Source of the DNA: Dehalococcoidia bacterium
Lineage (GTDB): Bacteria > Chloroflexota > Dehalococcoidia > Lucifugimonadales > UBA3495
Direction: 5' to 3'
DNA length: 64,000 bases
Assembly (NCBI GenBank): GCA_963422765.1
Contig: OY730490.1
Location: forward strand, 2,453,211 to 2,517,210
The translations under genes and the position numbers were made by a program. Shown here piece by piece: positions 1 through 64,000 of this stretch. The notes below the pieces were generated by a model. That model saw only the letters and a list, made by a program, of their open reading frames with translations, did not search any database and had not been told where the DNA came from. The first letter of the stretch is position 1, and every line of letters starts with the position of its first letter.

Positions 1-1905
1 CGAGACGAACGCGCCGCCTACTACACCAAGCCAATCACCGCCGAGATTCTGGCCAATATGACCACGGCGCGGTTGGCGGTGCTCAAAGAAGCGAAATATA
101 ACGAAATATGCGCCGGAACCGGAACTCTGGCCCGCGCCACCGAGGAAAACATACGCTTTCGCTACTACGCCGAAACCGAAGAAAAAGCCAGCATCCATGC
201 TGAGCGGATGCAACGCTGCATTCAACTGACCGACATCAATCCGCAGTCAATTTCGGTCGCAGTAGCCAGTTTGACCTCCCTGGAGCCGCAGACACGGTTC
301 GATTCCACTGCAATGTTCGCTATCACCGCCAATGGCGGGTCACTGAACTTTCTCAAGCGAGAAGGCGTCTCCAATATGCAGAACCTGCTTATCGGACGAA
401 ACGGCGCCCAAGGCGAAATGCTCACGATTATTCCCCGCGTCGTGGGAATCTGTTGTAATAACGACCCTTACTTCCGCCCGAGGGGAGGGGCCAAAAGCCC
501 CATATCCAGCAAGGATATGCAAAGCTACAAACGACGGGCCGACCGGCTGGTTAAAGACGTAGCTCACGGCCAGGCAGGGCTGGCGACCTTCATGCACGTA
601 ATCGAGCATCAAATGCTGGGCCACGGCTGCCCGCATGGCAAAGTCCTGCCTCTGACGGCCGCCCACGCCGAAACGTACACCGGGTTCCGTCGCAATATCG
701 AAAACGAATACTGCGACGTTATTGCCATTAGCACTGCCTCTGGCGATGGCGCTTCCATGTCGGCCGACACCGGAATACAGGAGATGCTGCTGGTTGCCAC
801 CAAGCATCTCGGCCCGCAAAATTCGCCGCAACAGTTGCAAAACGGCGACCGGGCGGTTACCTGCGTTAACCTGAACACCACATTCGAGACCCGGCTGGAA
901 GCTAAGATGTTCGCCGACGGCATCCGGCGGGAAGTAGCTCTTGGCAAGCCCAACGGCCAGATAACCACCGGTTCGGTCATCGGAACCTATTACAGGATGA
1001 CCAATCTGGGCGAAGGCAAACCCTGGTCCGCTCTAGGCACCAGCGGAGATTACACCGTCCTGACCGATGCGGTCACCAAAGGAACAGCTTGGAATCCTGC
1101 CACTGGCCAAACTACCGCCATCGCTTTGCCGATGACAACGCTAAGTGGTGTGTCGGGCAAAGGCCCGACACACCACTTGCTGGGATGTCTCCCAGCAAGT
1201 CGTGACCCTCGTGGGGCGTTTACGATGTATCCGAAGACCGAAACCCAAAGCCATAACAACCCGTCCTTGTGGGAATTGCAAGCTGGACAGCAAACAAAGA
1301 TAAGCTGCGAACCAACCCATTACGGAGAGCCGCGCGGTGACGCGGAGGAAGCGGAGCGTATGCTGGAAACAGCCGGTCACTTTCACCTGTCGCGGAATTT
1401 AAGGATGAGCGCCCAGAAAATCGCGGTAGCCTACACGGAAACTAAGTGTATGGGCGGCAGGTCTTGGACCACAATCAACGCTGAAGAAAGTGTAACCAAA
1501 GCGGTAGCCTTGTTTCTTAACAGTACTTACGGCCTGCTGATAAGAATAGGATACGGTCAGTCCACTGACTTGGGACGCTCGCCCATCCAAGTTAGGGCGA
1601 TAGACAACCATCCAATCCCCGACTTTGCAAGCGAAAGCGATGCTGGAAAGAAAGCGCGTAAAATAGCTGCGGAAAACTTCGAGCGGATACGAAACCTCTC
1701 TCTGGAACGCATCAGCCTATGCGTGATTGACCCGAACCGCCAAGAGATAGACCGGGTTGTGACGCTGATGCTGGGGTTGCCTGTTGGCCGGGAAACTCAG
1801 GATATGCTGGCTTTATGGCGGCGGCTGATGTGCCTACAGCCAGCGGTGAACGCCAATAACAAAGAAACACTGGCAACGCTGTCCGAAGCGGGCATCACCG
1901 GCTGA
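1..1905 (+). CDS. SAM-dependent DNA methyltransferase-like protein, 5'-truncated by the window edge, with a large uncharacterised C-terminal part
   Basis: Frame 1 is open from nt 1 (RDERAAYYTKPITAEILAN precedes the tracked Met at 58). YYTKP resembles the (F/Y)YTP motif, EICAGTGTLA a motif-I SAM loop, and NNDPYF a degenerate (N/D)PP(Y/F) motif IV. I recognise nothing in the rest. Confidence 0.4.
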   Translation, partial: RDERAAYYTKPITAEILANMTTARLAVLKEAKYNEICAGTGTLARATEENIRFRYYAETEEKASIHAERMQRCIQLTDINPQSISVAVASLTSLEPQTRFDSTAMFAITANGGSLNFLKREGVSNMQNLLIGRNGAQGEMLTIIPRVVGICCNNDPYFRPRGGAKSPISSKDMQSYKRRADRLVKDVAHGQAGLATFMHVIEHQMLGHGCPHGKVLPLTAAHAETYTGFRRNIENEYCDVIAISTASGDGASMSADTGIQEMLLVATKHLGPQNSPQQLQNGDRAVTCVNLNTTFETRLEAKMFADGIRREVALGKPNGQITTGSVIGTYYRMTNLGEGKPWSALGTSGDYTVLTDAVTKGTAWNPATGQTTAIALPMTTLSGVSGKGPTHHLLGCLPASRDPRGAFTMYPKTETQSHNNPSLWELQAGQQTKISCEPTHYGEPRGDAEEAERMLETAGHFHLSRNLRMSAQKIAVAYTETKCMGGRSWTTINAEESVTKAVALFLNSTYGLLIRIGYGQSTDLGRSPIQVRAIDNHPIPDFASESDAGKKARKIAAENFERIRNLSLERISLCVIDPNRQEIDRVVTLMLGLPVGRETQDMLALWRRLMCLQPAVNANNKETLATLSEAGITG

Positions 1906-1964
1906 GGGTCGTGCGGGAAGTTTAGGGCGCATTCTCCTTACCCAACTAGCCCCGCCGCCCCGCG

Positions 1965-1996
1965 TTGACACCCCCACTCGCCGATGGTAGCATAAT
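1965..1996 (+). promoter_or_regulatory. Putative sigma-70-type promoter of the suf operon
   Basis: TTGACA at 1965-1970 with TAGCATAAT at 1988-1996 (17-nt spacer to TAGCAT), about 110 nt upstream of the sufB start. Confidence 0.5.
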
Positions 1997-2019
1997 TGTT
2001 GACGCTGACAGTCAACAAT
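1995..2019. promoter_or_regulatory. Perfect 9-bp inverted repeat, candidate operator
   Basis: ATTGTTGAC-N7-GTCAACAAT directly abuts or overlaps the -10 region of the suf promoter. Confidence 0.5.
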
Positions 2020-2105
2020 GTTGGCGCATCTCCCGGCGGCGCAGACGCTGGCCGTCGGCCCATCCCCGAAAACGTCCAACCAGGGACACCCCCAAGGAGA
2101 AGCCG

Positions 2106-3569
2106 ATGACCACCCCCAGGGTCATTTCCCGGGACACCACCTCCACCGAACTGGACTCCGACTACAAGTGGGGTTTCACCATAGACATAGGGTCCGATCT
2201 GGCCCCCAAGGGGCTCAGCGAGGATGTCGTGCGCCTCATCTCGGCCAAGAAGGAAGAGCCGGAGTGGATGCTGGAATGGCGGCTCAAGGCGTTCCGGCAC
2301 TGGGTGCGGCTTCAGTATCAGGAACCGGAGTGGGCCAACATCCACCACGCCCCCATTGACTATCAGGACATCTACTACTACGCCGCCCCTTCCAGCAAGG
2401 AAGCTCCCAAGAGCCTCGACGAAGTGGACCCGGAGGTGCTGGAAGCCTTCGAGAAGCTGGGCATCCCCCTCCAGGAGCGGGAGCGTCTGGCCGGCGTGGC
2501 CGTGGACGCAGTGCTGGACAGCGTGTCCGTCGCCACCACCTACCAGGATATGCTGGAAAAGGAAGGCATCATCTTCTGCTCGATGAGCGAAGCGGTGAAG
2601 AATCACCCAGAGCTGATTCAGAAATATCTCGGCTCCGTGGTTCCTTACACCGACAACTTTTTCGCCACCCTCAACTCGGCGGTGTTCAGCGACGGCTCCT
2701 TCGCCTACATCCCCAAGGGCGTGCGCTGCCCCATTGAGCTGATGACCTACTTCCGCATCAACCAAGCCGACTCCGGCCAGTTCGAGCGGACACTGATCGT
2801 CTGCGAGGAAGGCGCCTACGTTAGCTATCTCGAAGGCTGCACCGCCCCGGCCCGCAAGTCCCACCAGCTTCACGCCGCGGTGGTGGAACTGGTGGCGCTG
2901 GACGACGCCGAGATCAAGTATTCCACGCTTCAGAACTGGTTCCCCGGCGACAAGGACGGCAATGGCGGCGTCTACAATTTCGTCACCAAGCGCGGGCTGG
3001 CCGGCGGGCGCAACTCCAAGATTTCCTGGACGCAGGTGGAGACCGGCTCGGCCATCACCTGGAAGTATCCCAGCGTCATACTGAAGGGCGACAACTCCAC
3101 CGGCGAGTTCTACTCGGTGGCGCTGGTCAACCGCTACCAACAGGCCGACACCGGCACCAAGATGATTCACCAAGGCAAGAACACCAAGAGCACCATCGTA
3201 GCCAAGGGCATATCCGCCGGACAAGGCAACGCCACCTACCGCGGGCTGGTCAAGATGATGCCCACGGCGGACGGCGCCAAGAACTTCACCCAGTGCGATT
3301 CGCTGCTCATCGGCGACCAGTGCGGCGCCCATACCGTCCCCTACATCGAGGTCAAGAACCCCACGGCCCAGCTTGAACACGAGGCTTCCACCTCCAAAGT
3401 AAGTGACGACCAGCTCTTCTACTGCCAGCAGCGGGGGATGTCCGTCGAAGACGCCCACTTTATGATAGTCAACGGCTTCTGCCGCGGCATCTTCCAGGAA
3501 CTCCCCTTCGAGTTCGCCATGGAGGCGTCACAGTTGCTGAAGGTCAGCCTCGAAGGAGCCGTGGGGTAA
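2106..3569 (+). CDS. sufB: Fe-S cluster assembly protein SufB
   Basis: Typical SufB sequence ([18 protein letters not shown]-terminal [18 protein letters not shown]). ATG at 2106 is preceded by AAGGAGA. The tracked 1965 start runs through the promoter. Confidence 0.93.
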
Positions 3570-3581
3570 TTAGGTCAACAG

Positions 3582-3615
3582 CCCCTCTCCCAAGGGGAGA
3601 GGGGCAGGGGGAGGG
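3582..3615. repeat. REP-like hairpin element
   Basis: CCCCTCTCC-caag-GGGAGAGGGG followed by CAGGGGGAGGG. It belongs to the family listed in the findings and sits between the sufB stop and the next gene. Confidence 0.6.
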
Positions 3616-3624
3616 CGTTCTATC

Positions 3625-4017
3625 GTGTTACGCGCCTACCGCAGCAATGTAGATAATGACGGCACCATTCGGTTGCCGGCAGACGTGAACTTGCCGCCGG
3701 ACAGTGAGGTTCTAGTAGTTGTGCTGAACGAGCCTCAAGCTGAGGCTGGCGAGAATGTCCAACCTGCCCCATATTACCAACATCAGCGATGCCTCTGTGG
3801 TTGTGGCAATGAAAACAATCCTGGCTCCCGCTTCAGGCAAGGCCACGATATGAGAGTGAGAGCTGCCCTTCTCCGTGCAGAGAACGGGATTCTCACCCCT
3901 GACGATAATGAGTGTGTTCGCACACTCAGAGGCGCTGCGCAGAGAGACCATAGTTTGGTAATACACGAATTCACCGCCCCGAGGATCCTCGAACTCTTGA
4001 ATGGCGCGGCGGAGTAG
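3625..4017 (+). CDS. DUF104-like (AF2212-type antitoxin-like) N-terminal domain fused to a Cys-rich C-terminal extension
   Basis: N-terminus DNDGTIRLPADVNLPPDSEVLVVVL matches the DUF104 pattern. The C-terminus carries CLCGCG..RFRQGHD. GTG start. Composition looks lower in G+C than the flanking suf genes. Confidence 0.55.
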   Translation: MLRAYRSNVDNDGTIRLPADVNLPPDSEVLVVVLNEPQAEAGENVQPAPYYQHQRCLCGCGNENNPGSRFRQGHDMRVRAALLRAENGILTPDDNECVRTLRGAAQRDHSLVIHEFTAPRILELLNGAAE

Positions 4018-4046
4018 GGCGAGAAACCAGGGAAAGGAACAGAGTT

Positions 4047-4274
4047 ATGATGTTTACCCATCGAGGTGTTATTGATGATGAGGGAATCATTCGTTTTCTG
4101 GATGATATCAAGCTGAAGGAAGGCACTCATGTCTTGGTTACAGTGGCTGACCCGGACACCTTGATTGCTCTATTCAGGTCCCCCTATCTTTCCAAGATGC
4201 CGGAGGAGAGATTGCGGGCAGAGATAGAAGAGGATGCAGCGTGGGCCCATCTGCTGAAACATCGGCCATCGTAA
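4047..4274 (+). CDS. DUF104-like small protein, paralog of the N-terminus of 3625..4017
   Basis: HRGVIDDEGIIRFLDDIKLKEGTHVLVTV parallels the upstream gene and the DUF104 consensus. No PIN/VapC-type partner is adjacent. Confidence 0.55.
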   Translation: MMFTHRGVIDDEGIIRFLDDIKLKEGTHVLVTVADPDTLIALFRSPYLSKMPEERLRAEIEEDAAWAHLLKHRPS

Positions 4275-4361
4275 CGGCGCGATTTCTCTACTGAAGCCGG
4301 AAGTTTTCAACCGTCTGCTTGACGCCACAATGGACATTCTTAACCAAAACCGGATGCGACA

Positions 4362-5138
4362 ATGACCAACAATCAACCACTGCTTTCCGTCCGCGGCCTG
4401 TGCGCCTCGGCGGGCGGCCTTGAAATCCTGAACGGCGTTGACTTGGAAGTCTGCGCCGGGGAAGTACACGCCATCATGGGGCCCAACGGCTCCGGCAAGA
4501 GCACCCTCGCCAACGTGCTGGCGGGCCGCCCCGACTACACCGTAACCGCCGGACAGGCCATCTACGCCGGCGAAGACCTGCTGGCCCTGGAGCCGGAAAT
4601 CCGCGCGCGCATGGGCGTGTTCCTGGCCTTCCAGTATCCCGTCGAACTCCCCGGCGTCCGCGCTTGGCAGTTCCTCAAGGCCGGGGTGGACGCCCGCCGT
4701 GTCCACAACGGCGAGGAAGAACTCTCGGCCCGCGAATTTCAGCGCCTGCTGGACCAAAAGGTAAAGCAGGTCGAGATTGACCCCGAACTGGTGCGCCGCG
4801 CCGTCAATGAGGGCTTCTCCGGCGGCGAAAAGAAGCGCAACGAAATTCTGCAAATGGCCGTCCTGGAACCGCGCCTCGCCCTGCTGGACGAAACCGACTC
4901 CGGCCTGGACATTGACGCCCTGCGCATCGTGTCCGACGGGGTGAACAAGCTGCGCTCCGAAGACAACGCTATGGTGCTGGTCACCCACTACCAGCGTATG
5001 CTCAACTACGTCCGCCCCGACCGGGTTCACGTCCTTGTCAGCGGTCGCATAGTCCATTCCGGCGGCCCCGATCTCGCTCTCGAACTGGAAGAAAAAGGTT
5101 ACGACTGGATCCGTGAGGAAGTGGAGTCCGGCGCATAG
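4362..5138 (+). CDS. sufC: Fe-S cluster assembly ATPase SufC
   Basis: ABC ATPase with Walker A GPNGSGKST, signature FSGGEKKR and Walker B LALLDETDSGLD. Confidence 0.93.
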   Translation: MTNNQPLLSVRGLCASAGGLEILNGVDLEVCAGEVHAIMGPNGSGKSTLANVLAGRPDYTVTAGQAIYAGEDLLALEPEIRARMGVFLAFQYPVELPGVRAWQFLKAGVDARRVHNGEEELSAREFQRLLDQKVKQVEIDPELVRRAVNEGFSGGEKKRNEILQMAVLEPRLALLDETDSGLDIDALRIVSDGVNKLRSEDNAMVLVTHYQRMLNYVRPDRVHVLVSGRIVHSGGPDLALELEEKGYDWIREEVESGA

Positions 5139-5142
5139 TCCT

Positions 5143-6408
5143 ATGAGTACGCAAGCCATACGTCACCCCCATTATCACGAAGGCCATCAAGCCCTCGCCT
5201 CCGCCAGTCCCGGCCCGGCGTGGCTGAACGGCCTGCGCGCCGCCGGATGGGAGCGCTTCAACGAAATCGGCTTCCCCACGGCCCGGCGCGGCAACGAGCG
5301 CTGGAAGTACACCAGCGTCCTGCCCATCTCCCGCGTCAACTTCGCTTGTCCTCAATTGGATGCGCAGAATGCCGGGGGCGCGGAGCTAAACTTCGGTTTC
5401 TCTCCGGTCTATGCGTCCCCTTCATATAATTGGGCAGACGGGGACGCTGTCCGTCAACACCTGGGCAGCATCGCTCCCCTCGAGGACGACGGCTTCACGG
5501 CGCTGAACACCGCATTCCTGCGGGACATCGCGGTGGTGCGGGTTCCCGACGGCAGCGACGCCCCGGTGTCTGTCTCCGTCAACCATACCAGCCCCATAAA
5601 CCCGGACGGCGGGCAGCAGTACGCCCGCCATCCCCGCACGCTCATCCTGGCCGGGCGCAACGCCAACCTCACCGTCGTCGAAACGTACACCGGCTCATCC
5701 GGGCCGCGCTACTTCACTAATGCCGTAACCGAGATTGTGCTGGACGAGGGCGCGCAGGTTGACCACTACCGCCTGCTGAACGAAAGCCCGTCTGCCTTCC
5801 ACGTTGGCACCACCCGCGTGCATCAGGCCAGGGACAGCAGCTTTTCATCGGCGTCCTTCGCGCTGGGAACGGCTCTGGCCCGCAACGACTTCGCGGTGAC
5901 GCTGGATGGCCCCGGCGCCTACTGCTCGCTCAATGGGCTGTACTACACCGGCCAGGGCCAGCACATAGACAACCTCATCAGCATTGACCACGCCCAGCCC
6001 CACTGCACCAGCCGTCTCAACTACAAGGGAATCTTAGACGGCAACTCCCGCGCCGTATTCGGCGGCGAGGTGCTGGTGCGCCGCAACGCCCAGAAGAGCG
6101 ACGCCCAGCAGACCGACAAGAACCTGCTGCTCTCTGATGACGCTGAGGTGGACAGCAAACCCAGCCTGCTGATCTACGCTGACGACGTGCAGTGCAGCCA
6201 CGGCGCCACCGCCGGGCAGATAGACGCCCTGACCCTGTTCTACCTGCGCAGCCGGGGACTGGCCCTGGAAGCAGCCAGCCGGATGCTGGTCAGCGCCTTC
6301 GCCCGCGAAATCGTGGACGCGGTTAACCCGGAACAACTGCGCGACTATCTGGATTCGCTATTCGACCGGAACATCGCAGTGAAGAGCTTGCCGGTCGGGA
6401 GAATGTAA
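5143..6408 (+). CDS. sufD: Fe-S cluster assembly protein SufD
   Basis: SufBD-family C-terminal region (DAEVDSKPSLLIYADDVQCSHGATAGQID). ATG at 5143 lies just after the sufC stop. The tracked 5113 start overlaps sufC. Confidence 0.88.
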   Translation: MSTQAIRHPHYHEGHQALASASPGPAWLNGLRAAGWERFNEIGFPTARRGNERWKYTSVLPISRVNFACPQLDAQNAGGAELNFGFSPVYASPSYNWADGDAVRQHLGSIAPLEDDGFTALNTAFLRDIAVVRVPDGSDAPVSVSVNHTSPINPDGGQQYARHPRTLILAGRNANLTVVETYTGSSGPRYFTNAVTEIVLDEGAQVDHYRLLNESPSAFHVGTTRVHQARDSSFSSASFALGTALARNDFAVTLDGPGAYCSLNGLYYTGQGQHIDNLISIDHAQPHCTSRLNYKGILDGNSRAVFGGEVLVRRNAQKSDAQQTDKNLLLSDDAEVDSKPSLLIYADDVQCSHGATAGQIDALTLFYLRSRGLALEAASRMLVSAFAREIVDAVNPEQLRDYLDSLFDRNIAVKSLPVGRM

Positions 6409-7635
6409 ATGCCCTCCCCTTTCGATGTGGAAAAAGTTCGGGCCGACTTTCCCGTGCTGCATCAGCTGGTCAACGGCAAGCCGCTGGTCTACCTGGACAA
6501 CGGCGCAACGTCGCAGAAGCCGCAGGCCGTGATTGACGAACTGGTGCGCTACTACACTACCGAGAACGCCAACGTGCATCGCGGCGTCCACACCCTGAGC
6601 CAGCGGGCCACCGATGATTACGAAGGCGCGCGAACCAAGCTGCGCGGCCTGCTCAACGCCGCCGATGACCACGAAATCATCTACACCCGCGGCACCACCG
6701 AGGGCATCAACCTGGTGGCTCAGTCCTACGGGCGGCAGAACATCGGCCCCGGCGACGAAATCATCGTCTCCAATATGGAGCATCACTCCAACATCGTCCC
6801 CTGGCAAATGCTCTGCGAGGAAAAAGGCGCCGTGCTGCGGGTGATTCCTATTGACGACACCGGCGAACTGCTGATGGACGAATACGAGCGTATGCTGTCG
6901 CCCCGCGCCAAGCTGGTGTCCATCACCCACGTGTCCAACGCCCTAGGCACCATCCTGCCCGTGGAGCAGATTATAGAGATGGCCCACGCCCAGGGAGCGC
7001 CAGTGTTGCTGGACGGCGCCCAGGCCGTGCCTCACCTGCCGGTGGACGTGCGCAAGCTGGATTGCGACTTCTACGTTTTCTCCGGCCACAAGCTCTTCGG
7101 CCCCACGGGAACCGGCGTCCTCTACGGCAAGGCCGAACTGCTGGAAGCCATGCCGCCCGTCTACGGCGGGGGTGAGATGATCAAGTCGGTGACCTTCGAG
7201 AAGACCATCTATAACGACCTGCCCTACAAGTTCGAGGCCGGCACCCCCAACATCGCCGGAGCCATCGGCCTGGGCGCGGCGGTGGACTACGTGCAGTCGG
7301 TGGGCTACGAGGCTTTTGCCGCCCACGAGGATGAATTGCTGGAGTACGGAACCAGGGCGCTGGAATCCATCGGCGGCCTGCGCATCATCGGCGCCTCGCC
7401 CCGGAAGGCCGGCATACTGTCCTTCGTCATAGACAACATTCACCCTCACGACATCGGCACCATCCTAGACGCCGAGGGCGTTGCCGTCCGCACCGGCCAC
7501 CACTGCGCCCAACCCGTGATGCAGCGATTCCAGATTCCCGCCACGGCCCGCGCTTCCCTCGCCATGTACAATACTAAAGAAGACATAGACGCCCTGGCGC
7601 GCGGAATAGACCGGGCCATAGAGGTATTCAGCTAA
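6409..7635 (+). CDS. sufS: Cysteine desulfurase SufS (class II aminotransferase V)
   Basis: [17 protein letters not shown], the PLP-lysine context [16 protein letters not shown], and the active-site loop RTGHHCAQP. Confidence 0.93.
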
Positions 7636-8084
7636 TGCCGGGACTCAGCGACCTGTACCAGGAAATACTGCTGGAGCATAACAGCAAGCCGCGCAACTTC
7701 CGCAAGGTGGAAGACGCCAGCCGCACCGCCGAGGGTTACAACCCCCTGTGCGGCGACCAGATTACCCTCTACCTGAAGCTGGTGGACGGCGTGGTGGAGG
7801 ATGTCGGGTTTCAGGGGGTCGGCTGCGCCATATCCCGCGCTTCAGCCTCCATGATGACCCAAAGCATCAAGGGCAAGAGTCTTGATGAAGCCAACGTAAT
7901 CTTCGGCGCTTTCCACGATATGATTACCCGCCCCGATGCCGAACCCGACTATGAAATCTTGGGCGACCTCGAGACCCTGGCCGGCATCAACGAGTATCCC
8001 ACCCGCATCAAGTGCGCTATCATCCCCTGGCACACCATGCGCTCCGCCCTGAGCGGCGAAGGGGAAAAGGTGACCACGGAGTAG
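7635..8084 (+). CDS. sufU: SufU/IscU-like sulfur-transfer scaffold
   Basis: LYQEILLEHNSKPRN, NPLCGD, GCAISRASASMMT and RIKCAIIPW give the three conserved Cys ligands. The start overlaps the sufS stop by 1 nt. Confidence 0.9.
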   Translation: MPGLSDLYQEILLEHNSKPRNFRKVEDASRTAEGYNPLCGDQITLYLKLVDGVVEDVGFQGVGCAISRASASMMTQSIKGKSLDEANVIFGAFHDMITRPDAEPDYEILGDLETLAGINEYPTRIKCAIIPWHTMRSALSGEGEKVTTE

Positions 8085-8092
8085 CAGGAGTT

Positions 8093-8587
8093 ATGACCCA
8101 GCTAAACGGCCCCGTATTTGATGGGCTGTACGGCGACCTCATAATGGAGCATTATCGCAGCCCGCGGAACCGCGACCCGCTGGCGGACGCCACCTTTGCC
8201 GCCTATGAGCTGAACCCCTTTTGCGGCGACCTCATTGACCTGCAACTGCGGCTGGACGGCGCCGGAGCGGTGGACCGCGTGTTTGCCAACAGCGAAGGCT
8301 GCTCCATAATCCAGGCCTCCGCCTCCATGATGTCAGATGTGGTGAAAGGCAAGACGGTAGAGGAAATTGGGGGCCTGTCCCGCCGCTTCCGCTCTTTTCT
8401 TCGCTCTCAGCCCAAAGATGACGCGCGCTCCCAGCCCGGCCCTCGCTCCCAGCCCGAAGATGACGGGCAGTCCCTTTCGGCTCTGGGCGATCTGCGCGCG
8501 TTGGGGGTGGTGCGGCGGTATCCTGTCCGCATCAAGTGCGCCCTGCTTCCCTGGACGGCGCTGGAAGAAGCCATCCGGCAGCGTTAA
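8093..8587 (+). CDS. Second SufU-like paralog with a repeat-containing insertion
   Basis: LYGDLIMEHYRSPRN, NPFCGD, GCSIIQASASMM and RIKCALLPW. It carries an extra RSQPKDDA-RSQPGP-RSQPEDDG segment. ATG at 8093 follows GCAGGAG. Confidence 0.8.
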   Translation: MTQLNGPVFDGLYGDLIMEHYRSPRNRDPLADATFAAYELNPFCGDLIDLQLRLDGAGAVDRVFANSEGCSIIQASASMMSDVVKGKTVEEIGGLSRRFRSFLRSQPKDDARSQPGPRSQPEDDGQSLSALGDLRALGVVRRYPVRIKCALLPWTALEEAIRQR

Positions 8588-8664
8588 CCACCAAAGTGAG
8601 ACGCTAAGCGGACACAAACAACGAGAGACGCCAAGCAAATCCAAAATTTGCGTAAACGCGACGA

Positions 8665-8693
8665 TTGACACCCGTGTAGGGAATAAATATAAT
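8665..8693 (+). promoter_or_regulatory. Consensus sigma-70-type promoter upstream of pyrG
   Basis: TTGACA (8665-8670), a 17-nt spacer, then TATAAT (8688-8693), leaving a leader of about 115 nt. Confidence 0.6.
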
Positions 8694-8812
8694 CACCGTG
8701 GCGTCAATGTTTCCCCCTTCCCCCTCGCGCTGCCTCTATAATTTCCTTTCATCTAGTCGGCAGTGGCGGTGTTTGTTTAACAGCACTTCCCTATCTGTCA
8801 CTGTGCGGGTAT

Positions 8813-10483
8813 ATGCCTACAAAGTTCATCTTCGTCACGGGCGGCGTCGTTAGCTCGCTGGGCAAGGGCATTTGCGTCGCATCCATCGGCCGCATCCTGA
8901 AAAGCCGTGGCCTCAACGTTTCAGTGCTAAAGCTCGACCCCTACCTGAACGTTGACCCCGGCACTATGTCACCCTATCAGCACGGCGAGGTCTTCGTAAC
9001 CCAGGACGGCGGCGAGACCGACCTTGATCTGGGCCACTACGAACGCTTTATAGACCTTGAACTCACCCGCAGCTCCAACCTCACCGCCGGAGACATCTAC
9101 CTCAACCTCATCGCCAAGGAGCGCCGGGGCGACTTCCTCGGCGGGACGATCCAGTCTGTGCCTCACGTAACCAACGACATAAAGGAACGTATCCTCCGAC
9201 TGGCCGGCGAGTCCGGCGCGGAGGTGATTGTGGTCGAGGTGGGCGGCACCGTGGGCGACATCGAGGGCCTCCCCTTTCTGGAGGCCATCCGGCAGATGCG
9301 CAATCAGGTAGGCCGCGACAACGTATTCTATATCCACCTAACGCTGCTGCCCTACCTCTCCGCCGCCCAAGAACTAAAAACCAAGCCGACCCAGCACAGC
9401 GTTAAGGAACTGCGGGCCATCGGCATCCAGCCCGACGCCATCATCTGCCGCAGCGATCATCCCGTTCCGCAGCACATCTGCGAGAAGATTTCCTCCTTCT
9501 GCGACGTTTCCAGCAACGCCGTCATCCCCCTGGAGACGGTGCAGAACGTGTACAGCGTGCCGCTGGTGCTGGAGGAGGCCGGGCTGGGCGACATCATCCT
9601 TGACTCCCTGGCCCTGCCCAGCTATGCCCCCGGCCTGCCATTCTCCGCAGGACTGCCAGTTTCCGCAGGACTAGATGAGTGGCGGGCTATGGTGGAGATG
9701 ATGGACCGCCCCAAGGAACCGCTGCCCATCGCCCTCGTTGGCAAGTACGTGGAATACCCCGACTCCTATCTATCGGTGCGCGAAGCCTTGCGCCACGCCG
9801 GACTGACGCACACCCGCGACGTGGAGTTGCAGTGGGTACACTCCGAGGACATCGAGCGCTACGGCCCCGACGACCTGCTGCGCAGCGTCAGCGGCATAGT
9901 GGTCCCCGGCGGCTTCGGCACCCGCGGCGTCGAGGGCATGGTGGATACCGTGCGCTACGCCCGCGAGCAGAAGGTGCCGTATCTCGGCCTCTGTCTGGGC
10001 TTGCAGGTGATGGTCATTGACTGGGCCCGCAACATCCTGGGGCTGGAGGGCGCCAACTCCGAGGAGCTGGAGCCGGAGACCAGCCATCCCGTGGTGCATA
10101 TAATGCCGGAGCAGGAGGGCGTCACCGTCAAGGGCGGCACTATGCGCCTCGGCGGCTACCCCTGCCGGCCCCAGGCGCGCACCATGACCCGCGACGCCTA
10201 TGGCGGCGCGGAAGTTATGGAGCGCCACCGCCACCGCTTCGAGCTGAACAACGCCTACCGCGAGGCCCTGGAGCAGTCCGGCCTCATCGCCTCCGGTCTC
10301 TCCCCAGACGGCAAGCTGGTGGAAGCCGGGGAGGCGCGCGGCCACCCCTTTATGGTAGGGGTGCAGTATCACCCCGAATTCAAGTCGCGCCCCAACCGCC
10401 CTCATCCCCTCTTCGTCCGGTTCCTCGCCGAAGCCGTCAAGACCATCCGCGAAGGCAGTCAGCCGCCGCTTCCGCTGGAATAG
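8813..10483 (+). CDS. pyrG: CTP synthase
   Basis: MPTKFIFVTGGVVSSLGKG at the N-terminus and a GATase domain with LGLCLGLQ and HRHRFE. Confidence 0.95.
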   Translation: MPTKFIFVTGGVVSSLGKGICVASIGRILKSRGLNVSVLKLDPYLNVDPGTMSPYQHGEVFVTQDGGETDLDLGHYERFIDLELTRSSNLTAGDIYLNLIAKERRGDFLGGTIQSVPHVTNDIKERILRLAGESGAEVIVVEVGGTVGDIEGLPFLEAIRQMRNQVGRDNVFYIHLTLLPYLSAAQELKTKPTQHSVKELRAIGIQPDAIICRSDHPVPQHICEKISSFCDVSSNAVIPLETVQNVYSVPLVLEEAGLGDIILDSLALPSYAPGLPFSAGLPVSAGLDEWRAMVEMMDRPKEPLPIALVGKYVEYPDSYLSVREALRHAGLTHTRDVELQWVHSEDIERYGPDDLLRSVSGIVVPGGFGTRGVEGMVDTVRYAREQKVPYLGLCLGLQVMVIDWARNILGLEGANSEELEPETSHPVVHIMPEQEGVTVKGGTMRLGGYPCRPQARTMTRDAYGGAEVMERHRHRFELNNAYREALEQSGLIASGLSPDGKLVEAGEARGHPFMVGVQYHPEFKSRPNRPHPLFVRFLAEAVKTIREGSQPPLPLE

Positions 10484-10520
10484 ACTATACGCAGACTCCG
10501 CTCGGCCGCAGAGACACAAC

Positions 10521-10655
10521 TATCAAACGCGCCCTCTCCCTAACGGAAGGCGGTGAGAGTGAGCGTGGAGATTATCAAATGCGCCCTTTCCTTAATGGTT
10601 GGGGGCAGCAGACTATCAGAAATTCCCTCTCCCGGTGAGAGAGGGTTAGGGGGGG
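10521..10655. repeat. Three tandem degenerate REP-like elements
   Basis: Each unit begins TATCA(A/G)A and contains CCCT(C/T)TCC..loop..G-rich arm. The last is CCCTCTCCCGGTGAGAGAGGGTTAGGGGGGG, ending 2 nt before the tal ATG. Confidence 0.6.
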
Positions 10656-10657
10656 TA

Positions 10658-11317
10658 ATGAAGCTCTTTCTCGACACGGCCAACCTCGACGAAATCCGCG
10701 ACGGCGCCCGTCTCGGCGTGGTCAGCGGCGTCACCACCAACCCCTCCCTGGCCGCTTCCGCCGGCATCGGCGACCGCGAAGCCTACCGTTCCGCCGTCGC
10801 CGAAATCGCCGCGCTCATCCGCGGCCCCATCTCCGTCGAGGTGGTCTCCACCGACGCCCAGGGCATGGTGGAAGAGGGACGCGACATCGCCAACTGGATT
10901 CCCGACCCGTGGGTCAAAATTCCCAGCACCATCGAAGGCATCGAAGCCATCGCCGCCCTGGCGTCCGAGGGCATCCGCGTCAACCAGACGCTCTGCTTCT
11001 CCGTCAACCAGGCCCTGCTCGGCGCTCAGGCCGGCGCCACCGTTGTCAGCCCTTTCATCGGCCGGCTCGACGACATCGGCCACGACGGCATCGCCCTCAT
11101 CCGCGACATCGCCGGCCTCTTCCGCGAGGCCGCCGTGGATACCCAGGTAATGGCCGCCAGCGTCCGCCACCCCCTGCACTGCATCAAGGCAGCCCAGGCC
11201 GGCGCGCACATCGCCACCGTGCCCTACAAGACACTGCTCCAGATGGCCCAGCACCCCCTGACCGACGCCGGCCTAGCCCGCTTCATCGCCGACTGGCGAA
11301 AGGCGAGCCAAGAGTAG
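10658..11317 (+). CDS. tal: Transaldolase / fructose-6-phosphate aldolase family (short type)
   Basis: MKLFLDTANLDEIR, GVTTNPSL and KIPST are typical of the family. The ATG at 10658 avoids translating the REP elements. Confidence 0.88.
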   Translation: MKLFLDTANLDEIRDGARLGVVSGVTTNPSLAASAGIGDREAYRSAVAEIAALIRGPISVEVVSTDAQGMVEEGRDIANWIPDPWVKIPSTIEGIEAIAALASEGIRVNQTLCFSVNQALLGAQAGATVVSPFIGRLDDIGHDGIALIRDIAGLFREAAVDTQVMAASVRHPLHCIKAAQAGAHIATVPYKTLLQMAQHPLTDAGLARFIADWRKASQE

Positions 11318-11454
11318 CAACGCCCTTAGCTCTACCCCGAAGCGGGCCGGAACTGCCAAACCACCCCGGCGCGGGCCAGCGGGCGCCCCTCTGCGCCAAA
11401 CCTCCCCCGCGCGGGAACGAATATGTTAGACGAACCAGAAATAATGAGGTGACC

Positions 11455-12768
11455 ATGACGGCAACCCGCAAGACTTTGGACGTAGTGGAGTTGGGCGGCA
11501 AGTCCAAGGAAGAACTGTTGAGCCTGGCCCCCGCCGTCGGTCTCGGCGACGCCGCGGCCCTGGACAAGATGCACCGCGAGGACATCCTCGGCCGTCTGTT
11601 CCAAGCCGCTTCCGCCAGCCAGTCCCTCGTCTCCACCGGCATCCTCGAGATAATGGACGAAGGCTATGGCTTCCTCCGCCAGTTTGCCTCCTACCGGCAC
11701 TCCGGCGACGTCTACATCTCCCAGTCCCAAATCCGGCGCTTCGGCCTGCGCACCGGCGACACCGTCACCGGCCAGGTGCGCCCGCCCAAAGAAGGCGAGC
11801 GCTACTTCGGACTGGTCCGCGTCGAGAAAATCAATAACTTCGACGCCAGTGACCCCTCCAGCAGGATTCACGGCCGCAGCCGCCCCGTTTTCGAGCACCT
11901 GACCCCGGTCTTCCCCGAACAGCAGGTGGTTCTCGAAACCTCGTCCAGCGAGCTCTCCACCCGCATGGTAGACCTCTTCGCCCCCATCGGCCTCGGACAG
12001 CGCGGCCTCATCGTCTCCCCACCCAAGGCCGGCAAGACCACTATGTTAAAGCAGATTGCCCACGGAGTCGTCACCAACTGCCCCGAGGCCCTCCTGATGG
12101 TCGCCCTCATCGGCGAGCGCCCCGAGGAAGTAACCGATATGCGCCGCTCCGTAGACGGCGACGTCTTTGCCTCCACCTTCGACGAATCGGTGGAAGAGCA
12201 ATGCCGCGTGGCCGAACTCTGCCTCGACCGCGCCAAGCGCCTCGTCGAGCTGGGCAAGGACGTCGTCATCCTGCTCGACAGTATCACCAGGCTCACCCGC
12301 GCCTACAACTTGGCCGTGCCCACCAGCGGGCGCACCCTCTCCGGCGGCATTGACCCCCTGGCCCTCTATCCCCCCAAGAAGTTCTTCGGCGCCGCCCGCA
12401 ACATCGAAGAGGGCGGCTCCCTCACCATCATCGCCACCTGCCTGGTCGACACCGGCTCCCGTATGGACGAGGTCATCTACGAGGAGTTCAAGGGCACCGG
12501 CAATATGGAGCTTCACCTAGACCGCAAGCTGGCCGAGCGCCGCTACTTCCCAGCCATAGACATCGTGCGCTCCGGCACCCGCCGAGAAGAACTCCTCTAC
12601 TCCCCAGAAGCCCACAAGCAAGTCGTCCTGCTCCGGCGTATGATCGGTATGCTCTCCAACAACGGCGACGGCGCCAGCGCCACCGAGCGCGTTCTGGAGC
12701 GCCTCTCCAAGACCCCCACCAACCACGAATTTCTGCGCACTCTCTCCGCCGCCGCCAGCCCCGCCTAG
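11455..12768 (+). CDS. rho: Transcription termination factor Rho
   Basis: [14 protein letters not shown], Walker [18 protein letters not shown] and [12 protein letters not shown] at 11455 follows GAGGTGA. The tracked 10909 start overlaps tal. Confidence 0.93.
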
Positions 12769-12860
12769 CCCATACCCATAACACGCCCAGACATCCAGGC
12801 CGACAGCCGCCCGCCTAAGTAACAAATCAAAAATAACAAATCAAACCTGAGGGAATCACA

Positions 12861-13196
12861 ATGGAAGAACGCATAGACCGGCTGGAAAACCTTATGGCGG
12901 CGTCAGTTCAGTTGTCCGAAATTATGCTCCGAAATCAGGATCAAATGCGTCGGAACTATCGCCACCTCCAAGAGAACAACCGGCGCAACGAAGAGAACAA
13001 CCGGCGCAACGAAGAGAACAACCGGCGCAACGAAGAGAACAACCGGCGCAACGAAGAGAACTGGCAACGCATCGAGGAAAACAACCGGCTCATGGAAGAG
13101 AGCCAAGAGGAAATCAGATACCTCTTGCAGCGGCTAACCCAGGCGGTGGCCGTAATGCAGGCGGAAATCGTGCGCATTGACGAAACCCACGCTTAG
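12861..13196 (+). CDS. Coiled-coil microprotein, cassette 1 (111 aa, the divergent member)
   Basis: MEERIDRLENL..., four NRRNEEN heptads, and the shared C-module EESQEEIRYLLQRLTQAVAVMQAEIVRIDETHA. RBS GAGGGA. Confidence 0.7.
   Translation: MEERIDRLENLMAASVQLSEIMLRNQDQMRRNYRHLQENNRRNEENNRRNEENNRRNEENNRRNEENWQRIEENNRLMEESQEEIRYLLQRLTQAVAVMQAEIVRIDETHA
12978..13061 (+). repeat. Four perfect 21-nt tandem repeats inside cassette 1
   Basis: AACCGGCGCAACGAAGAGAAC x4 with no mismatch, encoding (NRRNEEN)4. Confidence 0.95.
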
Positions 13197-13277
13197 CGAA
13201 AATCTCACCCAGACCATCAAGGCCAGCCTGCCGAACCATTCTCGCTCAGGAGCGGAATCGAACCGGGAGAAATCAAA

Positions 13278-13529
13278 ATGGAAGAACGCATAGACCGCTT
13301 GGAAAGCCTGCTTGAAGCGTCAGTCCTGCTGGCCGAAACTATGCAACGGAATCATGACCGTATGCGTGAGAACCAGCGGCGCAACGAAGAGAACTGGCAA
13401 CGCATCGAGGAAAACAACCGGCTCATGGAAGAGAGCCAAGAGGAAATCAGAGACCTCTTGCAACGGCTGACCCAGGCGGTGGCCGTAATGCAGGCGGAAA
13501 TCGTGCGCATTGACGAAACCCACGCCTAG
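13278..13529 (+). CDS. Coiled-coil microprotein, cassette 2 (83 aa, minimal form)
   Basis: Same N- and C-modules with the shortest central segment. RBS GGGAGA. Confidence 0.7.
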   Translation: MEERIDRLESLLEASVLLAETMQRNHDRMRENQRRNEENWQRIEENNRLMEESQEEIRDLLQRLTQAVAVMQAEIVRIDETHA

Positions 13530-13608
13530 CCAATCTCACCCAGACCATCAAGGCCAGCCTGCCGAACCATACTCGCTCAGGAGCGGAATCGAACCGGGGG
13601 AAATCACG

Positions 13609-13980
13609 ATGGAAGAACGCATAGACCGCTTGGAAAGCCTGCTTGAAGCGTCAGTCCTGCTGGCTGAAACTATGCAACGGAATCATGACCGTATGCGTGA
13701 GAACCACCGGCGCAACGAAGAGAACTGGCAAGATTATCAGCGGCGCAACGAAGAGAGGTGGCAGGATTACCAGCGGCGCAACGAAGAGAACAACCGGCTC
13801 AACGAAGAGAGGTGGCAGGATTACCAACAACGCAACGAAGAGAACAACCGGCTCAACGAGGAAAACAACCGGCTCATCGAAGAGAGCCAAGAGGAAATCA
13901 GAGACCTCCTGCAACGGCTAACCCAAGCGGTGGCCGTAATGCAGGCGGAAATCGTGCGCATTGACGAAACCCACGCCTAG
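13609..13980 (+). CDS. Coiled-coil microprotein, cassette 3 (123 aa)
   Basis: Starts at MEERIDRLESLL. The central part holds three WQDYQ(R/Q)RNEE(N/R) 11-mers plus NRLNEE(N/R) 7-mers. The tracked TTG start at 13510 lies inside cassette 2. Confidence 0.7.
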   Translation: MEERIDRLESLLEASVLLAETMQRNHDRMRENHRRNEENWQDYQRRNEERWQDYQRRNEENNRLNEERWQDYQQRNEENNRLNEENNRLIEESQEEIRDLLQRLTQAVAVMQAEIVRIDETHA

Positions 13981-14062
13981 CGAAAATCTCACCCAGACCA
14001 TCAAGGCCAGCCTGGCCGAACCATACTCGCTCAGGAACGGAATCGAACCGGGAGAAATCAAA

Positions 14063-14368
14063 ATGGAAGAACGCATAGACCGCTTGGAAAGCCTGCTTGA
14101 AGCGTCAGTCCTGCTGGCTGAAACTATGCAACGGAATCATGACCGTATGCGTGAGAACCACCGGCGCAACGAAGAAAACTGGCGGCTCATGGAAGAGAGA
14201 TGGCAGGATTATCAGCGGCGCAACGAAGAAAACAACCGGCGCAACGAAGAAAACTGGCGGCTCATGGAAGAGAGCCAAGACGAAATCAGAGACCTCTTGC
14301 AACGGCTAACCCAGGCGGTGGCCGTAATGCAGGCGGAAATCGTGCGCATTGACGAAACCCACGCCTAG
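14063..14368 (+). CDS. Coiled-coil microprotein, cassette 4 (101 aa)
   Basis: Starts at MEERIDRLESLL. Relative to cassette 2 the central part gains one 11-mer and one 7-mer. The tracked TTG start at 13961 lies inside cassette 3. Confidence 0.7.
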   Translation: MEERIDRLESLLEASVLLAETMQRNHDRMRENHRRNEENWRLMEERWQDYQRRNEENNRRNEENWRLMEESQDEIRDLLQRLTQAVAVMQAEIVRIDETHA

Positions 14369-14449
14369 CGAAAATCTCACCCAGACCATCAAGGCCAGCC
14401 CGCCGAACCATACTCGCTCAGGAACGGAATCGAACCGGGAGAAATCACG

Positions 14450-14734
14450 ATGGAAGAACGCATAGACCGCTTGGAAAGCCTGCTTGAAGCGTCAGTCCTG
14501 CTGGCCGAAACTATGCAACGGAATCATGACCGTATGCGTGAGAACCACCGGCGCAACGAAGAAAACTGGCAGGATTATCAGCGGCGCAACGAAGAGAACA
14601 ACCGGCGCAACGAAGAAAACTGGCGGCTCATCGAAGAGAGTCAAGAGGAAATCAGAGACCTCTTGCAACGGCTGACCCAGGCGGTGGCCGTAATGCAGGC
14701 GGAAATCGTGCGCATTGACGAAATCCACGCCTGA
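14450..14734 (+). CDS. Coiled-coil microprotein, cassette 5 (94 aa)
   Basis: Same N- and C-modules, one extra 11-mer relative to cassette 2. It is the only cassette ending in TGA rather than TAG. Confidence 0.7.
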   Translation: MEERIDRLESLLEASVLLAETMQRNHDRMRENHRRNEENWQDYQRRNEENNRRNEENWRLIEESQEEIRDLLQRLTQAVAVMQAEIVRIDEIHA

Positions 14735-14812
14735 CGCCGCTTTCTCCTGAGCCTGTCGAGGCGCCCTGCCTCCAGAAATCCGCCGCACCCCCACAGCAGC
14801 GATAGCCGGGCG

Positions 14813-15196
14813 TCAGCCTGCGATTTGCCCAGCTACCAGCGTGGCGATTACCGCCGTCCCCACCCCAATCATCACGTAGAACAGCTTGTCTATCCGCCCG
14901 ATCATACTATCAACGCGGACCTCCAGGCGGTCAATGCGGTCGTTGATCTCCTTGTTATCCTCGGCGTTTTGCCGGGCCAGTTCCGTGATGCGCTGATTGG
15001 TCTCCCGGTTGGTCTCCCGTATGACCTCCATCAGCAGATTGACGTTTTCCGCAATCCGCTGATTCGTGTCGTCTATCCGCCGGTTGTAGGCCGCCATCTC
15101 CGCCGCGGCCCGCTCGTTGCTCGCCTTTATCTCCACTTCCAGCCGGATTAGCCGCTCCACTATGGGGTCCTGCTGGCCCCCGCCGCCGTTAACCAT
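14813..15196 (-). CDS. Tail-anchored coiled-coil protein (XhlA-like architecture)
   Basis: 127 aa with a charged helical N-terminal part (IVERLIRLE, NDRIDRLEVRVDSMIGRIDKL) and a C-terminal hydrophobic helix FYVMIGVGTAVIATLVAGQIAG. It shares the IDRLE motif with the array. Confidence 0.65.
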   Translation of the reverse strand: MVNGGGGQQDPIVERLIRLEVEIKASNERAAAEMAAYNRRIDDTNQRIAENVNLLMEVIRETNRETNQRITELARQNAEDNKEINDRIDRLEVRVDSMIGRIDKLFYVMIGVGTAVIATLVAGQIAG

Positions 15197-15375
15197 CGCT
15201 TGCGCTCCTTTCCGGTTCTGCTCCTCCAGTATAACAGCATACCCGCCAGCGCCTCCGCTTCCAGCCGGATTAGCCGCTCCACTATGTCTCTGTCCCCCGG
15301 CTGCGCCCCGTTTCCTGTGGTCATCGTCCTATTCCCCCGTCCGAACTGTGCGTCCCCGGCCATATCGCCAGCCAT
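15160..15375 (-). other. Partial upstream duplicate of the 5' end of the 14813..15196 gene
   Basis: A 29-nt exact direct repeat (15136-15164 and 15258-15286) encodes IVERLIRLE. The upstream ORF then loses similarity and overlaps the real start. Confidence 0.35.
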
Positions 15376-15434
15376 ATCACCGGCCCCATTTTATTGAAAA
15401 ATCTCAAAAAACAGCCAAAACTGCCCCTCAATCC

Positions 15435-15463
15435 TTGACGCCCCCGTAATCCGTGCGTAATAC
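15435..15463 (+). promoter_or_regulatory. Putative promoter of the large surface-protein gene
   Basis: TTGACG (15435-15440), a 17-nt spacer, then TAATAC (15458-15463). This implies a leader of about 390 nt. Confidence 0.4.
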
Positions 15464-15649
15464 TTGTACCGCTATCATTGCTGTCACTGAGCAACCCTGC
15501 CGGGGACAGCTCCGCCGGTTCACGCCGGACATCTTTCATTCAGGAGGAGGACGCCGCCCATGCAGGCATAAGGCTCCCGCCAGGAGCGGGCCCGCCAGAA
15601 CCCAGGCAACCCTGAAGAGACCAGGCAGAACCGAAAGAAGCCAGCCCCG

Positions 15650-15825
15650 CGGTGCAGCGGGCTCGAGTGGCCCCGATTCCGCGACGGACTGGCAGCCAAC
15701 TAAAGGCAAACCGGCCCATCCGGTGCAGCGGGCTTGAGTGGCCCCGATTCCGGACCCGGCCCCACAACCGGCCGAAAGGCAAACCAGGCTCAACGGAGCA
15801 GCGGGCTCAAGCGGCCCCGATTTCC
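15650..15825 (+). repeat. Three tandem copies of a ~72-nt repeat in the leader
   Basis: The core CGG(T/A)GCAGCGGGCT(C/T)(G/A)AG(T/C)GGCCCCGATT(T)CCG occurs at 15650, 15721 and 15793. Each copy is followed by (G)AAAGGCAAACC-like sequence, and the last runs into the RBS. Confidence 0.85.
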
Positions 15826-15857
15826 GGACGAGTCTGCCGAAAGGAGATTTCCCAAAA

Positions 15858-18725
15858 ATGAATACACAAGTTGGCAAATCCGCAGGAATCGTCCTGCTTC
15901 TGGCGGCGGGCATCTTGGCCGCCCTTTTCACCATGGGCGTCTTTTCCTCGCCCACCAACGTTTTCGCACAGGGTGGCGAAATTGATTTCGACCACCACAT
16001 TCTCAGTAGCGAAAGCTCTACAACCCCTACTGACATTGTGCTCTCTGTACAGGTCAAATCTGCGGAGATCAGGGAGGCTGGAGATGATGTCGTAATCACT
16101 CCTCAGCTTAAAGACTCAAATGGCGAAGCAATCGACATCAAGGATCTGCCCGAAGACAGCGTAAAAGTAGAATTGGACGGAGGTAAACTCGCATCTACGT
16201 CTGATGCCAAAGGCGTCGTCACTATTAAGGCGGACGCGTTCGTTGGGAGTTCCATGCTCGTGGTCACTTGGCCTAATGTGCAGCGAGTAGAGGGTGCGGC
16301 TCCCGTCAACGATGTCTCCATCGGCGAAGCAAATGAATTGTTCCCAGAAGTCTCCTCTTCTGTGGGAGATCTTACCGTCGATCTCTCCTCTAAGGAGCCC
16401 GGGAAAGTAACGCAGATTGAGATCACCGGGGAAGCTGCTACGGCAATCCAACCTAACGAGGATATCGCTGTCGGACTGGTGGGCTTCGGTGTGCCCGACA
16501 GCATCAAGGACTCGGATATCAACATTGCTAGTGGTAGTTTCAAGGGTTCCCCGGAGAACGTGCTGGTGAACGGCAGCGAGATAACCATGACCGTTCCAAG
16601 CACCATGGCTAGCGGAGCCGAACAAATTAAGGCAGTCTCTGACAAGTACACCATCAGGATAAAGCAGTCGGCGAGAATCACCAATCCTGCCTCCGCCGGG
16701 GACAAGACCATTTCGATCCAAGAGAATGCCCCTGGCGCAAAGAAGAGTGGAACTGCCACCATCGATCGGATAATCGAGCTGAAGCCGTCTTCAGGCGCCC
16801 GCGGCACCGAGACCACGGCCACCCTCAAGGGTTTCGCCAACGGCACGGCCGCGGTCAGTGTGCGGGGCTCAAAAATCGGCGAGGCTGATATTGATAAAAA
16901 TATCGGCACGCTGGTTATAGACACCGATTCGGATGATTTCATTACCGGCAAAAACGAAATCACAGCGGTGGACGGTAGCGGCAACTCCCAGGACGTAAGC
17001 GCCACGTTCACCATCAATCCCAAGGTTACTGCCGATCCCGCAAAGACGGCGCTCTCCAAGACGGTAACTCTCAAGCTGATCGACTGGCCTACGTCAAACA
17101 AGATTACCGAGGTCAAAATCGGTGCTGAGACAGTGACTCCTCCTACTGACGGTTGGCCAAGCACTGGCCGCACAGACGGTAAAGCAGAGTTCAAGGTTAC
17201 AGTGCCAGCCAAGGTGAATCGCGGGGACCAGACCCTGAAGGTGACCGGCACGGGGGCTAAAGATAGCACCCCGTCGGCCACAGTCAAGCTGGAAATTGGG
17301 GTGCAGTCTCTGGAACTGATGCCCGCCAAAGCGGTGATGGGCCAAAAGATCACCATCAAGGGCAGCGGTTTCCCTGCTGGCGACGATGATGAAGATGGCA
17401 ACAAGCTAACTATCGCCGGCGTGCCTGTAGATACAGCTGACGGATTCTCGATTACCAGCGGCGGCGACATCAATCTCACCGTCACGGTTCCCACCGACAA
17501 AGCCATAAAGACGGGCAAGAAAAACGAGGTCGAAGTCACGACCGCAAGCAATTCCATTGGCATCGCTGAGCTGGAGATAATCAAGCCCAGCATCAGCTTC
17601 GAAGCTGATGAAGGTCATCTTAAAGACCATGTTATGGTGACCGGAGAAGGTTTCATTGCCAATGAGTTCGTCACCTTGCTATACAATGACAAACGCGTTG
17701 AAAGCGAGGTTGCGGATGACGAAGGCAAGTTTACTACCGAATTCAAATTGCCTGACAGCGCGAAACCGGGCGATAAGGAGAAGGTAGAAGCGAAAGCTAC
17801 TGTCGGCGCCGTCGAAGTCACGGCAAGCAAAGACTATTCCATTTACAAGGCGAAGATGACGCTGGGGCAGGAAGAGATCAATGCCGGAAGCAACCTGGCT
17901 ATCAAGGTGGAAAACCTGAAAGCCTTCGTGTCAGTGTCTCTGGTCGAAATCGGCACCACGGATGTTATTCCCTCCCCTAAGCCTCAATCCGACGCAGACG
18001 GCATAGCCGAGTTCAGCGTTCTCGTGCCAGGCGGGAGCATGGGCAACCGCAGGGTGCACGTCGAAGTCGACGGACTAAAGCTGACCGAAACCGTCAAGGT
18101 TGTGGCAGAGCCGATTGCGACACCGACGCCTGAGCCGACTCCGACCGCGACGCCCGAGCCGACGCCCGAGCCGACGCCCGAGCCGACGCCGGAGCCGACG
18201 CCGATGCCCGAACCGACGATATCGGTGGCGCCGGAAGAAGTTAACCCCGGAGACGAACTGACTGTCACGCTGGAGAACCTGACTGCGGCGAAGAACGTCG
18301 TAGTAGCAGCGGTTACCATCGGCGAAATGGTCGCTACCACAAATCCTGCTACGATCCAAATCAGCGAAGACGGCACAGCCGCTTTCAGCCTTATGGTTCC
18401 TGACGGGCTCAGGGGTCACAATGAAGTGAAGGTCACAATCTCTGGAACAGCCCCTCTGAGCGCAAAAGTCAATGTGGTGGCAATCGCCACGGCAGACGTG
18501 TTCAAGCCCCTCATCGATAACGATAACCTGACGTCGGTCTGGCACTTCAGCAACGCCGACCAGACTTGGACCTCCTACTCCCCGACCGTTCCGGCTGAGC
18601 TGAACGACCTGACAATGGTCCCCAGCGGGCAAATCGTCTGGGTAAAGGTTGTAGAGGAACAGGAATTCGATGGCGCTGCCCCTTCCACTCTCTACCCTGG
18701 CTGGAACAACGTATCCATAAAATAG
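15858..18725 (+). CDS. Large secreted cell-surface protein with multiple Ig-like (IPT/big-type) domains and a PT/PE-rich linker
   Basis: ATG at 15858 follows AAGGAG. The signal peptide is MNTQVGKSAGIVLLLAAGILAALFTMGVFSSPTNVFAQG. It has recurring beta-rich ~90-aa modules (ITIKGSGFPAG, VMVTGEGFIANE) and the linker PIATPTPEPTPTATPEPTPEPTPEPTPEPTPMPEPT. Confidence 0.75.
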   Translation: MNTQVGKSAGIVLLLAAGILAALFTMGVFSSPTNVFAQGGEIDFDHHILSSESSTTPTDIVLSVQVKSAEIREAGDDVVITPQLKDSNGEAIDIKDLPEDSVKVELDGGKLASTSDAKGVVTIKADAFVGSSMLVVTWPNVQRVEGAAPVNDVSIGEANELFPEVSSSVGDLTVDLSSKEPGKVTQIEITGEAATAIQPNEDIAVGLVGFGVPDSIKDSDINIASGSFKGSPENVLVNGSEITMTVPSTMASGAEQIKAVSDKYTIRIKQSARITNPASAGDKTISIQENAPGAKKSGTATIDRIIELKPSSGARGTETTATLKGFANGTAAVSVRGSKIGEADIDKNIGTLVIDTDSDDFITGKNEITAVDGSGNSQDVSATFTINPKVTADPAKTALSKTVTLKLIDWPTSNKITEVKIGAETVTPPTDGWPSTGRTDGKAEFKVTVPAKVNRGDQTLKVTGTGAKDSTPSATVKLEIGVQSLELMPAKAVMGQKITIKGSGFPAGDDDEDGNKLTIAGVPVDTADGFSITSGGDINLTVTVPTDKAIKTGKKNEVEVTTASNSIGIAELEIIKPSISFEADEGHLKDHVMVTGEGFIANEFVTLLYNDKRVESEVADDEGKFTTEFKLPDSAKPGDKEKVEAKATVGAVEVTASKDYSIYKAKMTLGQEEINAGSNLAIKVENLKAFVSVSLVEIGTTDVIPSPKPQSDADGIAEFSVLVPGGSMGNRRVHVEVDGLKLTETVKVVAEPIATPTPEPTPTATPEPTPEPTPEPTPEPTPMPEPTISVAPEEVNPGDELTVTLENLTAAKNVVVAAVTIGEMVATTNPATIQISEDGTAAFSLMVPDGLRGHNEVKVTISGTAPLSAKVNVVAIATADVFKPLIDNDNLTSVWHFSNADQTWTSYSPTVPAELNDLTMVPSGQIVWVKVVEEQEFDGAAPSTLYPGWNNVSIK

Positions 18726-18797
18726 GGTGAGCGCCCACCCAACAGACGGCGGCTGGGGAACCCCCGGCCGCTGTTCCAACTATCAACAACAAACACT

Positions 18798-18822
18798 ACG
18801 GGGCGGGGTCAGCCCGCCCCGT
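18798..18822 (+). terminator. GC-rich hairpin after the surface-protein gene
   Basis: ACGGGGCGGG-gtcag-CCCGCCCCGT. There is no clear U-tract. Confidence 0.4.
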
Positions 18823-18851
18823 AACCGCAACAGTGAGATGGGGAGGAACGG

Positions 18852-19589
18852 ATGACCAAAACCAGATTCTTGACGCTGTTGGGCCTGTTGGCCTTGCTGG
18901 CGGCGGTGCCTATGGCCTCGGCGCTGGCCCAACAGCAGATACCTCAGAAATTTTATGGCGCGGTAACAATGCAGGCAGACGGGTCAACCCCCGCTGAAGG
19001 CACAGCCGTAACGGCAATGATAAACGGCGAGCAAGTCGGCAGCGGCATGGTCGACCCCAACGGTATGTACCTGGTCCTGGTTGAAGGCGACTATGCAGAC
19101 CAGGAAGTGACGTTCATGATCGGCGATGAGGACGCCAACGAGTCGGCGACGTTTGTGAACGGCGACATTACCCCGTTGCACCTTTCGGTCGGCCAGGCTC
19201 CTGCGCCAAAGCCGACCCTGAATATAGCGCAACTGCTCGGACCGAAGGGAGACAAGGGCGATAAGGGAGACCCTGGCGAACCCGGGCCGGCCGGCGAGCA
19301 AGGCCCGCCGGGAGAACAAGGACCGGCAGGCACTGACGGCAACGACGGCGCAGCAGGCCCGGCAGGACCGGCAGGCGCTGACGGCAACGACGGCTCCGAT
19401 GGGGCCCGAGGGGCTAGCGGAACTAACGGCGAGGCAGGCCCGGCAGGCCCGGCAGGCGCCGCAGGCCCGGCAGGCCCGGCAGGCGCTGACGGCGGCGGTG
19501 GCGGACTCGCCATCGTGGCGCTGATAATCGCCATCGTCGGCGTGGTCGCCGCAGGCGGAGCGTTCATCGCCGGACGCAACAGCTCCTAG
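18852..19589 (+). CDS. Collagen-like triple-helix repeat protein with a signal peptide and a C-terminal membrane anchor
   Basis: Signal peptide [26 protein letters not shown], a globular head of about 95 aa, then about 28 uninterrupted G-X-Y triplets ([21 protein letters not shown]...). The C-terminus is the helix [27 protein letters not shown]. Confidence 0.8.
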
Positions 19590-19620
19590 CCACCCCCGGC
19601 AACCCAACAGCGCACCACCC

Positions 19621-19655
19621 AGGGGCGCCCGCAAGCGGGGCGCCCCTTTCTCATT
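19621..19655 (+). terminator. Rho-independent terminator
   Basis: AGGGGCGCCC-gcaagcg-GGGCGCCCCT followed by TTCTCATT. Confidence 0.7.
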
Positions 19656-19722
19656 GACGCCCCGCCACCACATCCCATAAGATAAAAACCTGATAACTAA
19701 TATATGTATAGGACTAAATTTT

Positions 19723-20121
19723 ATGCGTTTACTAGATTCCTACGGGGTTATCTACCCCTTAGCCTACCTTATAGCCGTCGCTATTATGCTCTGGCTCTAC
19801 TGGGGAGACCTGTTTCACAATGATAATCCGGTATACCTTCTGGCTGCCGTATTCGGCGCGGCGGCCGGCGCAGCGCTGACATTGGCGATACTGGTAGAAG
19901 TTGGAGGCCGCATCGTGTTGCTGATACCCGCAACCGTAAGAAAATTGAGGAGAGAGGGACGCCAGGAGGGACGCCAGGAAAGAGACGCGCGCTACCAGGA
20001 AGCCCTCGAGCGCTTCGGGGTAGAAGAGGACGGCGTGGCCGTTCTCCGGTTCACCCCGGAGGTTAGGCAGTTCCTCGGCGGCGAGCCGGGCGATGAGCGC
20101 TCCTATGACGCCGGATCGTAA
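19723..20121 (+). CDS. Small membrane protein, paralog A
   Basis: Two predicted N-terminal TM helices, an (EGRQ)2 repeat, and the conserved tail ERDARYQEALERFGVEEDGVAVLRFTPEVRQFL. Confidence 0.6.
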   Translation: MRLLDSYGVIYPLAYLIAVAIMLWLYWGDLFHNDNPVYLLAAVFGAAAGAALTLAILVEVGGRIVLLIPATVRKLRREGRQEGRQERDARYQEALERFGVEEDGVAVLRFTPEVRQFLGGEPGDERSYDAGS

Positions 20122-20197
20122 TGAAATTGCTTTCAGGACGCCCGTCAAGAAGATGCCAAATGAAATTGCTTTCAGGACGCCCGTCAAGAAGATGCCA
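20120..20197. repeat. Perfect 39-nt tandem duplication starting inside the stop codon
   Basis: AATGAAATTGCTTTCAGGACGCCCGTCAAGAAGATGCCA x2, at 20120-20158 and 20159-20197. Confidence 0.95.
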
Positions 20198-20324
20198 CAG
20201 GGACCACGCGGGGCAGGCCCTCCAGCGATACAAACGCCAGAGAAGCTCATGAACAGTTCAGCGTGAAGCGCGGGGGGTTATTCTACTTCTCGGCCCGCTG
20301 TGTCTAGGCGGGCGGGTGATGTAA

Positions 20325-20744
20325 TTGGATTTATCGGATTTACCCGGCGAGCTGGTCGAGCGCGGGGTGTGGTGGCAGATAGCCGGGTTCGCCATAGTAA
20401 GCGCGGTAAGCGTCGCGGCTCTAGTGGAGTTCGAGGGTTCGGAAAGCCGGGCCTATCGCTACTACGAAGCCGCGGTAAAAACAATGTACTGGGCCAATGT
20501 GTTCGTGCTCATTGGCCTGTTCGAGGGGGTGAGAAGGATGTTCGAGAAGGCGTCGGAGTTGCGGGCCCGCTACCGGGAGCAGGCGGAACGAAGAGCCATA
20601 GAGCGAGGCATAGAGCGAGGCATTAAAGAAAGGGACGCCCGGTGGAGAGAAGCTGTGGAGCGCTTCGGAACAGATGTGGATGGCGTCAAGGTTCTTTCCA
20701 TTACCCCAGAAGTGCAAGGCTTCCTGGACAAAACGGAAGACTGA
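20325..20744 (+). CDS. Small membrane protein, paralog B
   Basis: Two hydrophobic segments, an (IERG)2 repeat, and the tail ERDARWREAVERFGTDVDGVKVLSITPEVQGFL matching paralog A. The start codon is uncertain (TTG at 20325). Confidence 0.55.
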   Translation: MDLSDLPGELVERGVWWQIAGFAIVSAVSVAALVEFEGSESRAYRYYEAAVKTMYWANVFVLIGLFEGVRRMFEKASELRARYREQAERRAIERGIERGIKERDARWREAVERFGTDVDGVKVLSITPEVQGFLDKTED

Positions 20745-20784
20745 GACCGGGGCAGCTTTGATGGCTGTTCCAGTTCCGTTTGCC

Positions 20785-21423
20785 CTACCCTCTGAGCGGC
20801 GAGAGCAGATTGACGCGCAGGTCGGCGGGGAGGTTGCCGGTGGTGACCACCAGTCGAGGCTGGGGCTGGGGAGCGTCCTGCCCCAAAAGCCGCAGGAAGG
20901 TTTCGGGGCCGTCGAGGGCCGCGCCGGTCTGCCCGTGGGCGTAGTGCATGGGGATAACGATGCGAGGGTCGAGGTCCTGGATGGTCTGAAGGGCCTGATC
21001 CAAGCTGATGGTGCAGTGCCCGCCCGCCGGCACCAGCGCCACGTCCACCGGCTTCAGCTCGTCCACCTGCCGCGTAGTCATCGGCAGGGCCAGGTCGCCC
21101 AGGTGGCAGACGTTCACGCCGCTCATCTCGATGGTGTAGGCCACGTTGCGCTGCCCCTGGGGAACGCCGGGCGGCAGCGGGGTCATGACTCCGCGCACTA
21201 CAATCCCGTTATATTCGTACTCGCCAGGGGTGCGAAACACCTTTGCTTCTCCGCCTACCGACTCAGCGGCCGAGTGGTTGGGGTGGCTGTTGCTGATGGT
21301 AAGCACCGCGGCGGGGCGAGTGTCTATCCGAATCCCCAGTGATTGGGGGAAAGGGTCGGTTACCACCACCATGCCGCTGTCGTGCAACCGGAAGGAAGAA
21401 TGCCCCAAGTACACTAAGTCCAT
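20785..21423 (-). CDS. MBL-fold metal-dependent hydrolase (UPF0173-like)
   Basis: The N-terminus is MDLVYLGHSSFRL..VVVTDPF. NSHPNH and HLGD are typical of this small beta-lactamase-fold family. Confidence 0.7.
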   Translation of the reverse strand: MDLVYLGHSSFRLHDSGMVVVTDPFPQSLGIRIDTRPAAVLTISNSHPNHSAAESVGGEAKVFRTPGEYEYNGIVVRGVMTPLPPGVPQGQRNVAYTIEMSGVNVCHLGDLALPMTTRQVDELKPVDVALVPAGGHCTISLDQALQTIQDLDPRIVIPMHYAHGQTGAALDGPETFLRLLGQDAPQPQPRLVVTTGNLPADLRVNLLSPLRG

Positions 21424-21466
21424 ACCGCGCCCCCTATGCCCCCTCTCCTATGTTCCCAGACAGCGG

Positions 21467-22123
21467 TCATTGCGGCGAACGCGGATGGCCGTCATCATGG
21501 CCGCGCCAGTAGCCGGTCAACCCCCAGGCCGCCGGAACCAGAAGCGCCGCGGCAACCAGTTTTAACAGGTCTCCGGCCACGAAGGGATACAACCCCCAAG
21601 CCAGCGTCTTGCCTGAGGGAGCGAACAGCGAAAGCTGTATCAGCCCCGGCACGTAGACCAGGATGTTGCCGGCCAGCAGTGTGGGCAGAATCCAAGCGCT
21701 GCCGGTCATCCCCCGCTCGCACAGAAACCCCACCACCCAGGCGGCTGCGATAAAGCCAATTATGTAGCCCCCTGAAGACATAGCCCAGAAAAACCCGGAG
21801 TTGCCGGAGGTGAACCCAAGCACATAATCGCCCAGAGTTGCGTCCCACAGATAGGAATCCGCGGAACCGGCGTAAAAGGGCAAGAACATCCCAGCCAGCA
21901 GATACAGGCCCGTAGCGCCTGCGCTTCGCCAACTGCCCAAGGCCGCGCCGGTAAGCAGCACGGCAAAGGTCTGCCCGGTGACCGGTACAGGGGTAAAGGG
22001 AAGATGCAGGGAAAAGCGGGCAAATAGGGCGATGAACAGAACGAAACCTATAATAAGCGCGGCGTCCCTCGCGATACGCCCCCGTCCTTCCTCCATCGGC
22101 AACGCAATATCGGCCAAAGACAT
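21467..22123 (-). CDS. bioY: Biotin transporter BioY
   Basis: The hallmark TPVPVTGQTFAVLLTGAALG is present and the protein is polytopic and hydrophobic. The start is taken at MSLAD; the tracked start is 22150. Confidence 0.75.
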   Translation of the reverse strand: MSLADIALPMEEGRGRIARDAALIIGFVLFIALFARFSLHLPFTPVPVTGQTFAVLLTGAALGSWRSAGATGLYLLAGMFLPFYAGSADSYLWDATLGDYVLGFTSGNSGFFWAMSSGGYIIGFIAAAWVVGFLCERGMTGSAWILPTLLAGNILVYVPGLIQLSLFAPSGKTLAWGLYPFVAGDLLKLVAAALLVPAAWGLTGYWRGHDDGHPRSPQ

Positions 22124-22521
22124 GGTAGTAGATTCAGAGTACACGTGCACACACTAAGCTAACGGCAATTCAAGACGGCAACCCAATAGGTTGAAGCCCG
22201 GGCCATCGAGTATAGCATTGATTGCCCCAATCTGCGAGAACCGCGCCGAGGAGTAGGGAGGGGTGAAACTCGGGGCTGTCAATGGTCATTCCGCACACAG
22301 CCCAAGAATCTCGTTGCAATAGTATGGGATGTCCACTGTAGATGCCGCCAAAACCGGAACAGGGTTGTCACCCTACGCTCGCAATCACGAGTTTGCCCCC
22401 TCCCGGCGATAGGGTGCCCGGCGATAAGGTGTCCGCCATACCTGTTTCATCGCCATCTCCGCTGTCGCCAGCGGCAGCGTTTGCAGCAGCGGAAATTCTA
22501 CGGCCGGCGTTCCGTCTACCT

Positions 22522-22629
22522 GGAAGGCGGCATTGGCCCAACCAATCCTCTGTATTTTCTATGTTGGAGACCAGCATAACCAGTTCTTCCAGGGGGAAGG
22601 CGGCATTGGCCCAACCAATCCTCTGTATT
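22522..22629. repeat. 35-nt direct repeat pair separated by a 38-nt unique spacer
   Basis: GGAAGGCGGCATTGGCCCAACCAATCCTCTGTATT occurs at 22522-22556 and 22595-22629, inside a 0.7-kb gap with no convincing ORF. Confidence 0.9.
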
Positions 22630-22759
22630 CCCATTTTGGCGGGGAGGCCGGGTTGAGGGCAAGGCCATAGCACATTGAGAATATCCAGGAGCCGCGCCAC
22701 GCTTTGAGCAAAGCGAGCCTAAAGGCAAGCATCTGGGCCAGGATTTAGGGGGCTTGAGA

Positions 22760-22789
22760 GATTATCAGGATATGCCCCAATCCTGATAA
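22760..22789. repeat. Perfect 11-bp inverted repeat
   Basis: ATTATCAGGAT-atgcccca-ATCCTGATAAT, followed by AATCC-rich sequence that ends AATTCAGACAATTG. Confidence 0.8.
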
Positions 22790-22919
22790 TTCTTTAATCC
22801 AGCGAATCCTAATTCAGACAATTGCTTCGCCAAGACTCTCAGAAAGGTTTGACATTGCCGCAAATGCTATGCTAATTTCGAGGAAAGGCCGAGGCCCGGT
22901 TACCCCCGCAACAGGGGCA

Positions 22920-23954
22920 ATGCCGATGTTATCTTATCGCACTTCAACCATCCTCAACCTTCTAGTAAATGAATACGTGCAGACCGCCGCGCCTGTGGCA
23001 TCGGACGGTATAGCGCGCAGCCCAGACCTGCGGGTCAGTCCGGCAACAGTTCGCAACGCGATGTCGCATCTCACCGAGGCGGGCTATATCTCCCGCCCTC
23101 ACGTATCCGCCGGGGGGGTGCCATCGGACTTGGGCTACCGGCACCATGTGGAGTCGCTTGGTGAACCGCGGCCTCTTCCCAGCAAGCTGCGGCAGCGTGT
23201 AGACAAATGGCTGGGCGATGCTGAACCGGACGTTGAGGTGTGGAGCCGCCGTTGCGCCGCCGCCCTCTCACAGTTAACCGCCAACTTGGCCATCGTAACT
23301 CAGCCGCGTTCTCCGTCACCGCGCCTGAAGCGGCTGCAACTAGTGTTTTTGCAAGAGTCCATCGCCCTGCTGGTCATCGTGCTGGGCGAGACGCGCCTGC
23401 TCAAACGCCTGCTGTCGCTGGATGGCCCGGCAAGTCAGCAGCGGCTCGATGAGGCGGCAGGTCGCCTGAACGAGTCGCTGGCAGGTCTAAGCCGCCGACA
23501 GATAGAGGGGCAGCGGGTTGAGCTGGATCCGCTGGAGCAGCGAGTTCGCCAAGATTCGCTGGAGATGATGCTGGAAGCCGAGAAGTCGGACCTGCCAGAG
23601 CATCATCTCGAAGGCTTGGGGCGTTTGCTAGAGCAACCGGAGTTTGCCGCCAGTGAACGCGCCCGCCAGTTGGTGCAGACGGTGGAGGAACGGGCGTTGC
23701 TGGAGCGTATCGTATCCGCCGCCCGTGAGCCCGGCCCCAAGGTATACATCGGTTCGGAGAACCAAGAAGAATCGCTACGCTGCTTCGGCGTTATAGTATG
23801 CCGCTACGGACGCCCCAACGGCGTGGGCGGCGCAATCTGCGTTGTCGGCCCCACTCGAATGGGATACTCCAAGGCCATAGCCGGCACTCGCCATCTGGCC
23901 AACATGATGAGCCGCATGGTACAAGCACTGGAGACGGGCGACAAAGGGGCATAG
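22920..23954 (+). CDS. hrcA: Heat-inducible transcription repressor HrcA
   Basis: N-terminal winged-helix region RTSTILNLLVNEYVQTAAPVASDGIA and C-terminal VVGPTRMGYSKAI. Start at 22920 or 22926. Confidence 0.85.
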   Translation: MPMLSYRTSTILNLLVNEYVQTAAPVASDGIARSPDLRVSPATVRNAMSHLTEAGYISRPHVSAGGVPSDLGYRHHVESLGEPRPLPSKLRQRVDKWLGDAEPDVEVWSRRCAAALSQLTANLAIVTQPRSPSPRLKRLQLVFLQESIALLVIVLGETRLLKRLLSLDGPASQQRLDEAAGRLNESLAGLSRRQIEGQRVELDPLEQRVRQDSLEMMLEAEKSDLPEHHLEGLGRLLEQPEFAASERARQLVQTVEERALLERIVSAAREPGPKVYIGSENQEESLRCFGVIVCRYGRPNGVGGAICVVGPTRMGYSKAIAGTRHLANMMSRMVQALETGDKGA

Positions 23955-24234
23955 GGTTCCTCCAGCTTGCCTGGCGCACAGAGTCTTTCAATTGCCCGTT
24001 CGTCACTCCCTGCTTAGCAGGAATCCGGCCCTCGGCCTTACGTTTCGGTTGGCGAGATATTGGGCTATCTGGCCGCGAATTTCCGCCTCCCAAAAATGAC
24101 AAGACAAAACCTGAAACCAAAAGACTCCGATCCAAGACGCATTGGCTGCCGCTGTACAAAGGCCATAGTAGCTGCGCCTCTCTTATTTTGCTGTTGATTC
24201 GCTCAGCAGTTATGTCGCGCCCGGAACAACGCGA

Positions 24235-24263
24235 TTGATAACCATGATTGCGGCCCGTATAAT
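24235..24263 (+). promoter_or_regulatory. Near-consensus promoter upstream of pdxS
   Basis: TTGATA (24235-24240), a 17-nt spacer, then TATAAT (24258-24263), leaving a leader of about 100 nt. Confidence 0.55.
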
Positions 24264-24370
24264 GATATTGACCTAATGGTTGGAGCTACGCTGGTCTAGT
24301 CAAGGGGCCGCGCAGTTTCGGTGAATCACAGACTGGCCGCAGATAATGGAACGATGCGCCCGGCGAGAGG

Positions 24371-25276
24371 ATGACGGATATGGCGATAGCAGACGTTTTG
24401 ACCGGCACTTTTACCGTGAAGTCTGGACATGCCCAGATGCTGAAGGGCGGCGTCATAATGGACGTGGTCACCCCCGAACAGGCCATGATTGCCGCCGAAG
24501 CCGGCGCCGTGGCCGTTATGGCCCTTGAGCGCGTGCCAGCGGACATCCGCGCTGACGGCGGCGTAGCCCGCATGACCGACCCGGCAATCATCACCCGGAT
24601 TATGGACGCAGTCACCATTCCCGTTATGGCGAAAGTTCGCATCGGCCACTTCGTCGAGGCCCAGATTCTGGAAGCCCTCGGCGTTGACTATATTGACGAA
24701 TCGGAAGTGCTGACCCCCGCTGATGAGACCCATCACGTCTGGAAGCACGACTTCAGAGTGCCTTTCGTCTGCGGTTGCCGCGACTTGGGCGAGGCGCTGC
24801 GCCGCATATCCGAGGGCGCAGCCATGATTCGCACCAAGGGCGAGGCCGGCACCGGCGACGTGGTGGAGGCCGTGCGCCACATGAGGGCAGTTCAGGACGC
24901 CATACGCAAGCTCCGGACCATGCCCAACGACGAGCTGGTGGTGGAAGCCCGCGACCTGCGCGTCTCCCTCGACCTGCTCCAGCAGACCCGCGAGCAGGGC
25001 CGCTTGCCAGTGGTCAACTTCGCCGCCGGAGGCGTCGCCACCCCCGCCGACGCCGCGCTGATGATGCAGTTGGGCGCCGACGGCGTTTTCGTCGGTTCCG
25101 GCATCTTCAAGTCCGGCGACCCGGCCAGCCGCGCTTACGCCATCGTGCAGGCCGTCACCCACTACAACGACCCGCATATTCTGGCCGAGGTGTCCAAAGA
25201 CCTGGGCGAGCCGATGGTGGGCCGCAACGTCCGCGACATCCCTGCCGATGAACTGCTGGCCCCCCGCAGCGTGTAG
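24371..25276 (+). CDS. pdxS: Pyridoxal 5'-phosphate synthase subunit PdxS
   Basis: [38 protein letters not shown] and [16 protein letters not shown] are near-invariant PdxS blocks. Confidence 0.95.
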
Positions 25277-25291
25277 GTACTCCCCCAATTT

Positions 25292-25323
25292 CCTCTCCCT
25301 CCAGGAGAGGGTTAGGATGAGGG
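25292..25323. repeat. REP-like hairpin element
   Basis: CCTCTCCCTCCAGGAGAGGGTTAGGATGAGGG lies between the pdxS stop and the next ATG. Confidence 0.6.
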
Positions 25324-25327
25324 CGCT

Positions 25328-25690
25328 ATGGGATTATTCGAGGTTGCAGTGGACTTAGGGCGGATCGGTGATGGCGAACTGACTTCGGTGACAGCCATCG
25401 TTGACACCGGGGCAGCCCATTCCGTGATGCCGGAATCCTTGTTAAAGCGGCTGGGTTTGGCGCCTATTGAGTACAGGCCGTATACAATTGCGCACGGTAG
25501 CGAAGAAGTGGAATATGGTTACGGGGTGGCCCTCTTCGGAATTGAAGGCCGCGAATTTCCTTGCCCGGTCATATTCGGTGCCGAAGGCCAATTCCTCTTG
25601 GGCTCCACCACCTTGCAAATTTTCAACCTTATGGTTGACCCGTCGGAAGAACAACTGGTAGCAAAACCCCTTCGCGCCAGAGCGATTTAA
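25328..25690 (+). CDS. Retropepsin-like (clan AA) aspartyl protease
   Basis: 120 aa with VTAIVDTGAAHSVMP (the D-T-G-A catalytic motif) and a second-half LLGSTTLQIF flap/dimer-type segment. Confidence 0.65.
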   Translation: MGLFEVAVDLGRIGDGELTSVTAIVDTGAAHSVMPESLLKRLGLAPIEYRPYTIAHGSEEVEYGYGVALFGIEGREFPCPVIFGAEGQFLLGSTTLQIFNLMVDPSEEQLVAKPLRARAI

Positions 25691-25691
25691 C

Positions 25692-25729
25692 CGCGCCAAG
25701 AAAGTCCGTTTGCTCGTAAAGTCCGTTTG
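25692..25729. repeat. 17-nt tandem duplication right after the stop codon
   Basis: AAAGTCCGTTTGCTCGT x2 plus a partial third copy, beginning 2 nt after the TAA at 25688-25690. Confidence 0.9.
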
Positions 25730-25758
25730 CTCGTAAAGAAGGCGGTTAGCACAAAGCG

Positions 25759-26352
25759 TTGAACATCGGCGTTTTAGCGGTACAGGGCGATTTCGCGGAG
25801 CATATAGCTATCCTCCGCAAGATAGGCGTGAATGCCCGCGAGGTCCGGTTGCCGGAGCAGTTGGAGGCTCTGGACGGGCTGATTATTCCCGGAGGCGAAA
25901 GCACTACTCTCAGCCGCCTGATGTCCATCTACAATCTGCGCGAACCTGTCGCGCAAATGGCGGCGGCGGGCCGCCCCGTCTGGGGCACCTGCGCCGGCAT
26001 GATTATGCTGGCCAGCGAAATCACCGAGCTTGACCCCGTGCCTCTGGGCCTAATGGACATCGGCGTCCGGCGCAACGCCTTCGGCCGCCAGGTGGATAGT
26101 TTCGAGCAGTCGCTGCAAATTGCCTCGCTGCCCCCCGAACCCTACCACTGCATCTTTATTCGCGCCCCGGTGGTCATCCGCGTCGGCCCGCCGGTGAAGG
26201 TTCTCGCAAGCCTGGACGACGGGCGGCCCGTGGCGGTGCAACAGGGAAACCTGCTGGCGACGTCTTTCCACCCCGAGCTTACCCAGGACGCCCGAATTCA
26301 CCAGTATTTCGTTGACCTCGTGGAAGGAAACTCCCTGGCGTCATCTGTATAG
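25759..26352 (+). CDS. pdxT: Pyridoxal 5'-phosphate synthase glutaminase subunit PdxT
   Basis: IGVLAVQGDFAEH, GGESTT, GTCAGMI and SFHPELT form the glutaminase triad context. TTG start. Confidence 0.9.
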   Translation: MNIGVLAVQGDFAEHIAILRKIGVNAREVRLPEQLEALDGLIIPGGESTTLSRLMSIYNLREPVAQMAAAGRPVWGTCAGMIMLASEITELDPVPLGLMDIGVRRNAFGRQVDSFEQSLQIASLPPEPYHCIFIRAPVVIRVGPPVKVLASLDDGRPVAVQQGNLLATSFHPELTQDARIHQYFVDLVEGNSLASSV

Positions 26353-26367
26353 TGTCATCTGTATAGT
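26340..26367. repeat. 14-nt tandem duplication spanning the pdxT stop codon
   Basis: GTCATCTGTATAGT x2. The first copy contains the TAG at 26350-26352. Confidence 0.9.
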
Positions 26368-26440
26368 AATGACGGCGACGGATTTTGCGTTGCCGTGTCT
26401 CCAATAGCAGCCCCCAATCATCCCTGTCGGAGGAGCGATA

Positions 26441-28144
26441 TTGACGACGGTGTATGACGCAGTGCGGGAAGAGTTGGAGCTGGCGCTAGAAATGTTGCCG
26501 GAGCGGGTGTCCGCGGCGCTTAGGCAGCGGGAAGACCTGGAGGAATTGCTGGAAGTAGTCCTGGACCTGGGTCGAGAACCGGAGGCCCGCTTCGTCAGCG
26601 GCGACGCCCCGCTCAGCTCCCAGGAAGTTGACGCCGTAGACTTGCAGGGGGTCATTGAACGATTAGGCGAGTTCGGCGGCGATAACCGGGCAGGCATCGA
26701 GCGCACACTGCATCGCATTTCAGCCATCCGCAACCGCCGGGGGCGCGTCATCGGGCTGACCTGCCGCATCGGACGGGCCGTCTTCGGCACCATCAAAATC
26801 ATCGAAGACTTAGCCTTTTCAGGCAAGAACATTTTGCTTCTGGGACGCCCAGGCGTCGGAAAAACCACTATGCTCCGCGAAACGGCTCGGGTGCTCTCGG
26901 TGGAAGCACAGAAACGGGTCATAATTGTCGACACGTCCAACGAAATCGCCGGCGACGGTGACGTGCCGCATCCGGCCATCGGACGGGCGCGGCGGATGCA
27001 GGTTCCCACGCCCTCGCAGCAACCCGGAGTGATGATCGAGGCAGTGGAAAACCATATGCCAGAGACCGTGGTCATTGACGAAATGGGCGCAGAGCAAGAG
27101 GCCGCCGCCGCCCGCACCATCGCCGAGCGGGGCGTGCAGCTCATCGCCACGGCCCACGGCAACACACTGGACAACCTGATTATGAACCCCACCCTGTCGG
27201 ACCTGGTGGGGGGAATCCAGACCGTGACGCTGGGCGACCAGGAAGCGCGCTATCGCGGCACGCAAAAGACGGTGCTGGAGCGCAAGGCCCCGCCCACCTT
27301 CGACGTGGTGGTGGAGATACAGAGCTGGGAACGCTTGGCAGTCCACGGCGATGTGGCCCACGTGGTTGACCAGTGGCTGCGCGGTTACCCCATCGTCCCC
27401 GAGGTGCGCTGGCTGGACGAAAACGGCGAGGTGCAGCGGGCAGAGGAAGAGTACCGAACCAACGAAAGCGCCCCGCCGCCCTTTGCCATGAACGGGAAAA
27501 GAAGGCAAGCGGAAGACCGCCGCTCTGACCGGAATTCCGGCCGTGAACGGCCCAGGGAATTCGACCGCGGGCCAGACCGCGCTGTTCCTTCACCCCGTCC
27601 CATGGGTGAAATGTCGGAGGAAGAGGCGGCTATGGCGGCGGAGGTGCGCGTCTTCCTCTTCGGCGTGGGCCGCGACAAACTGGAAGCCGCCATGGTCGAA
27701 TCGGGAACGCCGATGCAAATCGTCAACGAGCTGCGTCGCGCCGACCTGGTGCTGACCACCAAGACCCACTACCGCCGCGGCTCGCAGTTGGTGCGCATCG
27801 CCGAGGCCAACGGCAAGCCGGTCTACGTGTTGCGCAAGAACTCTCTGCCACAGTTACAGGACTTCCTGCGAACCGTGGTGGCGAAGCGAAACCCCAACGG
27901 CCAATTCCGGGGCGGACGTCCCACCTCTGCCGAACCCCAAGAAGCCCCCAACATCGAACGGGCCATGCAGGAAGCCGAGGAAGCCGCCAACCGTGTGTTG
28001 AGCGGAGAGGAGATGACGATCAAGCTGTCTCCGCAGCGCTCCCACATCCGGCGCCTACAGCACATGCTGGGGCAGCGCTACAACGTGGCCTCCACCAGCC
28101 AGGGGCGCGAACCTGACCGGGCTGTGCTGTTCTACCGGGTATAA
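26441..28144 (+). CDS. AAA-type ATPase with a C-terminal R3H domain (SpoIIIAA/Ycf45-like)
   Basis: Walker A GRPGVGKTTMLRE, VDTSNEIAGDGDVPHPAIGRARRM, and an R3H-like tail LSPQRSHIRRLQHMLGQRYNVASTSQGREPDRAV. TTG start. Confidence 0.65.
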   Translation: MTTVYDAVREELELALEMLPERVSAALRQREDLEELLEVVLDLGREPEARFVSGDAPLSSQEVDAVDLQGVIERLGEFGGDNRAGIERTLHRISAIRNRRGRVIGLTCRIGRAVFGTIKIIEDLAFSGKNILLLGRPGVGKTTMLRETARVLSVEAQKRVIIVDTSNEIAGDGDVPHPAIGRARRMQVPTPSQQPGVMIEAVENHMPETVVIDEMGAEQEAAAARTIAERGVQLIATAHGNTLDNLIMNPTLSDLVGGIQTVTLGDQEARYRGTQKTVLERKAPPTFDVVVEIQSWERLAVHGDVAHVVDQWLRGYPIVPEVRWLDENGEVQRAEEEYRTNESAPPPFAMNGKRRQAEDRRSDRNSGRERPREFDRGPDRAVPSPRPMGEMSEEEAAMAAEVRVFLFGVGRDKLEAAMVESGTPMQIVNELRRADLVLTTKTHYRRGSQLVRIAEANGKPVYVLRKNSLPQLQDFLRTVVAKRNPNGQFRGGRPTSAEPQEAPNIERAMQEAEEAANRVLSGEEMTIKLSPQRSHIRRLQHMLGQRYNVASTSQGREPDRAVLFYRV

Positions 28145-28150
28145 ACAATT

Positions 28151-28180
28151 CCCTTTCTCAGAAGGAGAGGGTTAGAGTGA
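28151..28180. repeat. REP-like hairpin element (degenerate)
   Basis: CCCTTTCTCAGAAGGAGAGGGTTAGAGTGA lies immediately after the stop at 28142-28144. Confidence 0.5.
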
Positions 28181-28264
28181 AACCGTTTCCTAACCGGGCA
28201 TACTTGCGTCGCAACGGGCGGGACGCTAAACTGTGGGCATCCTGAATTCCTCGGAGGACATAGC

Positions 28265-28549
28265 ATGGAAGGGAAAGTCCAAATTGAGATTACCTACTGC
28301 GTCAGTTGACAGCACTTGGGAACTGCCACGTGGATGGCAAACGAGTTTTTCCGTCATTTCGGCCCCGATGCAGCAGTAGCAATCTCCCCTCGCGGCCAGA
28401 GCATCATGGAGGTGTTCGTGGACGGCGAGCGCATCTTCGATAAGAAGGGCGAAGGCAACGTCTTCCCCGACTTGGGCCGCGTCCGCAAGATGCTGGCTCA
28501 TGTCCGCGAGAAAATCGCCGAGGCAGACCTGGTAGCAGCCGACGACTAG
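28265..28549 (+). CDS. SelW/SelT/SelH (Rdx) family selenoprotein with in-frame TGA (Sec) at 28307-28309
   Basis: ATG at 28265 follows GGAGGA. Translation is MEGKVQIEITYCVS-U-QHLGTATWMANEF...VFVDGERIFDKK..G.FP. This matches the bacterial Rdx pattern (V.IEYC..C.W..A.W.A.E...VDG..I..K) with U at the second redox position. The tracked ORF (TTG at 28316) would remove the redox motif. Confidence 0.7.
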
Positions 28550-28586
28550 CGGGCCTACAGAATGGCTCACACAATGGACCCGGCAG

Positions 28587-28627
28587 AATAGATAAGCCCC
28601 TCCGTTAAACGGAGGGGCTTATCTATT
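28587..28627. terminator. 41-nt perfect palindrome, bidirectional terminator between convergent genes
   Basis: AATAGATAAGCCCCTCCGTT-a-AACGGAGGGGCTTATCTATT. It overlaps the tmk stop codon (28623-28625). Confidence 0.65.
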
Positions 28628-29345
28628 GCCACAACATAGCAGGGCTGTTGACCCTCGTCTGGCGCCCTATGGTTTGGGGTAAGAATTGTGAAGCAACTCT
28701 CCAAATATATTCGCTCAGTTCCTCTTCCGGAAGCCTGGCGTCAACTTGATGCCAATTGAGGCTGCTTTCAGCCAGATCCAGGTAGCCCCGCCGCACCCGT
28801 TTGTGGAAGGCCAAGGGCTGGTCTTCAAAGCGGCGGTGTCCTTCAACGTCGGCTCGGCCCGCATCGGCGGAAGCGTCGGGCGATAGAGCCAATTGAAGCT
28901 GTGGCTTGCCGACGCGATGCAGTCCCACTTCAGGGTCAAGATCCAGCAAGAAGGTGACGTCGGGGTTCAGCCCGCCGGTGGCATAGTTGTTGAGGTAGTC
29001 TATAACATCGCGCCTTACAGCCCGGCCATAGCCTTGGTAGGCAACGGTGGAGCCGGAGAAGCGGTCCGAGATGACGGTGATTCCCCGCTCCAGGCTGGGC
29101 CGAATTTGGTCGGCAACCAACTGGGCCCGCGCGGCGGCAAACAGCAGCAACTCCGATTCCGGCGTCAACGCCTGCTTGCTCTTCAAGTATTCCCGCAGAT
29201 GCAGGCCCAAGGGGGTCGTGCCGGGCTCTCTCACCAGCAGCGCCTCCCTGCGCTTTTCCATCAGCCGCTGGTAAAGCCGCTCGGCCTGCGTGCTTTTCCC
29301 GGCCCCTTCTCCGCCCTCGAAAACTATGAACAGTCCATCCGCCAC
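28623..29345 (-). CDS. tmk: dTMP (thymidylate) kinase
   Basis: LFIVFEGGEGAGKSTQ P-loop and the DRF..S..AYQG block. GTG at 29345 follows GGAGGG. The tracked ATG at 29432 would add 29 unconserved residues. Confidence 0.85.
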   Translation of the reverse strand: MADGLFIVFEGGEGAGKSTQAERLYQRLMEKRREALLVREPGTTPLGLHLREYLKSKQALTPESELLLFAAARAQLVADQIRPSLERGITVISDRFSGSTVAYQGYGRAVRRDVIDYLNNYATGGLNPDVTFLLDLDPEVGLHRVGKPQLQLALSPDASADAGRADVEGHRRFEDQPLAFHKRVRRGYLDLAESSLNWHQVDARLPEEELSEYIWRVASQFLPQTIGRQTRVNSPAMLWQ

Positions 29346-29450
29346 AACCGCCCTCCGCAACTGCCTGTCCGGTTCTGCCCCCGGTTCTGCCTCAATGATA
29401 GCATTTGCTGTCGAAACAAACCGGCAGCCCACTTACAGGATATAATGACT

Positions 29451-30476
29451 CTAAGGGAGTTGTCCTTCACGAAGGGGCGCTATGACTTCTTCCCCGAAGC
29501 GGCGAATGATGCGCTCGGGGTCGGGGCCGATAGCGGTTATCAGCAAGGCGTCCACCCCGGCGTTGAAGATGGCGCGAGACTTGGCTCGGCATTCCTGGGG
29601 CGTTCCGGCTACGGCGAAACGGTCGGCGAAATAGTCGGTGAGTCCAAGTTCATCGGTTAGGGTGGCGTTGCGGGTTTGGCCCACCTGCTCGTGTTCGGCG
29701 GCTTCATATTCGCGGTGCAGGATGGATACCGGCTCACGCAATTCCTCCGGCACGTTCTTGCCTTCGAGGGTAAACCGGAAGGCATGGTGGCCGGAAGCGG
29801 CCAGGGCCATCTTGATTTCCTTTATGGCGTCGTCGCGGTTGTCGGCAATGTTGCACTTGGCGAAGGCCCAGACGCCGGTTGCGCCCTCCTCGCGTCCGGC
29901 GGCGCGCTCACCCTCGCGAATGCGGGCGACAGTGTCGGTCAGCACTTCCTGGGTCAGGCCAGTATGGATGATGGCGGCATCGGCGTCGGCCCCGGCCATT
30001 GCCAAAGTGCGCGGCCCCTCAGCAGACATTGCGACGGGTATAGCGGCGTTGGCCCAACGCACATGGGCCCGGTCGCCCCGGTACTCGCTGGTTTCTCCGG
30101 CCAGCATTTCCCGGACGGTCTGGATGTAGTGATGCAGCTCCGACAGCCGGGCCGGACGCAGCCCCAGGTTCAGCACCGCGCTATCGCCGCTGCCGACGCC
30201 CAAGAAGGCCCGTCCGCCGGAAAGCTCGTTGACCGACGCAATGGCCGACGCCGTTACCGCCGGGTGGCGTGTGAGCGGGTTGCTGACCGTTGGCCCCAGC
30301 ATAACCCTATCCGTGGACATTGCCACCACGCTCAGGGCAACATACAACTCGCGGGCCAATGATTGAGAGTCGGCTATACCCACATAGTCGAAGCCCATCT
30401 CCTCGGCCAGCCGAGCTCGTTTTGCCAGAACCTCAAGGCTGTCGGGAAGCATCGTAACGCCGAACTTCATTGCCAA
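29451..30476 (-). CDS. LLM-class (luciferase-like) flavin/F420-dependent oxidoreductase
   Basis: MKFGV..., FDYVGIADSQ, LGPTVSNPLTRHPAVTASAIASV and FLGVGSGDS are typical of the methylene-H4MPT reductase-like family. Confidence 0.8.
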   Translation of the reverse strand: MAMKFGVTMLPDSLEVLAKRARLAEEMGFDYVGIADSQSLARELYVALSVVAMSTDRVMLGPTVSNPLTRHPAVTASAIASVNELSGGRAFLGVGSGDSAVLNLGLRPARLSELHHYIQTVREMLAGETSEYRGDRAHVRWANAAIPVAMSAEGPRTLAMAGADADAAIIHTGLTQEVLTDTVARIREGERAAGREEGATGVWAFAKCNIADNRDDAIKEIKMALAASGHHAFRFTLEGKNVPEELREPVSILHREYEAAEHEQVGQTRNATLTDELGLTDYFADRFAVAGTPQECRAKSRAIFNAGVDALLITAIGPDPERIIRRFGEEVIAPLREGQLP

Positions 30477-30952
30477 CGGCCTCTGAATGTAGCGGCGCTT
30501 ACAACGCTGAAAATGTCCTCACCGTTACGGAATTTTTGGAAAAGCTGGAGGTTCAAGACCCCATCGGGGTAATTGGTACGTTCTTGTATCATTACTAGCT
30601 CAATGACCACCAGCAGGAACTCAGGGCTGTACTCGCTGACGCCGTTCAACTCTTCAAATTGACTGATGTACGCTGTTTTGAATACCTGCAAACTTGGCGG
30701 GTAAGAGGTTGAGGGAACTACGGGCATGATGATGTTGTTTATGATGTGGTCAGCGAAATCGTTTGTCAGTCCGGGCTCTGCACCTCGTTTCTGATAAAGG
30801 TCAACAATGAGGTGGATATGCTGAGGAGTTCTGATTCGCTTGTCAGGTTCTCTGTATCGCACAAGAAAGTCGTGCTGCGATTTCTTGCCGGTTTCCGTGT
30901 AAATCTCGGTGCTGCCAGATGTTCGGTAAATCAATGTCTGCTGAGATGGCAT
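30467..30952 (-). CDS. Hypothetical protein, candidate cognate restriction endonuclease of the adjacent methyltransferase
   Basis: 161 aa with no motif I can name. It lies immediately downstream of the MTase in the same orientation, looks clearly AT-richer than the flanks, and its 3' end overlaps the LLM gene start by 10 nt. Confidence 0.3.
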   Translation of the reverse strand: MPSQQTLIYRTSGSTEIYTETGKKSQHDFLVRYREPDKRIRTPQHIHLIVDLYQKRGAEPGLTNDFADHIINNIIMPVVPSTSYPPSLQVFKTAYISQFEELNGVSEYSPEFLLVVIELVMIQERTNYPDGVLNLQLFQKFRNGEDIFSVVSAATFRGRWQ

Positions 30953-31012
30953 TCAGTACGCCCCCTTGGAGAGGATTGGGGGCGTTTAGCGTAAGCTATC
31001 TTGCTTTCACGA

Positions 31013-31915
31013 TCAATCTTTTAGCGTTTTTGACACGGCTTGATACTCGCGGCTTGTATCAAACAAACGCCGTTGATTTGTGTCTACAGTTTTCGCACCC
31101 GGCAACTGTACCACTGATTCAGCAAAACGGTCTGAGACACTGGACAACCTATCAGCGCCAATGCGAGCATAGTTCCACTCAACATCGCAGCCGATGAACC
31201 TGCGGTTGAGGGACAATGCGGCTAGGCCGGTGGAGGCACTGCCGGCGAAAGGGTCAAATACCAAGTCGCCGGGGTTCGTGCTGGCTCTCAGGCAACGGCC
31301 TATCAATGCGATCGGCTTCTGCGTGGGATGCTTGCCAAAAGTCTTTTCGTCGCGGCCGGCGGCTGGAAAGCGCCAGACGGATTTCATTTGCTTACCGCCG
31401 TTTTCGGCCTTCATTTCCTGGTAGTGGAAAGTGTATTTGTGCCTGCTGCCTTTCGGCGCTTTAGTAGCCCACAGGATGGTCTCGGTGGAGTGGGCGAAAC
31501 AGCGGCAACCCAAATTGGGTGGTGGGTTGTTCTTCTCCCATATGATGTCGTTCAGGATGCGAAACCCGAGCTGCATCATTGCCATCCCGACGCTCAGATA
31601 GATATGCAGAGTTCCCGTGACCCAGATGGTACCGGCCGGTTTCAGAATCCGGTGGCACTCGCGCAGCCAAGCAAGGTTGAACTCGTGGTCATTTTCAATC
31701 CCGTCACTACGGTCCCACTCACCCTTGTTGACGCTGACCCGCTTGCCGGCAACGCAGGTCACGCCGTCGTTCGATAGCAGATAGGGCGGGTCACTCCAAA
31801 TGCAGTCCACACTGTCGGACGGCATACTGGCCATCAGGGATAGACCGTCGCCGCAGTACAGGGCGGACTGTTCATCCGCGGATTGCCAAACCAACTGCGG
31901 GCTATCGGTCATCAT
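31013..31915 (-). CDS. Beta-class N6-adenine (or N4-cytosine) DNA methyltransferase
   Basis: Motif IV (IWSDPPYLL) precedes motif I (FDPFAGSASTGLAALSLNRRFIGCDVE), which is the order seen in beta-class (permuted) enzymes. Start is taken at MMTDS; the tracked start is 31966. Confidence 0.85.
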   Translation of the reverse strand: MMTDSPQLVWQSADEQSALYCGDGLSLMASMPSDSVDCIWSDPPYLLSNDGVTCVAGKRVSVNKGEWDRSDGIENDHEFNLAWLRECHRILKPAGTIWVTGTLHIYLSVGMAMMQLGFRILNDIIWEKNNPPPNLGCRCFAHSTETILWATKAPKGSRHKYTFHYQEMKAENGGKQMKSVWRFPAAGRDEKTFGKHPTQKPIALIGRCLRASTNPGDLVFDPFAGSASTGLAALSLNRRFIGCDVEWNYARIGADRLSSVSDRFAESVVQLPGAKTVDTNQRRLFDTSREYQAVSKTLKD

Positions 31916-32282
31916 GCGATTGTCCTTCCTGCCTGAGTCGATAAACGGCAATTGCCCGAATTGCATCCAGAATAACCTGACCTTCCGGGGTATTTTTGAG
32001 GTCTTCTATGGCATCCTCCGCTATCATCTGCTCAAATTCTTTCAGGTCTCGCAACAGCCATGGAGCTGGTTCGGCTCCTCTGATTGCTCCGTCAACTGCC
32101 TCGCGGAATTCCAAGAACTGGGTTGCGTCGTCCGTTACCAGATAATAGGACTCGTTCTCCTCCCACTCATCGGGAATAGCAAGCCCGAAGTTTCTCTCTA
32201 CCAAGGCAACTACCAAATCCGACACCGATTCCCGTGAAGGATAGGATAATATCGGTTCCCACTGTCGTACTGGCCTAGCCAT
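31902..32282 (-). CDS. Acidic hypothetical protein, first gene of the R-M-like island
   Basis: 126 aa and rich in D/E. Its 3' end overlaps the MTase start. No HTH is recognisable. Confidence 0.45.
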   Translation of the reverse strand: MARPVRQWEPILSYPSRESVSDLVVALVERNFGLAIPDEWEENESYYLVTDDATQFLEFREAVDGAIRGAEPAPWLLRDLKEFEQMIAEDAIEDLKNTPEGQVILDAIRAIAVYRLRQEGQSHDDR

Positions 32283-32393
32283 TACCGCATCCCTCTAAGA
32301 GTTTGGCGCAATATACGAGATCAAAAATCAGATCGCAAGGCGGCGTTGTCATCAACTATCACGCAACCGGCCCTGCATTCGCGCCACGCCAAC

Positions 32394-33575
32394 TCACTCC
32401 CAACGCACGCGCGGCCCGACGGTTTTCATATAGCCCTCGTAGTTGCGGCGGGTTTCGGATATGGAGTCGCCGCCGAACTTTTCCATGAAGGCTTCGGCCA
32501 GCACCAAAGCCAGCATCGCCTCTCCCACCACACAGGCCGGCGGGGCCTGGCAGATGTCGGAGCGCTCGTAGTGGGCTTGCACTTCGTCGCCGGTATCCAG
32601 ATCCACCGACGGCAACGGGCTCATCAGGGTGGCGATGGGCTTAACGGCGAATTGGGCTGTCAGCGGCATACCGTTGGTCATGCCGCCCTCGGCGCCGCCC
32701 AGGTTGTTGGTGCTGCGCCGCCAGGGGCGGTCGGGGTCAGTGACCGGCTTGATGACGTCCTGAACCTGCGAGCCTCGCTGGTGGACGATGTCCCAGCCGG
32801 GGCCAATAGACACGGCCTTGACGGCGTTGATGGACATTAGAGCTTGGGAAACGCGCCCGTCTATTTTCCTATCCCAAGACACGTGGGAACCGAGGCCGAT
32901 GGGCACGTTCTCCGCCAGCACCTCGACGATACCTCCCACGGTGTCGCCGGCGTCGCGGGCGGCATCAATTTCGGCGGTCATACGCTCGGCGGCGGCGGGG
33001 TCGGCGCAGCGCACCGGAGACTCTTCCACGGCCCGCCAGTCAATCTTCGCTGGCGGTTCGGCCCGTATACCGCCGATGGTCAGGACGTGGCTATGCACCG
33101 CGATGCCGAACTCCTCCAACAGCCGCAAGGCCACGGCGCCGGCGGCGACGCGGGCGGCGGTCTCGCGGGCGCTGGCCCGCTCCAGCACATTGCGCACGTC
33201 GTTGAAGCCATACTTCATCGCGCCGGGCAGGTCGGCGTGGCCGGGGCGCAGCCGGGTCACGCGCTGGCTGCGGGGCGAGAGCGGCTCCCCCTCAATGGGG
33301 CGCACCGACATCGCTTCTTCCCAATTGGCCCAGTCGCGGTTTTCGATGCTCATTCCGACAGGACTGCCCAGCGTCGCCCCGTGGCGCACGCCGGATATGA
33401 TGTGCGCCCAGTCCTGTTCGATGAGCATTCGCCCGCCGCGCCCGTATCCCTTCTGTCGGCGGGCCAAGTGCGCTCCGATATAGTCCTCGTCAATGGGCAA
33501 CCCGGCAGGCACGCCTTCGACGATAATGACCAACCCTTGACCGTGGGATTCCCCGGCAGTTACAAAACGAACCAT
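32394..33575 (-). CDS. aroC: Chorismate synthase
   Basis: MVRFVTAGESHGQGL, RRQKGYGRGGRM and GRSSARETAARVAAG-like blocks. The start at MVRF is preferred over the tracked 33611. Confidence 0.93.
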   Translation of the reverse strand: MVRFVTAGESHGQGLVIIVEGVPAGLPIDEDYIGAHLARRQKGYGRGGRMLIEQDWAHIISGVRHGATLGSPVGMSIENRDWANWEEAMSVRPIEGEPLSPRSQRVTRLRPGHADLPGAMKYGFNDVRNVLERASARETAARVAAGAVALRLLEEFGIAVHSHVLTIGGIRAEPPAKIDWRAVEESPVRCADPAAAERMTAEIDAARDAGDTVGGIVEVLAENVPIGLGSHVSWDRKIDGRVSQALMSINAVKAVSIGPGWDIVHQRGSQVQDVIKPVTDPDRPWRRSTNNLGGAEGGMTNGMPLTAQFAVKPIATLMSPLPSVDLDTGDEVQAHYERSDICQAPPACVVGEAMLALVLAEAFMEKFGGDSISETRRNYEGYMKTVGPRVRWE

Positions 33576-33605
33576 ACTCTTCCAGTCATGCGGAAATTGT
33601 GAGGG

Positions 33606-33647
33606 CCTCACCCTGCCATCTCTCCCCAGGAGAGGATCAGGGTGAGG
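33606..33647. repeat. REP-like nested hairpin
   Basis: CCTCACCCTG..TCTCTCCCCAGGAGAGGAT..CAGGGTGAGG lies between aroE and aroC. Confidence 0.6.
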
Positions 33648-33668
33648 ACATACCCAATGCTTGCCGGA

Positions 33669-34517
33669 CTAACTTCTCGCTCGCATGGCCGCGGTGGCGG
33701 CCTCCAGCATCACAGAGGCGGGCGCGGGCTGTCCGGTCCACATCTCGAAGGAGGCAGCGCCTTGATAGACTAGCATCTGGATGCCGCCCAAGGTGGCGGC
33801 TCCGGCGCGGGCCGCCTCGCGCAGCAACGGCGTTTCCAAGGGATTATACACCAGGTCGTTGACCAGAGCGGCGGGAGGTATGTCAGCGGCAGACAGAGGC
33901 GAGCCGTTTTCGTCGGGCCCGCGAACCATGCCCATAGAGGTGCAGTTGACGATGAGAGCGGCTTTGGCGGCGGCATCGGCAACGCCAGACAGGGCTAACG
34001 CTTCCGCTGGAACGCCGCTATCGGTGGAGAGCTGCGCCAGCCTCTCCGCCCGCTCTAGAGTGCGGTTGGCGACGGACAGCCGGGCGGCCCCGGATCGGGC
34101 CAGCGCGTACACAACGCCGCGCGCCGAACCGCCAGCGCCCAGCACCAGCACGGCTTGACCCTGCGGTTCGAAACCCGCGCCCTCCCGCAACGCCCGCAGG
34201 AACCCTATGCCGTCGGTGTTGTGGCCCGTGAGCCGGCCATCGCGGTTGACAATGGTGTTGACCGCCCCGGCAGTGGAGGCCCAGTCGTCTACCTCATCGA
34301 GATAAGGGATGACCGCTTCCTTGTGCGGCACGGTGACGTTGATGCCCAACGTTCCCGGCGCGCGCAGGCCGTTGACGAAATGGCCCACCTCGCCGGGCGC
34401 AACGTCCCAAGGTTCGTAGGTTCCGTCGAACCCGATGACGTCCAGGGCCGCCTGCTGGAAAACGGGCGAAATGGAGTGGCTGATGGGGTGGCCGATGATG
34501 CCCAACTGCTGCGGCAT
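33669..34517 (-). CDS. aroE: Shikimate dehydrogenase
   Basis: LGIIGHPISHSISP, NVTVPHK, NTDGIGF and GAGGSARG. The start at MPQQLGIIG is preferred over the tracked 34637. Confidence 0.9.
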   Translation of the reverse strand: MPQQLGIIGHPISHSISPVFQQAALDVIGFDGTYEPWDVAPGEVGHFVNGLRAPGTLGINVTVPHKEAVIPYLDEVDDWASTAGAVNTIVNRDGRLTGHNTDGIGFLRALREGAGFEPQGQAVLVLGAGGSARGVVYALARSGAARLSVANRTLERAERLAQLSTDSGVPAEALALSGVADAAAKAALIVNCTSMGMVRGPDENGSPLSAADIPPAALVNDLVYNPLETPLLREAARAGAATLGGIQMLVYQGAASFEMWTGQPAPASVMLEAATAAMRARS

Positions 34518-34557
34518 TATTGGTCTGCTCCGCTCTAATCTAAAAACGTCAGGACAG

Positions 34558-35283
34558 TTATAGAGGCCGGCGACGCAATTCCTGCTCCAACTGCCGGACG
34601 CGCGCTTCAGCGGCAATACGGGCCTCCCGCTCGGCATCGCGCTGGGCTTCAGCCGCGATGATAGCGTCTAGGGCGTCTTCATGAGTGGGGAGGTAACTTT
34701 TAGAATCCGGATCGTACCACCGCAACTGCCCTTGTTCCCAGCAAATGTCGAGGTTCAAGGCATCGCTGTGGCCCCAATGCTCGTCTTTGTCCGTTTGAGT
34801 AATAGTTATGGGCCGATATTCGCCCTCAATCAGCAGGTCACCGGCCAAGGGCCAAGGGTAACGCCTGCCTCCGGTGGGGTCGAACCGCCAGTATTCCGGT
34901 ATGCCATAGACCGCGTATCCGTTGCGTTTGGTGGTGTAGTCGTTGAGAGCAGTGCTAAACGAAGCTACTTCTAAGACAAAATCCGGCGGCTTGCCTATAT
35001 CGTCAATGGCGAAGCCCCGGTCTTCTATGACCGCGGCTCTGTCCACATTGAAGGCCACCATCAGATCCGGGTAGAGCAACCCCTCCTGCCGGTTAGCGCT
35101 CCAACCGACGGGCATCTCGCCAATAACCAGGGTAGTGTTCGGGGAGCCGAGGAACCGGTTGAGGGCGGTAGCGTGTCCGGGCAGGCTGAGATATAGGAAG
35201 TTCTGCATATCGTTCCTGCGGGGGCGTTCAGGGAATTGCGCCACTGGCCCGGAGGAACGCGGTGCGGTGTACTTGGCAGTCAT
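34558..35283 (-). CDS. Uma2-family (DUF820) endonuclease-like protein with a coiled-coil tail
   Basis: YPDLMVAF, PDFVLEVASFST and GIPEYWRFDP form the PD-(D/E)XK-like core. The C-terminus is AEAQRDAEREARIAAEARVRQLEQELRRR. ATG at 35283 follows GGGAGG. Confidence 0.75.
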   Translation of the reverse strand: MTAKYTAPRSSGPVAQFPERPRRNDMQNFLYLSLPGHATALNRFLGSPNTTLVIGEMPVGWSANRQEGLLYPDLMVAFNVDRAAVIEDRGFAIDDIGKPPDFVLEVASFSTALNDYTTKRNGYAVYGIPEYWRFDPTGGRRYPWPLAGDLLIEGEYRPITITQTDKDEHWGHSDALNLDICWEQGQLRWYDPDSKSYLPTHEDALDAIIAAEAQRDAEREARIAAEARVRQLEQELRRRPL

Positions 35284-35356
35284 AGCGGACCTCCCGATGT
35301 GAGATAACGATACGCGGATAGCAACATACTTTGTGAGCGTTTTCGGAGGCCGGGTC

Positions 35357-38110
35357 TTACCGCCCCAGTTGCCCCAAGATTTCGTCAAGGCGCTGCTTAC
35401 GGTCGCGGAGCTCGGTCAGGCGGGCCTCTTCGTTCTCCACCACGTCAGGGCGGGCCTTTTCCCGGAAGTTGGGGTTGGACACCAGCTTCTCCACCCGCTC
35501 CAGGTTGCGGGCGCAATCGGCCAGTTCAGAGCGCAGGCGCCGGCCCTCGGCGTCTAGGTCCACCACGCCTTCCAGCGGCAGCCGCACCACCAGCGGGCTG
35601 ACCACCAGCGTCACGCCGGCACCGCTGGCATCGCCTTCGCTTGCGCCCTCAACTATTCGCAGCGGCTCAATGCGGGACATCGCGCAGATAATGCCGGCTT
35701 CGTCCTCAATGGGAGCCCTCTGCCCGTTGGCCTCCACCAGCGCCTCCAGGCGTTGCGCGGCGGGGATGCGCAATTGGGCGCGGGTGTTGCGCACTGCCCG
35801 CACCGCCTGCCGCACCAAGGCGATCTCTTCCTCTGCCGCCGTGTCAATGCGCTCGCCGGATGCGGGGTACGGGGCAATCATTATGGACTCCGCTTTGTCT
35901 GCGCCTTCCGAGGGCAGTCGCGCCATCAGCGCTTGCCATACCTCTTCCGTGATGAAGGGCATGAAGGGGTGAAGCAAACGCAGGATGCGCTCCAGCGCGT
36001 GGGCCAGCGTTGGCAACGGCGAGGGTTCGTCGGCGTTTCGCAGCCGAATCTTCGCCATCTCGATATACCAGTCGCAGTAGTCGTTCCAGATAAACTCATG
36101 GAGCCGCTGCTGCGCGTCGCCCAGCTCGAAGCTCTCCAGCGCGCGGTTGACCTCGGCGGTGACGCGGTCGAGGCGGCTGATAATCCAGCGGTCTTCGCGG
36201 TGCGGCGGCTGCGGCAGTTCGCGCCATCCTTGTAAGGGCGCATGGCGCAAGGACGCATGGCCCTGCCCATCTATATTTCCGTCTGCGGCATTTCCTGACT
36301 CCAGAGCGGAAATCACGAAGCGGGAGGCATTCCAGATTTTGTTGGCGTAGTTGCGGCCAGCCTCCAGACGGTTCTCGGTGAAGCGCAGGTCGTTACCGGG
36401 CGCGGTGCCGGTGGTGAGGGCGAAGCGCAGGGCATCGGTGCCGTATTTCTCCACCAGATCCAGCGGGTCCATGGTGTTGCCCCGCGTCTTGCTCATCTTT
36501 GCGCCGGAGCCGTCGCGTATGAGGCCGTGCAGGTATACGGTGTTGAAGGGGGGCTTGCCGGTGTTTTCAATGCCCAGCATTATCATGCGGGCCACCCAGA
36601 AGAAGAGGATGTCGTACCCCGTTTCCAGCACCGTCGTCGGGTAGAAATAGTCGAAGTCCGGGTTATTTTCCGGCCAGCCAAGAGTGGAATGGGGCCACAG
36701 GCCGGAGCTGAACCAAGTATCCAACACATCCGGGTCCTGGCGGATGTCCGGCGAGCCGCAGGCTTCGCAGACATCCGGCTCTTCCATGGCGACAGTCAGG
36801 TGTCCGCAAGGGCCGCAGTGCCAGACGGGGATGCGGTGCCCCCACCACAGTTGGCGGCTGATGCACCAGTCGCGGATGTTTTCCAGCCAGTTGAGGTAGA
36901 CACGGGTAAACCGCTCAGGGACGATGCGAATATCGCCCTCTGTAACGGCCCGGTAGGCCTTGCCCGCGATGCTGTCGGGCTGCTCGTGGCTGCCGACGTT
37001 GACGAACCACTGCATACTGATGAGCGGCTCGACCACCGTGGCGCAACGCTGGCAGTGGCCGACGGAATGGCGGTGCGCTTCCACCTTTTCCAGCGCGCCC
37101 AGCGATTCCAGTTCCTCCGCCACACGGCGGCGGGCCTCGAAGCGCTCCACCCCGGCGTACTTGCCGGCCACCGCAGTCATATTGCCGTCTTCGCCGATGA
37201 CGTTGGGGGCGTCCAGCCGGTGGCGCCGGCCCACCTCGAAGTCCACCGGGTCATGGGCTGGGGTGACCTTCAGTGCGCCGGTGCCAAACTCCGGGTCAAT
37301 GGCCTCATCCCCCACCACCGGGATGGCGTGGCCCATAATGGGCAAAACAACGTTACGGCCCCGGAGCCCCCCGCCCAGAATATCGGCGTAGCGCGGATCG
37401 TCGGGATGCACTGCGACGCCGGTGTCGCCCAGCATTGTTTCAGGGCGGGTGGTGGCGACGGTAACGGCTCTGCCAGGATCGTCTTCGAGCGGGTAACGGA
37501 TGTAGTAGAGCTGACCGTCCACGTCCTGATAATCCACTTCCAGGTCAGAGAGGGCAGTGGCGCAGCGGACGCAACGGTTGATGACGCGCTCGTGGCGGTA
37601 AATCAGCCCTTTTTCGTACAGGCTGACGAATGTGGTGCGAACGGCGTGGCTGGGGCCCGGCTCCAGGGTGAACTTGTGCCGATCCCAGTCGGCAGAGATA
37701 CCCAACCGGCGCGACTGTTCGTGAATGATGCCGCCGGACTTCTCAACGTGTTCCCAGACTCGCTCGACAAAGGCGTCGCGGCCCATTTCGTGGCGGCTGG
37801 TTCCCTCTTCCAGCAACTGACGCTCCACCACCCACTGGGTGGCTATGCCGGCGTGGTCGGTTCCAGGCAGCCACAGCGTCGGCGCGCCGGTCATGCGCCG
37901 GTAGCGGATGAGAGCGTCCTCCAGCGCCTTCTCCAGCGCATGGCCCAAGTGCAGCTCGCCGGTGACGTTGGGCGGCGGCATAATGATGACGTAGGGTTGC
38001 TGGCCGGGCTTGGGGGCGGCGTGAAAATAGTCTTTGTCCATCCAATCCTGGTATATGCGCCGCTCCACGGCGGCGGGGTCATAAGCGCGCGACATCTGGC
38101 CGGAAGTCAT
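35357..38110 (-). CDS. valS: Valine--tRNA ligase
   Basis: PPPNVTGELHLGHA (HIGH), KMSKTRGN (KMSKS), and a C-terminal coiled coil. The start at MTSGQMSRAYDP is preferred over the tracked 38230. Confidence 0.95.
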   Translation of the reverse strand: MTSGQMSRAYDPAAVERRIYQDWMDKDYFHAAPKPGQQPYVIIMPPPNVTGELHLGHALEKALEDALIRYRRMTGAPTLWLPGTDHAGIATQWVVERQLLEEGTSRHEMGRDAFVERVWEHVEKSGGIIHEQSRRLGISADWDRHKFTLEPGPSHAVRTTFVSLYEKGLIYRHERVINRCVRCATALSDLEVDYQDVDGQLYYIRYPLEDDPGRAVTVATTRPETMLGDTGVAVHPDDPRYADILGGGLRGRNVVLPIMGHAIPVVGDEAIDPEFGTGALKVTPAHDPVDFEVGRRHRLDAPNVIGEDGNMTAVAGKYAGVERFEARRRVAEELESLGALEKVEAHRHSVGHCQRCATVVEPLISMQWFVNVGSHEQPDSIAGKAYRAVTEGDIRIVPERFTRVYLNWLENIRDWCISRQLWWGHRIPVWHCGPCGHLTVAMEEPDVCEACGSPDIRQDPDVLDTWFSSGLWPHSTLGWPENNPDFDYFYPTTVLETGYDILFFWVARMIMLGIENTGKPPFNTVYLHGLIRDGSGAKMSKTRGNTMDPLDLVEKYGTDALRFALTTGTAPGNDLRFTENRLEAGRNYANKIWNASRFVISALESGNAADGNIDGQGHASLRHAPLQGWRELPQPPHREDRWIISRLDRVTAEVNRALESFELGDAQQRLHEFIWNDYCDWYIEMAKIRLRNADEPSPLPTLAHALERILRLLHPFMPFITEEVWQALMARLPSEGADKAESIMIAPYPASGERIDTAAEEEIALVRQAVRAVRNTRAQLRIPAAQRLEALVEANGQRAPIEDEAGIICAMSRIEPLRIVEGASEGDASGAGVTLVVSPLVVRLPLEGVVDLDAEGRRLRSELADCARNLERVEKLVSNPNFREKARPDVVENEEARLTELRDRKQRLDEILGQLGR

Positions 38111-38256
38111 CGGTAAACACAAACTCCGTGGCCGGAATTCCGGCGTCAGATAGGGGAGACCCGCTGATGGTTCGGCAAGCTCGCCACTGGAGCAGACAAC
38201 GAAAATGGAGCAAGCAACGAAAACCGGCATGGGGCGAGTGAGGCCAATATACCATC

Positions 38257-38331
38257 GGGAAGCGCCGGTAGTCTATTAGGCGGGAAGCGCCGGTAGTCTA
38301 TTGGGCGGGAAGCGCCGGTAGTCTATTGGGG
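38257..38331. repeat. 25-nt tandem triplication including a gene's last codons and stop
   Basis: GGGAAGCGCCGGTAGTCTATT(A/G)GG(C/G) x3. The third copy supplies the stop (38323-38325) and final codons of the 38323..39075 gene. Confidence 0.9.
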
Positions 38332-39075
38332 GACGGCAATCCACCCGGAGGTTTCCTGTAGAGTGGCGAGGCGGCGGATGGCCAGGCGGGTGTCGGATGC
38401 TACGCGGGCCGGATCCCAATAGTTGACGCGGCGTTTGTGGAGCCAGTAGGTGAACTCTTTAAGGTCGGTGAGAGAGAGGCCGCGCCGGTAATCCAGGCCG
38501 TTGACTATACGAAATTCATCCAAGAGATTAGACCGAGAGTCGTTGTACAGGTGGCGGAAGGCATCTTCCACTAGCTCCTCGCTGTCAGTATAGCCGCGAG
38601 CTATATGCCGCTTGCGTATCTTCTCTTCTGCGGCCAGTTGCAATGCTTCTTCCAGGACGATGCCGTAGTGGTAATTCAGATAGCCTTGGTGCTTGCTCGC
38701 GCCCAGCAGGGCGCGGAATTCATCGGCTTCGACCGGTTCAGGCAAGATTCCGTGGAATAGCAGCAATTCCGCCTCTTCCCATGGAATAGCGTCGCCGGCC
38801 CCGGCGCAAAGGCGCTCCGCCAACAGCAGCCAGTCGAAGGCTTCCCGTCCCACGATGTACTTGTAGCGCCGCCCCTGCCAGGTCTCTTCGGGCAGCGTCC
38901 ATCGGCCCATCGCTTCCAGCAACGCCCGGTGCCAAGGGGCGCCCGCCGCCAGTTGCCCGTGGAAGTGCGCGACGGCGTCCGGCGTTTGTTTCCGTGGCTC
39001 TGATTCTTCCGTGCGCGAGTCTGCGAAGGCAACCCCGCCGTTCATTGAGAGAGAGTCGTCGCTGGGGAACGGCAT
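38323..39075 (-). CDS. Hypothetical protein, translationally close partner of PolX
   Basis: 250 aa with coding-like composition. It starts 12 nt downstream of the polX stop on the same strand. I recognise no family. Confidence 0.55.
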   Translation of the reverse strand: MPFPSDDSLSMNGGVAFADSRTEESEPRKQTPDAVAHFHGQLAAGAPWHRALLEAMGRWTLPEETWQGRRYKYIVGREAFDWLLLAERLCAGAGDAIPWEEAELLLFHGILPEPVEADEFRALLGASKHQGYLNYHYGIVLEEALQLAAEEKIRKRHIARGYTDSEELVEDAFRHLYNDSRSNLLDEFRIVNGLDYRRGLSLTDLKEFTYWLHKRRVNYWDPARVASDTRLAIRRLATLQETSGWIAVPQ

Positions 39076-39087
39076 CTCAGTCTATCC

Positions 39088-40884
39088 TCAGCCCGCCGAA
39101 GGGTTTCCGGCGACAACAGAAGCGTCGAATACCCTGATGCGGTCTGGCTTGGGTGTAGTGATGAACTGCATAAACTCGGACAATGGCCGGGCGTTCAGGA
39201 TGTGCCGCGGCTCGCACCAAGCGCGGCGGGCGACTGCGACGCCGAACCGCCCGCCGGACAGTTCGGAATGGTGGTGTGAGTCGGTGTTGATGACCAGCGG
39301 AACACCCAACTCGCGGGCGCGGAAGGCGTGGGTATCGCGCAGGTCGAGGCGGGCTGGGGATGCGTTGATTTCCAAGGCCGTGCCAGTATCCCGCGCCGCC
39401 TGCAACACCGCCTCCAGGTCGAATTCCGTGGGCGGTCGTTGGCCCAGCAGCCGGGTGGACAGGTGGCCGATGATGGTCACCGACGGGTGTTCCATAGCGG
39501 AGATAATACGCCGAGTCATAGTATCGCGGTCTTGCGACATGGCGTTGTGTACCGACGCCACCACCACGTCCAGCTCCGCCAGCACATCGTCTGGGAAATC
39601 CATGCGGCCATCGGCGCGGATGTCCACCTCCGACCCGGCCAGGATACGGATATCGAAACGCTGCTGCAATCCGCTGAGAACTTGCCGCTGGGCGGCGAGC
39701 CGCTCCGGGGTGAGGCCGTTGGCGATGCCCAAGCCCTGAGAGTGGTCGGTCAAGGCCATGTACTCGTATCCCAGAGCGGCTGCCGTTGCCACCATAGTTT
39801 CGATGGAATCGCTGCCATCGCTCCACTCGCTGTGGACGTGCAGGTCGCCGCGCAGGTGGCGGGTTTCCACTAGTTGCGGCAGGCGGCCCTGCTGCGCCGC
39901 ATCCAGTTCCCACATTCCGGCGCGCAGTTCCGGGGGAATCCAGGGCAGCCCCAAGCGAGCGTAGAAGGCGGCTTCGTTAACGAATGTCTCCGCTTCCCCG
40001 GATTCGATGTTGGTGATTCCGTATTCGTTCAGGGACAGCCCTATACGGTTAGCGAAGTCGCGCAGGCGAATGTTGTGCTGCTGGCTGCCGGTGAAGTATT
40101 GCAGCATTGCGCCAATGGATTCCGGCTCGCCGGTTCGGAGGTCAATCTGCAATCCAGGCTCGACAATCACGCTGGTCTTGCGGGGGCCGTTGACCAGCGT
40201 CTCGCGCGCTTCGGGAAGGCCGGCCAGGCAACGCCCCAGTTCTTCCGGTTGCGGGGTGACGGCCACCAAGTCAACGTCGCCGATGGTTTCTTCCCACCGG
40301 CGCAGGCTGCCCGCCGGGGTCAGCAACGCAATATCGGGGCTGCTCTCGCGCAGGGCGGCCATGACCGACTCGGCGGCGGGCAGTGCCTCGCCGATGGGGG
40401 TGCGCCCGCCCATACTGCGGGCGGCCTGTATGTGGCGCAGTATGCTGTCGGCGGCCCGTTTGCCCATGCGGGGCAGCGCGGCCAGACGTCCGTCTGCAAC
40501 GGCCTGCTCTACGCCCTCGATCGTGCTGATGCCCAGCTCGGAGCCGATGAGCATGGCGGTCTTGGGGCCGATGCCGGGGATTGCCAGCAAGTCCAATACG
40601 CCTTCCGGCGCTTCGGATTTGACTCGCTCGTAAGTCCGCACCTGGCCGGTGATCACCAGCTCTTGAATTTTGTCGCTGATTGCCTTGCCGATGCCCGGTA
40701 TGCCGGTGAGTTTCTGCCCGTTCTGAACAGCTTGGGCCAGCGGAAAGGCGAGTTGGTGGATGGTCTCCGCAGCCCGCCGGTAGGCGCGAATCTTGAACAC
40801 CGAGTCGCCTTTAATTTCCAGCAAGGCTCCCAAGTTCTCAAACAGTTGGGCAATTTCTTCGTTGGTGGGTTGCATATTCCGCAA
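39088..40884 (-). CDS. polX: Family X DNA polymerase with a C-terminal PHP phosphoesterase domain
   Basis: N-terminal HhH (IAQLFENLGALLEIKGDSVFKIRAYRRAA; GIGKAISDKI; GIGPKTA), a polymerase beta-like core, and the PHP motif GDLHVHSEWSDG...TDH. Confidence 0.9.
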   Translation of the reverse strand: MRNMQPTNEEIAQLFENLGALLEIKGDSVFKIRAYRRAAETIHQLAFPLAQAVQNGQKLTGIPGIGKAISDKIQELVITGQVRTYERVKSEAPEGVLDLLAIPGIGPKTAMLIGSELGISTIEGVEQAVADGRLAALPRMGKRAADSILRHIQAARSMGGRTPIGEALPAAESVMAALRESSPDIALLTPAGSLRRWEETIGDVDLVAVTPQPEELGRCLAGLPEARETLVNGPRKTSVIVEPGLQIDLRTGEPESIGAMLQYFTGSQQHNIRLRDFANRIGLSLNEYGITNIESGEAETFVNEAAFYARLGLPWIPPELRAGMWELDAAQQGRLPQLVETRHLRGDLHVHSEWSDGSDSIETMVATAAALGYEYMALTDHSQGLGIANGLTPERLAAQRQVLSGLQQRFDIRILAGSEVDIRADGRMDFPDDVLAELDVVVASVHNAMSQDRDTMTRRIISAMEHPSVTIIGHLSTRLLGQRPPTEFDLEAVLQAARDTGTALEINASPARLDLRDTHAFRARELGVPLVINTDSHHHSELSGGRFGVAVARRAWCEPRHILNARPLSEFMQFITTPKPDRIRVFDASVVAGNPSAG

Positions 40885-40981
40885 ATTTCGGTTCAGTTAG
40901 GGCTGGCCGCAAACTCAACTATAAAGCGTCGCCCCGCCATTGTCGAACAGCCGGAGAAGCGTTATTCAGCGAGTTGCCGCC

Positions 40982-41010
40982 TTGACAGCCATCGCGTCGG
41001 ATTCGATAAT
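40982..41010 (+). promoter_or_regulatory. Promoter of tRNA-Phe
   Basis: TTGACA (40982-40987), a 17-nt spacer, then GATAAT (41005-41010), ending 10 nt before the tRNA 5' end. Confidence 0.6.
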
Positions 41011-41020
41011 AGAAGCTCAA

Positions 41021-41096
41021 GCCGAGGTAGCTCAGGTGGTAGAGCACGGCACTGAAAATGCCGGTGTCGACAGTTCGAGTCTGTCCCTCGGCACCA
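41021..41096 (+). tRNA. tRNA-Phe (anticodon GAA), CCA encoded
   Basis: Acceptor GCCGAGG/CCTCGGC, D-arm AGCTCAGGTGGTAGAGC, anticodon loop CTGAAAA, T-arm GTTCGAGTC, 3' ACCA. Confidence 0.95.
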
Positions 41097-41314
41097 CTAT
41101 ACCGCCGTTTGTCTTTCATAAGTTTCCCGCGAGCCTCGTTTGCTCTCCCCTTGTCCCGCTTTTCCGCCGCCGCTCCCCGTAGATTACTCTTAACAAGTCA
41201 TTTGCGCTGCTTCCATCAGGGTTATCCAGCGCCAAGGTTAACGAGCATTAGGGTTAACCAGATGCTCCCGCAGTGGAGCCATCTCTTTCGCCGCCCGCTA
41301 CTCGAAGCTGCCCG

Positions 41315-44131
41315 CTACTCAAAAAAGAACCCGCGAACTGCGCGGCTGTAACGCTGGTAAAGCAGGCCCCCGGCCACCAGGATCAGGCCCAGCGCGATGA
41401 ACGCTATAACCCGGTATTCCTGCTCCAGCGTCCGGGAATCGTATGCGAACAGCTTGACCACCGGCACAGCCAGCAGGGCCAGCCCGGCCAGGCGCACCCA
41501 GCGCCATCGCCGCACCACCCCCAGCACAATGAGAGCGGCGGCGTAGACGCCCCATAGCAAGCTCAGGCCCAGGCTGGCCAAATTTTCTCTTACGTCGCCG
41601 GCCAAGTTGAAGACGGCGCTGTCCGAAGCAGCGAGAATTTCCGCCGAAAATATCCACAGCGTGGCGAGATTCGCCAGCGCTATCAAGGCAGGGAAGGCAA
41701 GCTGCTTTTCCCTTTCTTCAACCTCGGAGGCGGTATTTACCTTGGAGCTAAACGCCAGCCGCCATGCTGAATAGAGGGCCACGATTCCTATGGCGAAAGA
41801 CAGGAACCGCCAGTTGATTACCGGGCGGAAGGTGTTCAGGTCCACGTCGAAGGTGTCCAGCGCCAGAAGCCTCGCCAGCATCACGGCCAGCAGGCCATAG
41901 CCGGCCCAGCGCAGTTCCCGCAGGCTCAACCACGATGACAGCGCCAAGACGAGCGCAGCTTCCGCCGCCCAGGCAGTGCTGATCCAGACGCCGTCAAGCT
42001 GCACCGGAACGGCAACGGCAGCAACAGCGGCGGCCGCGGCAGCGAAAACCGGATAGGCCGCCTCCTCATACGGCTCCAGGGCCTCCCGCTTGCGCCAGAG
42101 CAGCCAGGCCAACAGAACCGAGGCCAGAATGACCACTCCGTAGGTCAGCATTATGTAGTTCAGGAAGGGCGTCAGTTCGTCCCTTAGCGCGCCCGGCGAG
42201 TCCACCGCAAAAAGCCATGTCGCCAGCACAGCAAACATCACGTAAGCGAACCAGCGCAGCGGCGTCATTTTTATTGTGAAAGACAGCCAGAGCATGAATA
42301 GCGTTTCCACTGCCCAGCCAACGACAATCCAGGCGCCGTCAAGCTGTATGGGGACGACCACGGCGGCGAAAACGGCAGCCCGCAACGCAAACACGGGAAT
42401 GGCTGCCTGTTCCCTATCATCCAGGCTGTTGCGGCGCAGATGCAGCAGGCAGCCTCCCAGCGCGGGAAGGATGATGGCCGCGGCATAGCTGATCATATAT
42501 TCGTTCAGGAAGGGGGTGAAGTCCTTGCTGAACGCGCCGGGCGAATCCACCGCCAGCAGCCACACGGCGGAGACGAGAAACATGGCGTAGCCAGACCAGC
42601 GGAGCTCGCGCATTCGGAGCGGGAAGGACAGCCACATCAGGACCAGCCCTTCAACTCCCCAAGCCACGCTTATCCACGGCCCGCCAAGCTGTATCGGGAC
42701 GGCCAATACAGCGAAAACCACGGCCAGCCCCGCCGAGAACAAGGTCAGGTTGAGCTGTTCCGGCCCGCGCATCCGGCAAGCGGCGGCCAGCAAGACGTAA
42801 AACACCGCTACCAGCGCGGTGAATCCGCCGATCCAGGGCCGGTATGGGTCATATATCAGGGCGTAGCTGATGCCGTAGTACCCGGCGGCGTTCAGAGTTA
42901 CCAGCGCGAGGTCAGAAATGCCCGCAGCCTGCCGCCGCACGATGTGAAAGGCGACGGTGGCCCCGGCAAAGGTGAGGAATATGGCGGTGGCGCCAATCTG
43001 CCCCAAGTCTGCCGAAGGCTCCAGTTCCGTTTGCCAGAAGGCGAAAAGTATCAGCGACCCGGCCCAGGCCAGCAGCGTGAACCAGCGCCAGTTGCGGAAA
43101 CCGGCCAGCGTCAGCACCCCCACGTCCAGCACCAGCACATAGGCCAGCAACAGCCGCTCGTCTGGCAGTTGCTCCCGCAACAGCAGGGGCGTGGCGAACC
43201 CGCCGAAGATGGACAGCACGGCAACGCCCGCTGCCTCGTGACGCAGGGAAAGCAAGGCCCCAGCCAGCGTAATCAGGACGAACGCGCCGAAGGCAACTTC
43301 GGTGGAAATCAGCCCGTACAGCGCGAAGGCCCCATATACGGAGAGGTAGAGGATGGCTATTCCACCGCCGGTAACGGTCTGCGCCCAGACGGGGTAGCGT
43401 TTGCGGTAGTATTCGCCTGCGCCGAGAAAGGCCAGCCCGCCGACTAAGCCCAGCAGAGCCCGCTCCATTTCACCCAGCCAGCCCCGGTCAATAGCCAGGC
43501 TGATGAAGAAGGCAACACCGAAGATCAGGGCCACGACGCCGATGCGGGCCAACCAGTTGCCGCCCAGGAGCCATTCCCAGTTCCAATCGGCGAAAGTCCC
43601 AGAGGGTATCCCAGGCAACCCGCCCCGGCCCGACCCTCCGGCATCTGCCGTTCCGGCCATAGACGGCGCGTAAGGCCCCCTTGCCTGCCCCAAACCGGCC
43701 GCCGCTTCTCCGGTGGAGGCGGGCGCGGACGGGGTTGCCGCCCGTGGCCGAGGGGAAGTTGCCGGAGCTGCCGGTTGGGGCGGCGGAGCAACCGGGGGCG
43801 GTTCATCCCGTGTCCCAGGCGCAAGGGCAGCAGGCGGGGCGGCCGGCCCTTGCTGAGGCGCGGCGGCAAAGCCGCTGCCTCTTTCCAGCGCCGACAGTCT
43901 TCGCGACAGCCGGGCCAGCTCGGCGGTCATCGAATTCACGGCAGCCCGGAGTTCTCGAAGCTCCTCATCGTTTGAGGTAGAATCCCCTGGGCCGCTCGAT
44001 GTTGGCCCGATTCCCGGCCCGCCGGATTGCGGGGCGCCCGGGCCGGGGGGAGCCGGGGTTTGGGGAGCGCCGCACCAAGGGCAGTACCGATCTCGGGGCT
44101 GAACCTCGAGGCCGCAAGCAGGGCAAGCCAT
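41315..44131 (-). CDS. DUF2339-like giant polytopic membrane protein with an N-terminal zinc ribbon
   Basis: MACPACGLEVQPRDRYCPWCG, a Pro-rich linker, a short coiled coil (ELRELRAAVNSMTAELARLSRRLSALE), then many TM helices in internally repeated blocks. Confidence 0.75.
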   Translation of the reverse strand: MACPACGLEVQPRDRYCPWCGAPQTPAPPGPGAPQSGGPGIGPTSSGPGDSTSNDEELRELRAAVNSMTAELARLSRRLSALERGSGFAAAPQQGPAAPPAALAPGTRDEPPPVAPPPQPAAPATSPRPRAATPSAPASTGEAAAGLGQARGPYAPSMAGTADAGGSGRGGLPGIPSGTFADWNWEWLLGGNWLARIGVVALIFGVAFFISLAIDRGWLGEMERALLGLVGGLAFLGAGEYYRKRYPVWAQTVTGGGIAILYLSVYGAFALYGLISTEVAFGAFVLITLAGALLSLRHEAAGVAVLSIFGGFATPLLLREQLPDERLLLAYVLVLDVGVLTLAGFRNWRWFTLLAWAGSLILFAFWQTELEPSADLGQIGATAIFLTFAGATVAFHIVRRQAAGISDLALVTLNAAGYYGISYALIYDPYRPWIGGFTALVAVFYVLLAAACRMRGPEQLNLTLFSAGLAVVFAVLAVPIQLGGPWISVAWGVEGLVLMWLSFPLRMRELRWSGYAMFLVSAVWLLAVDSPGAFSKDFTPFLNEYMISYAAAIILPALGGCLLHLRRNSLDDREQAAIPVFALRAAVFAAVVVPIQLDGAWIVVGWAVETLFMLWLSFTIKMTPLRWFAYVMFAVLATWLFAVDSPGALRDELTPFLNYIMLTYGVVILASVLLAWLLWRKREALEPYEEAAYPVFAAAAAAVAAVAVPVQLDGVWISTAWAAEAALVLALSSWLSLRELRWAGYGLLAVMLARLLALDTFDVDLNTFRPVINWRFLSFAIGIVALYSAWRLAFSSKVNTASEVEEREKQLAFPALIALANLATLWIFSAEILAASDSAVFNLAGDVRENLASLGLSLLWGVYAAALIVLGVVRRWRWVRLAGLALLAVPVVKLFAYDSRTLEQEYRVIAFIALGLILVAGGLLYQRYSRAVRGFFFE

Positions 44132-44170
44132 GTTGCCTTCTCTTTGCCTCCACTGCCCTGATGCGTCAGT

Positions 44171-44266
44171 GTGAGGAGTCTCCAGTTGTTTCAGTCGCGC
44201 CAGATTCTCACGCCGCGCCGGGTGTGGCGGCAGGTGAGGGGAGTCTCCAGTTGTTTCAGTCGCGCC
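44171..44266. repeat. 31/33-nt direct repeat pair separated by a 32-nt spacer
   Basis: GTGAGG(GG)AGTCTCCAGTTGTTTCAGTCGCGCC occurs at 44171-44201 and 44234-44266, between the DUF2339 start and tRNA-Gly. Confidence 0.9.
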
Positions 44267-44325
44267 GGAGCAGGGATGGGTAAGGAATCGCGGAATTAAA
44301 GTATAGACAAACCGCCGGAGTTCTT

Positions 44326-44334
44326 TGTTATAAT
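44326..44334 (+). promoter_or_regulatory. Extended -10 element upstream of tRNA-Gly
   Basis: TGTTATAAT lies 46 nt upstream of the tRNA. The -35 is weak (TAGACA at a 19-nt spacing). Confidence 0.4.
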
Positions 44335-44380
44335 AGAGCTAACCTGCCTGGTTAGTCTTGGATTTCCGGCGGGGTTACGA

Positions 44381-44455
<75 letters not shown>

Positions 44456-44510
44456 CCTTCTTATATCCATCGGCAAGCGGGGATCTAGATCCGGCGACAG
44501 CCCGCAAAGG

Positions 44511-44738
44511 TTATACTGGATACCGTTGCCTAACCTCGATCGCCTCCTCTATCCACTCCCCGATGTTCGTCGCAATGAACTCGTACACTTCCTCACTGGT
44601 GCTCCCTTCCGGTTCCCAGGTGGGCGCGATTTGAGACAGGGGCGCCTGCGTGAGACGGCATCTGCGTGGGGCGACGTCCAGTGGGCTTTCGCCCTTCCCG
44701 GTGTGCTGGCCGAGGTTATGGACGTGAATAGCCAGCAC
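44511..44738 (-). CDS. Hypothetical small protein (weak call)
   Basis: 75-aa ORF downstream of 44755..45108 on the same strand. It has no recognisable motif. Confidence 0.25.
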
Positions 44739-44754
44739 CCCCCTTGTAGTCAGC

Positions 44755-45108
44755 CTATGTCATAAACGCATCGAGTGCTGCTTCCCAGCGCTGTTTGGTG
44801 CACTCTCCCTGTTTGGTGCACTCTCCAATGACGACCGCTGTGCCTGACACCTGAGCAACTTGCTCCTGCACCCACCGGCTGAAGGTGTGGCCATCGCAGG
44901 ATAGCTCCTGACACAGGTCAGGCGAGAGGGGCTGATTCACCGCCAGCTCCTCGCTGTTGCTGGTCATCAGAGCCTTCTCGCAGTCCGCTCCGAAGTCGAA
45001 TTTGAGCAGCGTCGGCGCATCAGCGGACGCTGACGCAACAGTCATACCAGTCGTCCGTGCGAGTCTCGCCGTGTACATACAGCCTGCTTCTCCGGACGCG
45101 CCTCCCAC
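44755..45108 (-). CDS. Hypothetical protein (weak call) with an in-frame GECTKQ duplication
   Basis: 117-aa ORF. The 18-nt tandem repeat at 44791-44826 keeps the frame. It has no recognisable motif. Confidence 0.3.
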
Positions 45109-45148
45109 CTTTGCCTCTCGCCAAGGTCATGCAGTTATCATTCACATC

Positions 45149-45199
45149 GCTGGCTCCCTTGTCAACCTGGCTCCCTTGTCAACCTGGCTCCCTTGTCAA
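45149..45199. repeat. 17-nt perfect tandem triplication
   Basis: CTGGCTCCCTTGTCAAC x3 in the gap upstream of 44755..45108. Confidence 0.95.
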
Positions 45200-45474
45200 C
45201 GTTGTAAATACAATCACGTTATTGTTCTTACCGGGCGGCGATGGGCGCGGCGGAATTGGCGGCGTTTTCGTGGACGGCTACGGTGCAGAGCGGCTCGGAG
45301 GGGGCGCGTTAGATACAGGCCGGGGCCTCAATGGGGGCCGATAAACACTATTGGCTCAACCCCGTCTGTCCTATCCATTCCTTCGCCTTCGTTGTTCCTC
45401 AGTCCTGTTGCTTCTAAGGTTACCTGTTCCTTTCGTCCGCTTTGCGCGGACGGGCCTTGCCGCGGCAGAGAGCT

Positions 45475-46335
45475 TTACTGTAGCAGCCGGTCGCCGCAGC
45501 GGGTACAGTAGCCAGCGTCGGCGCGGTTGCCATTGCCGCAGTTGCTGCATACCAGCGCCGATGGGTTAGCCGCCGGCGAGATACGCCCGCAGGACTGACA
45601 ATAGCGGCTGACAATGCTGTTAAGCTGCCCGCAGGCGGAGCAGGCTATGCGGGGGTAGTTGCGCCGGTAACGAAAGGGGGAAATCCGTTGCGCCCAACGG
45701 AACCGGCCCAGCGTCCACCACAGCCCCAGCGCCACCAGAATCAAGGCCAGGGGCCAAGCTGAAAACACCAGCAAGTTGAACAAGCCGTGAACCGCAGCCG
45801 CAATGATCAGGCTTCCCGCCAGCCACAGCCGCCGCGACCGCTGCCCTTCCTGCGTTTGCAACCCCAAACCGTAGCCCCAGAAGCTGCCGAAAATAACGTG
45901 GGCCAGCGTGCTTATGGGCGCCCGTCCAAGCATCACTTCCGGCCCGAAGTTCAGGATATATATCAGGTTTTCCAGCGAGGCGAAGCCTAAGCTGGCGGCG
46001 GCGGCATACACCAGCCCGTCGCCGGGTTCATCGAAATATAGGGAGCGGAACGGCCCCAGCCGCACCACCAGAAACTTGCTCAGCTCCTCGGCCGGCCCCA
46101 CAATTAGCAGCATCGCCGACGCCACCGCCGCAAAATCCGCGGCGCCATCCCACAAGTGGTCGTCAATGAAAAAGGTATTGAGAATCCCCGCCGGGATAGT
46201 GGACAGCATTCCCAGGAAGAAGGTCAGGGCCAGCAACCGCCTGGGTTCGGGCCGGTAGATGTCGCGCCGGACGAAAAACCAGAGCCAGAAGACTCCCGGC
46301 GCAAAGGCGAGTACAGCGTATCCCAGCAGCGCCAA
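45475..46335 (-). CDS. PrsW-family intramembrane metalloprotease fused to two C-terminal zinc ribbons
   Basis: PrsW motifs GPAEELSKF, FASLENL and AAAVHGLFN. The C-terminus is CSACGQLNSIVSRYCQSCG ... CSNCGNGNRADAGYCTRCG. Confidence 0.75.
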   Translation of the reverse strand: MALLGYAVLAFAPGVFWLWFFVRRDIYRPEPRRLLALTFFLGMLSTIPAGILNTFFIDDHLWDGAADFAAVASAMLLIVGPAEELSKFLVVRLGPFRSLYFDEPGDGLVYAAAASLGFASLENLIYILNFGPEVMLGRAPISTLAHVIFGSFWGYGLGLQTQEGQRSRRLWLAGSLIIAAAVHGLFNLLVFSAWPLALILVALGLWWTLGRFRWAQRISPFRYRRNYPRIACSACGQLNSIVSRYCQSCGRISPAANPSALVCSNCGNGNRADAGYCTRCGDRLLQ

Positions 46336-46341
46336 TCAGCC

Positions 46342-47064
46342 CTACTTCCGTTGTACTACCACGGTGTCGCAAATCAGGTCATGCAACGCCCGTTTGTCCT
46401 CCCGAAACGCCACCATCAGGAATCCTATGCCCAGCAGCAGAGCCGACAAAAAGGGTGCCCAATATCTGGCGAATGCCCGTCCGGGGCCAAGCCTGGAGCC
46501 GTCGGGCCGGAGGACGCATATCCCGACCGCCCTCTTGCCGATGGTAGTGGCCCACACCGACACTCCCACGGTGTAGTAAGCAATCCCGATAAGCAAGGGC
46601 ACGTAGTCTATCCAGGAGCCAGTCCCCCAAACTGATTCCGGACTAAAGTAAACATCCAGGGACACACCGGGGGCAATGAAGATGAGCAGAAACTCCACCG
46701 CCGCCAGGCACAGACCGTCAATGACAGCCGCAACTGCCCGAATCCAGAAGCCCGCCGGTATGCCCCCGGCGACGGCTGTCCGTGTCTGCCTGCCGCCTGA
46801 TTCGTCGAAGGGCAGGCCGCAGGCGTAGCAGTATATCACCCTCGGTTCGTTGACAGCGCGGCAGCGAGGGCAGGCAACGCGGCGAGGGGGCTGGAGCGCG
46901 GCCGGCCCGCTTGCGGACAAGGCTGCGCCGCAAGCGTGACAGAACCGGCTGTCGGCCGGGTTGGCGGCGCGGCAGTTGGGGCAAACCTTCGGAAGACTGC
47001 TGCCGCATCGCACGCAAAAGTTTGCGCCCAGAGGTCCTGACGCGCCACAGTTGGAACAAAGCAT
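46342..47064 (-). CDS. RDD-family membrane protein with three N-terminal zinc ribbons
   Basis: CSNCG..FCVRCG, CPNCR..FCHACG and CPRCR..YCYACG, followed by an RDD-type membrane domain (GFWIRAVAAVIDGL ... RALHDLICDTVVV). Confidence 0.75.
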   Translation of the reverse strand: MLCSNCGASGPLGANFCVRCGSSLPKVCPNCRAANPADSRFCHACGAALSASGPAALQPPRRVACPRCRAVNEPRVIYCYACGLPFDESGGRQTRTAVAGGIPAGFWIRAVAAVIDGLCLAAVEFLLIFIAPGVSLDVYFSPESVWGTGSWIDYVPLLIGIAYYTVGVSVWATTIGKRAVGICVLRPDGSRLGPGRAFARYWAPFLSALLLGIGFLMVAFREDKRALHDLICDTVVVQRK

Positions 47065-47083
47065 GGGGGTTCCCCGGTTATAC

Positions 47084-47839
47084 CTATTGCGCGGTGATGC
47101 CGCCGTCTATGACCAGCTCAATGCCTGTGATCCAGGCCGATTCGTCGGACGCGAGGTACAGTGCGCCATAGGCCACGTCGGGGGACTGCCCCAGGCGGCC
47201 CAGCGGCACCTCCTCAGTGCGGGCGGCCAGGATATCGGGGTTGTCGGAAATTCCGGAGAGCATGGGGGTGTCGACCGGGCCTGGGTGTATAGAGTTACAC
47301 CGGATGTGTTCCGATGCGTGCTGGATGGCGGTGGTCTTGGTAAAGGTGCGCACGGCGCCCTTGGAGGCGCTGTAGGCGCTGCCGGTCAGGGCGCGTCCCA
47401 AGATTCCGGCTATGGACGACACGTTGATGATGGACCCGCCACCGGCGCGGCGCATGGCGGGCAACACCTTGCGGGTGCCCAGGAAAACGCCCTTGGTGTT
47501 GACTTGCATGATGCGGTCCCACAGCTCTTCGGTGGTCTCCTCGATCTTTTCGGCGTTTGCAATGCCGGCGTTGTTGACCAGCACATCCAGCTTGCCGTAG
47601 CTCGACTCGGCCAATTCCACGGCCTGCGTCCAGTCGCTGTCGCTGGTGACGTCTAGGTGCACGTACACTGCCGCGCCGCCCGCCTCGGTTATGCGCCGTT
47701 CGACAGCGCGGCCCTCGTCGTCCAGCAGGTCTCCGAACACTACGCTGGCGCCCTCGGCGGCGAAAAGCTCCGCCTCCAGCGCTCCCTGGCCCCGCGCGCC
47801 GCCCGAAATCAGCGCCACTTTTCCGTCCAGCCTGCCCAT
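47084..47839 (-). CDS. Short-chain dehydrogenase/reductase (SDR)
   Basis: GKVALISGGARGQG (the TGxxxGxG-type motif), NNAG, and the catalytic YSASK. Confidence 0.88.
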   Translation of the reverse strand: MGRLDGKVALISGGARGQGALEAELFAAEGASVVFGDLLDDEGRAVERRITEAGGAAVYVHLDVTSDSDWTQAVELAESSYGKLDVLVNNAGIANAEKIEETTEELWDRIMQVNTKGVFLGTRKVLPAMRRAGGGSIINVSSIAGILGRALTGSAYSASKGAVRTFTKTTAIQHASEHIRCNSIHPGPVDTPMLSGISDNPDILAARTEEVPLGRLGQSPDVAYGALYLASDESAWITGIELVIDGGITAQ

Positions 47840-47935
47840 ACTGTCCCTCCCTCTTCTGTCAGTTTAATCGCGTCTATTCTATCAGTGTCCGGGCCCAGTG
47901 TCCGGGGCGTAACCTTCGTTCCTGCGAAAGAAAGT

Positions 47936-48020
47936 AATTGTCTGAATCAGGGTTTACGGGATTTTAAGATTTTAAGTCCTGAGCATCCGGCTCATCCGGG
48001 TAGTCTTGATTCGGGCAATT
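47936..48020. repeat. MITE-like element bounded by imperfect 15-nt inverted repeats
   Basis: AATTGTCTGAATCAG ... TTGATTCGGGCAATT (12 of 15 complementary). The interior has GGGATTTTAAGATTTTAAG and CATCCGGCTCATCCGG direct repeats. The terminal motif also occurs at 22831-22845. Confidence 0.5.
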
Positions 48021-48092
48021 GCCGCCTGTACTGGATTAAGGGGCGGGTGTATGATTTGCGGGACAGATAACAGACAGCAAGGGGGCCAGCTT

Positions 48093-48536
48093 ATGCCGCA
48101 GCGCACGTTGTGGATGCACGGCGCTAATATGCAAGTGGAGTATCCCAACCGCATCACCTCAGTGCGGGCCACCGGGCCCTTTGTGCGGATTGAGGGCGCA
48201 AAGGGCCAGAACACCTGGCTGCATTTCCCTGTGCCCACTCCGGCGGTGATTGACGGCGCGCGAATGCGAATTGACGGCGCGCTGGTGAGCTTCCGCACCC
48301 GCGACCATGCTTCGGTAAGCGAAATTATCGTATACGACGGCGACCAGCGCATCGCCGAGCACATGGGCCAGGACTTGCGCGGCGAACACCCGGAATATCG
48401 CGTTGACGTTTCCGGCAGCCCGGAAATCAACCGGGGCATCAACATCGTCCTCGGCGTAACCTTCGACAGCGTCGCGCCCGATGCCCGATCCATGCAAATC
48501 GAGGTCATCGGCGTGGGGCTGGAATATACCGGGTAA
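48093..48536 (+). CDS. Hypothetical beta-rich protein
   Basis: ATG at 48093 follows AGGGGG, and composition is coding-like. My recollection places similar proteins in a DUF family, but I cannot verify that here. Confidence 0.5.
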   Translation: MPQRTLWMHGANMQVEYPNRITSVRATGPFVRIEGAKGQNTWLHFPVPTPAVIDGARMRIDGALVSFRTRDHASVSEIIVYDGDQRIAEHMGQDLRGEHPEYRVDVSGSPEINRGINIVLGVTFDSVAPDARSMQIEVIGVGLEYTG

Positions 48537-48599
48537 CTGGAATATACAAGGGGTTGGTACGCCCGCACCATACCCTCTTGCGGAGGGAAAGGGCGCACA

Positions 48600-48636
48600 C
48601 TAACCCTCTCTGCCTAACCCTCTCTGGGGGAGAGGG
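48600..48636. repeat. REP-like element, inverted orientation, with a duplicated arm
   Basis: CTAACCCTCTCTGCCTAACCCTCTCTGGGGGAGAGGG. Confidence 0.6.
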
Positions 48637-48702
48637 AACTTTATAATCAAATTCGCTCGTCCTCGATTTTTGGAAGGATAGGCGTACTTGCGGAGAGCTT
48701 GA

Positions 48703-50184
48703 ATGACTGCGTACAAGAACTACATCGGCGGCCAGTGGGTAGAGACGGTATCGGGGCGCACCTATCCGGTACACAACCCGGCCCACAAGACGCAGGTTGT
48801 GGGAGAGTTCCAGACCTCCAACGCCGAAGACGCAGCAGCAGCAGTGGCCGCAGCCCGCGAGGCGCTGCCCGGTTGGGCCAACACTCCGGCGCCGGGGCGG
48901 GCAGCGGTGCTGTTCCGGGCCTTGGAGATTATGGGCCGCCGCGCCGAGGAAATCGCCACGGCCATCACCACAGAGGAAGGCAAGCCCATAGGCGACGCCC
49001 GGGGCGAAGTCCGGCGGGCCATGAACATCCTCGAATACGCCGCAGGGGAAGGGCGGAGGATGTTCGGCTACACCACGCCATCGGAACTGCCCAACACGGT
49101 GGCCTACACCGTGAAGCGGCCCTTGGGCGTGGTGGGAATCATTACGCCGTGGAACTTCCCCGTCGCCATCCCGGTGTGGAAGATGGCCCCGGCGTTGATT
49201 TGCGGCAATGCCCTAGTCTTCAAGCCCGCGTCGTCCACGCCGCTGTGCGCGGTCAAGCTGGCGGAGGTGTTTGAGGAGGCCGGGCTGCCGCCTGGAGTGC
49301 TAAACCTCGTAACCGGCCCCGGAGGTCAGGTGGGCAACGCACTGGTGGAGGACACCCGCGTCAACGGCATATCATTCACCGGCTCCACGGAAATAGGCAC
49401 TGACCTGTACGCCAACGGGGCGAGGCGTCTCAAAAAAGTGCAGGCCGAGATGGGGGGCAAGAACGCGGTTATCCTGCTGGCGGACGCCGACATGGACAAG
49501 GCTCTGGGCGGCATCGTGCAGGGGGCATTCGGCTCCACCGGCCAGCGCTGCACTGCCACCAGCCGGGTCATCGTGGAAGAGTCGGTCTATGACGAATTCG
49601 TCGAGGAGCTGCTACAGCGCACCGCCGGTCTCCGGGTGGGCGACGGCATAGACCCGGAGGTGGACGTGTCCCCCCTGTGCGGTCAAGGGCAGTATGACAA
49701 GGTGCTGGAATACATCGGCGTTGGGACCGAGGAGGGCGCAAACTTGGCCTACGGCGGGCGCGGGCTGACCGGCGGCGAGTATGGCGACGGATATTACGTG
49801 GAGCCGACGGTGTTCACCGGCGTATCGCCGAATATGCGCATTGCCAAGGAGGAAATTTTCGGCCCGGTGCTGACCGTATTCAAGGCCAAGGATCTGGAAG
49901 AGGCGATAGAGATTTCCAATAGCGTGGAGTTCGGCCTGTCGTCCTCGGTATACACCCGCGACCTAACCCGCGCCTTCGAGTACATCAACACCGTGGAGAC
50001 CGGTATGGTCCACGTCAACGCGCCGACTCTGGGCGGCGAAGTCCATCTGCCCTTCGGCGGCCTGAAATCGTCGGGCGTTGGGCAGCGGGAGCAAGGGACG
50101 GAGGCGTTCGACTTCTTCACCGAGACCATCACAGTCTACATAGACCACGGCGAGGCGGCCAGGCAGCAGGCGCGGTTTATCTGA
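48703..50184 (+). CDS. NAD(P)-dependent aldehyde dehydrogenase
   Basis: ITPWNFP, FTGST..G, the catalytic EMGGKN, and GQRCTA with the Cys nucleophile. Confidence 0.9.
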   Translation: MTAYKNYIGGQWVETVSGRTYPVHNPAHKTQVVGEFQTSNAEDAAAAVAAAREALPGWANTPAPGRAAVLFRALEIMGRRAEEIATAITTEEGKPIGDARGEVRRAMNILEYAAGEGRRMFGYTTPSELPNTVAYTVKRPLGVVGIITPWNFPVAIPVWKMAPALICGNALVFKPASSTPLCAVKLAEVFEEAGLPPGVLNLVTGPGGQVGNALVEDTRVNGISFTGSTEIGTDLYANGARRLKKVQAEMGGKNAVILLADADMDKALGGIVQGAFGSTGQRCTATSRVIVEESVYDEFVEELLQRTAGLRVGDGIDPEVDVSPLCGQGQYDKVLEYIGVGTEEGANLAYGGRGLTGGEYGDGYYVEPTVFTGVSPNMRIAKEEIFGPVLTVFKAKDLEEAIEISNSVEFGLSSSVYTRDLTRAFEYINTVETGMVHVNAPTLGGEVHLPFGGLKSSGVGQREQGTEAFDFFTETITVYIDHGEAARQQARFI

Positions 50185-50542
50185 TCGGAATGGGGGTGAA
50201 GTCGTCGGGGAGGATACGGCGCACGTCTTCCATCAGAGTTGGGATGTGGTCATGCGCTGCCATCCAAATGATGCCGTAGTTAAGGTCGTCGTACTGGTGA
50301 ATCAACCTGTTACGCATACTGATAATTTGCCGCCAAGGTATTTCTGACGCTCTGCTCTGGGTGGCGTCAGAGACACGATTGGCGGCTTCTCCCACGATCT
50401 CGATGGCTTTGGATAAAGATAAAAACAGTTGCAAATCTTGGGCAAGTTCCTGTTCGGTTCGGCCTTCAATGATAGCCAAAGCCCAACCGGACGCCTCCAG
50501 CATATACCCCAGTGGAGTAAAGTCTTCCTCTGGGATCGTCAT
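50177..50542 (-). CDS. hepT: HepT-like (DUF86) ribonuclease toxin
   Basis: The R-x4-H-x-Y motif is present as RNRLIHQY. There is a 4-nt overlap with the upstream MNT-like gene. Confidence 0.75.
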   Translation of the reverse strand: MTIPEEDFTPLGYMLEASGWALAIIEGRTEQELAQDLQLFLSLSKAIEIVGEAANRVSDATQSRASEIPWRQIISMRNRLIHQYDDLNYGIIWMAAHDHIPTLMEDVRRILPDDFTPIPIR

Positions 50543-50868
50543 GCGGTCTTGGTAGTTTGATATATAGATTCTGACATAGCGAATGCGCCAGCCATGGCTT
50601 TCTTGCGTCCAGAAGGTATCCCGGTAGATGAGTGCAGGAATACCTGCTCTTTGCCTATCATCTCTGCCAGCTCTTCCTCCATGCCGATGAGGCCGGGGCC
50701 GCCGAACATATCAAAGTAGCCTGGGATATGGCCGGGAGCGAAGTCCACTAAGAAGTCCATCGCGCGCTCCTTCTCGGCAGCGGTGCGGGATGGGTGGATA
50801 AATCTCAGCATCCGGGTGATGTGATGCTTTTGACAAAACTCGGCGATTGCATCCAAGTCGAATTCCAT
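50539..50868 (-). CDS. MNT-like nucleotidyltransferase-fold antitoxin with a degenerate catalytic motif
   Basis: Position and size fit the HepT partner. By my alignment, LRFIHPSRTAAEKERAMDFLVDF corresponds to the usual LFGSxARGxxxxxSDxDLLVxF, with G-S and the first Asp replaced. Confidence 0.55.
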   Translation of the reverse strand: MEFDLDAIAEFCQKHHITRMLRFIHPSRTAAEKERAMDFLVDFAPGHIPGYFDMFGGPGLIGMEEELAEMIGKEQVFLHSSTGIPSGRKKAMAGAFAMSESIYQTTKTA

Positions 50869-50905
50869 AAACTTCTTCTCTCTATATTGAGCTTGGCCGC
50901 CATCT

Positions 50906-51307
50906 CTAAAGTGGCTGGCGGTGATCGAAGCCGAGGCTGGTTTCGTGCCAATAGGCGATGCGCTCCTCGCCGCTGACCCAGCAGAGGTAGACTTCCCGTC
51001 CGTCGCGGAGATGGAGGAAATCCACTAGCCCGCGCGGGATGTCGCGTATGATGATTCCCTCGGCGATTATCTCGTCCACGATACCGTTGAGTTCCTTGTC
51101 CATGCTGTCCAGTTCGGCCTGCATAGAGTTGAGTTCGGTGTAGCGGTTGAATGTGCCGTTGCGCCGTTGCAGCTCGCGCTGTATCCCGGTCAGCCGCTCC
51201 CGCGTGTCTTCCAGCCGCTCCCGGGAGGAAAGCAGCCGCTGAAAAGTGCGCTCAAGCCAGGGGAGCAGGTAGTTTGCTTCTTCGAGGGTAAACAGGCGTC
51301 GCCGCAT
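50906..51307 (-). CDS. DUF2203-like protein
   Basis: RRLFTLEEANYLLPWLERTFQRL at the N-terminus and the C-terminal LCWVSGEERIAYWHE resemble DUF2203. Start is taken at 51307; the tracked start is 51406. Confidence 0.5.
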   Translation of the reverse strand: MRRRLFTLEEANYLLPWLERTFQRLLSSRERLEDTRERLTGIQRELQRRNGTFNRYTELNSMQAELDSMDKELNGIVDEIIAEGIIIRDIPRGLVDFLHLRDGREVYLCWVSGEERIAYWHETSLGFDHRQPL

Positions 51308-51473
51308 AAGGCCTCTTCCGGGTAACTGAATTTCTGGGTAACTGAATTTATACCGGACAGATTTAGGCGCCGGCGGCCCACGCCGGACTGCCCGCTTACG
51401 GCTCAAATAACGTACAATAGCCGCGTCCGCCGGGGACTAGAGTAGCATATCCTTCCGGCGGCGAGGATGCGAT

Positions 51474-51887
51474 ATGCCTATCATAGACCATAACCAAGCC
51501 CCCGAGACGCCATGGCGTCCCGGCTACCGCAAGTGGGACATTACCACCCATGAGCATGGCGTTTCCACGTCGCTGAGCCTCAATACCGCTGAACCCGGAA
51601 CCGGCGCGCCTCTGCACACCCACGCCATAGACGAGCTCATCGTTATTTTATCCGGCGCGCTGGAAGTTCGCATCAACGGCGAAACGCACCGGGTGGAAAA
51701 AGACCACACGCTGGTCATCCCGCCTGGGGCAGAACACGCTTTCAGGGTGGTGGGGGAGGAAAACGCCGAGCTGCTGGTCGTATTCCCGGACCTGAATCCA
51801 TACGCTGAACATAACACCACCTACCTGGAAGGCAGCCGCCCGGCAGCTTATGACGAAAGTAAACAGCCGGCCCCATCCGGCGATTAG
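51474..51887 (+). CDS. Cupin-domain protein
   Basis: The two-His cupin motifs are GAPLHTHAIDELIVILSG and GDTLVIPPGAEHAF-like. Confidence 0.75.
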   Translation: MPIIDHNQAPETPWRPGYRKWDITTHEHGVSTSLSLNTAEPGTGAPLHTHAIDELIVILSGALEVRINGETHRVEKDHTLVIPPGAEHAFRVVGEENAELLVVFPDLNPYAEHNTTYLEGSRPAAYDESKQPAPSGD

Positions 51888-51896
51888 GCAGTTCTC

Positions 51897-52865
51897 TTGG
51901 ACAAATCAGAAACACGCCTTCACCCCAACCCTCGCCCAGGGGGCGAGGGGGCTTTGGCCGACTCTCTCCCGGAGGGAGCATCGCAAGCCGGCGCCGACCC
52001 CAACCTCTTCGGAGCAGGCGAGTTGGCCCTGCTGCTGGACCGCAAGTCCCGCCGCTATATGATGACGCTGGGCGAAGGGGAGACCTTTCACAGCCACTTG
52101 GGGCGGTTGCAACACGACCAGCTCATCGGCGGCAGCGTTGGCGGCTGGTATCGCACCGACCGGGGGCATACGCTGCTGGCCGTACGCCCTACGCTGGGCG
52201 ACTACGTGCGGCAGATGCCCCGCGGCCCGCAGATCATATACCAGAAAGACTTGGGAAACATCGTCAGCTTTGCCGACATCTTTCCCGGAGCGACCGTCAT
52301 TGAGGGCGGCCTGGGTTCCGGGGCGCTCACCGCTGCGCTGCTCCGCGCCGTCGGGCCGAAGGGACGGGTCATCACCTATGAAGTTGACGACGCGGTGTTG
52401 CCCAAGGCAATGCGAAACATCAACCGCGTCATTCCCGACACCGCCAACCTGGAAGTCAAGATTGGCAACATTTACGAAGGCATCGAGGAGCGCAACGTGG
52501 ACCGTGTGGTGCTGGACGTTCCCGAACCGTGGCAGGCCGTGGCAACCATCGCCGGCGCGCTGGTGATGGGCGGGGTGATGCTCAGCTTCCTGCCCACCAT
52601 ATTGCAGGTGCATCGTCTGGGCGGCGCTTTGGAGCAAGACGGGCGCTATCAGCTCGTCGAGTCCATGGAGACGCTGCTGCGCACTTGGCACGTCACCGAG
52701 CGAAGCGTGCGTCCTGACCATCGCATGGTGGCCCACAGCGGCTTCCTCACCACCGCCGTCCGATGCGAACCGCGCCCGGGCGTCCGCCCGGCAACCAGCA
52801 TCCCGCAGAATGATGAGCCTGCCAATAACGTCCCGGAGGAACAGCCCGATGGAGATGATGAATAG
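51897..52865 (+). CDS. trmI: tRNA (adenine-N1)-methyltransferase TrmI/Gcd14 family
   Basis: GELALLLDRKSRRYMMTLGEG..FHSHLGRLQHDQLIG, a SAM motif VIEGGLGSGALT, and DRVVLDVPEPW. The true start is uncertain because the tracked TTG ORF begins by translating a REP element. Confidence 0.8.
   Translation: MDKSETRLHPNPRPGGEGALADSLPEGASQAGADPNLFGAGELALLLDRKSRRYMMTLGEGETFHSHLGRLQHDQLIGGSVGGWYRTDRGHTLLAVRPTLGDYVRQMPRGPQIIYQKDLGNIVSFADIFPGATVIEGGLGSGALTAALLRAVGPKGRVITYEVDDAVLPKAMRNINRVIPDTANLEVKIGNIYEGIEERNVDRVVLDVPEPWQAVATIAGALVMGGVMLSFLPTILQVHRLGGALEQDGRYQLVESMETLLRTWHVTERSVRPDHRMVAHSGFLTTAVRCEPRPGVRPATSIPQNDEPANNVPEEQPDGDDE
51921..51949. repeat. REP-like element, inverted orientation
   Basis: CACCCCAACCCTCGCCCAGGGGGCGAGGG. 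Confidence 0.55.
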
Positions 52866-53424
52866 GGACAACACCCTTGAGTTCCTGAGCGGCCACGTGC
52901 AGACCGATATGCTGATGAAACACCTGCTCACGGTGGAAGCGTCAATGCGCGGCTATGCCCGCAAGTATGGCGAAGACGAAGACCGCTGGGGCATCGCCGG
53001 ACTGCTTCACGATTTCGACTGGGAAATCTGCCCGACGCCGGAGAGCCATCCCACCTACGGCGCGCAGATTCTCCGCGACGCCGGTTATCCTGAGGACATA
53101 ATTCGCGCCGTGCTGACTCACGGCGAGCATACCGGCATTCCTCGGGAATCGCTGATGGAGCATACCCTGTTCGCCGTGGACGAGCTGTCGGGTTTCGTCC
53201 GCGCCGTGGCCCTGGTGCGGCCCAGCAAAAGCCTGGGAGAAGTCACTCCCCGCTCGGTGCGCCGAAAGATGAAGGACAAAGCCTTCGCCAAAGACGTGAA
53301 CCGCGACGACATTCAGAAAGGCGCCAACGAACTGGGCGTGGATCTGGACGAGCACATCGCCTTCGTGGTCGAAAGCATGAAGCCCGTCTCGGCGCGGATA
53401 GGGCTCACCGAGCCGTCTTCATAG
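52849..53424 (+). CDS. HD-domain phosphohydrolase
   Basis: GLLHDFDWE (the H-D doublet), with further His residues at THGEHTG. The start MEMMNRD overlaps the trmI end. Confidence 0.75.
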   Translation: MEMMNRDNTLEFLSGHVQTDMLMKHLLTVEASMRGYARKYGEDEDRWGIAGLLHDFDWEICPTPESHPTYGAQILRDAGYPEDIIRAVLTHGEHTGIPRESLMEHTLFAVDELSGFVRAVALVRPSKSLGEVTPRSVRRKMKDKAFAKDVNRDDIQKGANELGVDLDEHIAFVVESMKPVSARIGLTEPSS

Positions 53425-53430
53425 AAAATT

Positions 53431-53466
53431 CCTTTCCCATCAAGGGAAATGTTAGGGGCAGGGTGA
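53431..53466. repeat. REP-like element overlapping a gene's 3' end
   Basis: CCTTTCCCATCAAGGGAAATGTTAGGGGCAGGGTGA. Its right arm encodes the last codons (..SPCP) and the stop of the minus-strand gene 53452..54690. Confidence 0.55.
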
Positions 53467-54690
53467 ATCTCCGGGCCAAAGCGTATCCCACGTCACCTCG
53501 AACTCCTCTTGCGGCGCCGTGTACCGGCCTGCCAGCAGGTCCAGGTGACCGGCAGCGGGTAATGGCGCGGGCAACTGCGCCGCAAGACTCGCGGCTTGCT
53601 CAGAGGGGTGGAAGCCCCAGAGTTCCGAATTCCCTGCGCTCTTCCCTTGGGCCATTACCTTGAAATCGCCCAGCCCGCCGGGTTTAGCCAGCTCCCTCAT
53701 CCCAACGCGGCTGGCCTGTGCCTGCCGCAGAGAGCCGACTGGCAGGCGCTGCTCCAGCCTTCCCAGCCCCAAGTTCCGCAGAAAGGCTGCCTGGCTGGTA
53801 TAACCCCAAAAGTCCAGCCCGGCCTGCGCTCCGGTTCTTGCCAGGGTAGTGAAATCTACTTGAGCCGACATATCCTGTTGCCCGATGCGCTCCAAGGGGC
53901 GGTCGGTTTGCAGGTGGCGGTGAAAAGTGGTCAGAGTTCCCCGGAATCGCTCCGCCGCTGAATACAGCTCCGGGGCTGTCTGCCCGTAATCTATGGTCAG
54001 AACAAATCCGCGCTCCAGCGACTGCGCAGCCGCCGCTGTCCATCCGTCCAGAGTCAGGTTGACCTCGGCGGTCTGTCCCTCGGTTAGTTCGATGCTTAGA
54101 CTGTCCAGCCGTTGGGCCAGCAGCGAGGTGCACGGTTCGCCTGTATGGGCTGCAAACCCTTGTCCGTCCAGCGTCACATACACCTCCCGCAACCGCCCTT
54201 GCTCCACCGTTAACTGATGTACGGGCATAGCGTCCAGCAGTTCGTTGGAAAGAATGCAGCCTATCATCCCGCGCAGCGGCAGGTCCCTGGACGCCACCCG
54301 GCTAACGCCCGGCAGCCCGCGCTCGTATCCGATGATGCCGCGGCGGTCGAGGCAAACGTAGCGCAGGTTGCGAGCGAACCCGTCCGGCAGTCCGGCGGCC
54401 GCGGCCAAGATGTCGCGGCACAGCAGCCCATTGCCCGCCCCCGGCTCGGCGACGGTGAATGGAGCGGGCCGCCCCAACAGCTCCCACATCTGGAACAACT
54501 GAACGGCCAGCAATGCGCCGAAAGCCGGATGCGCCGACGGGCTGGTGTAGAAATCGCCCGCCGCCCCGACCCGCTCCCCAGCCGTGTAATAACCGCCATC
54601 AGGATGATACAGGGCCACCTCCATGAACTCGGCGAAGGTGATGGGGCCGTGCGCGGCGATGCGGTGGCGCATTTCGGTTTCGGCATTCAT
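53452..54690 (-). CDS. SAM-dependent methyltransferase, MidA/NDUFAF7 (DUF185) family
   Basis: ITFAEFMEVALYHPDGGYY, DFYTSP and VAEPGAGNGLL. Confidence 0.8.
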   Translation of the reverse strand: MNAETEMRHRIAAHGPITFAEFMEVALYHPDGGYYTAGERVGAAGDFYTSPSAHPAFGALLAVQLFQMWELLGRPAPFTVAEPGAGNGLLCRDILAAAAGLPDGFARNLRYVCLDRRGIIGYERGLPGVSRVASRDLPLRGMIGCILSNELLDAMPVHQLTVEQGRLREVYVTLDGQGFAAHTGEPCTSLLAQRLDSLSIELTEGQTAEVNLTLDGWTAAAAQSLERGFVLTIDYGQTAPELYSAAERFRGTLTTFHRHLQTDRPLERIGQQDMSAQVDFTTLARTGAQAGLDFWGYTSQAAFLRNLGLGRLEQRLPVGSLRQAQASRVGMRELAKPGGLGDFKVMAQGKSAGNSELWGFHPSEQAASLAAQLPAPLPAAGHLDLLAGRYTAPQEEFEVTWDTLWPGDSPCP

Positions 54691-54791
54691 GGCAATGTAG
54701 TGACTTTACACTCTAACAACGGCGAACCGCTATAATTAAGCCAAAGGCAGTGTTCGGCGGTCAGCCGTCACCTCCCGCTAACGAGGTTATC

Positions 54792-55655
54792 ATGACCACG
54801 AAGCCAACCAAATACAAGATGATTCCCTACCGGCGGGAGGGCGAGATTGACTATGCCGCTCTCGACTTCGACCCTCATGAATCGGTGGAAAAGCCAGAGC
54901 CTATGGAACAGCACTTGGAACAATGGGAAATCTTCGGGATCCTCTTCGCACATTTCACCGACTTCAACCGGCGGCCTGACGTCTTCATTGACTTCGATTC
55001 CAACATTTGCTACGACCGCCACAACCTGAACGTCCGCGTTTCTCCGGACATTTATGTGGCTTTCGGGGTTGAGACAGGAGCCATCCGCCCACGCAAGCTG
55101 TATCTGCCTTGGGAAGCGGGCAAGCCGCCGGACTGGGCCTTGGAAATAGCCTCGGAAAGCACTCGGCGAGAGGACGTAAGGCGGAAGCCGGACATCTACG
55201 CCCGAATTGGCGTGTCGGAATACTGGCGCTTCGACCCCACGGGAGGACGCTATTATGGAGAGCCTTTGTATGGAGGGCGGCTGGCAGACGGCGAGTATCA
55301 GTCCATCGAACTGACCACAGAGCCGGACGGCATCCTGAAGGGGTACAGCGAAGTTTTGGAACTCTATTTCTGTTGGCATGACGGATGGCCGAGATTTTAT
55401 GATCCGTCCAGCGGGGCTTACTTGGAGAACTGGCGGCAGGTGTGGCACAGCCGCTCCGAAGCGGAAGCTCGCGCCGCCGAGGAAACCGCCCGCGCAGACG
55501 CTGAAACCACTCGCGCCCGCACCGAAGCCGCCCGCGCAGACGCTGAAGCTACCCGCGCCCGCACCGAAGCCGCCCGCGCAGACGCTGAAGCCGATGCTCG
55601 CGCCCGCGCCGAAGCAGAACTGCGGCTGCTGCGGCAACGGCTAGCCGAGGAGTAA
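54792..55655 (+). CDS. Uma2-family (DUF820) endonuclease-like protein with a repetitive A/R/E-rich tail
   Basis: PDIYVAFGV, PDWALEIASEST and GVSEYWRFDP. The tail has (TRARTEAARADAEA)2 from a 42-nt tandem repeat at 55509-55592. ATG at 54792. Confidence 0.75.
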   Translation: MTTKPTKYKMIPYRREGEIDYAALDFDPHESVEKPEPMEQHLEQWEIFGILFAHFTDFNRRPDVFIDFDSNICYDRHNLNVRVSPDIYVAFGVETGAIRPRKLYLPWEAGKPPDWALEIASESTRREDVRRKPDIYARIGVSEYWRFDPTGGRYYGEPLYGGRLADGEYQSIELTTEPDGILKGYSEVLELYFCWHDGWPRFYDPSSGAYLENWRQVWHSRSEAEARAAEETARADAETTRARTEAARADAEATRARTEAARADAEADARARAEAELRLLRQRLAEE

Positions 55656-55785
55656 AGATACTCAGGCAGCAAGACAAATGCCGACGGGCCGGAAAGTTTC
55701 CAAAACCTATAACTTGGGGAGTGTCAATTCAGATTCTAGAAGCGTTTTGGCGGAACCGGTTTCGGCGCAAACGAAGCGAGATATT

Positions 55786-55826
55786 AAACGGCAAAGGGCG
55801 GGTTCCTAACCCGCCCTTTGCCGTTT
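55786..55826. terminator. Bidirectional hairpin terminator between convergent genes
   Basis: AAACGGCAAAGGGCGGGTT-cct-AACCCGCCCTTTGCCGTTT, with T-rich flanks on both strands. Confidence 0.7.
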
Positions 55827-55850
55827 CTTTGTCCCGCCGGTGTTAAGAAG

Positions 55851-56984
55851 CTACCCCCGCTGCGCTATCGGCACATACTCCAGGTCCATCTGGCCGGTGT
55901 ACTCCAACAGGGGGCGGATGAGGATGTTGTCCTGGTACTGTTCAACGCACTGGAGAGTCCAGCCGGGGATGCGGCCCAAAGCGAAGATGGATATGAACAG
56001 GTCGTCGGGGATGTCCAGCAGGTAATAGATTGCCCCGGCGAAGAAGTCCACGTTGACGCAGATGCCTCGGTCGCGGTATGGCATCATAGTCTTCTGTTCC
56101 AGGTGGGAGAGGATCTGGAACCAGCGCGGCTCGCCCTTCTTCTCGCCCAGCGCCTGGGCGCGGTCGCGCAGGTGCCTGGCCCGGGGGTCTTCGGCGCGGT
56201 AGACCCGGTGTCCGAAGCCCATAATGCGCCCGCCCGACTCCAAGTGATTGCGGGCATACTCTTCCGCGTTTTCCGGGTTGCCGATTTCCAGGGACATCTT
56301 CATCACTTCTTCGGCGGCTCCACCGTGGGCCGGGCCCTTCAGTGTGCCAACACCGGTCACCACCGCCGAGTGTAAATCGGAGATAGTTGAAGCTGTGACC
56401 CGCGCCGCGAAAGCTGAGGCGTTGGCCCCGTGCTCAGCATGGAGGATAAAGTCCACGTCCAGCAGGCCGGTGGTTTCTTCGTCGGGAACCTCTCCAGACA
56501 TCATGTAGAGGAAGTTGCCGGCGTGGTTGAGTTCAGGGTTGGGGGCGATGGGTTCAAGCCCCTGCCGCAGACGGTGGTGCGCCGCCACGATAGTCGGCCC
56601 CTGCGCAGTGAGGCGGATGCCCTTGCGGATGGTGGCCTCAACGGAGTTGTCCGCCACCTCGGCCACGTCATAGCCCGCCAGCGCGGAAATGCCGGTGCGC
56701 AGGGCGTCCATGGGGTGGGCGTCCTTCATCACCTCTAGCACCGTGATGATGCCGTCGGGTATGCGGCGGCTGGCTCGAAGCTCGACATCGAAGTCGGCCA
56801 GTTGCTGACTGCTAGGCAGGCTGCCATATAGCAACAGGTAGACGACTTCCTCGAAGGTGGACTTTTCGGCCAGGTCGTGGATGTTGTAGCCGCGATAAAG
56901 CAGCTTCCCCTCCTGGCCGTCAATAAAGCTGGACTCAGTGGTGTCCAGGTAGACATCCTTGAGCCCCTTCACTATCTCGGGCAT
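55851..56984 (-). CDS. gltA: Citrate synthase (type I, small) / 2-methylcitrate synthase family
   Basis: LLYRGYNIHDLA, HAEHGANAS and GFGHRVYR..DPR are catalytic His/Asp contexts. Confidence 0.9.
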   Translation of the reverse strand: MPEIVKGLKDVYLDTTESSFIDGQEGKLLYRGYNIHDLAEKSTFEEVVYLLLYGSLPSSQQLADFDVELRASRRIPDGIITVLEVMKDAHPMDALRTGISALAGYDVAEVADNSVEATIRKGIRLTAQGPTIVAAHHRLRQGLEPIAPNPELNHAGNFLYMMSGEVPDEETTGLLDVDFILHAEHGANASAFAARVTASTISDLHSAVVTGVGTLKGPAHGGAAEEVMKMSLEIGNPENAEEYARNHLESGGRIMGFGHRVYRAEDPRARHLRDRAQALGEKKGEPRWFQILSHLEQKTMMPYRDRGICVNVDFFAGAIYYLLDIPDDLFISIFALGRIPGWTLQCVEQYQDNILIRPLLEYTGQMDLEYVPIAQRG

Positions 56985-57314
56985 GGCCTATACTCCTTGC
57001 GGATTTGCGGCGGGTTTGCGCAGACCTTCGGCTAGTCAGGACGAGCTGCACAACGTTCCTAAACTGCCGACAGCGCACTTCCGCCGCTTCGTTCTTCTGT
57101 AGCGCTCAAGGTCGCGCGAGCCGGAGGCGATGGTGGACTGAAAGCAACGCAAGACCACCCCATTGGGCAAGGCCATTCGGCAAGCTGAGGACGGCTGCGG
57201 AACTGCCAAAAGTCTAGCATTCGCCTCAATCGAATGTCAACCTGAACGGGGTTATGCCATTCTCAATATCCACAGGCAATGCCTTCATCGCTGCCCTTTG
57301 TCCTGCCATTTCCG

Positions 57315-57416
57315 CTTTCACAGAAATGACAGATTCTTGTAATCCCAAACGAGACGACCCACAATCGGCTGCCGTCGAAACTTTCACAGAAATGACAGAT
57401 TCTTGTAATCCCAAAC
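57315..57416. CRISPR. Orphan mini-CRISPR-like unit: two identical 36-nt repeats and one 30-nt spacer
   Basis: CTTTCACAGAAATGACAGATTCTTGTAATCCCAAAC occurs at 57315-57350 and 57381-57416. The reverse complement starts GTTT and ends GAAAG. The repeat is AT-rich relative to its surroundings. No third repeat and no cas gene are in the window. Confidence 0.4.
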
Positions 57417-57480
57417 CGGCAAATGAAAAGCCCTGATGCCCTTAAGAATCTTGCAAGACTCCCTGCCCCAAAAGGCTATA

Positions 57481-57521
57481 GCGAAAGAGGCGGCTATCGC
57501 CCTGATAGCCGCCTCTTTCGC
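57481..57521. terminator. 18-bp perfect stem-loop
   Basis: GCGAAAGAGGCGGCTATC-gccct-GATAGCCGCCTCTTTCGC, downstream of the minus-strand gene ending at 57677. Confidence 0.45.
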
Positions 57522-57574
57522 CCAGCAATTACGCTCAGAGAGCGCCGGATTGCCGTGATTCGTGATTAAAGAAA

Positions 57575-57599
57575 AGGCCCCGGCATCTGGCCGGGGCCT
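57575..57599 (-). terminator. Rho-independent terminator of the 57677..58684 gene
   Basis: On the minus strand, AGGCCCCGG-loop-CCGGGGCCT is followed by TTTTCTTTAAT. Confidence 0.65.
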
Positions 57600-57676
57600 C
57601 ATACTCGCATGGGGGCGCGACATGGGCCACGTTTACGATTCGCCTCGCTCCGGCGTTCCCACCTAGGCCGGGGCCG

Positions 57677-58684
57677 TCACTGAACCCGCGTTATTCGCAC
57701 TGCGAAGTTTTCGACATCGGGCGCAAAGTCGCGCGCTTCGTTTATGACGCCGGTCAGCGCCCACGCCGCAGCGCTGGCCGTCCACTCGGGCATCGAAACC
57801 GGCACGCCAAGCCCCGAGGGTTCAAGGATAATGTTAGGCCATGGCGTGGCGGAGGCCCCCTTAGCCTTGTGCCGTTCCGTCACGGCCACCGGCGAGCCGA
57901 ACTCGAACACAGTGCGCCGGAGGCTGGCCGCCAGCTCTGCCTCAGTATGGCCCCCGAGAAACCCGCGGTCGAAGGCGATGAGCGCATCCGCTCCCGACTG
58001 TGAAGGAACATCAAACCAATCGTCCCCAGAAAAGCGATGCCTGGCGGAGGATTGGCCGCGGGGCCGGTAGTGTGCGCCGTAGCAGGTTAGCTGGAACCCA
58101 GACACCTCGACAGCCCCAATGCGGCGGAGCGCGTCATCCAAGCACTGAACCAGCGGCGTCAGCGCTACACACAATTCGACCGTTGCTTCGTTGTATCCTG
58201 GCGGCATCGGAATCGTGGCCCAACCCCCTCTGTCTCCCGCTGGAAGTGTCTCACGCAGATCCCTCAACTCTTGCTCCGGGAGACGCGGCGCCGTCCTGAA
58301 CTCCGGCATTGCCTTCATCAGGTCTATCGGGTTCGCCAGCCCGACGTGCACCCAGCCAATCAGGGATGGATCGTCCTCGCTGTCGGTCAACCCCGCCTCG
58401 AACATATTCCAGAGCGGCGGGTGCAGCGGGGGGTTGTCGTAGGTGGCCCAACCCATCAATTCAGCGCGTGCCTCGAAGATGCGGTGCAGGATGCCTGTCT
58501 GCACCGCGCCCTTGGACGGGTCTATCCATTCGCGCCGTTCCCGTTCCCTCTCCGACTCGATTTGGTCTGTGGCTGAGAGATGCCCGAATGCCTCAAGAAT
58601 GAGTATTGGCGTCATAATGGATGCGCCCTCCGCTGGATGCTCCGCAGATTCCCTTTTCCCGCTAGTCAATGATCTGGACGGCAT
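57677..58684 (-). CDS. Hypothetical protein
   Basis: 335-aa ORF with coding-like composition and its own terminator. I recognise no family. An alternative start is MTPILIL at 58615. Confidence 0.5.
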   Translation of the reverse strand: MPSRSLTSGKRESAEHPAEGASIMTPILILEAFGHLSATDQIESERERERREWIDPSKGAVQTGILHRIFEARAELMGWATYDNPPLHPPLWNMFEAGLTDSEDDPSLIGWVHVGLANPIDLMKAMPEFRTAPRLPEQELRDLRETLPAGDRGGWATIPMPPGYNEATVELCVALTPLVQCLDDALRRIGAVEVSGFQLTCYGAHYRPRGQSSARHRFSGDDWFDVPSQSGADALIAFDRGFLGGHTEAELAASLRRTVFEFGSPVAVTERHKAKGASATPWPNIILEPSGLGVPVSMPEWTASAAAWALTGVINEARDFAPDVENFAVRITRVQ

Positions 58685-59127
58685 GGAAGTTGGTGGCGAA
58701 CCGCTGGACGATCCGCAGGTTCCCGGCTAGTCGTCAATAGGTCGGCAAGCGACATCGGCGGTGACCTGGTATAAGTCGGGCCAGTCCGCCATACCAACAA
58801 GATCAACATCGACCGCGTTCAGATACATGGTCATCTTGCCAGTATCGCACAATTCCCTCGCGTTCGCCCTGTCACCGCCGCGCTTGAGAAAATTGCGAAA
58901 CGATGCCGTTACCCGGTTACAGGCCGGCGGGGGCGTCCCAACAAAGTATTTCGAAGGAGCCGCCGGGTTAGAGGGCGGTGCACATTTTTTGATTCTCCGG
59001 CCATTTCCGGCCATTTTGTCCGTTTGGCCTGGGCGGGCCGGCGGCGCGGTTATGGCGCTATGGTGAAATTGGTTCGGTGGTAAGGTTATGGTAGGGAGTT
59101 GTTATCAGGGTTGGCAAGGGAGAGGTG

Positions 59128-59735
59128 TCAGTGGCGTGGTTTATTTACACGGATGGACAGGATTTTCAGGTGTGAGAGGGAGGTCAGAATAGTTTCGCAA
59201 TTTTGGCCGCGCTTGTTCTTAGCTTTGACCCGTTTTTTATCTGTGTCGAGAGTCCACCAGGTGCAGTCAATGGCGGGAATCCAGCACCAGTAGCCGTAGA
59301 GCGAGACGGTTACGTCGGCAAGGACCGGGCACGGGTCGTCCGGTTTGGAGTCGTCAATCCACCAGCCGTGGGCCGACACGTAGACCTGTGGCTGGCTGGA
59401 CTTGTGCGGCCAATCGCCCTTGGTTCTTGGTTCGCCCTTGGTATGGAAGTCGCATCCGAAGAGCGCCGCCTGCGTGTTGCCCGGCGTTGGTCATTCCTCG
59501 CCGTTGTTTAGGTAAGCCTCCCGGTGCTCCGAGGTCATGTCTGCCGACGAAGCCCATGTGCCGGGGCAGTTGTCCCGGTCTGCTTCAAGCTGTTCTGGGG
59601 TACAAAACTTGATGCCCTCTTCTCGCCGCCCGGGGGCGCGTCCGAGAGTGCTACTCCAGAGAACAGGAGCAGAGCCATCACGACGATAACCACCAGAAAT
59701 GTGAACTTCGTCTTCATTGAGGCGCCTCCTTCCAA
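59128..59735 (-). pseudogene. Disrupted small secreted-protein gene(s): signal peptide, frameshift and in-frame TGA
   Basis: A clear signal peptide MKTKFTFLVVIVVMALLLFSGVAL sits in one frame (from 59717). Coding-looking sequence continues in another frame (EEGIKFCTPEQLEADRDNCPGTW..) to the TGA at 59491-59493. That TGA is in frame with ORF 59128..59379. Confidence 0.35.
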
Positions 59736-60060
59736 TTAGATTAGGGTTAGTATCACAATAAGAAATAGTAACTGTCAACATTATGAATATAATCACATTG
59801 TTGTTCTTGCCAATCAGGGCGCGGCCTGCGACTGGCCGACGCAATCTGAGCGAGGGCCGTTTCATAAGAGCAGGAGGCGAGAGCAGGAGGCGCTGTGTTT
59901 TGTGAATGTTCGATACCCGGCGGCCGGATCGGCGGGCCGATTGCCGTTCACCCTGTTTTTGCGAGTCTGCGATGGATTTCGGACACGCTATTTCGTATAC
60001 TGCTGCAAAAGGGCGCGCTTTCCCCTATTCACAAGAAAATCAGTTGCGGGAGGCATTGCT

Positions 60061-61031
60061 ATGGGAAAGGACTATAGCATCTGCGTGGGAGCCGTCGGCT
60101 TCGGCGGTGGAGTGTGGCACAGTCCCGACGGCGGGGACAACTGGAACCGTATCAGGGATCCCTTCCCATTGGGTAGTCAGGTAAGGGGGATGGCCGTCTA
60201 CCCCGATAACCCCAACCGAATCCTGGCCGGCTCGGACTACGGCATCTACCGCAGCGAGGATAGCGGGGCCACTTGGGAAAAGCTGTGGTCTCCCATGGAA
60301 GGGGCTCCAATCTGGTCAATCGCCATTGACCCGCAGAACACCGATAACATCTTTGTGGGAATCAAGCCCGCGGCCCTTTTCCGTTCTCAGGACGGCGGAC
60401 AGAGTTGGGCCAAGCTGCCGGTGCAGATGGCGCAGGAATGCCACATCGGCCCACCGATGGTTACAATGCTGATGGTGGATCCTCAGGACAGCCGCACCGT
60501 GTGGGCCGGGGTCGAAGTGGATGGCGTCTACCGCAGTCTGGACGGCGGTGACACCTGGACGCACGTCCAGGGCGGGGTGCATCCCGACATCCACGGCATG
60601 GCCATCAGCCCCGGCGCTTCCAACAAGGTACTGGCCGGCACTCCCCGGGAAATCTACGCCACCACCGATATGGGCGAAAGCTGGCAGTCTGTGACGACCA
60701 CCGACAAATTTGTCTGCCCTACAGCCGGGGCATCGTATTCAAACCCGATGATCCCAACGTGCTTTTCGCCGCCGTCGGCGACACCGCCATCGGGAGTATT
60801 GGCGCCATCCAACGCTCCATGGACGCCGGAGAGACTTGGGATGCGCGCCCCCTGCCGGTGGAGCCAAACTCCAACATCTGGTCCATCGTCACACACCCGG
60901 CTGACCCGGATTTCGTCCTCGCGTCCAGCCTCCTGGGCGAGGTCTACCGGAGCGCCGACGCCGGGGACTCGTGGGAGAAGCTGAAGCGGGAGTTCAGCGA
61001 GATAGGGGCGATGGTCTGGGTTCCCAACTAG
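60061..61031 (+). pseudogene. BNR/Ycf48-like beta-propeller protein split by a frameshift near 60700-60720
   Basis: Repeated S/T-x-D-x-G-x-T/S-W motifs (SPDGGDNW, SEDSGATW, SQDGGQSW, SLDGGDTW, TTDMGESW) continue in a second frame (SMDAGETW, SADAGDSW; ORF 60759..61031). ATG at 60061 follows GGGAGG. Confidence 0.6.
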
Positions 61032-61053
61032 CCGTTCACGGATAATCTGTGCA

Positions 61054-61136
61054 ACGGTGACTCACAAAAACGGTGACTCACAAAAGTCAACCCCCACGCT
61101 GAACTCGGCGAGGTCTTACAACGGTGACTCACAAAA
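61054..61136. repeat. 16-nt repeat: two tandem copies plus a third 35 nt downstream
   Basis: ACGGTGACTCACAAAA occurs at 61054, 61070 and 61121. The third copy contains the tracked GTG start of the next gene. Confidence 0.9.
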
Positions 61137-62593
61137 GAGGAGCAGCTTCCAGCGTGATTGACGAAACTCTATCCACCATACTTGCGATTCCCGGCTGGGA
61201 TGCGCGCCGCGCCGCCGGTGTCGAAATTGTGTCTGTGCGCTCAGGCCGCTCGGGATTGGGCGGCGCCGACCCCATCCTTCCCACCCCCTTCCGCATCGGG
61301 GAGACCGCCGCAGCCAGTCTGGCCGCCGTTGGCCTCGCCGCCTCGGATCTCTGGGAACTTCGCACCGGGCGCCGTCAGGAAGTCAAGGTGGACGCCCGGC
61401 AGGCCACCGCTTCCCTGCGCAGCGGCAAGTACCTGGAAATGGACGGGACACCCGTTGCCGCCGAGCGGACTCCGGTGATGGGCGTGTATCCGGCCAAGAA
61501 CGGGCGCTGGAGCTACCTTCACTGCAATTTCCCCAACCACCGGGACGCAGCCCTCGGCGTGCTGGGCGTCGAGGAAGATCGGGAGGCGGTGCGCCGGGCC
61601 GTGGCGCAGTGGGATGCTCTGGAGCTGGAGGAGGCCATCATAGCCGCCAAGGGAGCCGGGGGGATGGTTCGCTCTATGACTGAATGGGCGCAGCATCCCC
61701 AGTCTGCTGCCGTTGCGTCTCTGCCTCTACTGGAAATAGAGAAGATTGGCGAGAGCCCACCGGAACCAATGCCGGAAGGCCCCAGGCCATTGTCGGGGAT
61801 AAGGGCGCTGGACCTCACCAGAGTGCTGGCCGGGCCATCCTGCGCCCGCACTCTGGCGGAACACGGGGCGGACGTGTTGAAAATCAGCGGGCCGCACTTG
61901 CCCTTCAGCCCGTCGCAGGAACTGGACACCGGCCACGGCAAGCTCTCCGCGCATCTTGATTTGCGGCTGGACAAGGATGTGGAGATTCTTCGGGGGCTGG
62001 CGCGCGAGGGGGACGTATTCTCGCAAGGCTATCGTCCTGGGACGCTGGCGCAACGGGGCCTTTCGCCTCAAGACCTAGCCAAGCTGCGGCCGGGCATCGT
62101 CTACGTTTCGCTCTCCGCCTTTGGCCGCGTGGGGCCGTGGGCTGAGCGGCGCGGCTTCGATACTGTGGTGCAGACCGTCAGCGGCATAACTCATCGCCAG
62201 GGCGAACTGTTCCCCGGCGCGGAGCCGGGGCCGCAGTTCTACCCGGTGTCAGCCATTGACTACCTGACCGGCTACCTGATGGCCTTCGGCGCAATGGTGG
62301 CCTTGGCCCGGCGAGTGCAGGAAGGGGGCAGTTGGCTGGTTCGGGCATCGCTGGCGCAGACCGGCCGCTGGCTGGTGGAGCGGGGTCAAGCGCCGGAATC
62401 GGATTTGCGAGATGTGCCAGAGGAGTTCACTGCTGACGAAATAATGCGCTGGTCTACGAAGAGCGACGTTCCTGGCGGACGGCTGCGTCATCTTGCGCCG
62501 GTGGTGCAACTTTCGGAGACTGCGCCATACTGGGCCCGGCCCACGGCGCCGCTGGGCTACCACGAGCCGGTATGGCCGAAGCGGGCGGCTTAG
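61124..62593 (+). CDS. Family III CoA-transferase (CaiB/BaiF)
   Basis: LSGIRALDLTRVLAGPSCARTLAEHGADVLKI and the DVFSQGYRPG..RGL block. The start is uncertain: GTG at 61124, or GTG at about 61154 after GAGGAG. Confidence 0.85.
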   Translation: MTHKRGAASSVIDETLSTILAIPGWDARRAAGVEIVSVRSGRSGLGGADPILPTPFRIGETAAASLAAVGLAASDLWELRTGRRQEVKVDARQATASLRSGKYLEMDGTPVAAERTPVMGVYPAKNGRWSYLHCNFPNHRDAALGVLGVEEDREAVRRAVAQWDALELEEAIIAAKGAGGMVRSMTEWAQHPQSAAVASLPLLEIEKIGESPPEPMPEGPRPLSGIRALDLTRVLAGPSCARTLAEHGADVLKISGPHLPFSPSQELDTGHGKLSAHLDLRLDKDVEILRGLAREGDVFSQGYRPGTLAQRGLSPQDLAKLRPGIVYVSLSAFGRVGPWAERRGFDTVVQTVSGITHRQGELFPGAEPGPQFYPVSAIDYLTGYLMAFGAMVALARRVQEGGSWLVRASLAQTGRWLVERGQAPESDLRDVPEEFTADEIMRWSTKSDVPGGRLRHLAPVVQLSETAPYWARPTAPLGYHEPVWPKRAA

Positions 62594-62737
62594 TAGCCAT
62601 ACACCAAAGTCGGCTCAACATTGTCTGGGGCAATCGCTTTTCGGTTGAGACCGGCCGGGAGTATTAGCAAGGGAGTATGGAACCCGCTTGTCCTTCGGCA
62701 ATCTCAAGACAAGCGGGTCTCGCGCTCTTCGTTGGCG

Positions 62738-63082
62738 CTATTCGTCCAAATGGATGGTGGCGACGACCCTGGGGACATCACCCACCACGCGGGTGGTGTG
62801 TCCGCGCCCGGTCAAGTCCTCAGCCAGATTTACGTCTCCGGGGCCAAGGCGATGTACCGTTCCGTCCCCTAGCCCGATTTCCGCCTCACCGGAGAGGGTG
62901 ATAAGGTACTGCCTCCGGGGGGCCACGTGCCAGTCACTGAAAAACCCCGGCGGCAAAGCCCGAAACACGATTCCCTTGGCATTGTGCAACTCGGTCCAGG
63001 CGGGGTGAGCGGACGGGTCTATCACTTCAATGTGGGATTCTCCGTCTTCGCCGGAATACAGCCTTATGGATGCCATAAGCAC
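62738..63082 (-). CDS. Small cupin-domain protein
   Basis: 114 aa with a WHVAPRRQYLITLSGEAEIGLGDG beta-barrel pattern. Confidence 0.6.
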   Translation of the reverse strand: MLMASIRLYSGEDGESHIEVIDPSAHPAWTELHNAKGIVFRALPPGFFSDWHVAPRRQYLITLSGEAEIGLGDGTVHRLGPGDVNLAEDLTGRGHTTRVVGDVPRVVATIHLDE

Positions 63083-63233
63083 TCCTTCTTTCTTATATTG
63101 GGATAGCAGAGGGGATTTTAACCTACATCAGGTGACAATTGCCTGGGATTCGCGAGAAACGGCCAGGTCAATGGCGTTTTAACTTCTCCGCGCCGGGCAA
63201 ATTGCTGCCGACGGAACTCCCCGTCATTCCGGA

Positions 63234-63298
63234 GAAGCGCGAATCACAGGGGAAGCGCGAATCACAAGAGAAGCGCGAATCACAAGGGAAGCGTAAGG
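63234..63298. repeat. 18-nt tandem repeat, about 3.5 copies
   Basis: The GAAGCGCGAATCACA core starts at 63234, 63252 and 63270, with a partial fourth copy, in a noncoding gap. Confidence 0.9.
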
Positions 63299-63367
63299 AT
63301 GGCGCAGGTTCGCCAACGGTTCACCCGCAACGCCCACCACACTTAGAACACCCCAGCCACTCCCGCA

Positions 63368-63395
63368 TTGACGCCCCGGTTTCCCAAGTTACAAT
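63368..63395 (+). promoter_or_regulatory. Putative promoter of the terminal hydrolase gene
   Basis: TTGACG (63368-63373), a 16-nt spacer, then TACAAT (63390-63395). The -10 overlaps a repeated ACAATTGCCTG box. Confidence 0.45.
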
Positions 63396-63452
63396 TGCCT
63401 GATACGCAGATACGGGAGACAAACGATACTAGGACAAGAAGGAGGAACTGCA

Positions 63453-64000
63453 ATGCCGCATTTCACCAAGGGTGATGTCACCATCCGGTATGAAGAGGCC
63501 GGGGCCGGTTTCCCGCTGCTGGCTACTCCCGGCGGAGGCTTGAATTCCAAGGTCGAAAACTGGCCCGGCCAGGTGTTCGACTCGATGGAAGTGTTCAAGG
63601 ACGACTTCCGGGTCATCACCATGGACCAGCGCAACGCCATCGGCGGAGAATCCACCGGCCCGGTGCAGGTCAACGACCCGTGGGGGGCCTTCGCCGACGA
63701 TCAGTTAGGGTTGATGGACCACTTGGGAATACAGGAGTTCCTTTTCATCGGCTACTGCATCGGCGGGCCTTTTGCGATGAAGCTCATAGAGCGGGCGCCG
63801 GAGCGGGTGATGGCCGCCGTGCTCTGCCAGCCGGTCGGTCACGCCTCGAAGACGCCGGACGCCATGTACGACATGGGCCGCGATTCCTGGGGGCCGGATC
63901 TAATGGCCCAGCAGCCTAACTTGACGATGGAGACCATCGAGCAGTACCTGCACAACCTTTACCGGGTACAGCCGAACTTCGTGTACAGCGTGTCACGAGA
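63453..64000 (+). CDS. Alpha/beta-hydrolase-fold protein, 3'-truncated by the window edge
   Basis: It is not in the ORF track because it has no stop. ATG at 63453 follows AAGGAGG. The frame is open to nt 64000 and reads MPHFTKGDVTIRYEEAGAGFPLL...FIGYCIGGPFAM (a nucleophile-elbow-like G-Y-C-I-G). Confidence 0.7.
   Translation, partial: MPHFTKGDVTIRYEEAGAGFPLLATPGGGLNSKVENWPGQVFDSMEVFKDDFRVITMDQRNAIGGESTGPVQVNDPWGAFADDQLGLMDHLGIQEFLFIGYCIGGPFAMKLIERAPERVMAAVLCQPVGHASKTPDAMYDMGRDSWGPDLMAQQPNLTMETIEQYLHNLYRVQPNFVYSVSR

Follow-up and report, generated by a model that had tools for sequence, protein, structure and literature searches.

Directly downstream of the gene for the transcription termination factor Rho, an uncultured Dehalococcoidia bacterium carries five same-strand genes whose products have N- and C-terminal modules in common and differ in their middles. 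The question that this locus raises is whether such genes are real and, if so, what proteins of one build and several lengths might do for a cell. In the window analysed here (the whole stretch of 64,000 nucleotides), the five cassettes prove to be genuine paralogues; the family to which they belong, here called family A, is undescribed, consists of small acidic proteins and is restricted to the Dehalococcoidia. The original prediction had described five head-to-tail genes after rho for proteins of 83, 94, 101, 111 and 123 aa, with 19, 30, 37, 47 and 59 residues between MREN/MRRN and ESQ(E/D)E; the list of open reading frames (ORFs) and the protein alignment agree exactly on the genes, and the residue counts come out as claimed. 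The order of lengths along the DNA is non-monotonic (Table 1). Taking the 83 aa protein as the base, cassettes 1 to 5 add 4 × 7, 0, 7 + 3 × 11, 7 + 11 and 11 residues, the heptads and hendecads of the middles having been parsed manually from the protein alignment.

Table 1. Features of the array and its surroundings (positions in the window).
Feature	Position	Strand	Remarks
rho (transcription termination factor)	11455..12768	+	Pfam Rho_RNA_bind 4.8e-30, ATP-synt_ab 8.3e-26; directly upstream of the array
Cassette 1, family A protein, 111 aa	12861..13196	+	7 heptads in the middle; divergent N-module; family HMM E=1.9e-37
Spacer 1, 81 nt	13197..13277	+	Shine-Dalgarno GGGAG; first of four near-identical spacers
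Cassette 2, family A protein, 83 aa	13278..13529	+	3 heptads in the middle
Cassette 3, family A protein, 123 aa	13609..13980	+	4 heptads + 3 hendecads in the middle
Cassette 4, family A protein, 101 aa	14063..14368	+	4 heptads + 1 hendecad; missing from L051
Cassette 5, family A protein, 94 aa	14450..14734	+	3 heptads + 1 hendecad; final gene of the array
Further near-identical spacers	13530-13608, 13981-14062, 14369-14449		
Family B protein, 127 aa, C-terminal transmembrane anchor	14813..15196	-	N-motif IVERLIRLE; heptads TNQRI(D/E)x; convergent with the array
71-aa ORF	15160..15375	-	repeats the family B N-terminus (DIVERLIRLE), without repeats or anchor
Conserved leader of the large surface-protein gene	15435..15857	+	promoter-like TTGACG-18-AATACT; three hairpin-motif copies
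Hairpin-motif copies in the leader	15656-15674, 15727-15745, 15800-15818		
Putative cell-surface protein, about 955 aa from ATG 15858	15858..18725	+	N-terminal hydrophobic segment, Pro/Thr/Glu linker
Collagen-repeat protein	18852..19589	+	signal-peptide-like N-terminus; Pfam Collagen 9.6e-14

The ATG starts with which the cassettes begin in Table 1 come from the ORF list together with the protein alignment. For cassettes 3 and 4 the mechanical list gives longer ORFs started by TTG (13510 and 13961); the ATG starts are favoured by the family-wide N-terminus MEER/MEDR, by the Shine-Dalgarno sequences and by the gene calls in the orthologous locus. Every cassette has a Shine-Dalgarno sequence of its own (GGGAG/GAGGGA), 8–13 nt 5' of the ATG. 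Tandem Repeats Finder reports a 331-bp period with 95% identity and a score of 1294, far above chance, besides internal repeats of 21, 33 and 54 bp; in cassette 1 the 21-bp repeat covers 12970-13101 (6.3 copies), and in cassette 3 the 33- and 54-bp repeats lie at 13703-13859. Cassettes 4 and 5 can be read through in frame, but as a pseudo-dimer model the read-through protein is of no use, since its linker of 27 residues would impose an antiparallel orientation.

Rho and the array are probably co-transcribed, judging from the sequence. The gap between them has no promoter-like or plus-strand terminator-like site, no plus-strand promoter or terminator was found inside the array, and the order rho–family A is kept, with a gap of 66–113 nt, in the loci L001, L003, L004, L051 and L060. 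Apparent minus-strand terminators in the array were rejected, being repeated ...GGCTCATGGAAGAGAGCCAA... coding sequence in a number that equals the shuffled expectation. The spacers show no excess of folding over shuffled sequence (z +0.4 to +1.5), and Rfam gave no match at E<=1 over 12000-16000. In the spacers, GGAATCGAACC resembles the T-loop of a minus-strand tRNA; this candidate was discarded, ARAGORN finding no tRNA there.

Near-identical tandem units of about 0.37–0.45 kb are prone to short-read mis-assembly, and the ORF list also contains minus-strand ORFs across the repeats, so the array could be thought an assembly artefact, or a non-coding repeat with spurious ORFs. We consider this hardly credible. 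Among 60 distinct homologous C-module sequences, the codon entropy is 1.47 bits at position 3 versus 0.58 and 0.32 bits at positions 1 and 2, which means conservation at the protein level with free third positions. Moreover, an independent assembly of a close relative from another sample (L051) has the same architecture at the same locus, with four cassettes. It is on these observations, and on the Shine-Dalgarno sequence of each cassette, that we take the genes to be real. Whether cassettes or genomes are compared, every indel keeps the reading frame and has a length that is a multiple of 21 or 33 nt. The contigs are of megabase size, and the names of other records are in a style that suggests a long-read assembler.

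The family A proteins start with a conserved amphipathic N-module, M-E-[DE]-R-[IV]-x-x-L-E..., and finish with a C-module, ..LLQQLLQAVAVMQA[DE]IVRIDETH[SA], likewise amphipathic and conserved, which is always the end of the protein; the last ~25 residues are almost invariant up to the C-terminus. The heptads between the modules have the family consensus [N/S/R]-Q-R-[R/Q]-[M/A/I]-E-E, which in the window reads N-N-R-R-N-E-E. Membership was defined by M-E-[DE]-R-x-x-x-L-E, by ..QA[DE]IVRIDETH[SA]-stop and by a distance between these anchors in the class 5 mod 7 (each stutter shifting it by +4). All five cassettes belong to the family so defined, with distances of 103, 75, 115, 93 and 86 for cassettes 1 to 5 and HMM E values of 1e-32 to 1e-37.

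A profile search over 1.84 billion representatives places family A in 72 clusters at 50% identity, and its homologues (228 matches) are all small, unnamed and free of Pfam domains. The confident matches (E<=1e-6) all have 41–159 aa and never occur fused with other domains, so this exhaustive search gave no fusion hinting at function; the weak ones (E>=5.7e-6) include a few longer generic coiled-coil proteins. The 50 genome loci with family A are all (50/50) from Dehalococcoidia/Chloroflexi MAGs. It had been remarked that no described family with this organisation was known, and this remark withstood the searches, which returned sub-threshold generic coiled-coil noise. For the five proteins and their neighbour, the best scores were 9–17 bits against cut-offs of 21–35 in Pfam, and 8–19 bits against cut-offs of 104–2400 in NCBIfam. 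The best E for any family A protein in PHROGs was 0.028, and the profile search of the PDB gave only generic coiled-coil matches, the best (E=3.6e-4) to a designed protein. As for an origin from mobile elements, tblastn against phage and plasmid collections gave no match, and a full-text search of the literature found nothing on such proteins in Dehalococcoidia.

The differences in length follow a simple rule. Of 154 sequences, 136 have a distance from the N- to the C-anchor of 5 mod 7, and 15 others have one of 2 mod 7, which corresponds to one stutter; among the 26 representatives at 50% identity, 22 belong to the class 5 mod 7 (binomial P=2e-15). The proposal that all differences decompose into heptads and hendecads is correct for the window and the orthologous locus, where the lengths keep to 7- and 11-residue steps, but not family-wide: pure heptad steps are the rule, hendecads being a minority with one in 15/154 sequences. 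Compared cassette by cassette, the proteins have 111, 83, 123, 101 and 94 aa in the window versus 97, 76, 123, none and 94 aa in L051, with flanks that are 96–98% identical. The repeat numbers differ by exact heptads, and two of the four shared cassettes have changed at a flank divergence of 2–4%. Cassette 5 is orthologous to the fourth cassette of L051 (9141-9425 there), with an AGT codon and a TGA stop in both, and the window's own 94-aa protein is not on record in other assemblies.

The comparison among the cassettes themselves gives mosaic mismatch matrices. Near-identity of cassettes 2–5 in constant parts and spacers had been noticed beforehand, and it is borne out by 0–2 mismatches per 111 nt in the N-module and 5–7 per 81 nt in the upstream spacers (the 25–29 mismatches counted for the cassette 4 spacer are an artefact of one extra G that shifts the ungapped comparison). 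The greater divergence ascribed to cassette 1 is true of its 5' half, with 29–30 mismatches per 111 nt in the N-module and an unrelated upstream region, but not of its C-module, which has only 4–8 mismatches per 96 nt against the others. Thus, the C-module of cassette 1 has been homogenised with the rest and its N-module has not; in L051, cassettes 1 and 2 have private substitutions in common. Both observations, like the exact-heptad differences between such similar loci, fit the suggested concerted evolution with expansion and contraction of repeats. Length changes by in-frame gain or loss of 21-bp units and, occasionally, by heptad pairs that lose three residues to become hendecads; whole cassettes of roughly 0.37–0.45 kb are duplicated or lost, and gene conversion keeps the constant parts alike. 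Streptococcal M proteins, antigens on which immune selection acts, are large, secreted and anchored in the wall. The likeness to them lies in the in-frame DNA repeats encoding heptad helices, which slip and recombine with rapid turnover between close strains, whereas family A is small, acidic and without export signal. Taken jointly, the reality of the genes, their architecture and this mechanism are in our opinion very probable.

Other genomes have arrays as well, with 2–4 copies of family A. In each of six independent arrays the paralogues have array-specific end-modules and differ in repeat number, all lengths within an array being distinct. Downstream of rho, the copy number is one in L001, L004 and L060, two in L003, four in L051 and five in the window. 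Distinct lengths do not require selection, since the repeat number mutates so fast.

What do these proteins look like? Rods had been foreseen, and AlphaFold2 agrees in predicting single uninterrupted helices for cassette 2 (residues 2-82, pLDDT 94.8) and cassette 3 (residues 2-122, pLDDT 94.3, straight through the hendecads), in monomer models that always draw an isolated amphipathic sequence as helical and in which a single helix and a coiled-coil strand are therefore indistinguishable. The WXG100 proteins of type VII secretion, about 100 aa long, fold as a helix-turn-helix hairpin that has W-x-G at its centre. Membership in this group was rejected, the predicted helix having no turn and the sequences neither a WxG motif nor a Pfam match.

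The whole protein could be a canonical homo-oligomeric coiled coil of 7- and 11-residue periodicities, with the five genes as graded molecular rulers. The heptad phase is continuous from N- to C-module in 88% of family members, and the terminal modules have a/d/e hydrophobic seams that satisfy the canonical coiled-coil criterion. Besides, every array has all its lengths distinct, and the weak PDB profile matches are mostly coiled coils; among them are laminin, the YbgF N-domain, GCN4-pIQI and EibD, several of which we take to be trimeric. Asn at position d is reportedly tolerated in trimeric coiled coils (Hartmann et al. 2009). The middle, nonetheless, does not behave as the classical coiled coil that had been proposed. 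Its hydrophobic residues amount to only 12–20% in the window, many heptads (NNRRNEE) have none, and four such units in a row leave a stretch of 28 residues that lacks any hydrophobic side chain. In the family-wide heptad register only one position is hydrophobic (86%), and three residues later comes N/S/R. A canonical heptad coiled coil, which has hydrophobic residues at a and d, was thus rejected for the middle. Nor is the helical register preserved in all variants, as had been supposed: a hendecad is best taken as two heptads minus three residues, a stutter, and shifts the heptad phase. The lengths are not graded in physical order, and repeat numbers vary between near-identical genomes, which argues for drift in length and against a fixed calibrated set. 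We hold the ruler interpretation to be unlikely.

A charged single alpha-helix (SAH) or a polar-core coiled coil fits the middle better. About 50% of its residues are charged and 20–31% are Asn, and opposite-charge i/i+3 and i/i+4 pairs number 11–31 versus 5–14 in shuffled sequences, an excess of about 2.0–2.4 times, or about 3–6 standard deviations. With this excess and no hydrophobic seam, the window middles have two of the features of SAHs. The middle has the appearance of a charged spacer, held by salt bridges and flanked by two amphipathic ends. SAH (ER/K) spacers occur, for example, in myosin VI/X and caldesmon; their E+K+R content is typically well above 60%, and they are helical as isolated monomers. 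Their general role is described as that of semi-rigid linkers (PMC5378345). Family A resembles them in a long predicted helix with dense Glu-Arg pairs, placed between two functional modules and evolving in length. Unlike them, it is a stand-alone protein of 69–123 aa and not a linker within a large one, its charged fraction is lower and its middle Asn- or Gln-rich, and its repeat is strictly heptadic, in phase with the amphipathic ends; we claim no sequence homology for this likeness.

A polar layer was considered too. The stalks of trimeric autotransporters are said to carry an N@d motif, [ILV]xxNTxx (Hartmann et al. 2009), and family A heptads likewise have Asn/Ser at d and one aliphatic residue at a, with the autotransporter EibD among the weak PDB matches. 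In contrast, position e is Q/N/W instead of T, and position a is often Asn in the window. The motif [ILV]-x-x-N-T-x-x was not found in register and this candidate was rejected.

Length might also have no function: the proteins could be abundant hydrophilic helices that act as filler or in stress, either in the manner of hydrophilins and LEA proteins or as a chaperone-like shield, amplified in tandem for dosage, while the number of repeats drifts neutrally through 21-bp slippage. They are extremely hydrophilic and acidic in composition, with net charges from -5 to -11, relatives have 1 to 5 copies at one site, the turnover of repeats is fast, and all members stand alone. Furthermore, family A genes occupy three conserved positions (between a glyoxalase gene and MBL/PriA, before a TPP enzyme, and after rho), and neither a partner gene nor a functional theme is common to these three ancestral neighbourhoods. 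But the near-invariant last ~25 residues and the conserved N-motif argue for specific binding surfaces, which bulk-acting hydrophilins lack, and there is no Gly-rich or LEA-type 11-mer signature and no LEA Pfam match. Functionless length is, in our view, rather improbable.

The array converges on the gene of a tail-anchored heptad protein, the first member of what we call family B. Family B lengths also step by seven (80/87/94, 97/104 and 115/122 aa), and both families have an N-motif [DE]R[IL]xRLE and heptads of the xNxRI[DE]x type. Alignment of the two N-motifs by hhalign covers 15 columns at a probability of 58%, which may partly reflect composition. In L003 the A and B heptads are near-identical (NNRRIDE versus SNRRIDE). 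Convergent A/B neighbours occur in the window, L051, L003, L060 and, as two pairs, L061; about 90% of the family A loci examined have no B nearby, their contexts being unrelated housekeeping genes, and B is found without A as well. The 71-aa ORF next to the B gene is conserved in L051 and matches the B HMM weakly (E=0.0018); by its sequence, it is probably a truncated paralogue of family B.

The pair recalls two known arrangements. SNARE-type sets consist of tail-anchored heptad proteins and soluble helical partners. Here too a tail-anchored heptad protein is encoded beside a soluble all-helical one, a likeness of architecture only: there is no sequence similarity (best such PDB match E=0.66), and we know of no internal membranes in the host of the array. 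HSBP1 (PF06825) is small, one continuous helix and a trimeric coiled coil that binds the heptad region of HSF1. Family A would be a regulator of this type if its free helix bound a heptad stalk, of B or another coiled-coil protein, and blocked or tuned its oligomerisation, different lengths fitting different targets. Both are small stand-alone heptad proteins with one predicted uninterrupted helix, for which a heptad-repeat partner is plausible; PF06825 is often among the precomputed Pfam matches on distant B relatives, and the convergent gene pairs and the matching heptads of L003 point the same way. Nevertheless, those PF06825 matches are accompanied by matches to many generic coiled-coil families and probably reflect composition, and most A genes have no B neighbour. 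Family A also differs in its variable repeat number, its tandem paralogues, its invariant C-terminal motif and its bacterial, Dehalococcoidia-restricted occurrence. Membership was rejected outright, PF06825 being absent at E<=1 for all cassettes, and regulation of the HSBP1 type seems to us distinctly improbable.

Beyond family B lies a gene for a large putative surface protein, which recurs beside family B and some family A genes. Its homologues stand next to A and/or B in L001, L003, L051, L057, L058, L059 and L060, and it has a TIG/Ig-like match of 20.7 bits, just under the Pfam cut-off of 20.9. The collagen-repeat protein travels with it (homologues in L001, L051, L052, L057 and L060).

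The explanation that we prefer is that the two end-modules of family A would serve as binding or oligomerising surfaces and the middle as a stiff spacer that gains about 1 nm with each heptad. The rods formed by the five proteins would measure about 12 to 18 nm and hold the same end-modules at different distances. Their most likely partner would be the convergently encoded family B protein: given the common N-motif and heptad type, A rods could attach to, or assemble together with, a cytoplasmic stalk that is anchored in the membrane. This function as spacer or adaptor with B is a tentative proposal, rather unlikely when taken by itself. The explanation as a whole, comprising the family A paralogues, the helix architecture, the evolution by repeats and the spacer or adaptor rods with B, appears to us evenly poised between right and wrong.

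A bolder version, which we regard as highly unlikely, can be formulated: A and B might form a length-coded, membrane-anchored helical scaffold coupled to the surface and collagen-like genes and tuned by 21-bp slippage. B stalks and A rods of discrete length would co-assemble via the N-motif and matching polar heptads, as interchangeable parts, and would set defined distances beneath the membrane of wall-less, S-layer-type cells. Such a scaffold would be the natural equivalent, in the cytoplasm, of Braun's lipoprotein (Lpp), which determines by the length of its helix how wide the periplasm is. Lpp is a secreted and lipidated protein joined to peptidoglycan via a C-terminal Lys, and its length variants were engineered. 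Both are small, nearly all-helical rods in which the number of heptads changes a physical distance, but family A has neither signal peptide nor lipobox and its length variants are natural paralogues. An Lpp-like lipoprotein ruler was itself rejected, because the sequences start with MEERIDRLE and end with ETHA, with no hydrophobic N-terminus and no Cys.

Without a function, the array is a well-documented curiosity and not a breakthrough. It does give a name to two uncharacterised families, soluble A and tail-anchored B, in the Dehalococcoidia, a large and mostly uncultured group, and it connects them, though loosely, with a conserved surface-protein locus that has an unusual repeated-hairpin leader. 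If the preferred explanation is true, the array would be a natural length series, in which the same binding modules are set 3 to 7 stiff polar helix repeats apart by variants encoded side by side that change by exact one-heptad steps between close relatives. Thus, it would offer a ready-made system for asking whether polar (Asn/Arg/Glu) heptads form a single helix or a polar-core coiled coil, in what way such helices tolerate stutters, and whether the length of a helix serves cells as a ruler.

The gene directly 5' of the array is rho (Pfam: Rho_RNA_bind 4.8e-30, ATP-synt_ab 8.3e-26), and both the ORF list and the protein alignment confirm the five tandem cassettes, c1 to c5, that the original prediction placed downstream of it. 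A mechanical ORF list gives longer, TTG-started ORFs for c3 and c4. We take the ATGs to be their real starts, because GGGAG lies 8–13 nt upstream, MEER is the family-wide N-terminus, and the gene calls agree in L051, the same locus in a close relative from another sample. The N-module and the C-module are invariant across the five proteins, while the middles, with the predicted 19, 30, 37, 47 and 59 residues, indeed parse into units of 7 and 11 residues: a heptad, N-[NQHW]-R-[RL]-x-E-E, and a hendecad, [NR]-W-Q-D-Y-Q-[RQ]-R-N-E-E. With the 83-aa protein as the baseline, the other four have 11, 7 + 11, 4 × 7 and 7 + 3 × 11 residues added. All indels among the cassettes are in frame in the DNA alignment, and Tandem Repeats Finder gives the array a 331-bp period at 95% identity with internal repeats of 21, 33 and 54 bp.

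Coordinates of the array and of the neighbouring features in the window
Feature	Position	Strand	Remarks
c1	12861-13196	+	111 aa
c2	13278-13529	+	83 aa
c3	13609-13980	+	123 aa
c4	14063-14368	+	101 aa
c5	14450-14734	+	94 aa
Family B gene	14813-15196	-	127 aa; convergent with the array
Small ORF	15160-15375	-	71 aa
Leader	15435-15857
Hairpin motif copies	15656-15674, 15727-15745, 15800-15818
Large putative surface protein	15858-18725	+	TIG match just under the Pfam threshold
Collagen-repeat protein	18852-19589	+	3' of the large surface-protein gene

The comparison with a related genome that had been suggested for the array bears it out. In L051, whose flanks are 96–98% identical to the window, four cassettes, with 97, 76, 123 and 94 aa, lie downstream of rho; the first is two heptads shorter than c1, the second one heptad shorter than c2, c3 and c5 have equal lengths in both genomes, and c4 is missing. 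Besides, among 60 distinct C-module homologues taken from other genomes the entropy is 1.47 bits at the third codon position versus 0.58 at the first and 0.32 at the second, a set in which the nine residues used to retrieve the loci are invariant by ascertainment. The same codon pattern persists in the columns adjoining those nine residues and in protein-database matches that were not so selected. The L051 locus and the free third position rule out the array as an artefact, and by this evidence the cassettes are to be regarded as translated genes under purifying selection.

The five proteins belong to a real, lineage-restricted and unnamed family of small proteins, called here family A. A profile of c1–c5 matched 228 small proteins, none of them named and none with a Pfam domain, and when HMMER was run exhaustively against 1.84 billion representatives, 72 clusters at 50% identity were obtained. 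All confident matches (E<=1e-6) have 41–159 aa and no fusion to another domain; a few weak matches are longer, generic coiled-coil proteins. In the species-level genome collection, all 50 loci come from MAGs of Dehalococcoidia or Chloroflexi, and a single genome often has two or three of them; soil, sediment and sponges are the sources of these MAGs. There was no match in the phage and plasmid collections. The earlier statement that no described family has this organisation holds, as nothing significant was found in Pfam, NCBIfam, PHROGs or the PDB. The signature of the family consists of an N-terminal M-E-[DE]-R-[IV]-x-x-L-E, heptads in variable number and, just before the stop codon, a C-terminal end that hardly varies, ..LLQQLLQAVAVMQA[DE]IVRIDETH[SA]; the invariant C-terminal peptide is ..AVAVMQAEIVRIDETHA.

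Family A has conserved ends and a polar spacer middle whose length is quantised in heptads. We measured in 154 distinct sequences how far the VRIDE motif lies from the N-motif, and the spacing is 54, 61, 68, 75, 82, 89, 96, 103 or 110 (5 mod 7) in 136 of them. Another 15 fall in the class 2 mod 7, with one extra 4-residue stutter (one hendecad), and one of the three remaining exceptions is the 123-aa protein of the window, with three hendecads. Among representatives at 50% identity, 22 of 26 are in a single mod-7 class (binomial P=2e-15). The hendecad may be viewed as a pair of heptads that has lost three residues (NWQRIEEN-QRRNEE -> NWQxx-QRRNEE), that is, as a classical stutter; its counterpart in related species is NR[VL]EIQRRNEE.

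Each family A protein is predicted to be a single helix. AlphaFold2 with family alignments gives one unbroken helix for the 83-aa protein (residues 2–82, pLDDT 94.8) and also for the 123-aa protein (residues 2–122, pLDDT 94.3), so the predicted helix runs on through the hendecads. Assuming a helix with 0.15 nm per residue, rod lengths of 12.4, 14.1, 15.1, 16.6 and 18.4 nm would be expected for the five proteins. The original prediction saw in them coiled-coil rods of graded length, with a suggested role as ruler, spacer or adaptor; in this model the coiled coil would extend over the full length. The predicted single helix and the a/d/e hydrophobic seams that register analysis finds in the N- and C-modules agree with that model, but the middle is probably not a classical coiled coil. 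Across the family its heptads have one hydrophobic position ([M/A/I], 86%) with N/S/R three residues on, and many heptads of the window read NNRRNEE, with no hydrophobic residue. The middles in the window are 12–20% hydrophobic and about 50% charged, and their opposite-charge i/i+3 and i/i+4 pairs are about 2.0–2.4 times as frequent as in shuffled versions. The middle fits a single helix held by salt bridges, or a coiled coil with a polar core, better than it fits a classical coiled coil. An HSBP1-like regulator is a further possible reading of such proteins.

The proposal of concerted evolution with repeat expansion and contraction agrees with the mosaic mismatch matrices of the cassettes and with the repeat-number differences between the window and L051. 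Thus, c1 differs from the other cassettes at 29–30 of 111 sites in the N-module and at only 4–8 of 96 in the C-module. The first two cassettes of L051 have private changes in common (ATT; ..CAC TCC TAG, giving ..THS) that are missing from their orthologues in the window, and the C-module of c2 is identical to that of the third L051 cassette. Such a mosaic is the product that would be expected from gene conversion or unequal exchange. At the orthologous site 3' of rho, one copy is found in each of L001, L004 and L060, two in L003, four in L051 and five in the window, the largest array among the loci compared. Elsewhere, two or three copies form arrays that are independent of this one, in L054, L053, L029 and L036. 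In each array the end-modules are array-specific and common to its paralogues, and the repeat number differs. Length and copy number change, then, by in-frame slippage of repeats, duplication or loss of cassettes, and gene conversion. Repeat number has changed in two of the four cassettes shared with L051, at a flank divergence of 2–4%, and therefore the distinct lengths need not be selected. This counts in favour of a rival explanation, in which hydrophilic proteins are amplified for dosage and their lengths drift neutrally.

Family A genes are found at three conserved sites with no functional theme in common: 3' of a glyoxalase-fold gene and 5' of genes for a small membrane protein, an MBL hydrolase, PriA and L19 (16 loci); 5' of a TPP enzyme gene (11 loci); and 3' of rho. 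More informative than these sites is the gene that converges on the array. It is a member of a second unnamed family, family B (members P0182–P0204), whose proteins have [IL]-[VL]-[ED]-R-L-I-R-L-E as their conserved N-motif and differ in how many T-N-[QRK]-R-I-[DE]-[DE] heptads they carry. Within sub-families, lengths change in steps of seven residues (80/87/94, 97/104 and 115/122 aa). At the C-terminus lies a transmembrane helix with basic residues on its N-terminal side; by the positive-inside rule, family B would be tail-anchored and face the cytoplasm. The heptads of both families are almost alike in L003 (NNRRIDE versus SNRRIDE), and the last family A heptad (RIDETH) is of the B type; in a profile–profile comparison the N-motifs alone align (15 columns, probability 58%). 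Convergent A/B neighbours occur in the window, L051, L003, L060 and L061, the last with two successive pairs. Family B is also present without A, and the surroundings of most A genes lack a B gene. B-like heptad proteins were found beyond Dehalococcoidia by profile search, annotated only as generic coiled coils.

Several observations accompany these families. The 71-aa ORF, which has the N-motif of the family B gene beside it (DIVERLIRLE) and neither repeats nor anchor, is kept in L051 and is probably a truncated duplicate. The pairs in L061 (6257-7656; A 84 aa/B 94 aa, then A 105 aa/B 80 aa) have no rho in their surroundings and adjoin a T6SS_Tle1-like gene. In L058, a 17.8-kb contig, a type I-E-like CRISPR-Cas set (7068-11261; Cas2, Cas1, Cas6e-like, Cas5, Cas7, Cse2) and a family B gene are about 2 kb apart, a proximity that is probably coincidental. 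Longer proteins of 321–370 aa (e.g., P0179) have (A/T)NERLD(A/D) or AENGRQI heptads before a globular C-terminal domain; one is encoded in L022 (4923-5888, +), directly 5' of a family A gene, and with them the use of this heptad may extend to a third type of protein.

Family B genes are usually divergent from a gene for a large putative surface protein, often with a collagen-repeat gene next, and homologues of both proteins are present at other loci. At the DNA level the large gene is only ~83% identical between the window and L051, against 96–98% for the surrounding genes; the protein is evolving much faster than its neighbours. Roughly 420 nt upstream of it are conserved across distant loci, begin with a promoter-like TTGACG-18-AATACT and have no Rfam match. 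Inside a 73-bp tandem repeat, this stretch carries the hairpin motif AGNGGGCYNNNRNGGCCCC three times (0.26 matches expected); in one to three copies, the motif also precedes large surface-protein genes in L001, L003, L051, L054, L057, L058 and L059. The stem is invariant among the copies, so there is no covariation by which to test it. The stretch is a candidate for an as yet undescribed leader element in mRNA.

We think that the ends of family A would serve as surfaces for binding or oligomerisation, with the middle as a stiff spacer between them, so that the paralogues would hold identical ends at different distances. Family B, a probable partner family, would be the most plausible partner of these proteins. 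As a whole, the original interpretation is supported in part. Helical heptad proteins that vary in length by repeat number are an already known kind; family A itself, its strict quantisation, the tandem sets of paralogues of different length and the pairing with a tail-anchored relative are new. These proteins are a clean natural system for coiled-coil and single-helix research.

Follow-up and report, generated by a model that had tools for sequence, protein, structure and literature searches.

A SelW-like (Rdx) gene of a Dehalococcoidia bacterium that very probably encodes selenocysteine at an in-frame TGA

The reading frame and its family

We studied a stretch of 64,000 nucleotides (hereafter the window) from a marine or sponge Dehalococcoidia bacterium and asked whether a TGA within one of its reading frames is a stop codon or a codon for selenocysteine (Sec). 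The gene in question starts at a TTG (28316) in a mechanical ORF list, which assigns it 77 aa. An initial annotation had pointed out that a GGAGGA ribosome-binding site and an ATG open the same frame farther upstream, with the TGA as sole interruption, and had proposed an overlooked selenoprotein of the SelW-like (Rdx) type. Ribosome-binding site, ATG, TGA and the TTG start of the ORF track were all read in the sequence as described: a single open frame runs on the plus strand from ATG 28265-28267 to TAG 28547-28549, broken by nothing but the TGA, and its read-through product is MEGKVQIEITYCVS-U-QHLGTATWMANEFF... (Table 1). The locus is very probably a genuine Sec-encoding SelW-like (Rdx) gene with the motif Cys12-Val-Ser-Sec15. 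On comparative sequence grounds we take as established its family membership, the alignment of the TGA with the redox Cys, the conservation of the TGA and of both coding flanks, and selection on the hairpin that follows (see below).

Table 1 Features of the Rdx locus in the window and TGA positions of the DsbA-like gene in related loci
Feature	Position	Strand	Basis
Shine-Dalgarno motif GGAGGA	28253..28258	+	direct reading; 6 nt before ATG 28265
Full SelW-like (Rdx) CDS, predicted selenoprotein, 94 codons including Sec15, plus TAG stop	28265..28549	+	translation, Pfam, structure matches
N-terminal 14 codons MEGKVQIEITYCVS, beta1 and first half of the redox motif, left out by ORF callers	28265..28306	+	conserved in 81/81
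Cys12 codon TGC, putative resolving Cys of the C-V-S-U motif	28298..28300	+	Cys in 81/81 orthologs
In-frame TGA, predicted to be read as Sec15	28307..28309	+	TGA in 81/81 orthologs; on second Cys of CxxC
Putative SECIS upper stem-loop: UGCCA 28324-28328, loop CGUGGA 28329-28334, UGGCA 28335-28339	28324..28339	+	pairing, covariation, bSECIS model
Possible lower helix, ACUUG...CGAGU in the window, CUCG...CGAG in most orthologs	28314..28346	+	44-nt fold, -9.1 kcal/mol
Perfect palindrome, 20-nt arms, 1-nt spacer, between convergent Rdx and tmk	28587..28627	.	
DsbA-like TGA in L053/L057/L062/L064/L065/L069/L076	rev-comp 3844/4351/3514/3526/4217/4337/4359	minus	

With the TGA read as Cys, the product matched the Pfam Rdx profile (PF10262, gathering cut-off 22.6 bits) with 50.8 bits over profile positions 1-68 of 74, while the ORF that starts at the TTG scored 28.3 bits by itself, from profile position 14 on. 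This difference in score, together with the coverage of the profile start, places the 14 upstream codons within the domain. Six solved bacterial Rdx structures were matched (2OKA, 2OBK, 2FA8, 2P0G, 2OJL and 3DEX; E = 7.5e-9 to 1.5e-6), and in the alignments ITYC-VS-[TGA]-QHL stood against ITYC-TQ-C-QWL in 2OKA and 2OBK, IRYC-TQ-C-NWL in 2FA8 and IYYC-RQ-C-NWM in 2P0G. In these four proteins the second Cys of CxxC falls on the TGA and the first on Cys12, so that reading through the TGA restores the CxxC/U redox motif of the family, as had been proposed. By homology to the six structures, the protein of the window presumably has a thioredoxin-like fold. Two NCBIfam SelW/T/H models were matched under their curated cut-offs, TIGR02174 (CXXU_selWTH) with 31.4 bits against 34.2 and NF041051 (SelTWH_Campy) with 35.7 bits against 88; the protein is thus an Rdx protein outside the Campylobacter equivalog and just below the cut-off of the CXXU_selWTH subfamily, and these sub-cut-off scores may be a reason why annotation pipelines leave the gene unflagged.

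Codon usage was gene-like on both sides of the TGA, with scores of 0.43 (the 14 upstream codons) and 0.49 (downstream) against a mean of 0.28 for the genes of the window. A scan of the 64-kb window returned the Rdx gene as the sole TGA-bridged ORF with this property, and no further TGA-bridged ORFs with coding potential. TGA serves as an ordinary stop elsewhere in the window, where it ends 12 of the 43 long ORFs, and recoding at the Rdx TGA would therefore be site-specific. The same count, with a G+C content of 61%, bears on the idea that TGA has been reassigned throughout the genome, as in genetic codes 4 or 25. Seven database entries of apparent full length (P0001-P0007) do show Trp at the Sec position (YCVPWQH), as such a reassignment would predict, but these entries come from short metagenome contigs, and where the DNA was checked (P0001, two contigs) it has TGA and reproduces the database protein under code 4 and no other. 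Reassignment is refuted for the window, and its probability is negligible.

The Rdx gene lies among chromosomal housekeeping genes (hrcA, pdxT, aroC and aroE, a luciferase-like oxidoreductase and a DNA methylase), with a gene for an R3H-domain ATPase directly upstream and, in 75 of the 80 related loci described below, a convergent tmk downstream. Downstream of the Rdx stop, each of the 81 sequences has a strong GC-rich hairpin (MFE <= -20 kcal/mol within 110 nt); these hairpins are of the AAGCCCCTCC...GGAGGGGCTT type, and a T-run stands behind them in several inspected loci. The palindrome of the window (Table 1) is probably a bidirectional terminator; a simple terminator scan made no call there, because the window copy has no T-run.

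Some other features of the window were recorded in passing. The methylase gene (30467-31966, minus strand; N6_N4_Mtase, 183 bits) adjoins an ORF of 161 aa that gave no Pfam match, both amid housekeeping genes, and may be an orphan methylase or a remnant of a restriction-modification system. A Rho-like ORF (10909-12768, plus strand) was recognised by eye from its RNA-binding and ATPase motifs and, if its GTG start is right, is extended at the N-terminus by about 180 residues rich in Arg, Pro and His. Behind it, a tandem array (12861-14734, plus strand) holds at least five paralogous small ORFs of 83-156 aa with a common N-terminus (MEERIDRLE.LL.ASV...) and C-terminus (...EESQEEIRDLLQRLTQAVAVMQAEIVRIDETHA), between which stands a variable number of repeats of the RRNEENN or WQDYQ type; the translations look coiled-coil.

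Conservation of the TGA and the database record

A genome scan that kept one genome per species gave 80 loci, all from MAGs of Dehalococcoidia, SAR202 or Chloroflexota, whose proteins are 72-99% identical to that of the window; with the window they form a set of 81 sequences. The TGA occupies the same codon in every one of them, and the upstream peptide MEGKVQ[IVL]EITYCVx-TGA is kept in all 80 genomic orthologs. Like the solved Rdx proteins, these orthologs align across the TGA and not just from the TTG onward. Variation upstream of the TGA is dominated by third codon positions (0.05/0.03/0.21 at positions 1/2/3); by this measure the 14 codons before the TGA change in the manner of coding sequence. 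One of the motifs GGAG, GAGG or AGGA lies within 22 nt before the ATG in 81/81 sequences, and conservation does not extend farther upstream.

An in-frame stop met in one sequence would ordinarily point to a pseudogene, here a former CxxC Rdx gene with a nonsense mutation. The comparative data refute this: the TGA keeps its codon in 81/81 sequences, among them orthologs with as little as 72% protein identity, purifying selection acts on both flanks, no frameshifts were seen, and Shine-Dalgarno motif and ATG are conserved. We give the pseudogene practically no weight.

Public databases present the gene in another form. A protein search found 348 homologs, and among the best 120 about 110 are fragments of 70-73 aa that begin at Met24 (MANEFF...), just after the motif, one of them filed at NCBI as 'Rdx family protein'. 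Such a common start just past the motif is the mark of a gene truncated at a common stop, and agrees with the earlier expectation that standard callers truncate this gene. One further homolog, P0037 from an ENA metagenome contig, starts with MCIRDS, which we take to be the translated Nextera mosaic-end adaptor ...ATGTGTATAAGAGACAG; this suggests adaptor contamination at the contig end and not a real N-terminus.

The database record could also be taken at its word: the TGA would be a true stop, the product a protein of 71-77 aa that begins at Met24 or at the TTG, with the 14 codons as a leader peptide or untranslated. Nearly all entries among those best 120 homologs are called in this way, and the shortened ORF still scores above the Pfam threshold. 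Against this, the shortened product would be without beta1 and without the CxxC/U motif that defines the family; Met24 has no Shine-Dalgarno motif in 79 of the 81 sequences, and the TTG occurs in just two. The 14 codons, moreover, match positions 1-13 of the Rdx profile and show coding-type selection in 81/81 sequences. A true stop is in our judgement highly improbable. The importance of the Sec-encoding gene is chiefly one of annotation hygiene: it and hundreds of orthologs are filed as 71-aa fragments that have lost the catalytic motif, or as code-4 mistranslations that show Trp at the Sec position.

The hairpin behind the TGA

The initial annotation had further singled out a small hairpin, with GU in its loop, as a possible part of a bacterial SECIS. 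Its sequence is as claimed: 14 nt separate the TGA from the stem, which begins at the 15th nt. A published bSECIS model (PMC13188914, Fig. 2 legend) calls for a loop of 3-9 nt with G in one of its first two positions, an upper stem of 4-16 bp, 16-37 nt between UGA and loop, and an MFE <= -7.5 kcal/mol. The element of the window has a loop of 6 nt (C-G-U-G-G-A, with G at loop position 2, then U), a stem of 5 bp, a spacing of 19 nt and -9.1 kcal/mol, and thus agrees with the model in every term.

Comparison of the orthologs gave this structure its main support. In 63 distinct sequences the five pairs of the upper stem are paired without exception; four of them are invariant, as is the whole loop, and the closing pair occurs as C-G (37), U-A (21) or G-C (5) and is broken in none. 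The corresponding counts in 79 unique longer sequences are 45, 28 and 6. The covariation score of the closing pair was reached by none of 500 column shuffles, and when the partner was slid by 1-3 columns the pairing fell from 94% to 11-43%. On a neighbour-joining tree built without the hairpin columns, the closing pair switched state at least seven times. The SECIS-like structure that had been proposed is therefore backed by covariation.

In the protein-coding frame, the two bases that covary occupy third codon positions, in Thr20 (ACN) and Ala25 (GCN). Twelve four-fold-degenerate codons have invariant first two bases; ten of these vary freely at the third (minor-allele fraction 0.20-0.65), and the only two that are fixed there, Ala21 (GCC) and Thr22 (ACG), both lie within the hairpin. 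Sixteen nucleotides thus appear to be under joint constraint as RNA structure and as protein, with the hairpin encoding T-A-T-W-M-A while its synonymous sites are frozen, a clean and well-sampled example of such a double load.

Covariation is confined to one of the five stem pairs, since the others do not vary; the evolutionary support for a SECIS structure in these alignments is, for that reason, real but narrow. The single-sequence fold was not better than shuffles (z = -0.8 to +0.4), so thermodynamics alone gives no evidence and the support for the hairpin is comparative; the consensus energy of -7.58 kcal/mol is barely past the threshold of -7.5. Flanking the upper stem, a lower helix is possible and weakly supported: 87% of its cells are paired across the orthologs with zero double changes, and it is absent from the RNAalifold prediction for the ortholog alignment. 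Rfam returned no match on 28240-28420 at E <= 10, and on the whole window at the gathering threshold it found two ordinary tRNAs and nothing else.

One metagenomic scaffold offers a natural control (L083; ENA ERZ23496271, scaffold_4787). It carries a tandem duplicate of the Rdx gene, at 3001-3489 and about 3570-3860. In the upstream copy TCC (Ser) replaces the TGA and the hairpin is destroyed (GCCGCCTGGCTGGC); in the downstream copy the TGA and an intact hairpin are both retained. It is a single case. The upstream copy is also joined to a second copy of a 3' piece of the R3H-ATPase gene.

With the Sec-encoding reading, expression of the gene would proceed as follows. Translation would start at ATG 28265 behind the Shine-Dalgarno motif. 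At the UGA, the mRNA hairpin, with its G-U apical loop 19 nt downstream, would act as a bacterial SECIS and recruit SelB-GTP-Sec-tRNA(Sec), so that Sec would be inserted in place of termination. Once mature, the protein presumably alternates between a selenol/thiol state and a selenenylsulfide joining Cys12 to Sec15, and would be a putative small thiol-dependent oxidoreductase with a thioredoxin-type fold.

The selenocysteine trait in the lineage and known systems

We searched for the Sec machinery in the window and in 80 loci of 20 kb (~10 kb on either side of the gene, ~1.6 Mb of flanks). ARAGORN found no tRNA-Sec in the window, in L001-L080 or in L083, and tblastn with E. coli SelA, SelB and SelD found no selA, selB or selD in the 64-kb window or the 80 loci. 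A weak SelD-like match in L077 was rejected: it is ThiL-like by sequence and adjoins a tsaE-like gene. Sec-machinery genes need not be linked to selenoprotein genes. We infer the presence of this machinery in the genome of the window, as we do SelB binding, Sec insertion and the redox chemistry outlined above.

Other evidence comes from the lineage. BSepDB, which requires a species to have two or more of SelA, SelB and SelD, ranks Dehalococcoidia bacterium UBA1141 seventh among the ten selenoprotein-richest genomes of more than 64,000 analysed, with 49 genes (PMC13326102). One of our 80 loci (L041) is a contig of the UBA1141 MAG and carries a TGA ortholog of the Rdx gene; the listing of its source as Sec-utilising supports, indirectly, a Sec trait in the lineage. 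The Rdx gene agrees in turn with a recent publication that places some Dehalococcoidia among the bacteria richest in selenoproteins.

These data also bear on the possibility that not Sec-tRNA but a near-cognate or suppressor tRNA, charged with Trp, Cys or Arg, decodes the UGA, the hairpin merely stimulating the read-through. The inserted residue is not identifiable from sequence alone, and no Sec machinery turned up in the window or the ~1.6 Mb of related flanks. The CA directly after the TGA is invariant in the orthologs, and with it the UGA-C context. A UGA-C context terminates weakly in E. coli. On the other side, the codon coincides exactly with a redox Cys, and Sec forms of this family are well documented; the hairpin matches the SelB-type bSECIS model down to the loop G-U; and the ortholog-bearing UBA1141 is the genome listed with a Sec pathway and its many selenoproteins. 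One base change, TGA to TGC or TGT, would also suffice to give Cys, and is seen in none of the 81 sequences. Read-through by another tRNA is thus very unlikely, and we retain Sec as the predicted residue.

When the window and the related loci (1.7 Mb) were compared all against all, in an unbiased scan for in-frame TGAs that are conserved, the Rdx cluster (81/81) and one other credible gene emerged; the remaining clusters were rejected as antisense-frame artefacts of real genes. This other gene, present in seven of the more distant genomes (Table 1), encodes a DsbA-family thioredoxin-fold protein of ~210 aa (PF01323, 57 bits) and reads MAESDFTVYYDFR-TGA-PFVYNAAMWW..., where the TGA opens the redox motif. 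A strong stem-loop follows (-18.4 kcal/mol, z = -2.4). The DsbA-like gene is a second candidate selenoprotein, outside the window, and indirectly supports a Sec trait in the lineage.

The apex of the DsbA-like stem-loop, GCCAUGUGGUGGGC, resembles the Rdx element GCCACGUGGAUGGC, and the two have a similar GCCAUGUGG core. Of the 103 copies of a 9-nt core, GCCAYGUGG, in the 1.7 Mb, 88 lie behind an Rdx or DsbA-like TGA. It is conceivable, though we would put it forward as a doubtful proposal, that the SAR202/Dehalococcoidia lineage uses a minimal sequence-specific SECIS core (GCCA-YGUGG-...GGC) common to the unrelated Rdx and DsbA-like genes. SelB of these bacteria would then recognise a short motif by its sequence and not a generic hairpin, and the motif could serve as a lineage-specific probe for selenoproteins missed by the generic bSECIS model.

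Several known systems can be set beside the gene of the window. The solved Rdx proteins of Cys type (2OKA, 2OBK, 2FA8, 2P0G, 2OJL and 3DEX) align with it over ~70-80 residues and share the pattern I-x-Y-C-x-x-C-x-W/L; they differ in having Cys (CxxC) at the position of the TGA, and their hosts are Proteobacteria and Actinobacteria. Mammalian SELENOW and its SelT/SelH relatives belong with the window gene to the Rdx superfamily and have a CxxU motif at the beta1-alpha1 junction in common with it, but the eukaryotic genes depend on a 3'-UTR SECIS with SBP2/eEFSec, whereas a SECIS in the coding region, of the bacterial SelB type, is predicted here. The SECIS of the E. coli fdhF type, or the bSECISearch consensus, is likewise a stem-loop just past the UGA with G-U in a small apical loop; compared with it, the upper stem of the window has only 5 bp, the lower helix is weak and variable, and the element gave no Rfam match.

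SelW-like CxxU proteins have been known as bacterial selenoproteins for two decades (Zhang, Gladyshev and co-workers). In the GOS marine metagenome no selenoprotein family was more abundant than the SelW-like one, which counted 427 Sec and 56 Cys forms and showed particular enrichment in marine samples, and few Cys homologs have been reported in Sec-using organisms. The novelty implied by the initial annotation was therefore overstated, and the Rdx gene leaves knowledge of selenoproteins and SECIS elements unchanged. The catalogued bacterial SelW-like proteins (PF10262, former pfam05169) and the window gene are alike in family, in their single domain of ~90 residues, in a CxxU motif with Sec in second place, in a coding-region SECIS, here predicted, right after the UGA, and in marine provenance. 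Nothing categorical sets the window gene apart from them; the Dehalococcoidia/SAR202 clade, with many sponge MAGs, is distinguished by its short, near-invariant putative SECIS core, GCCACGUGGAUGGC. The gene is an unannotated, truncated member of the known SelW-like family, in a lineage now known to be rich in selenoproteins.
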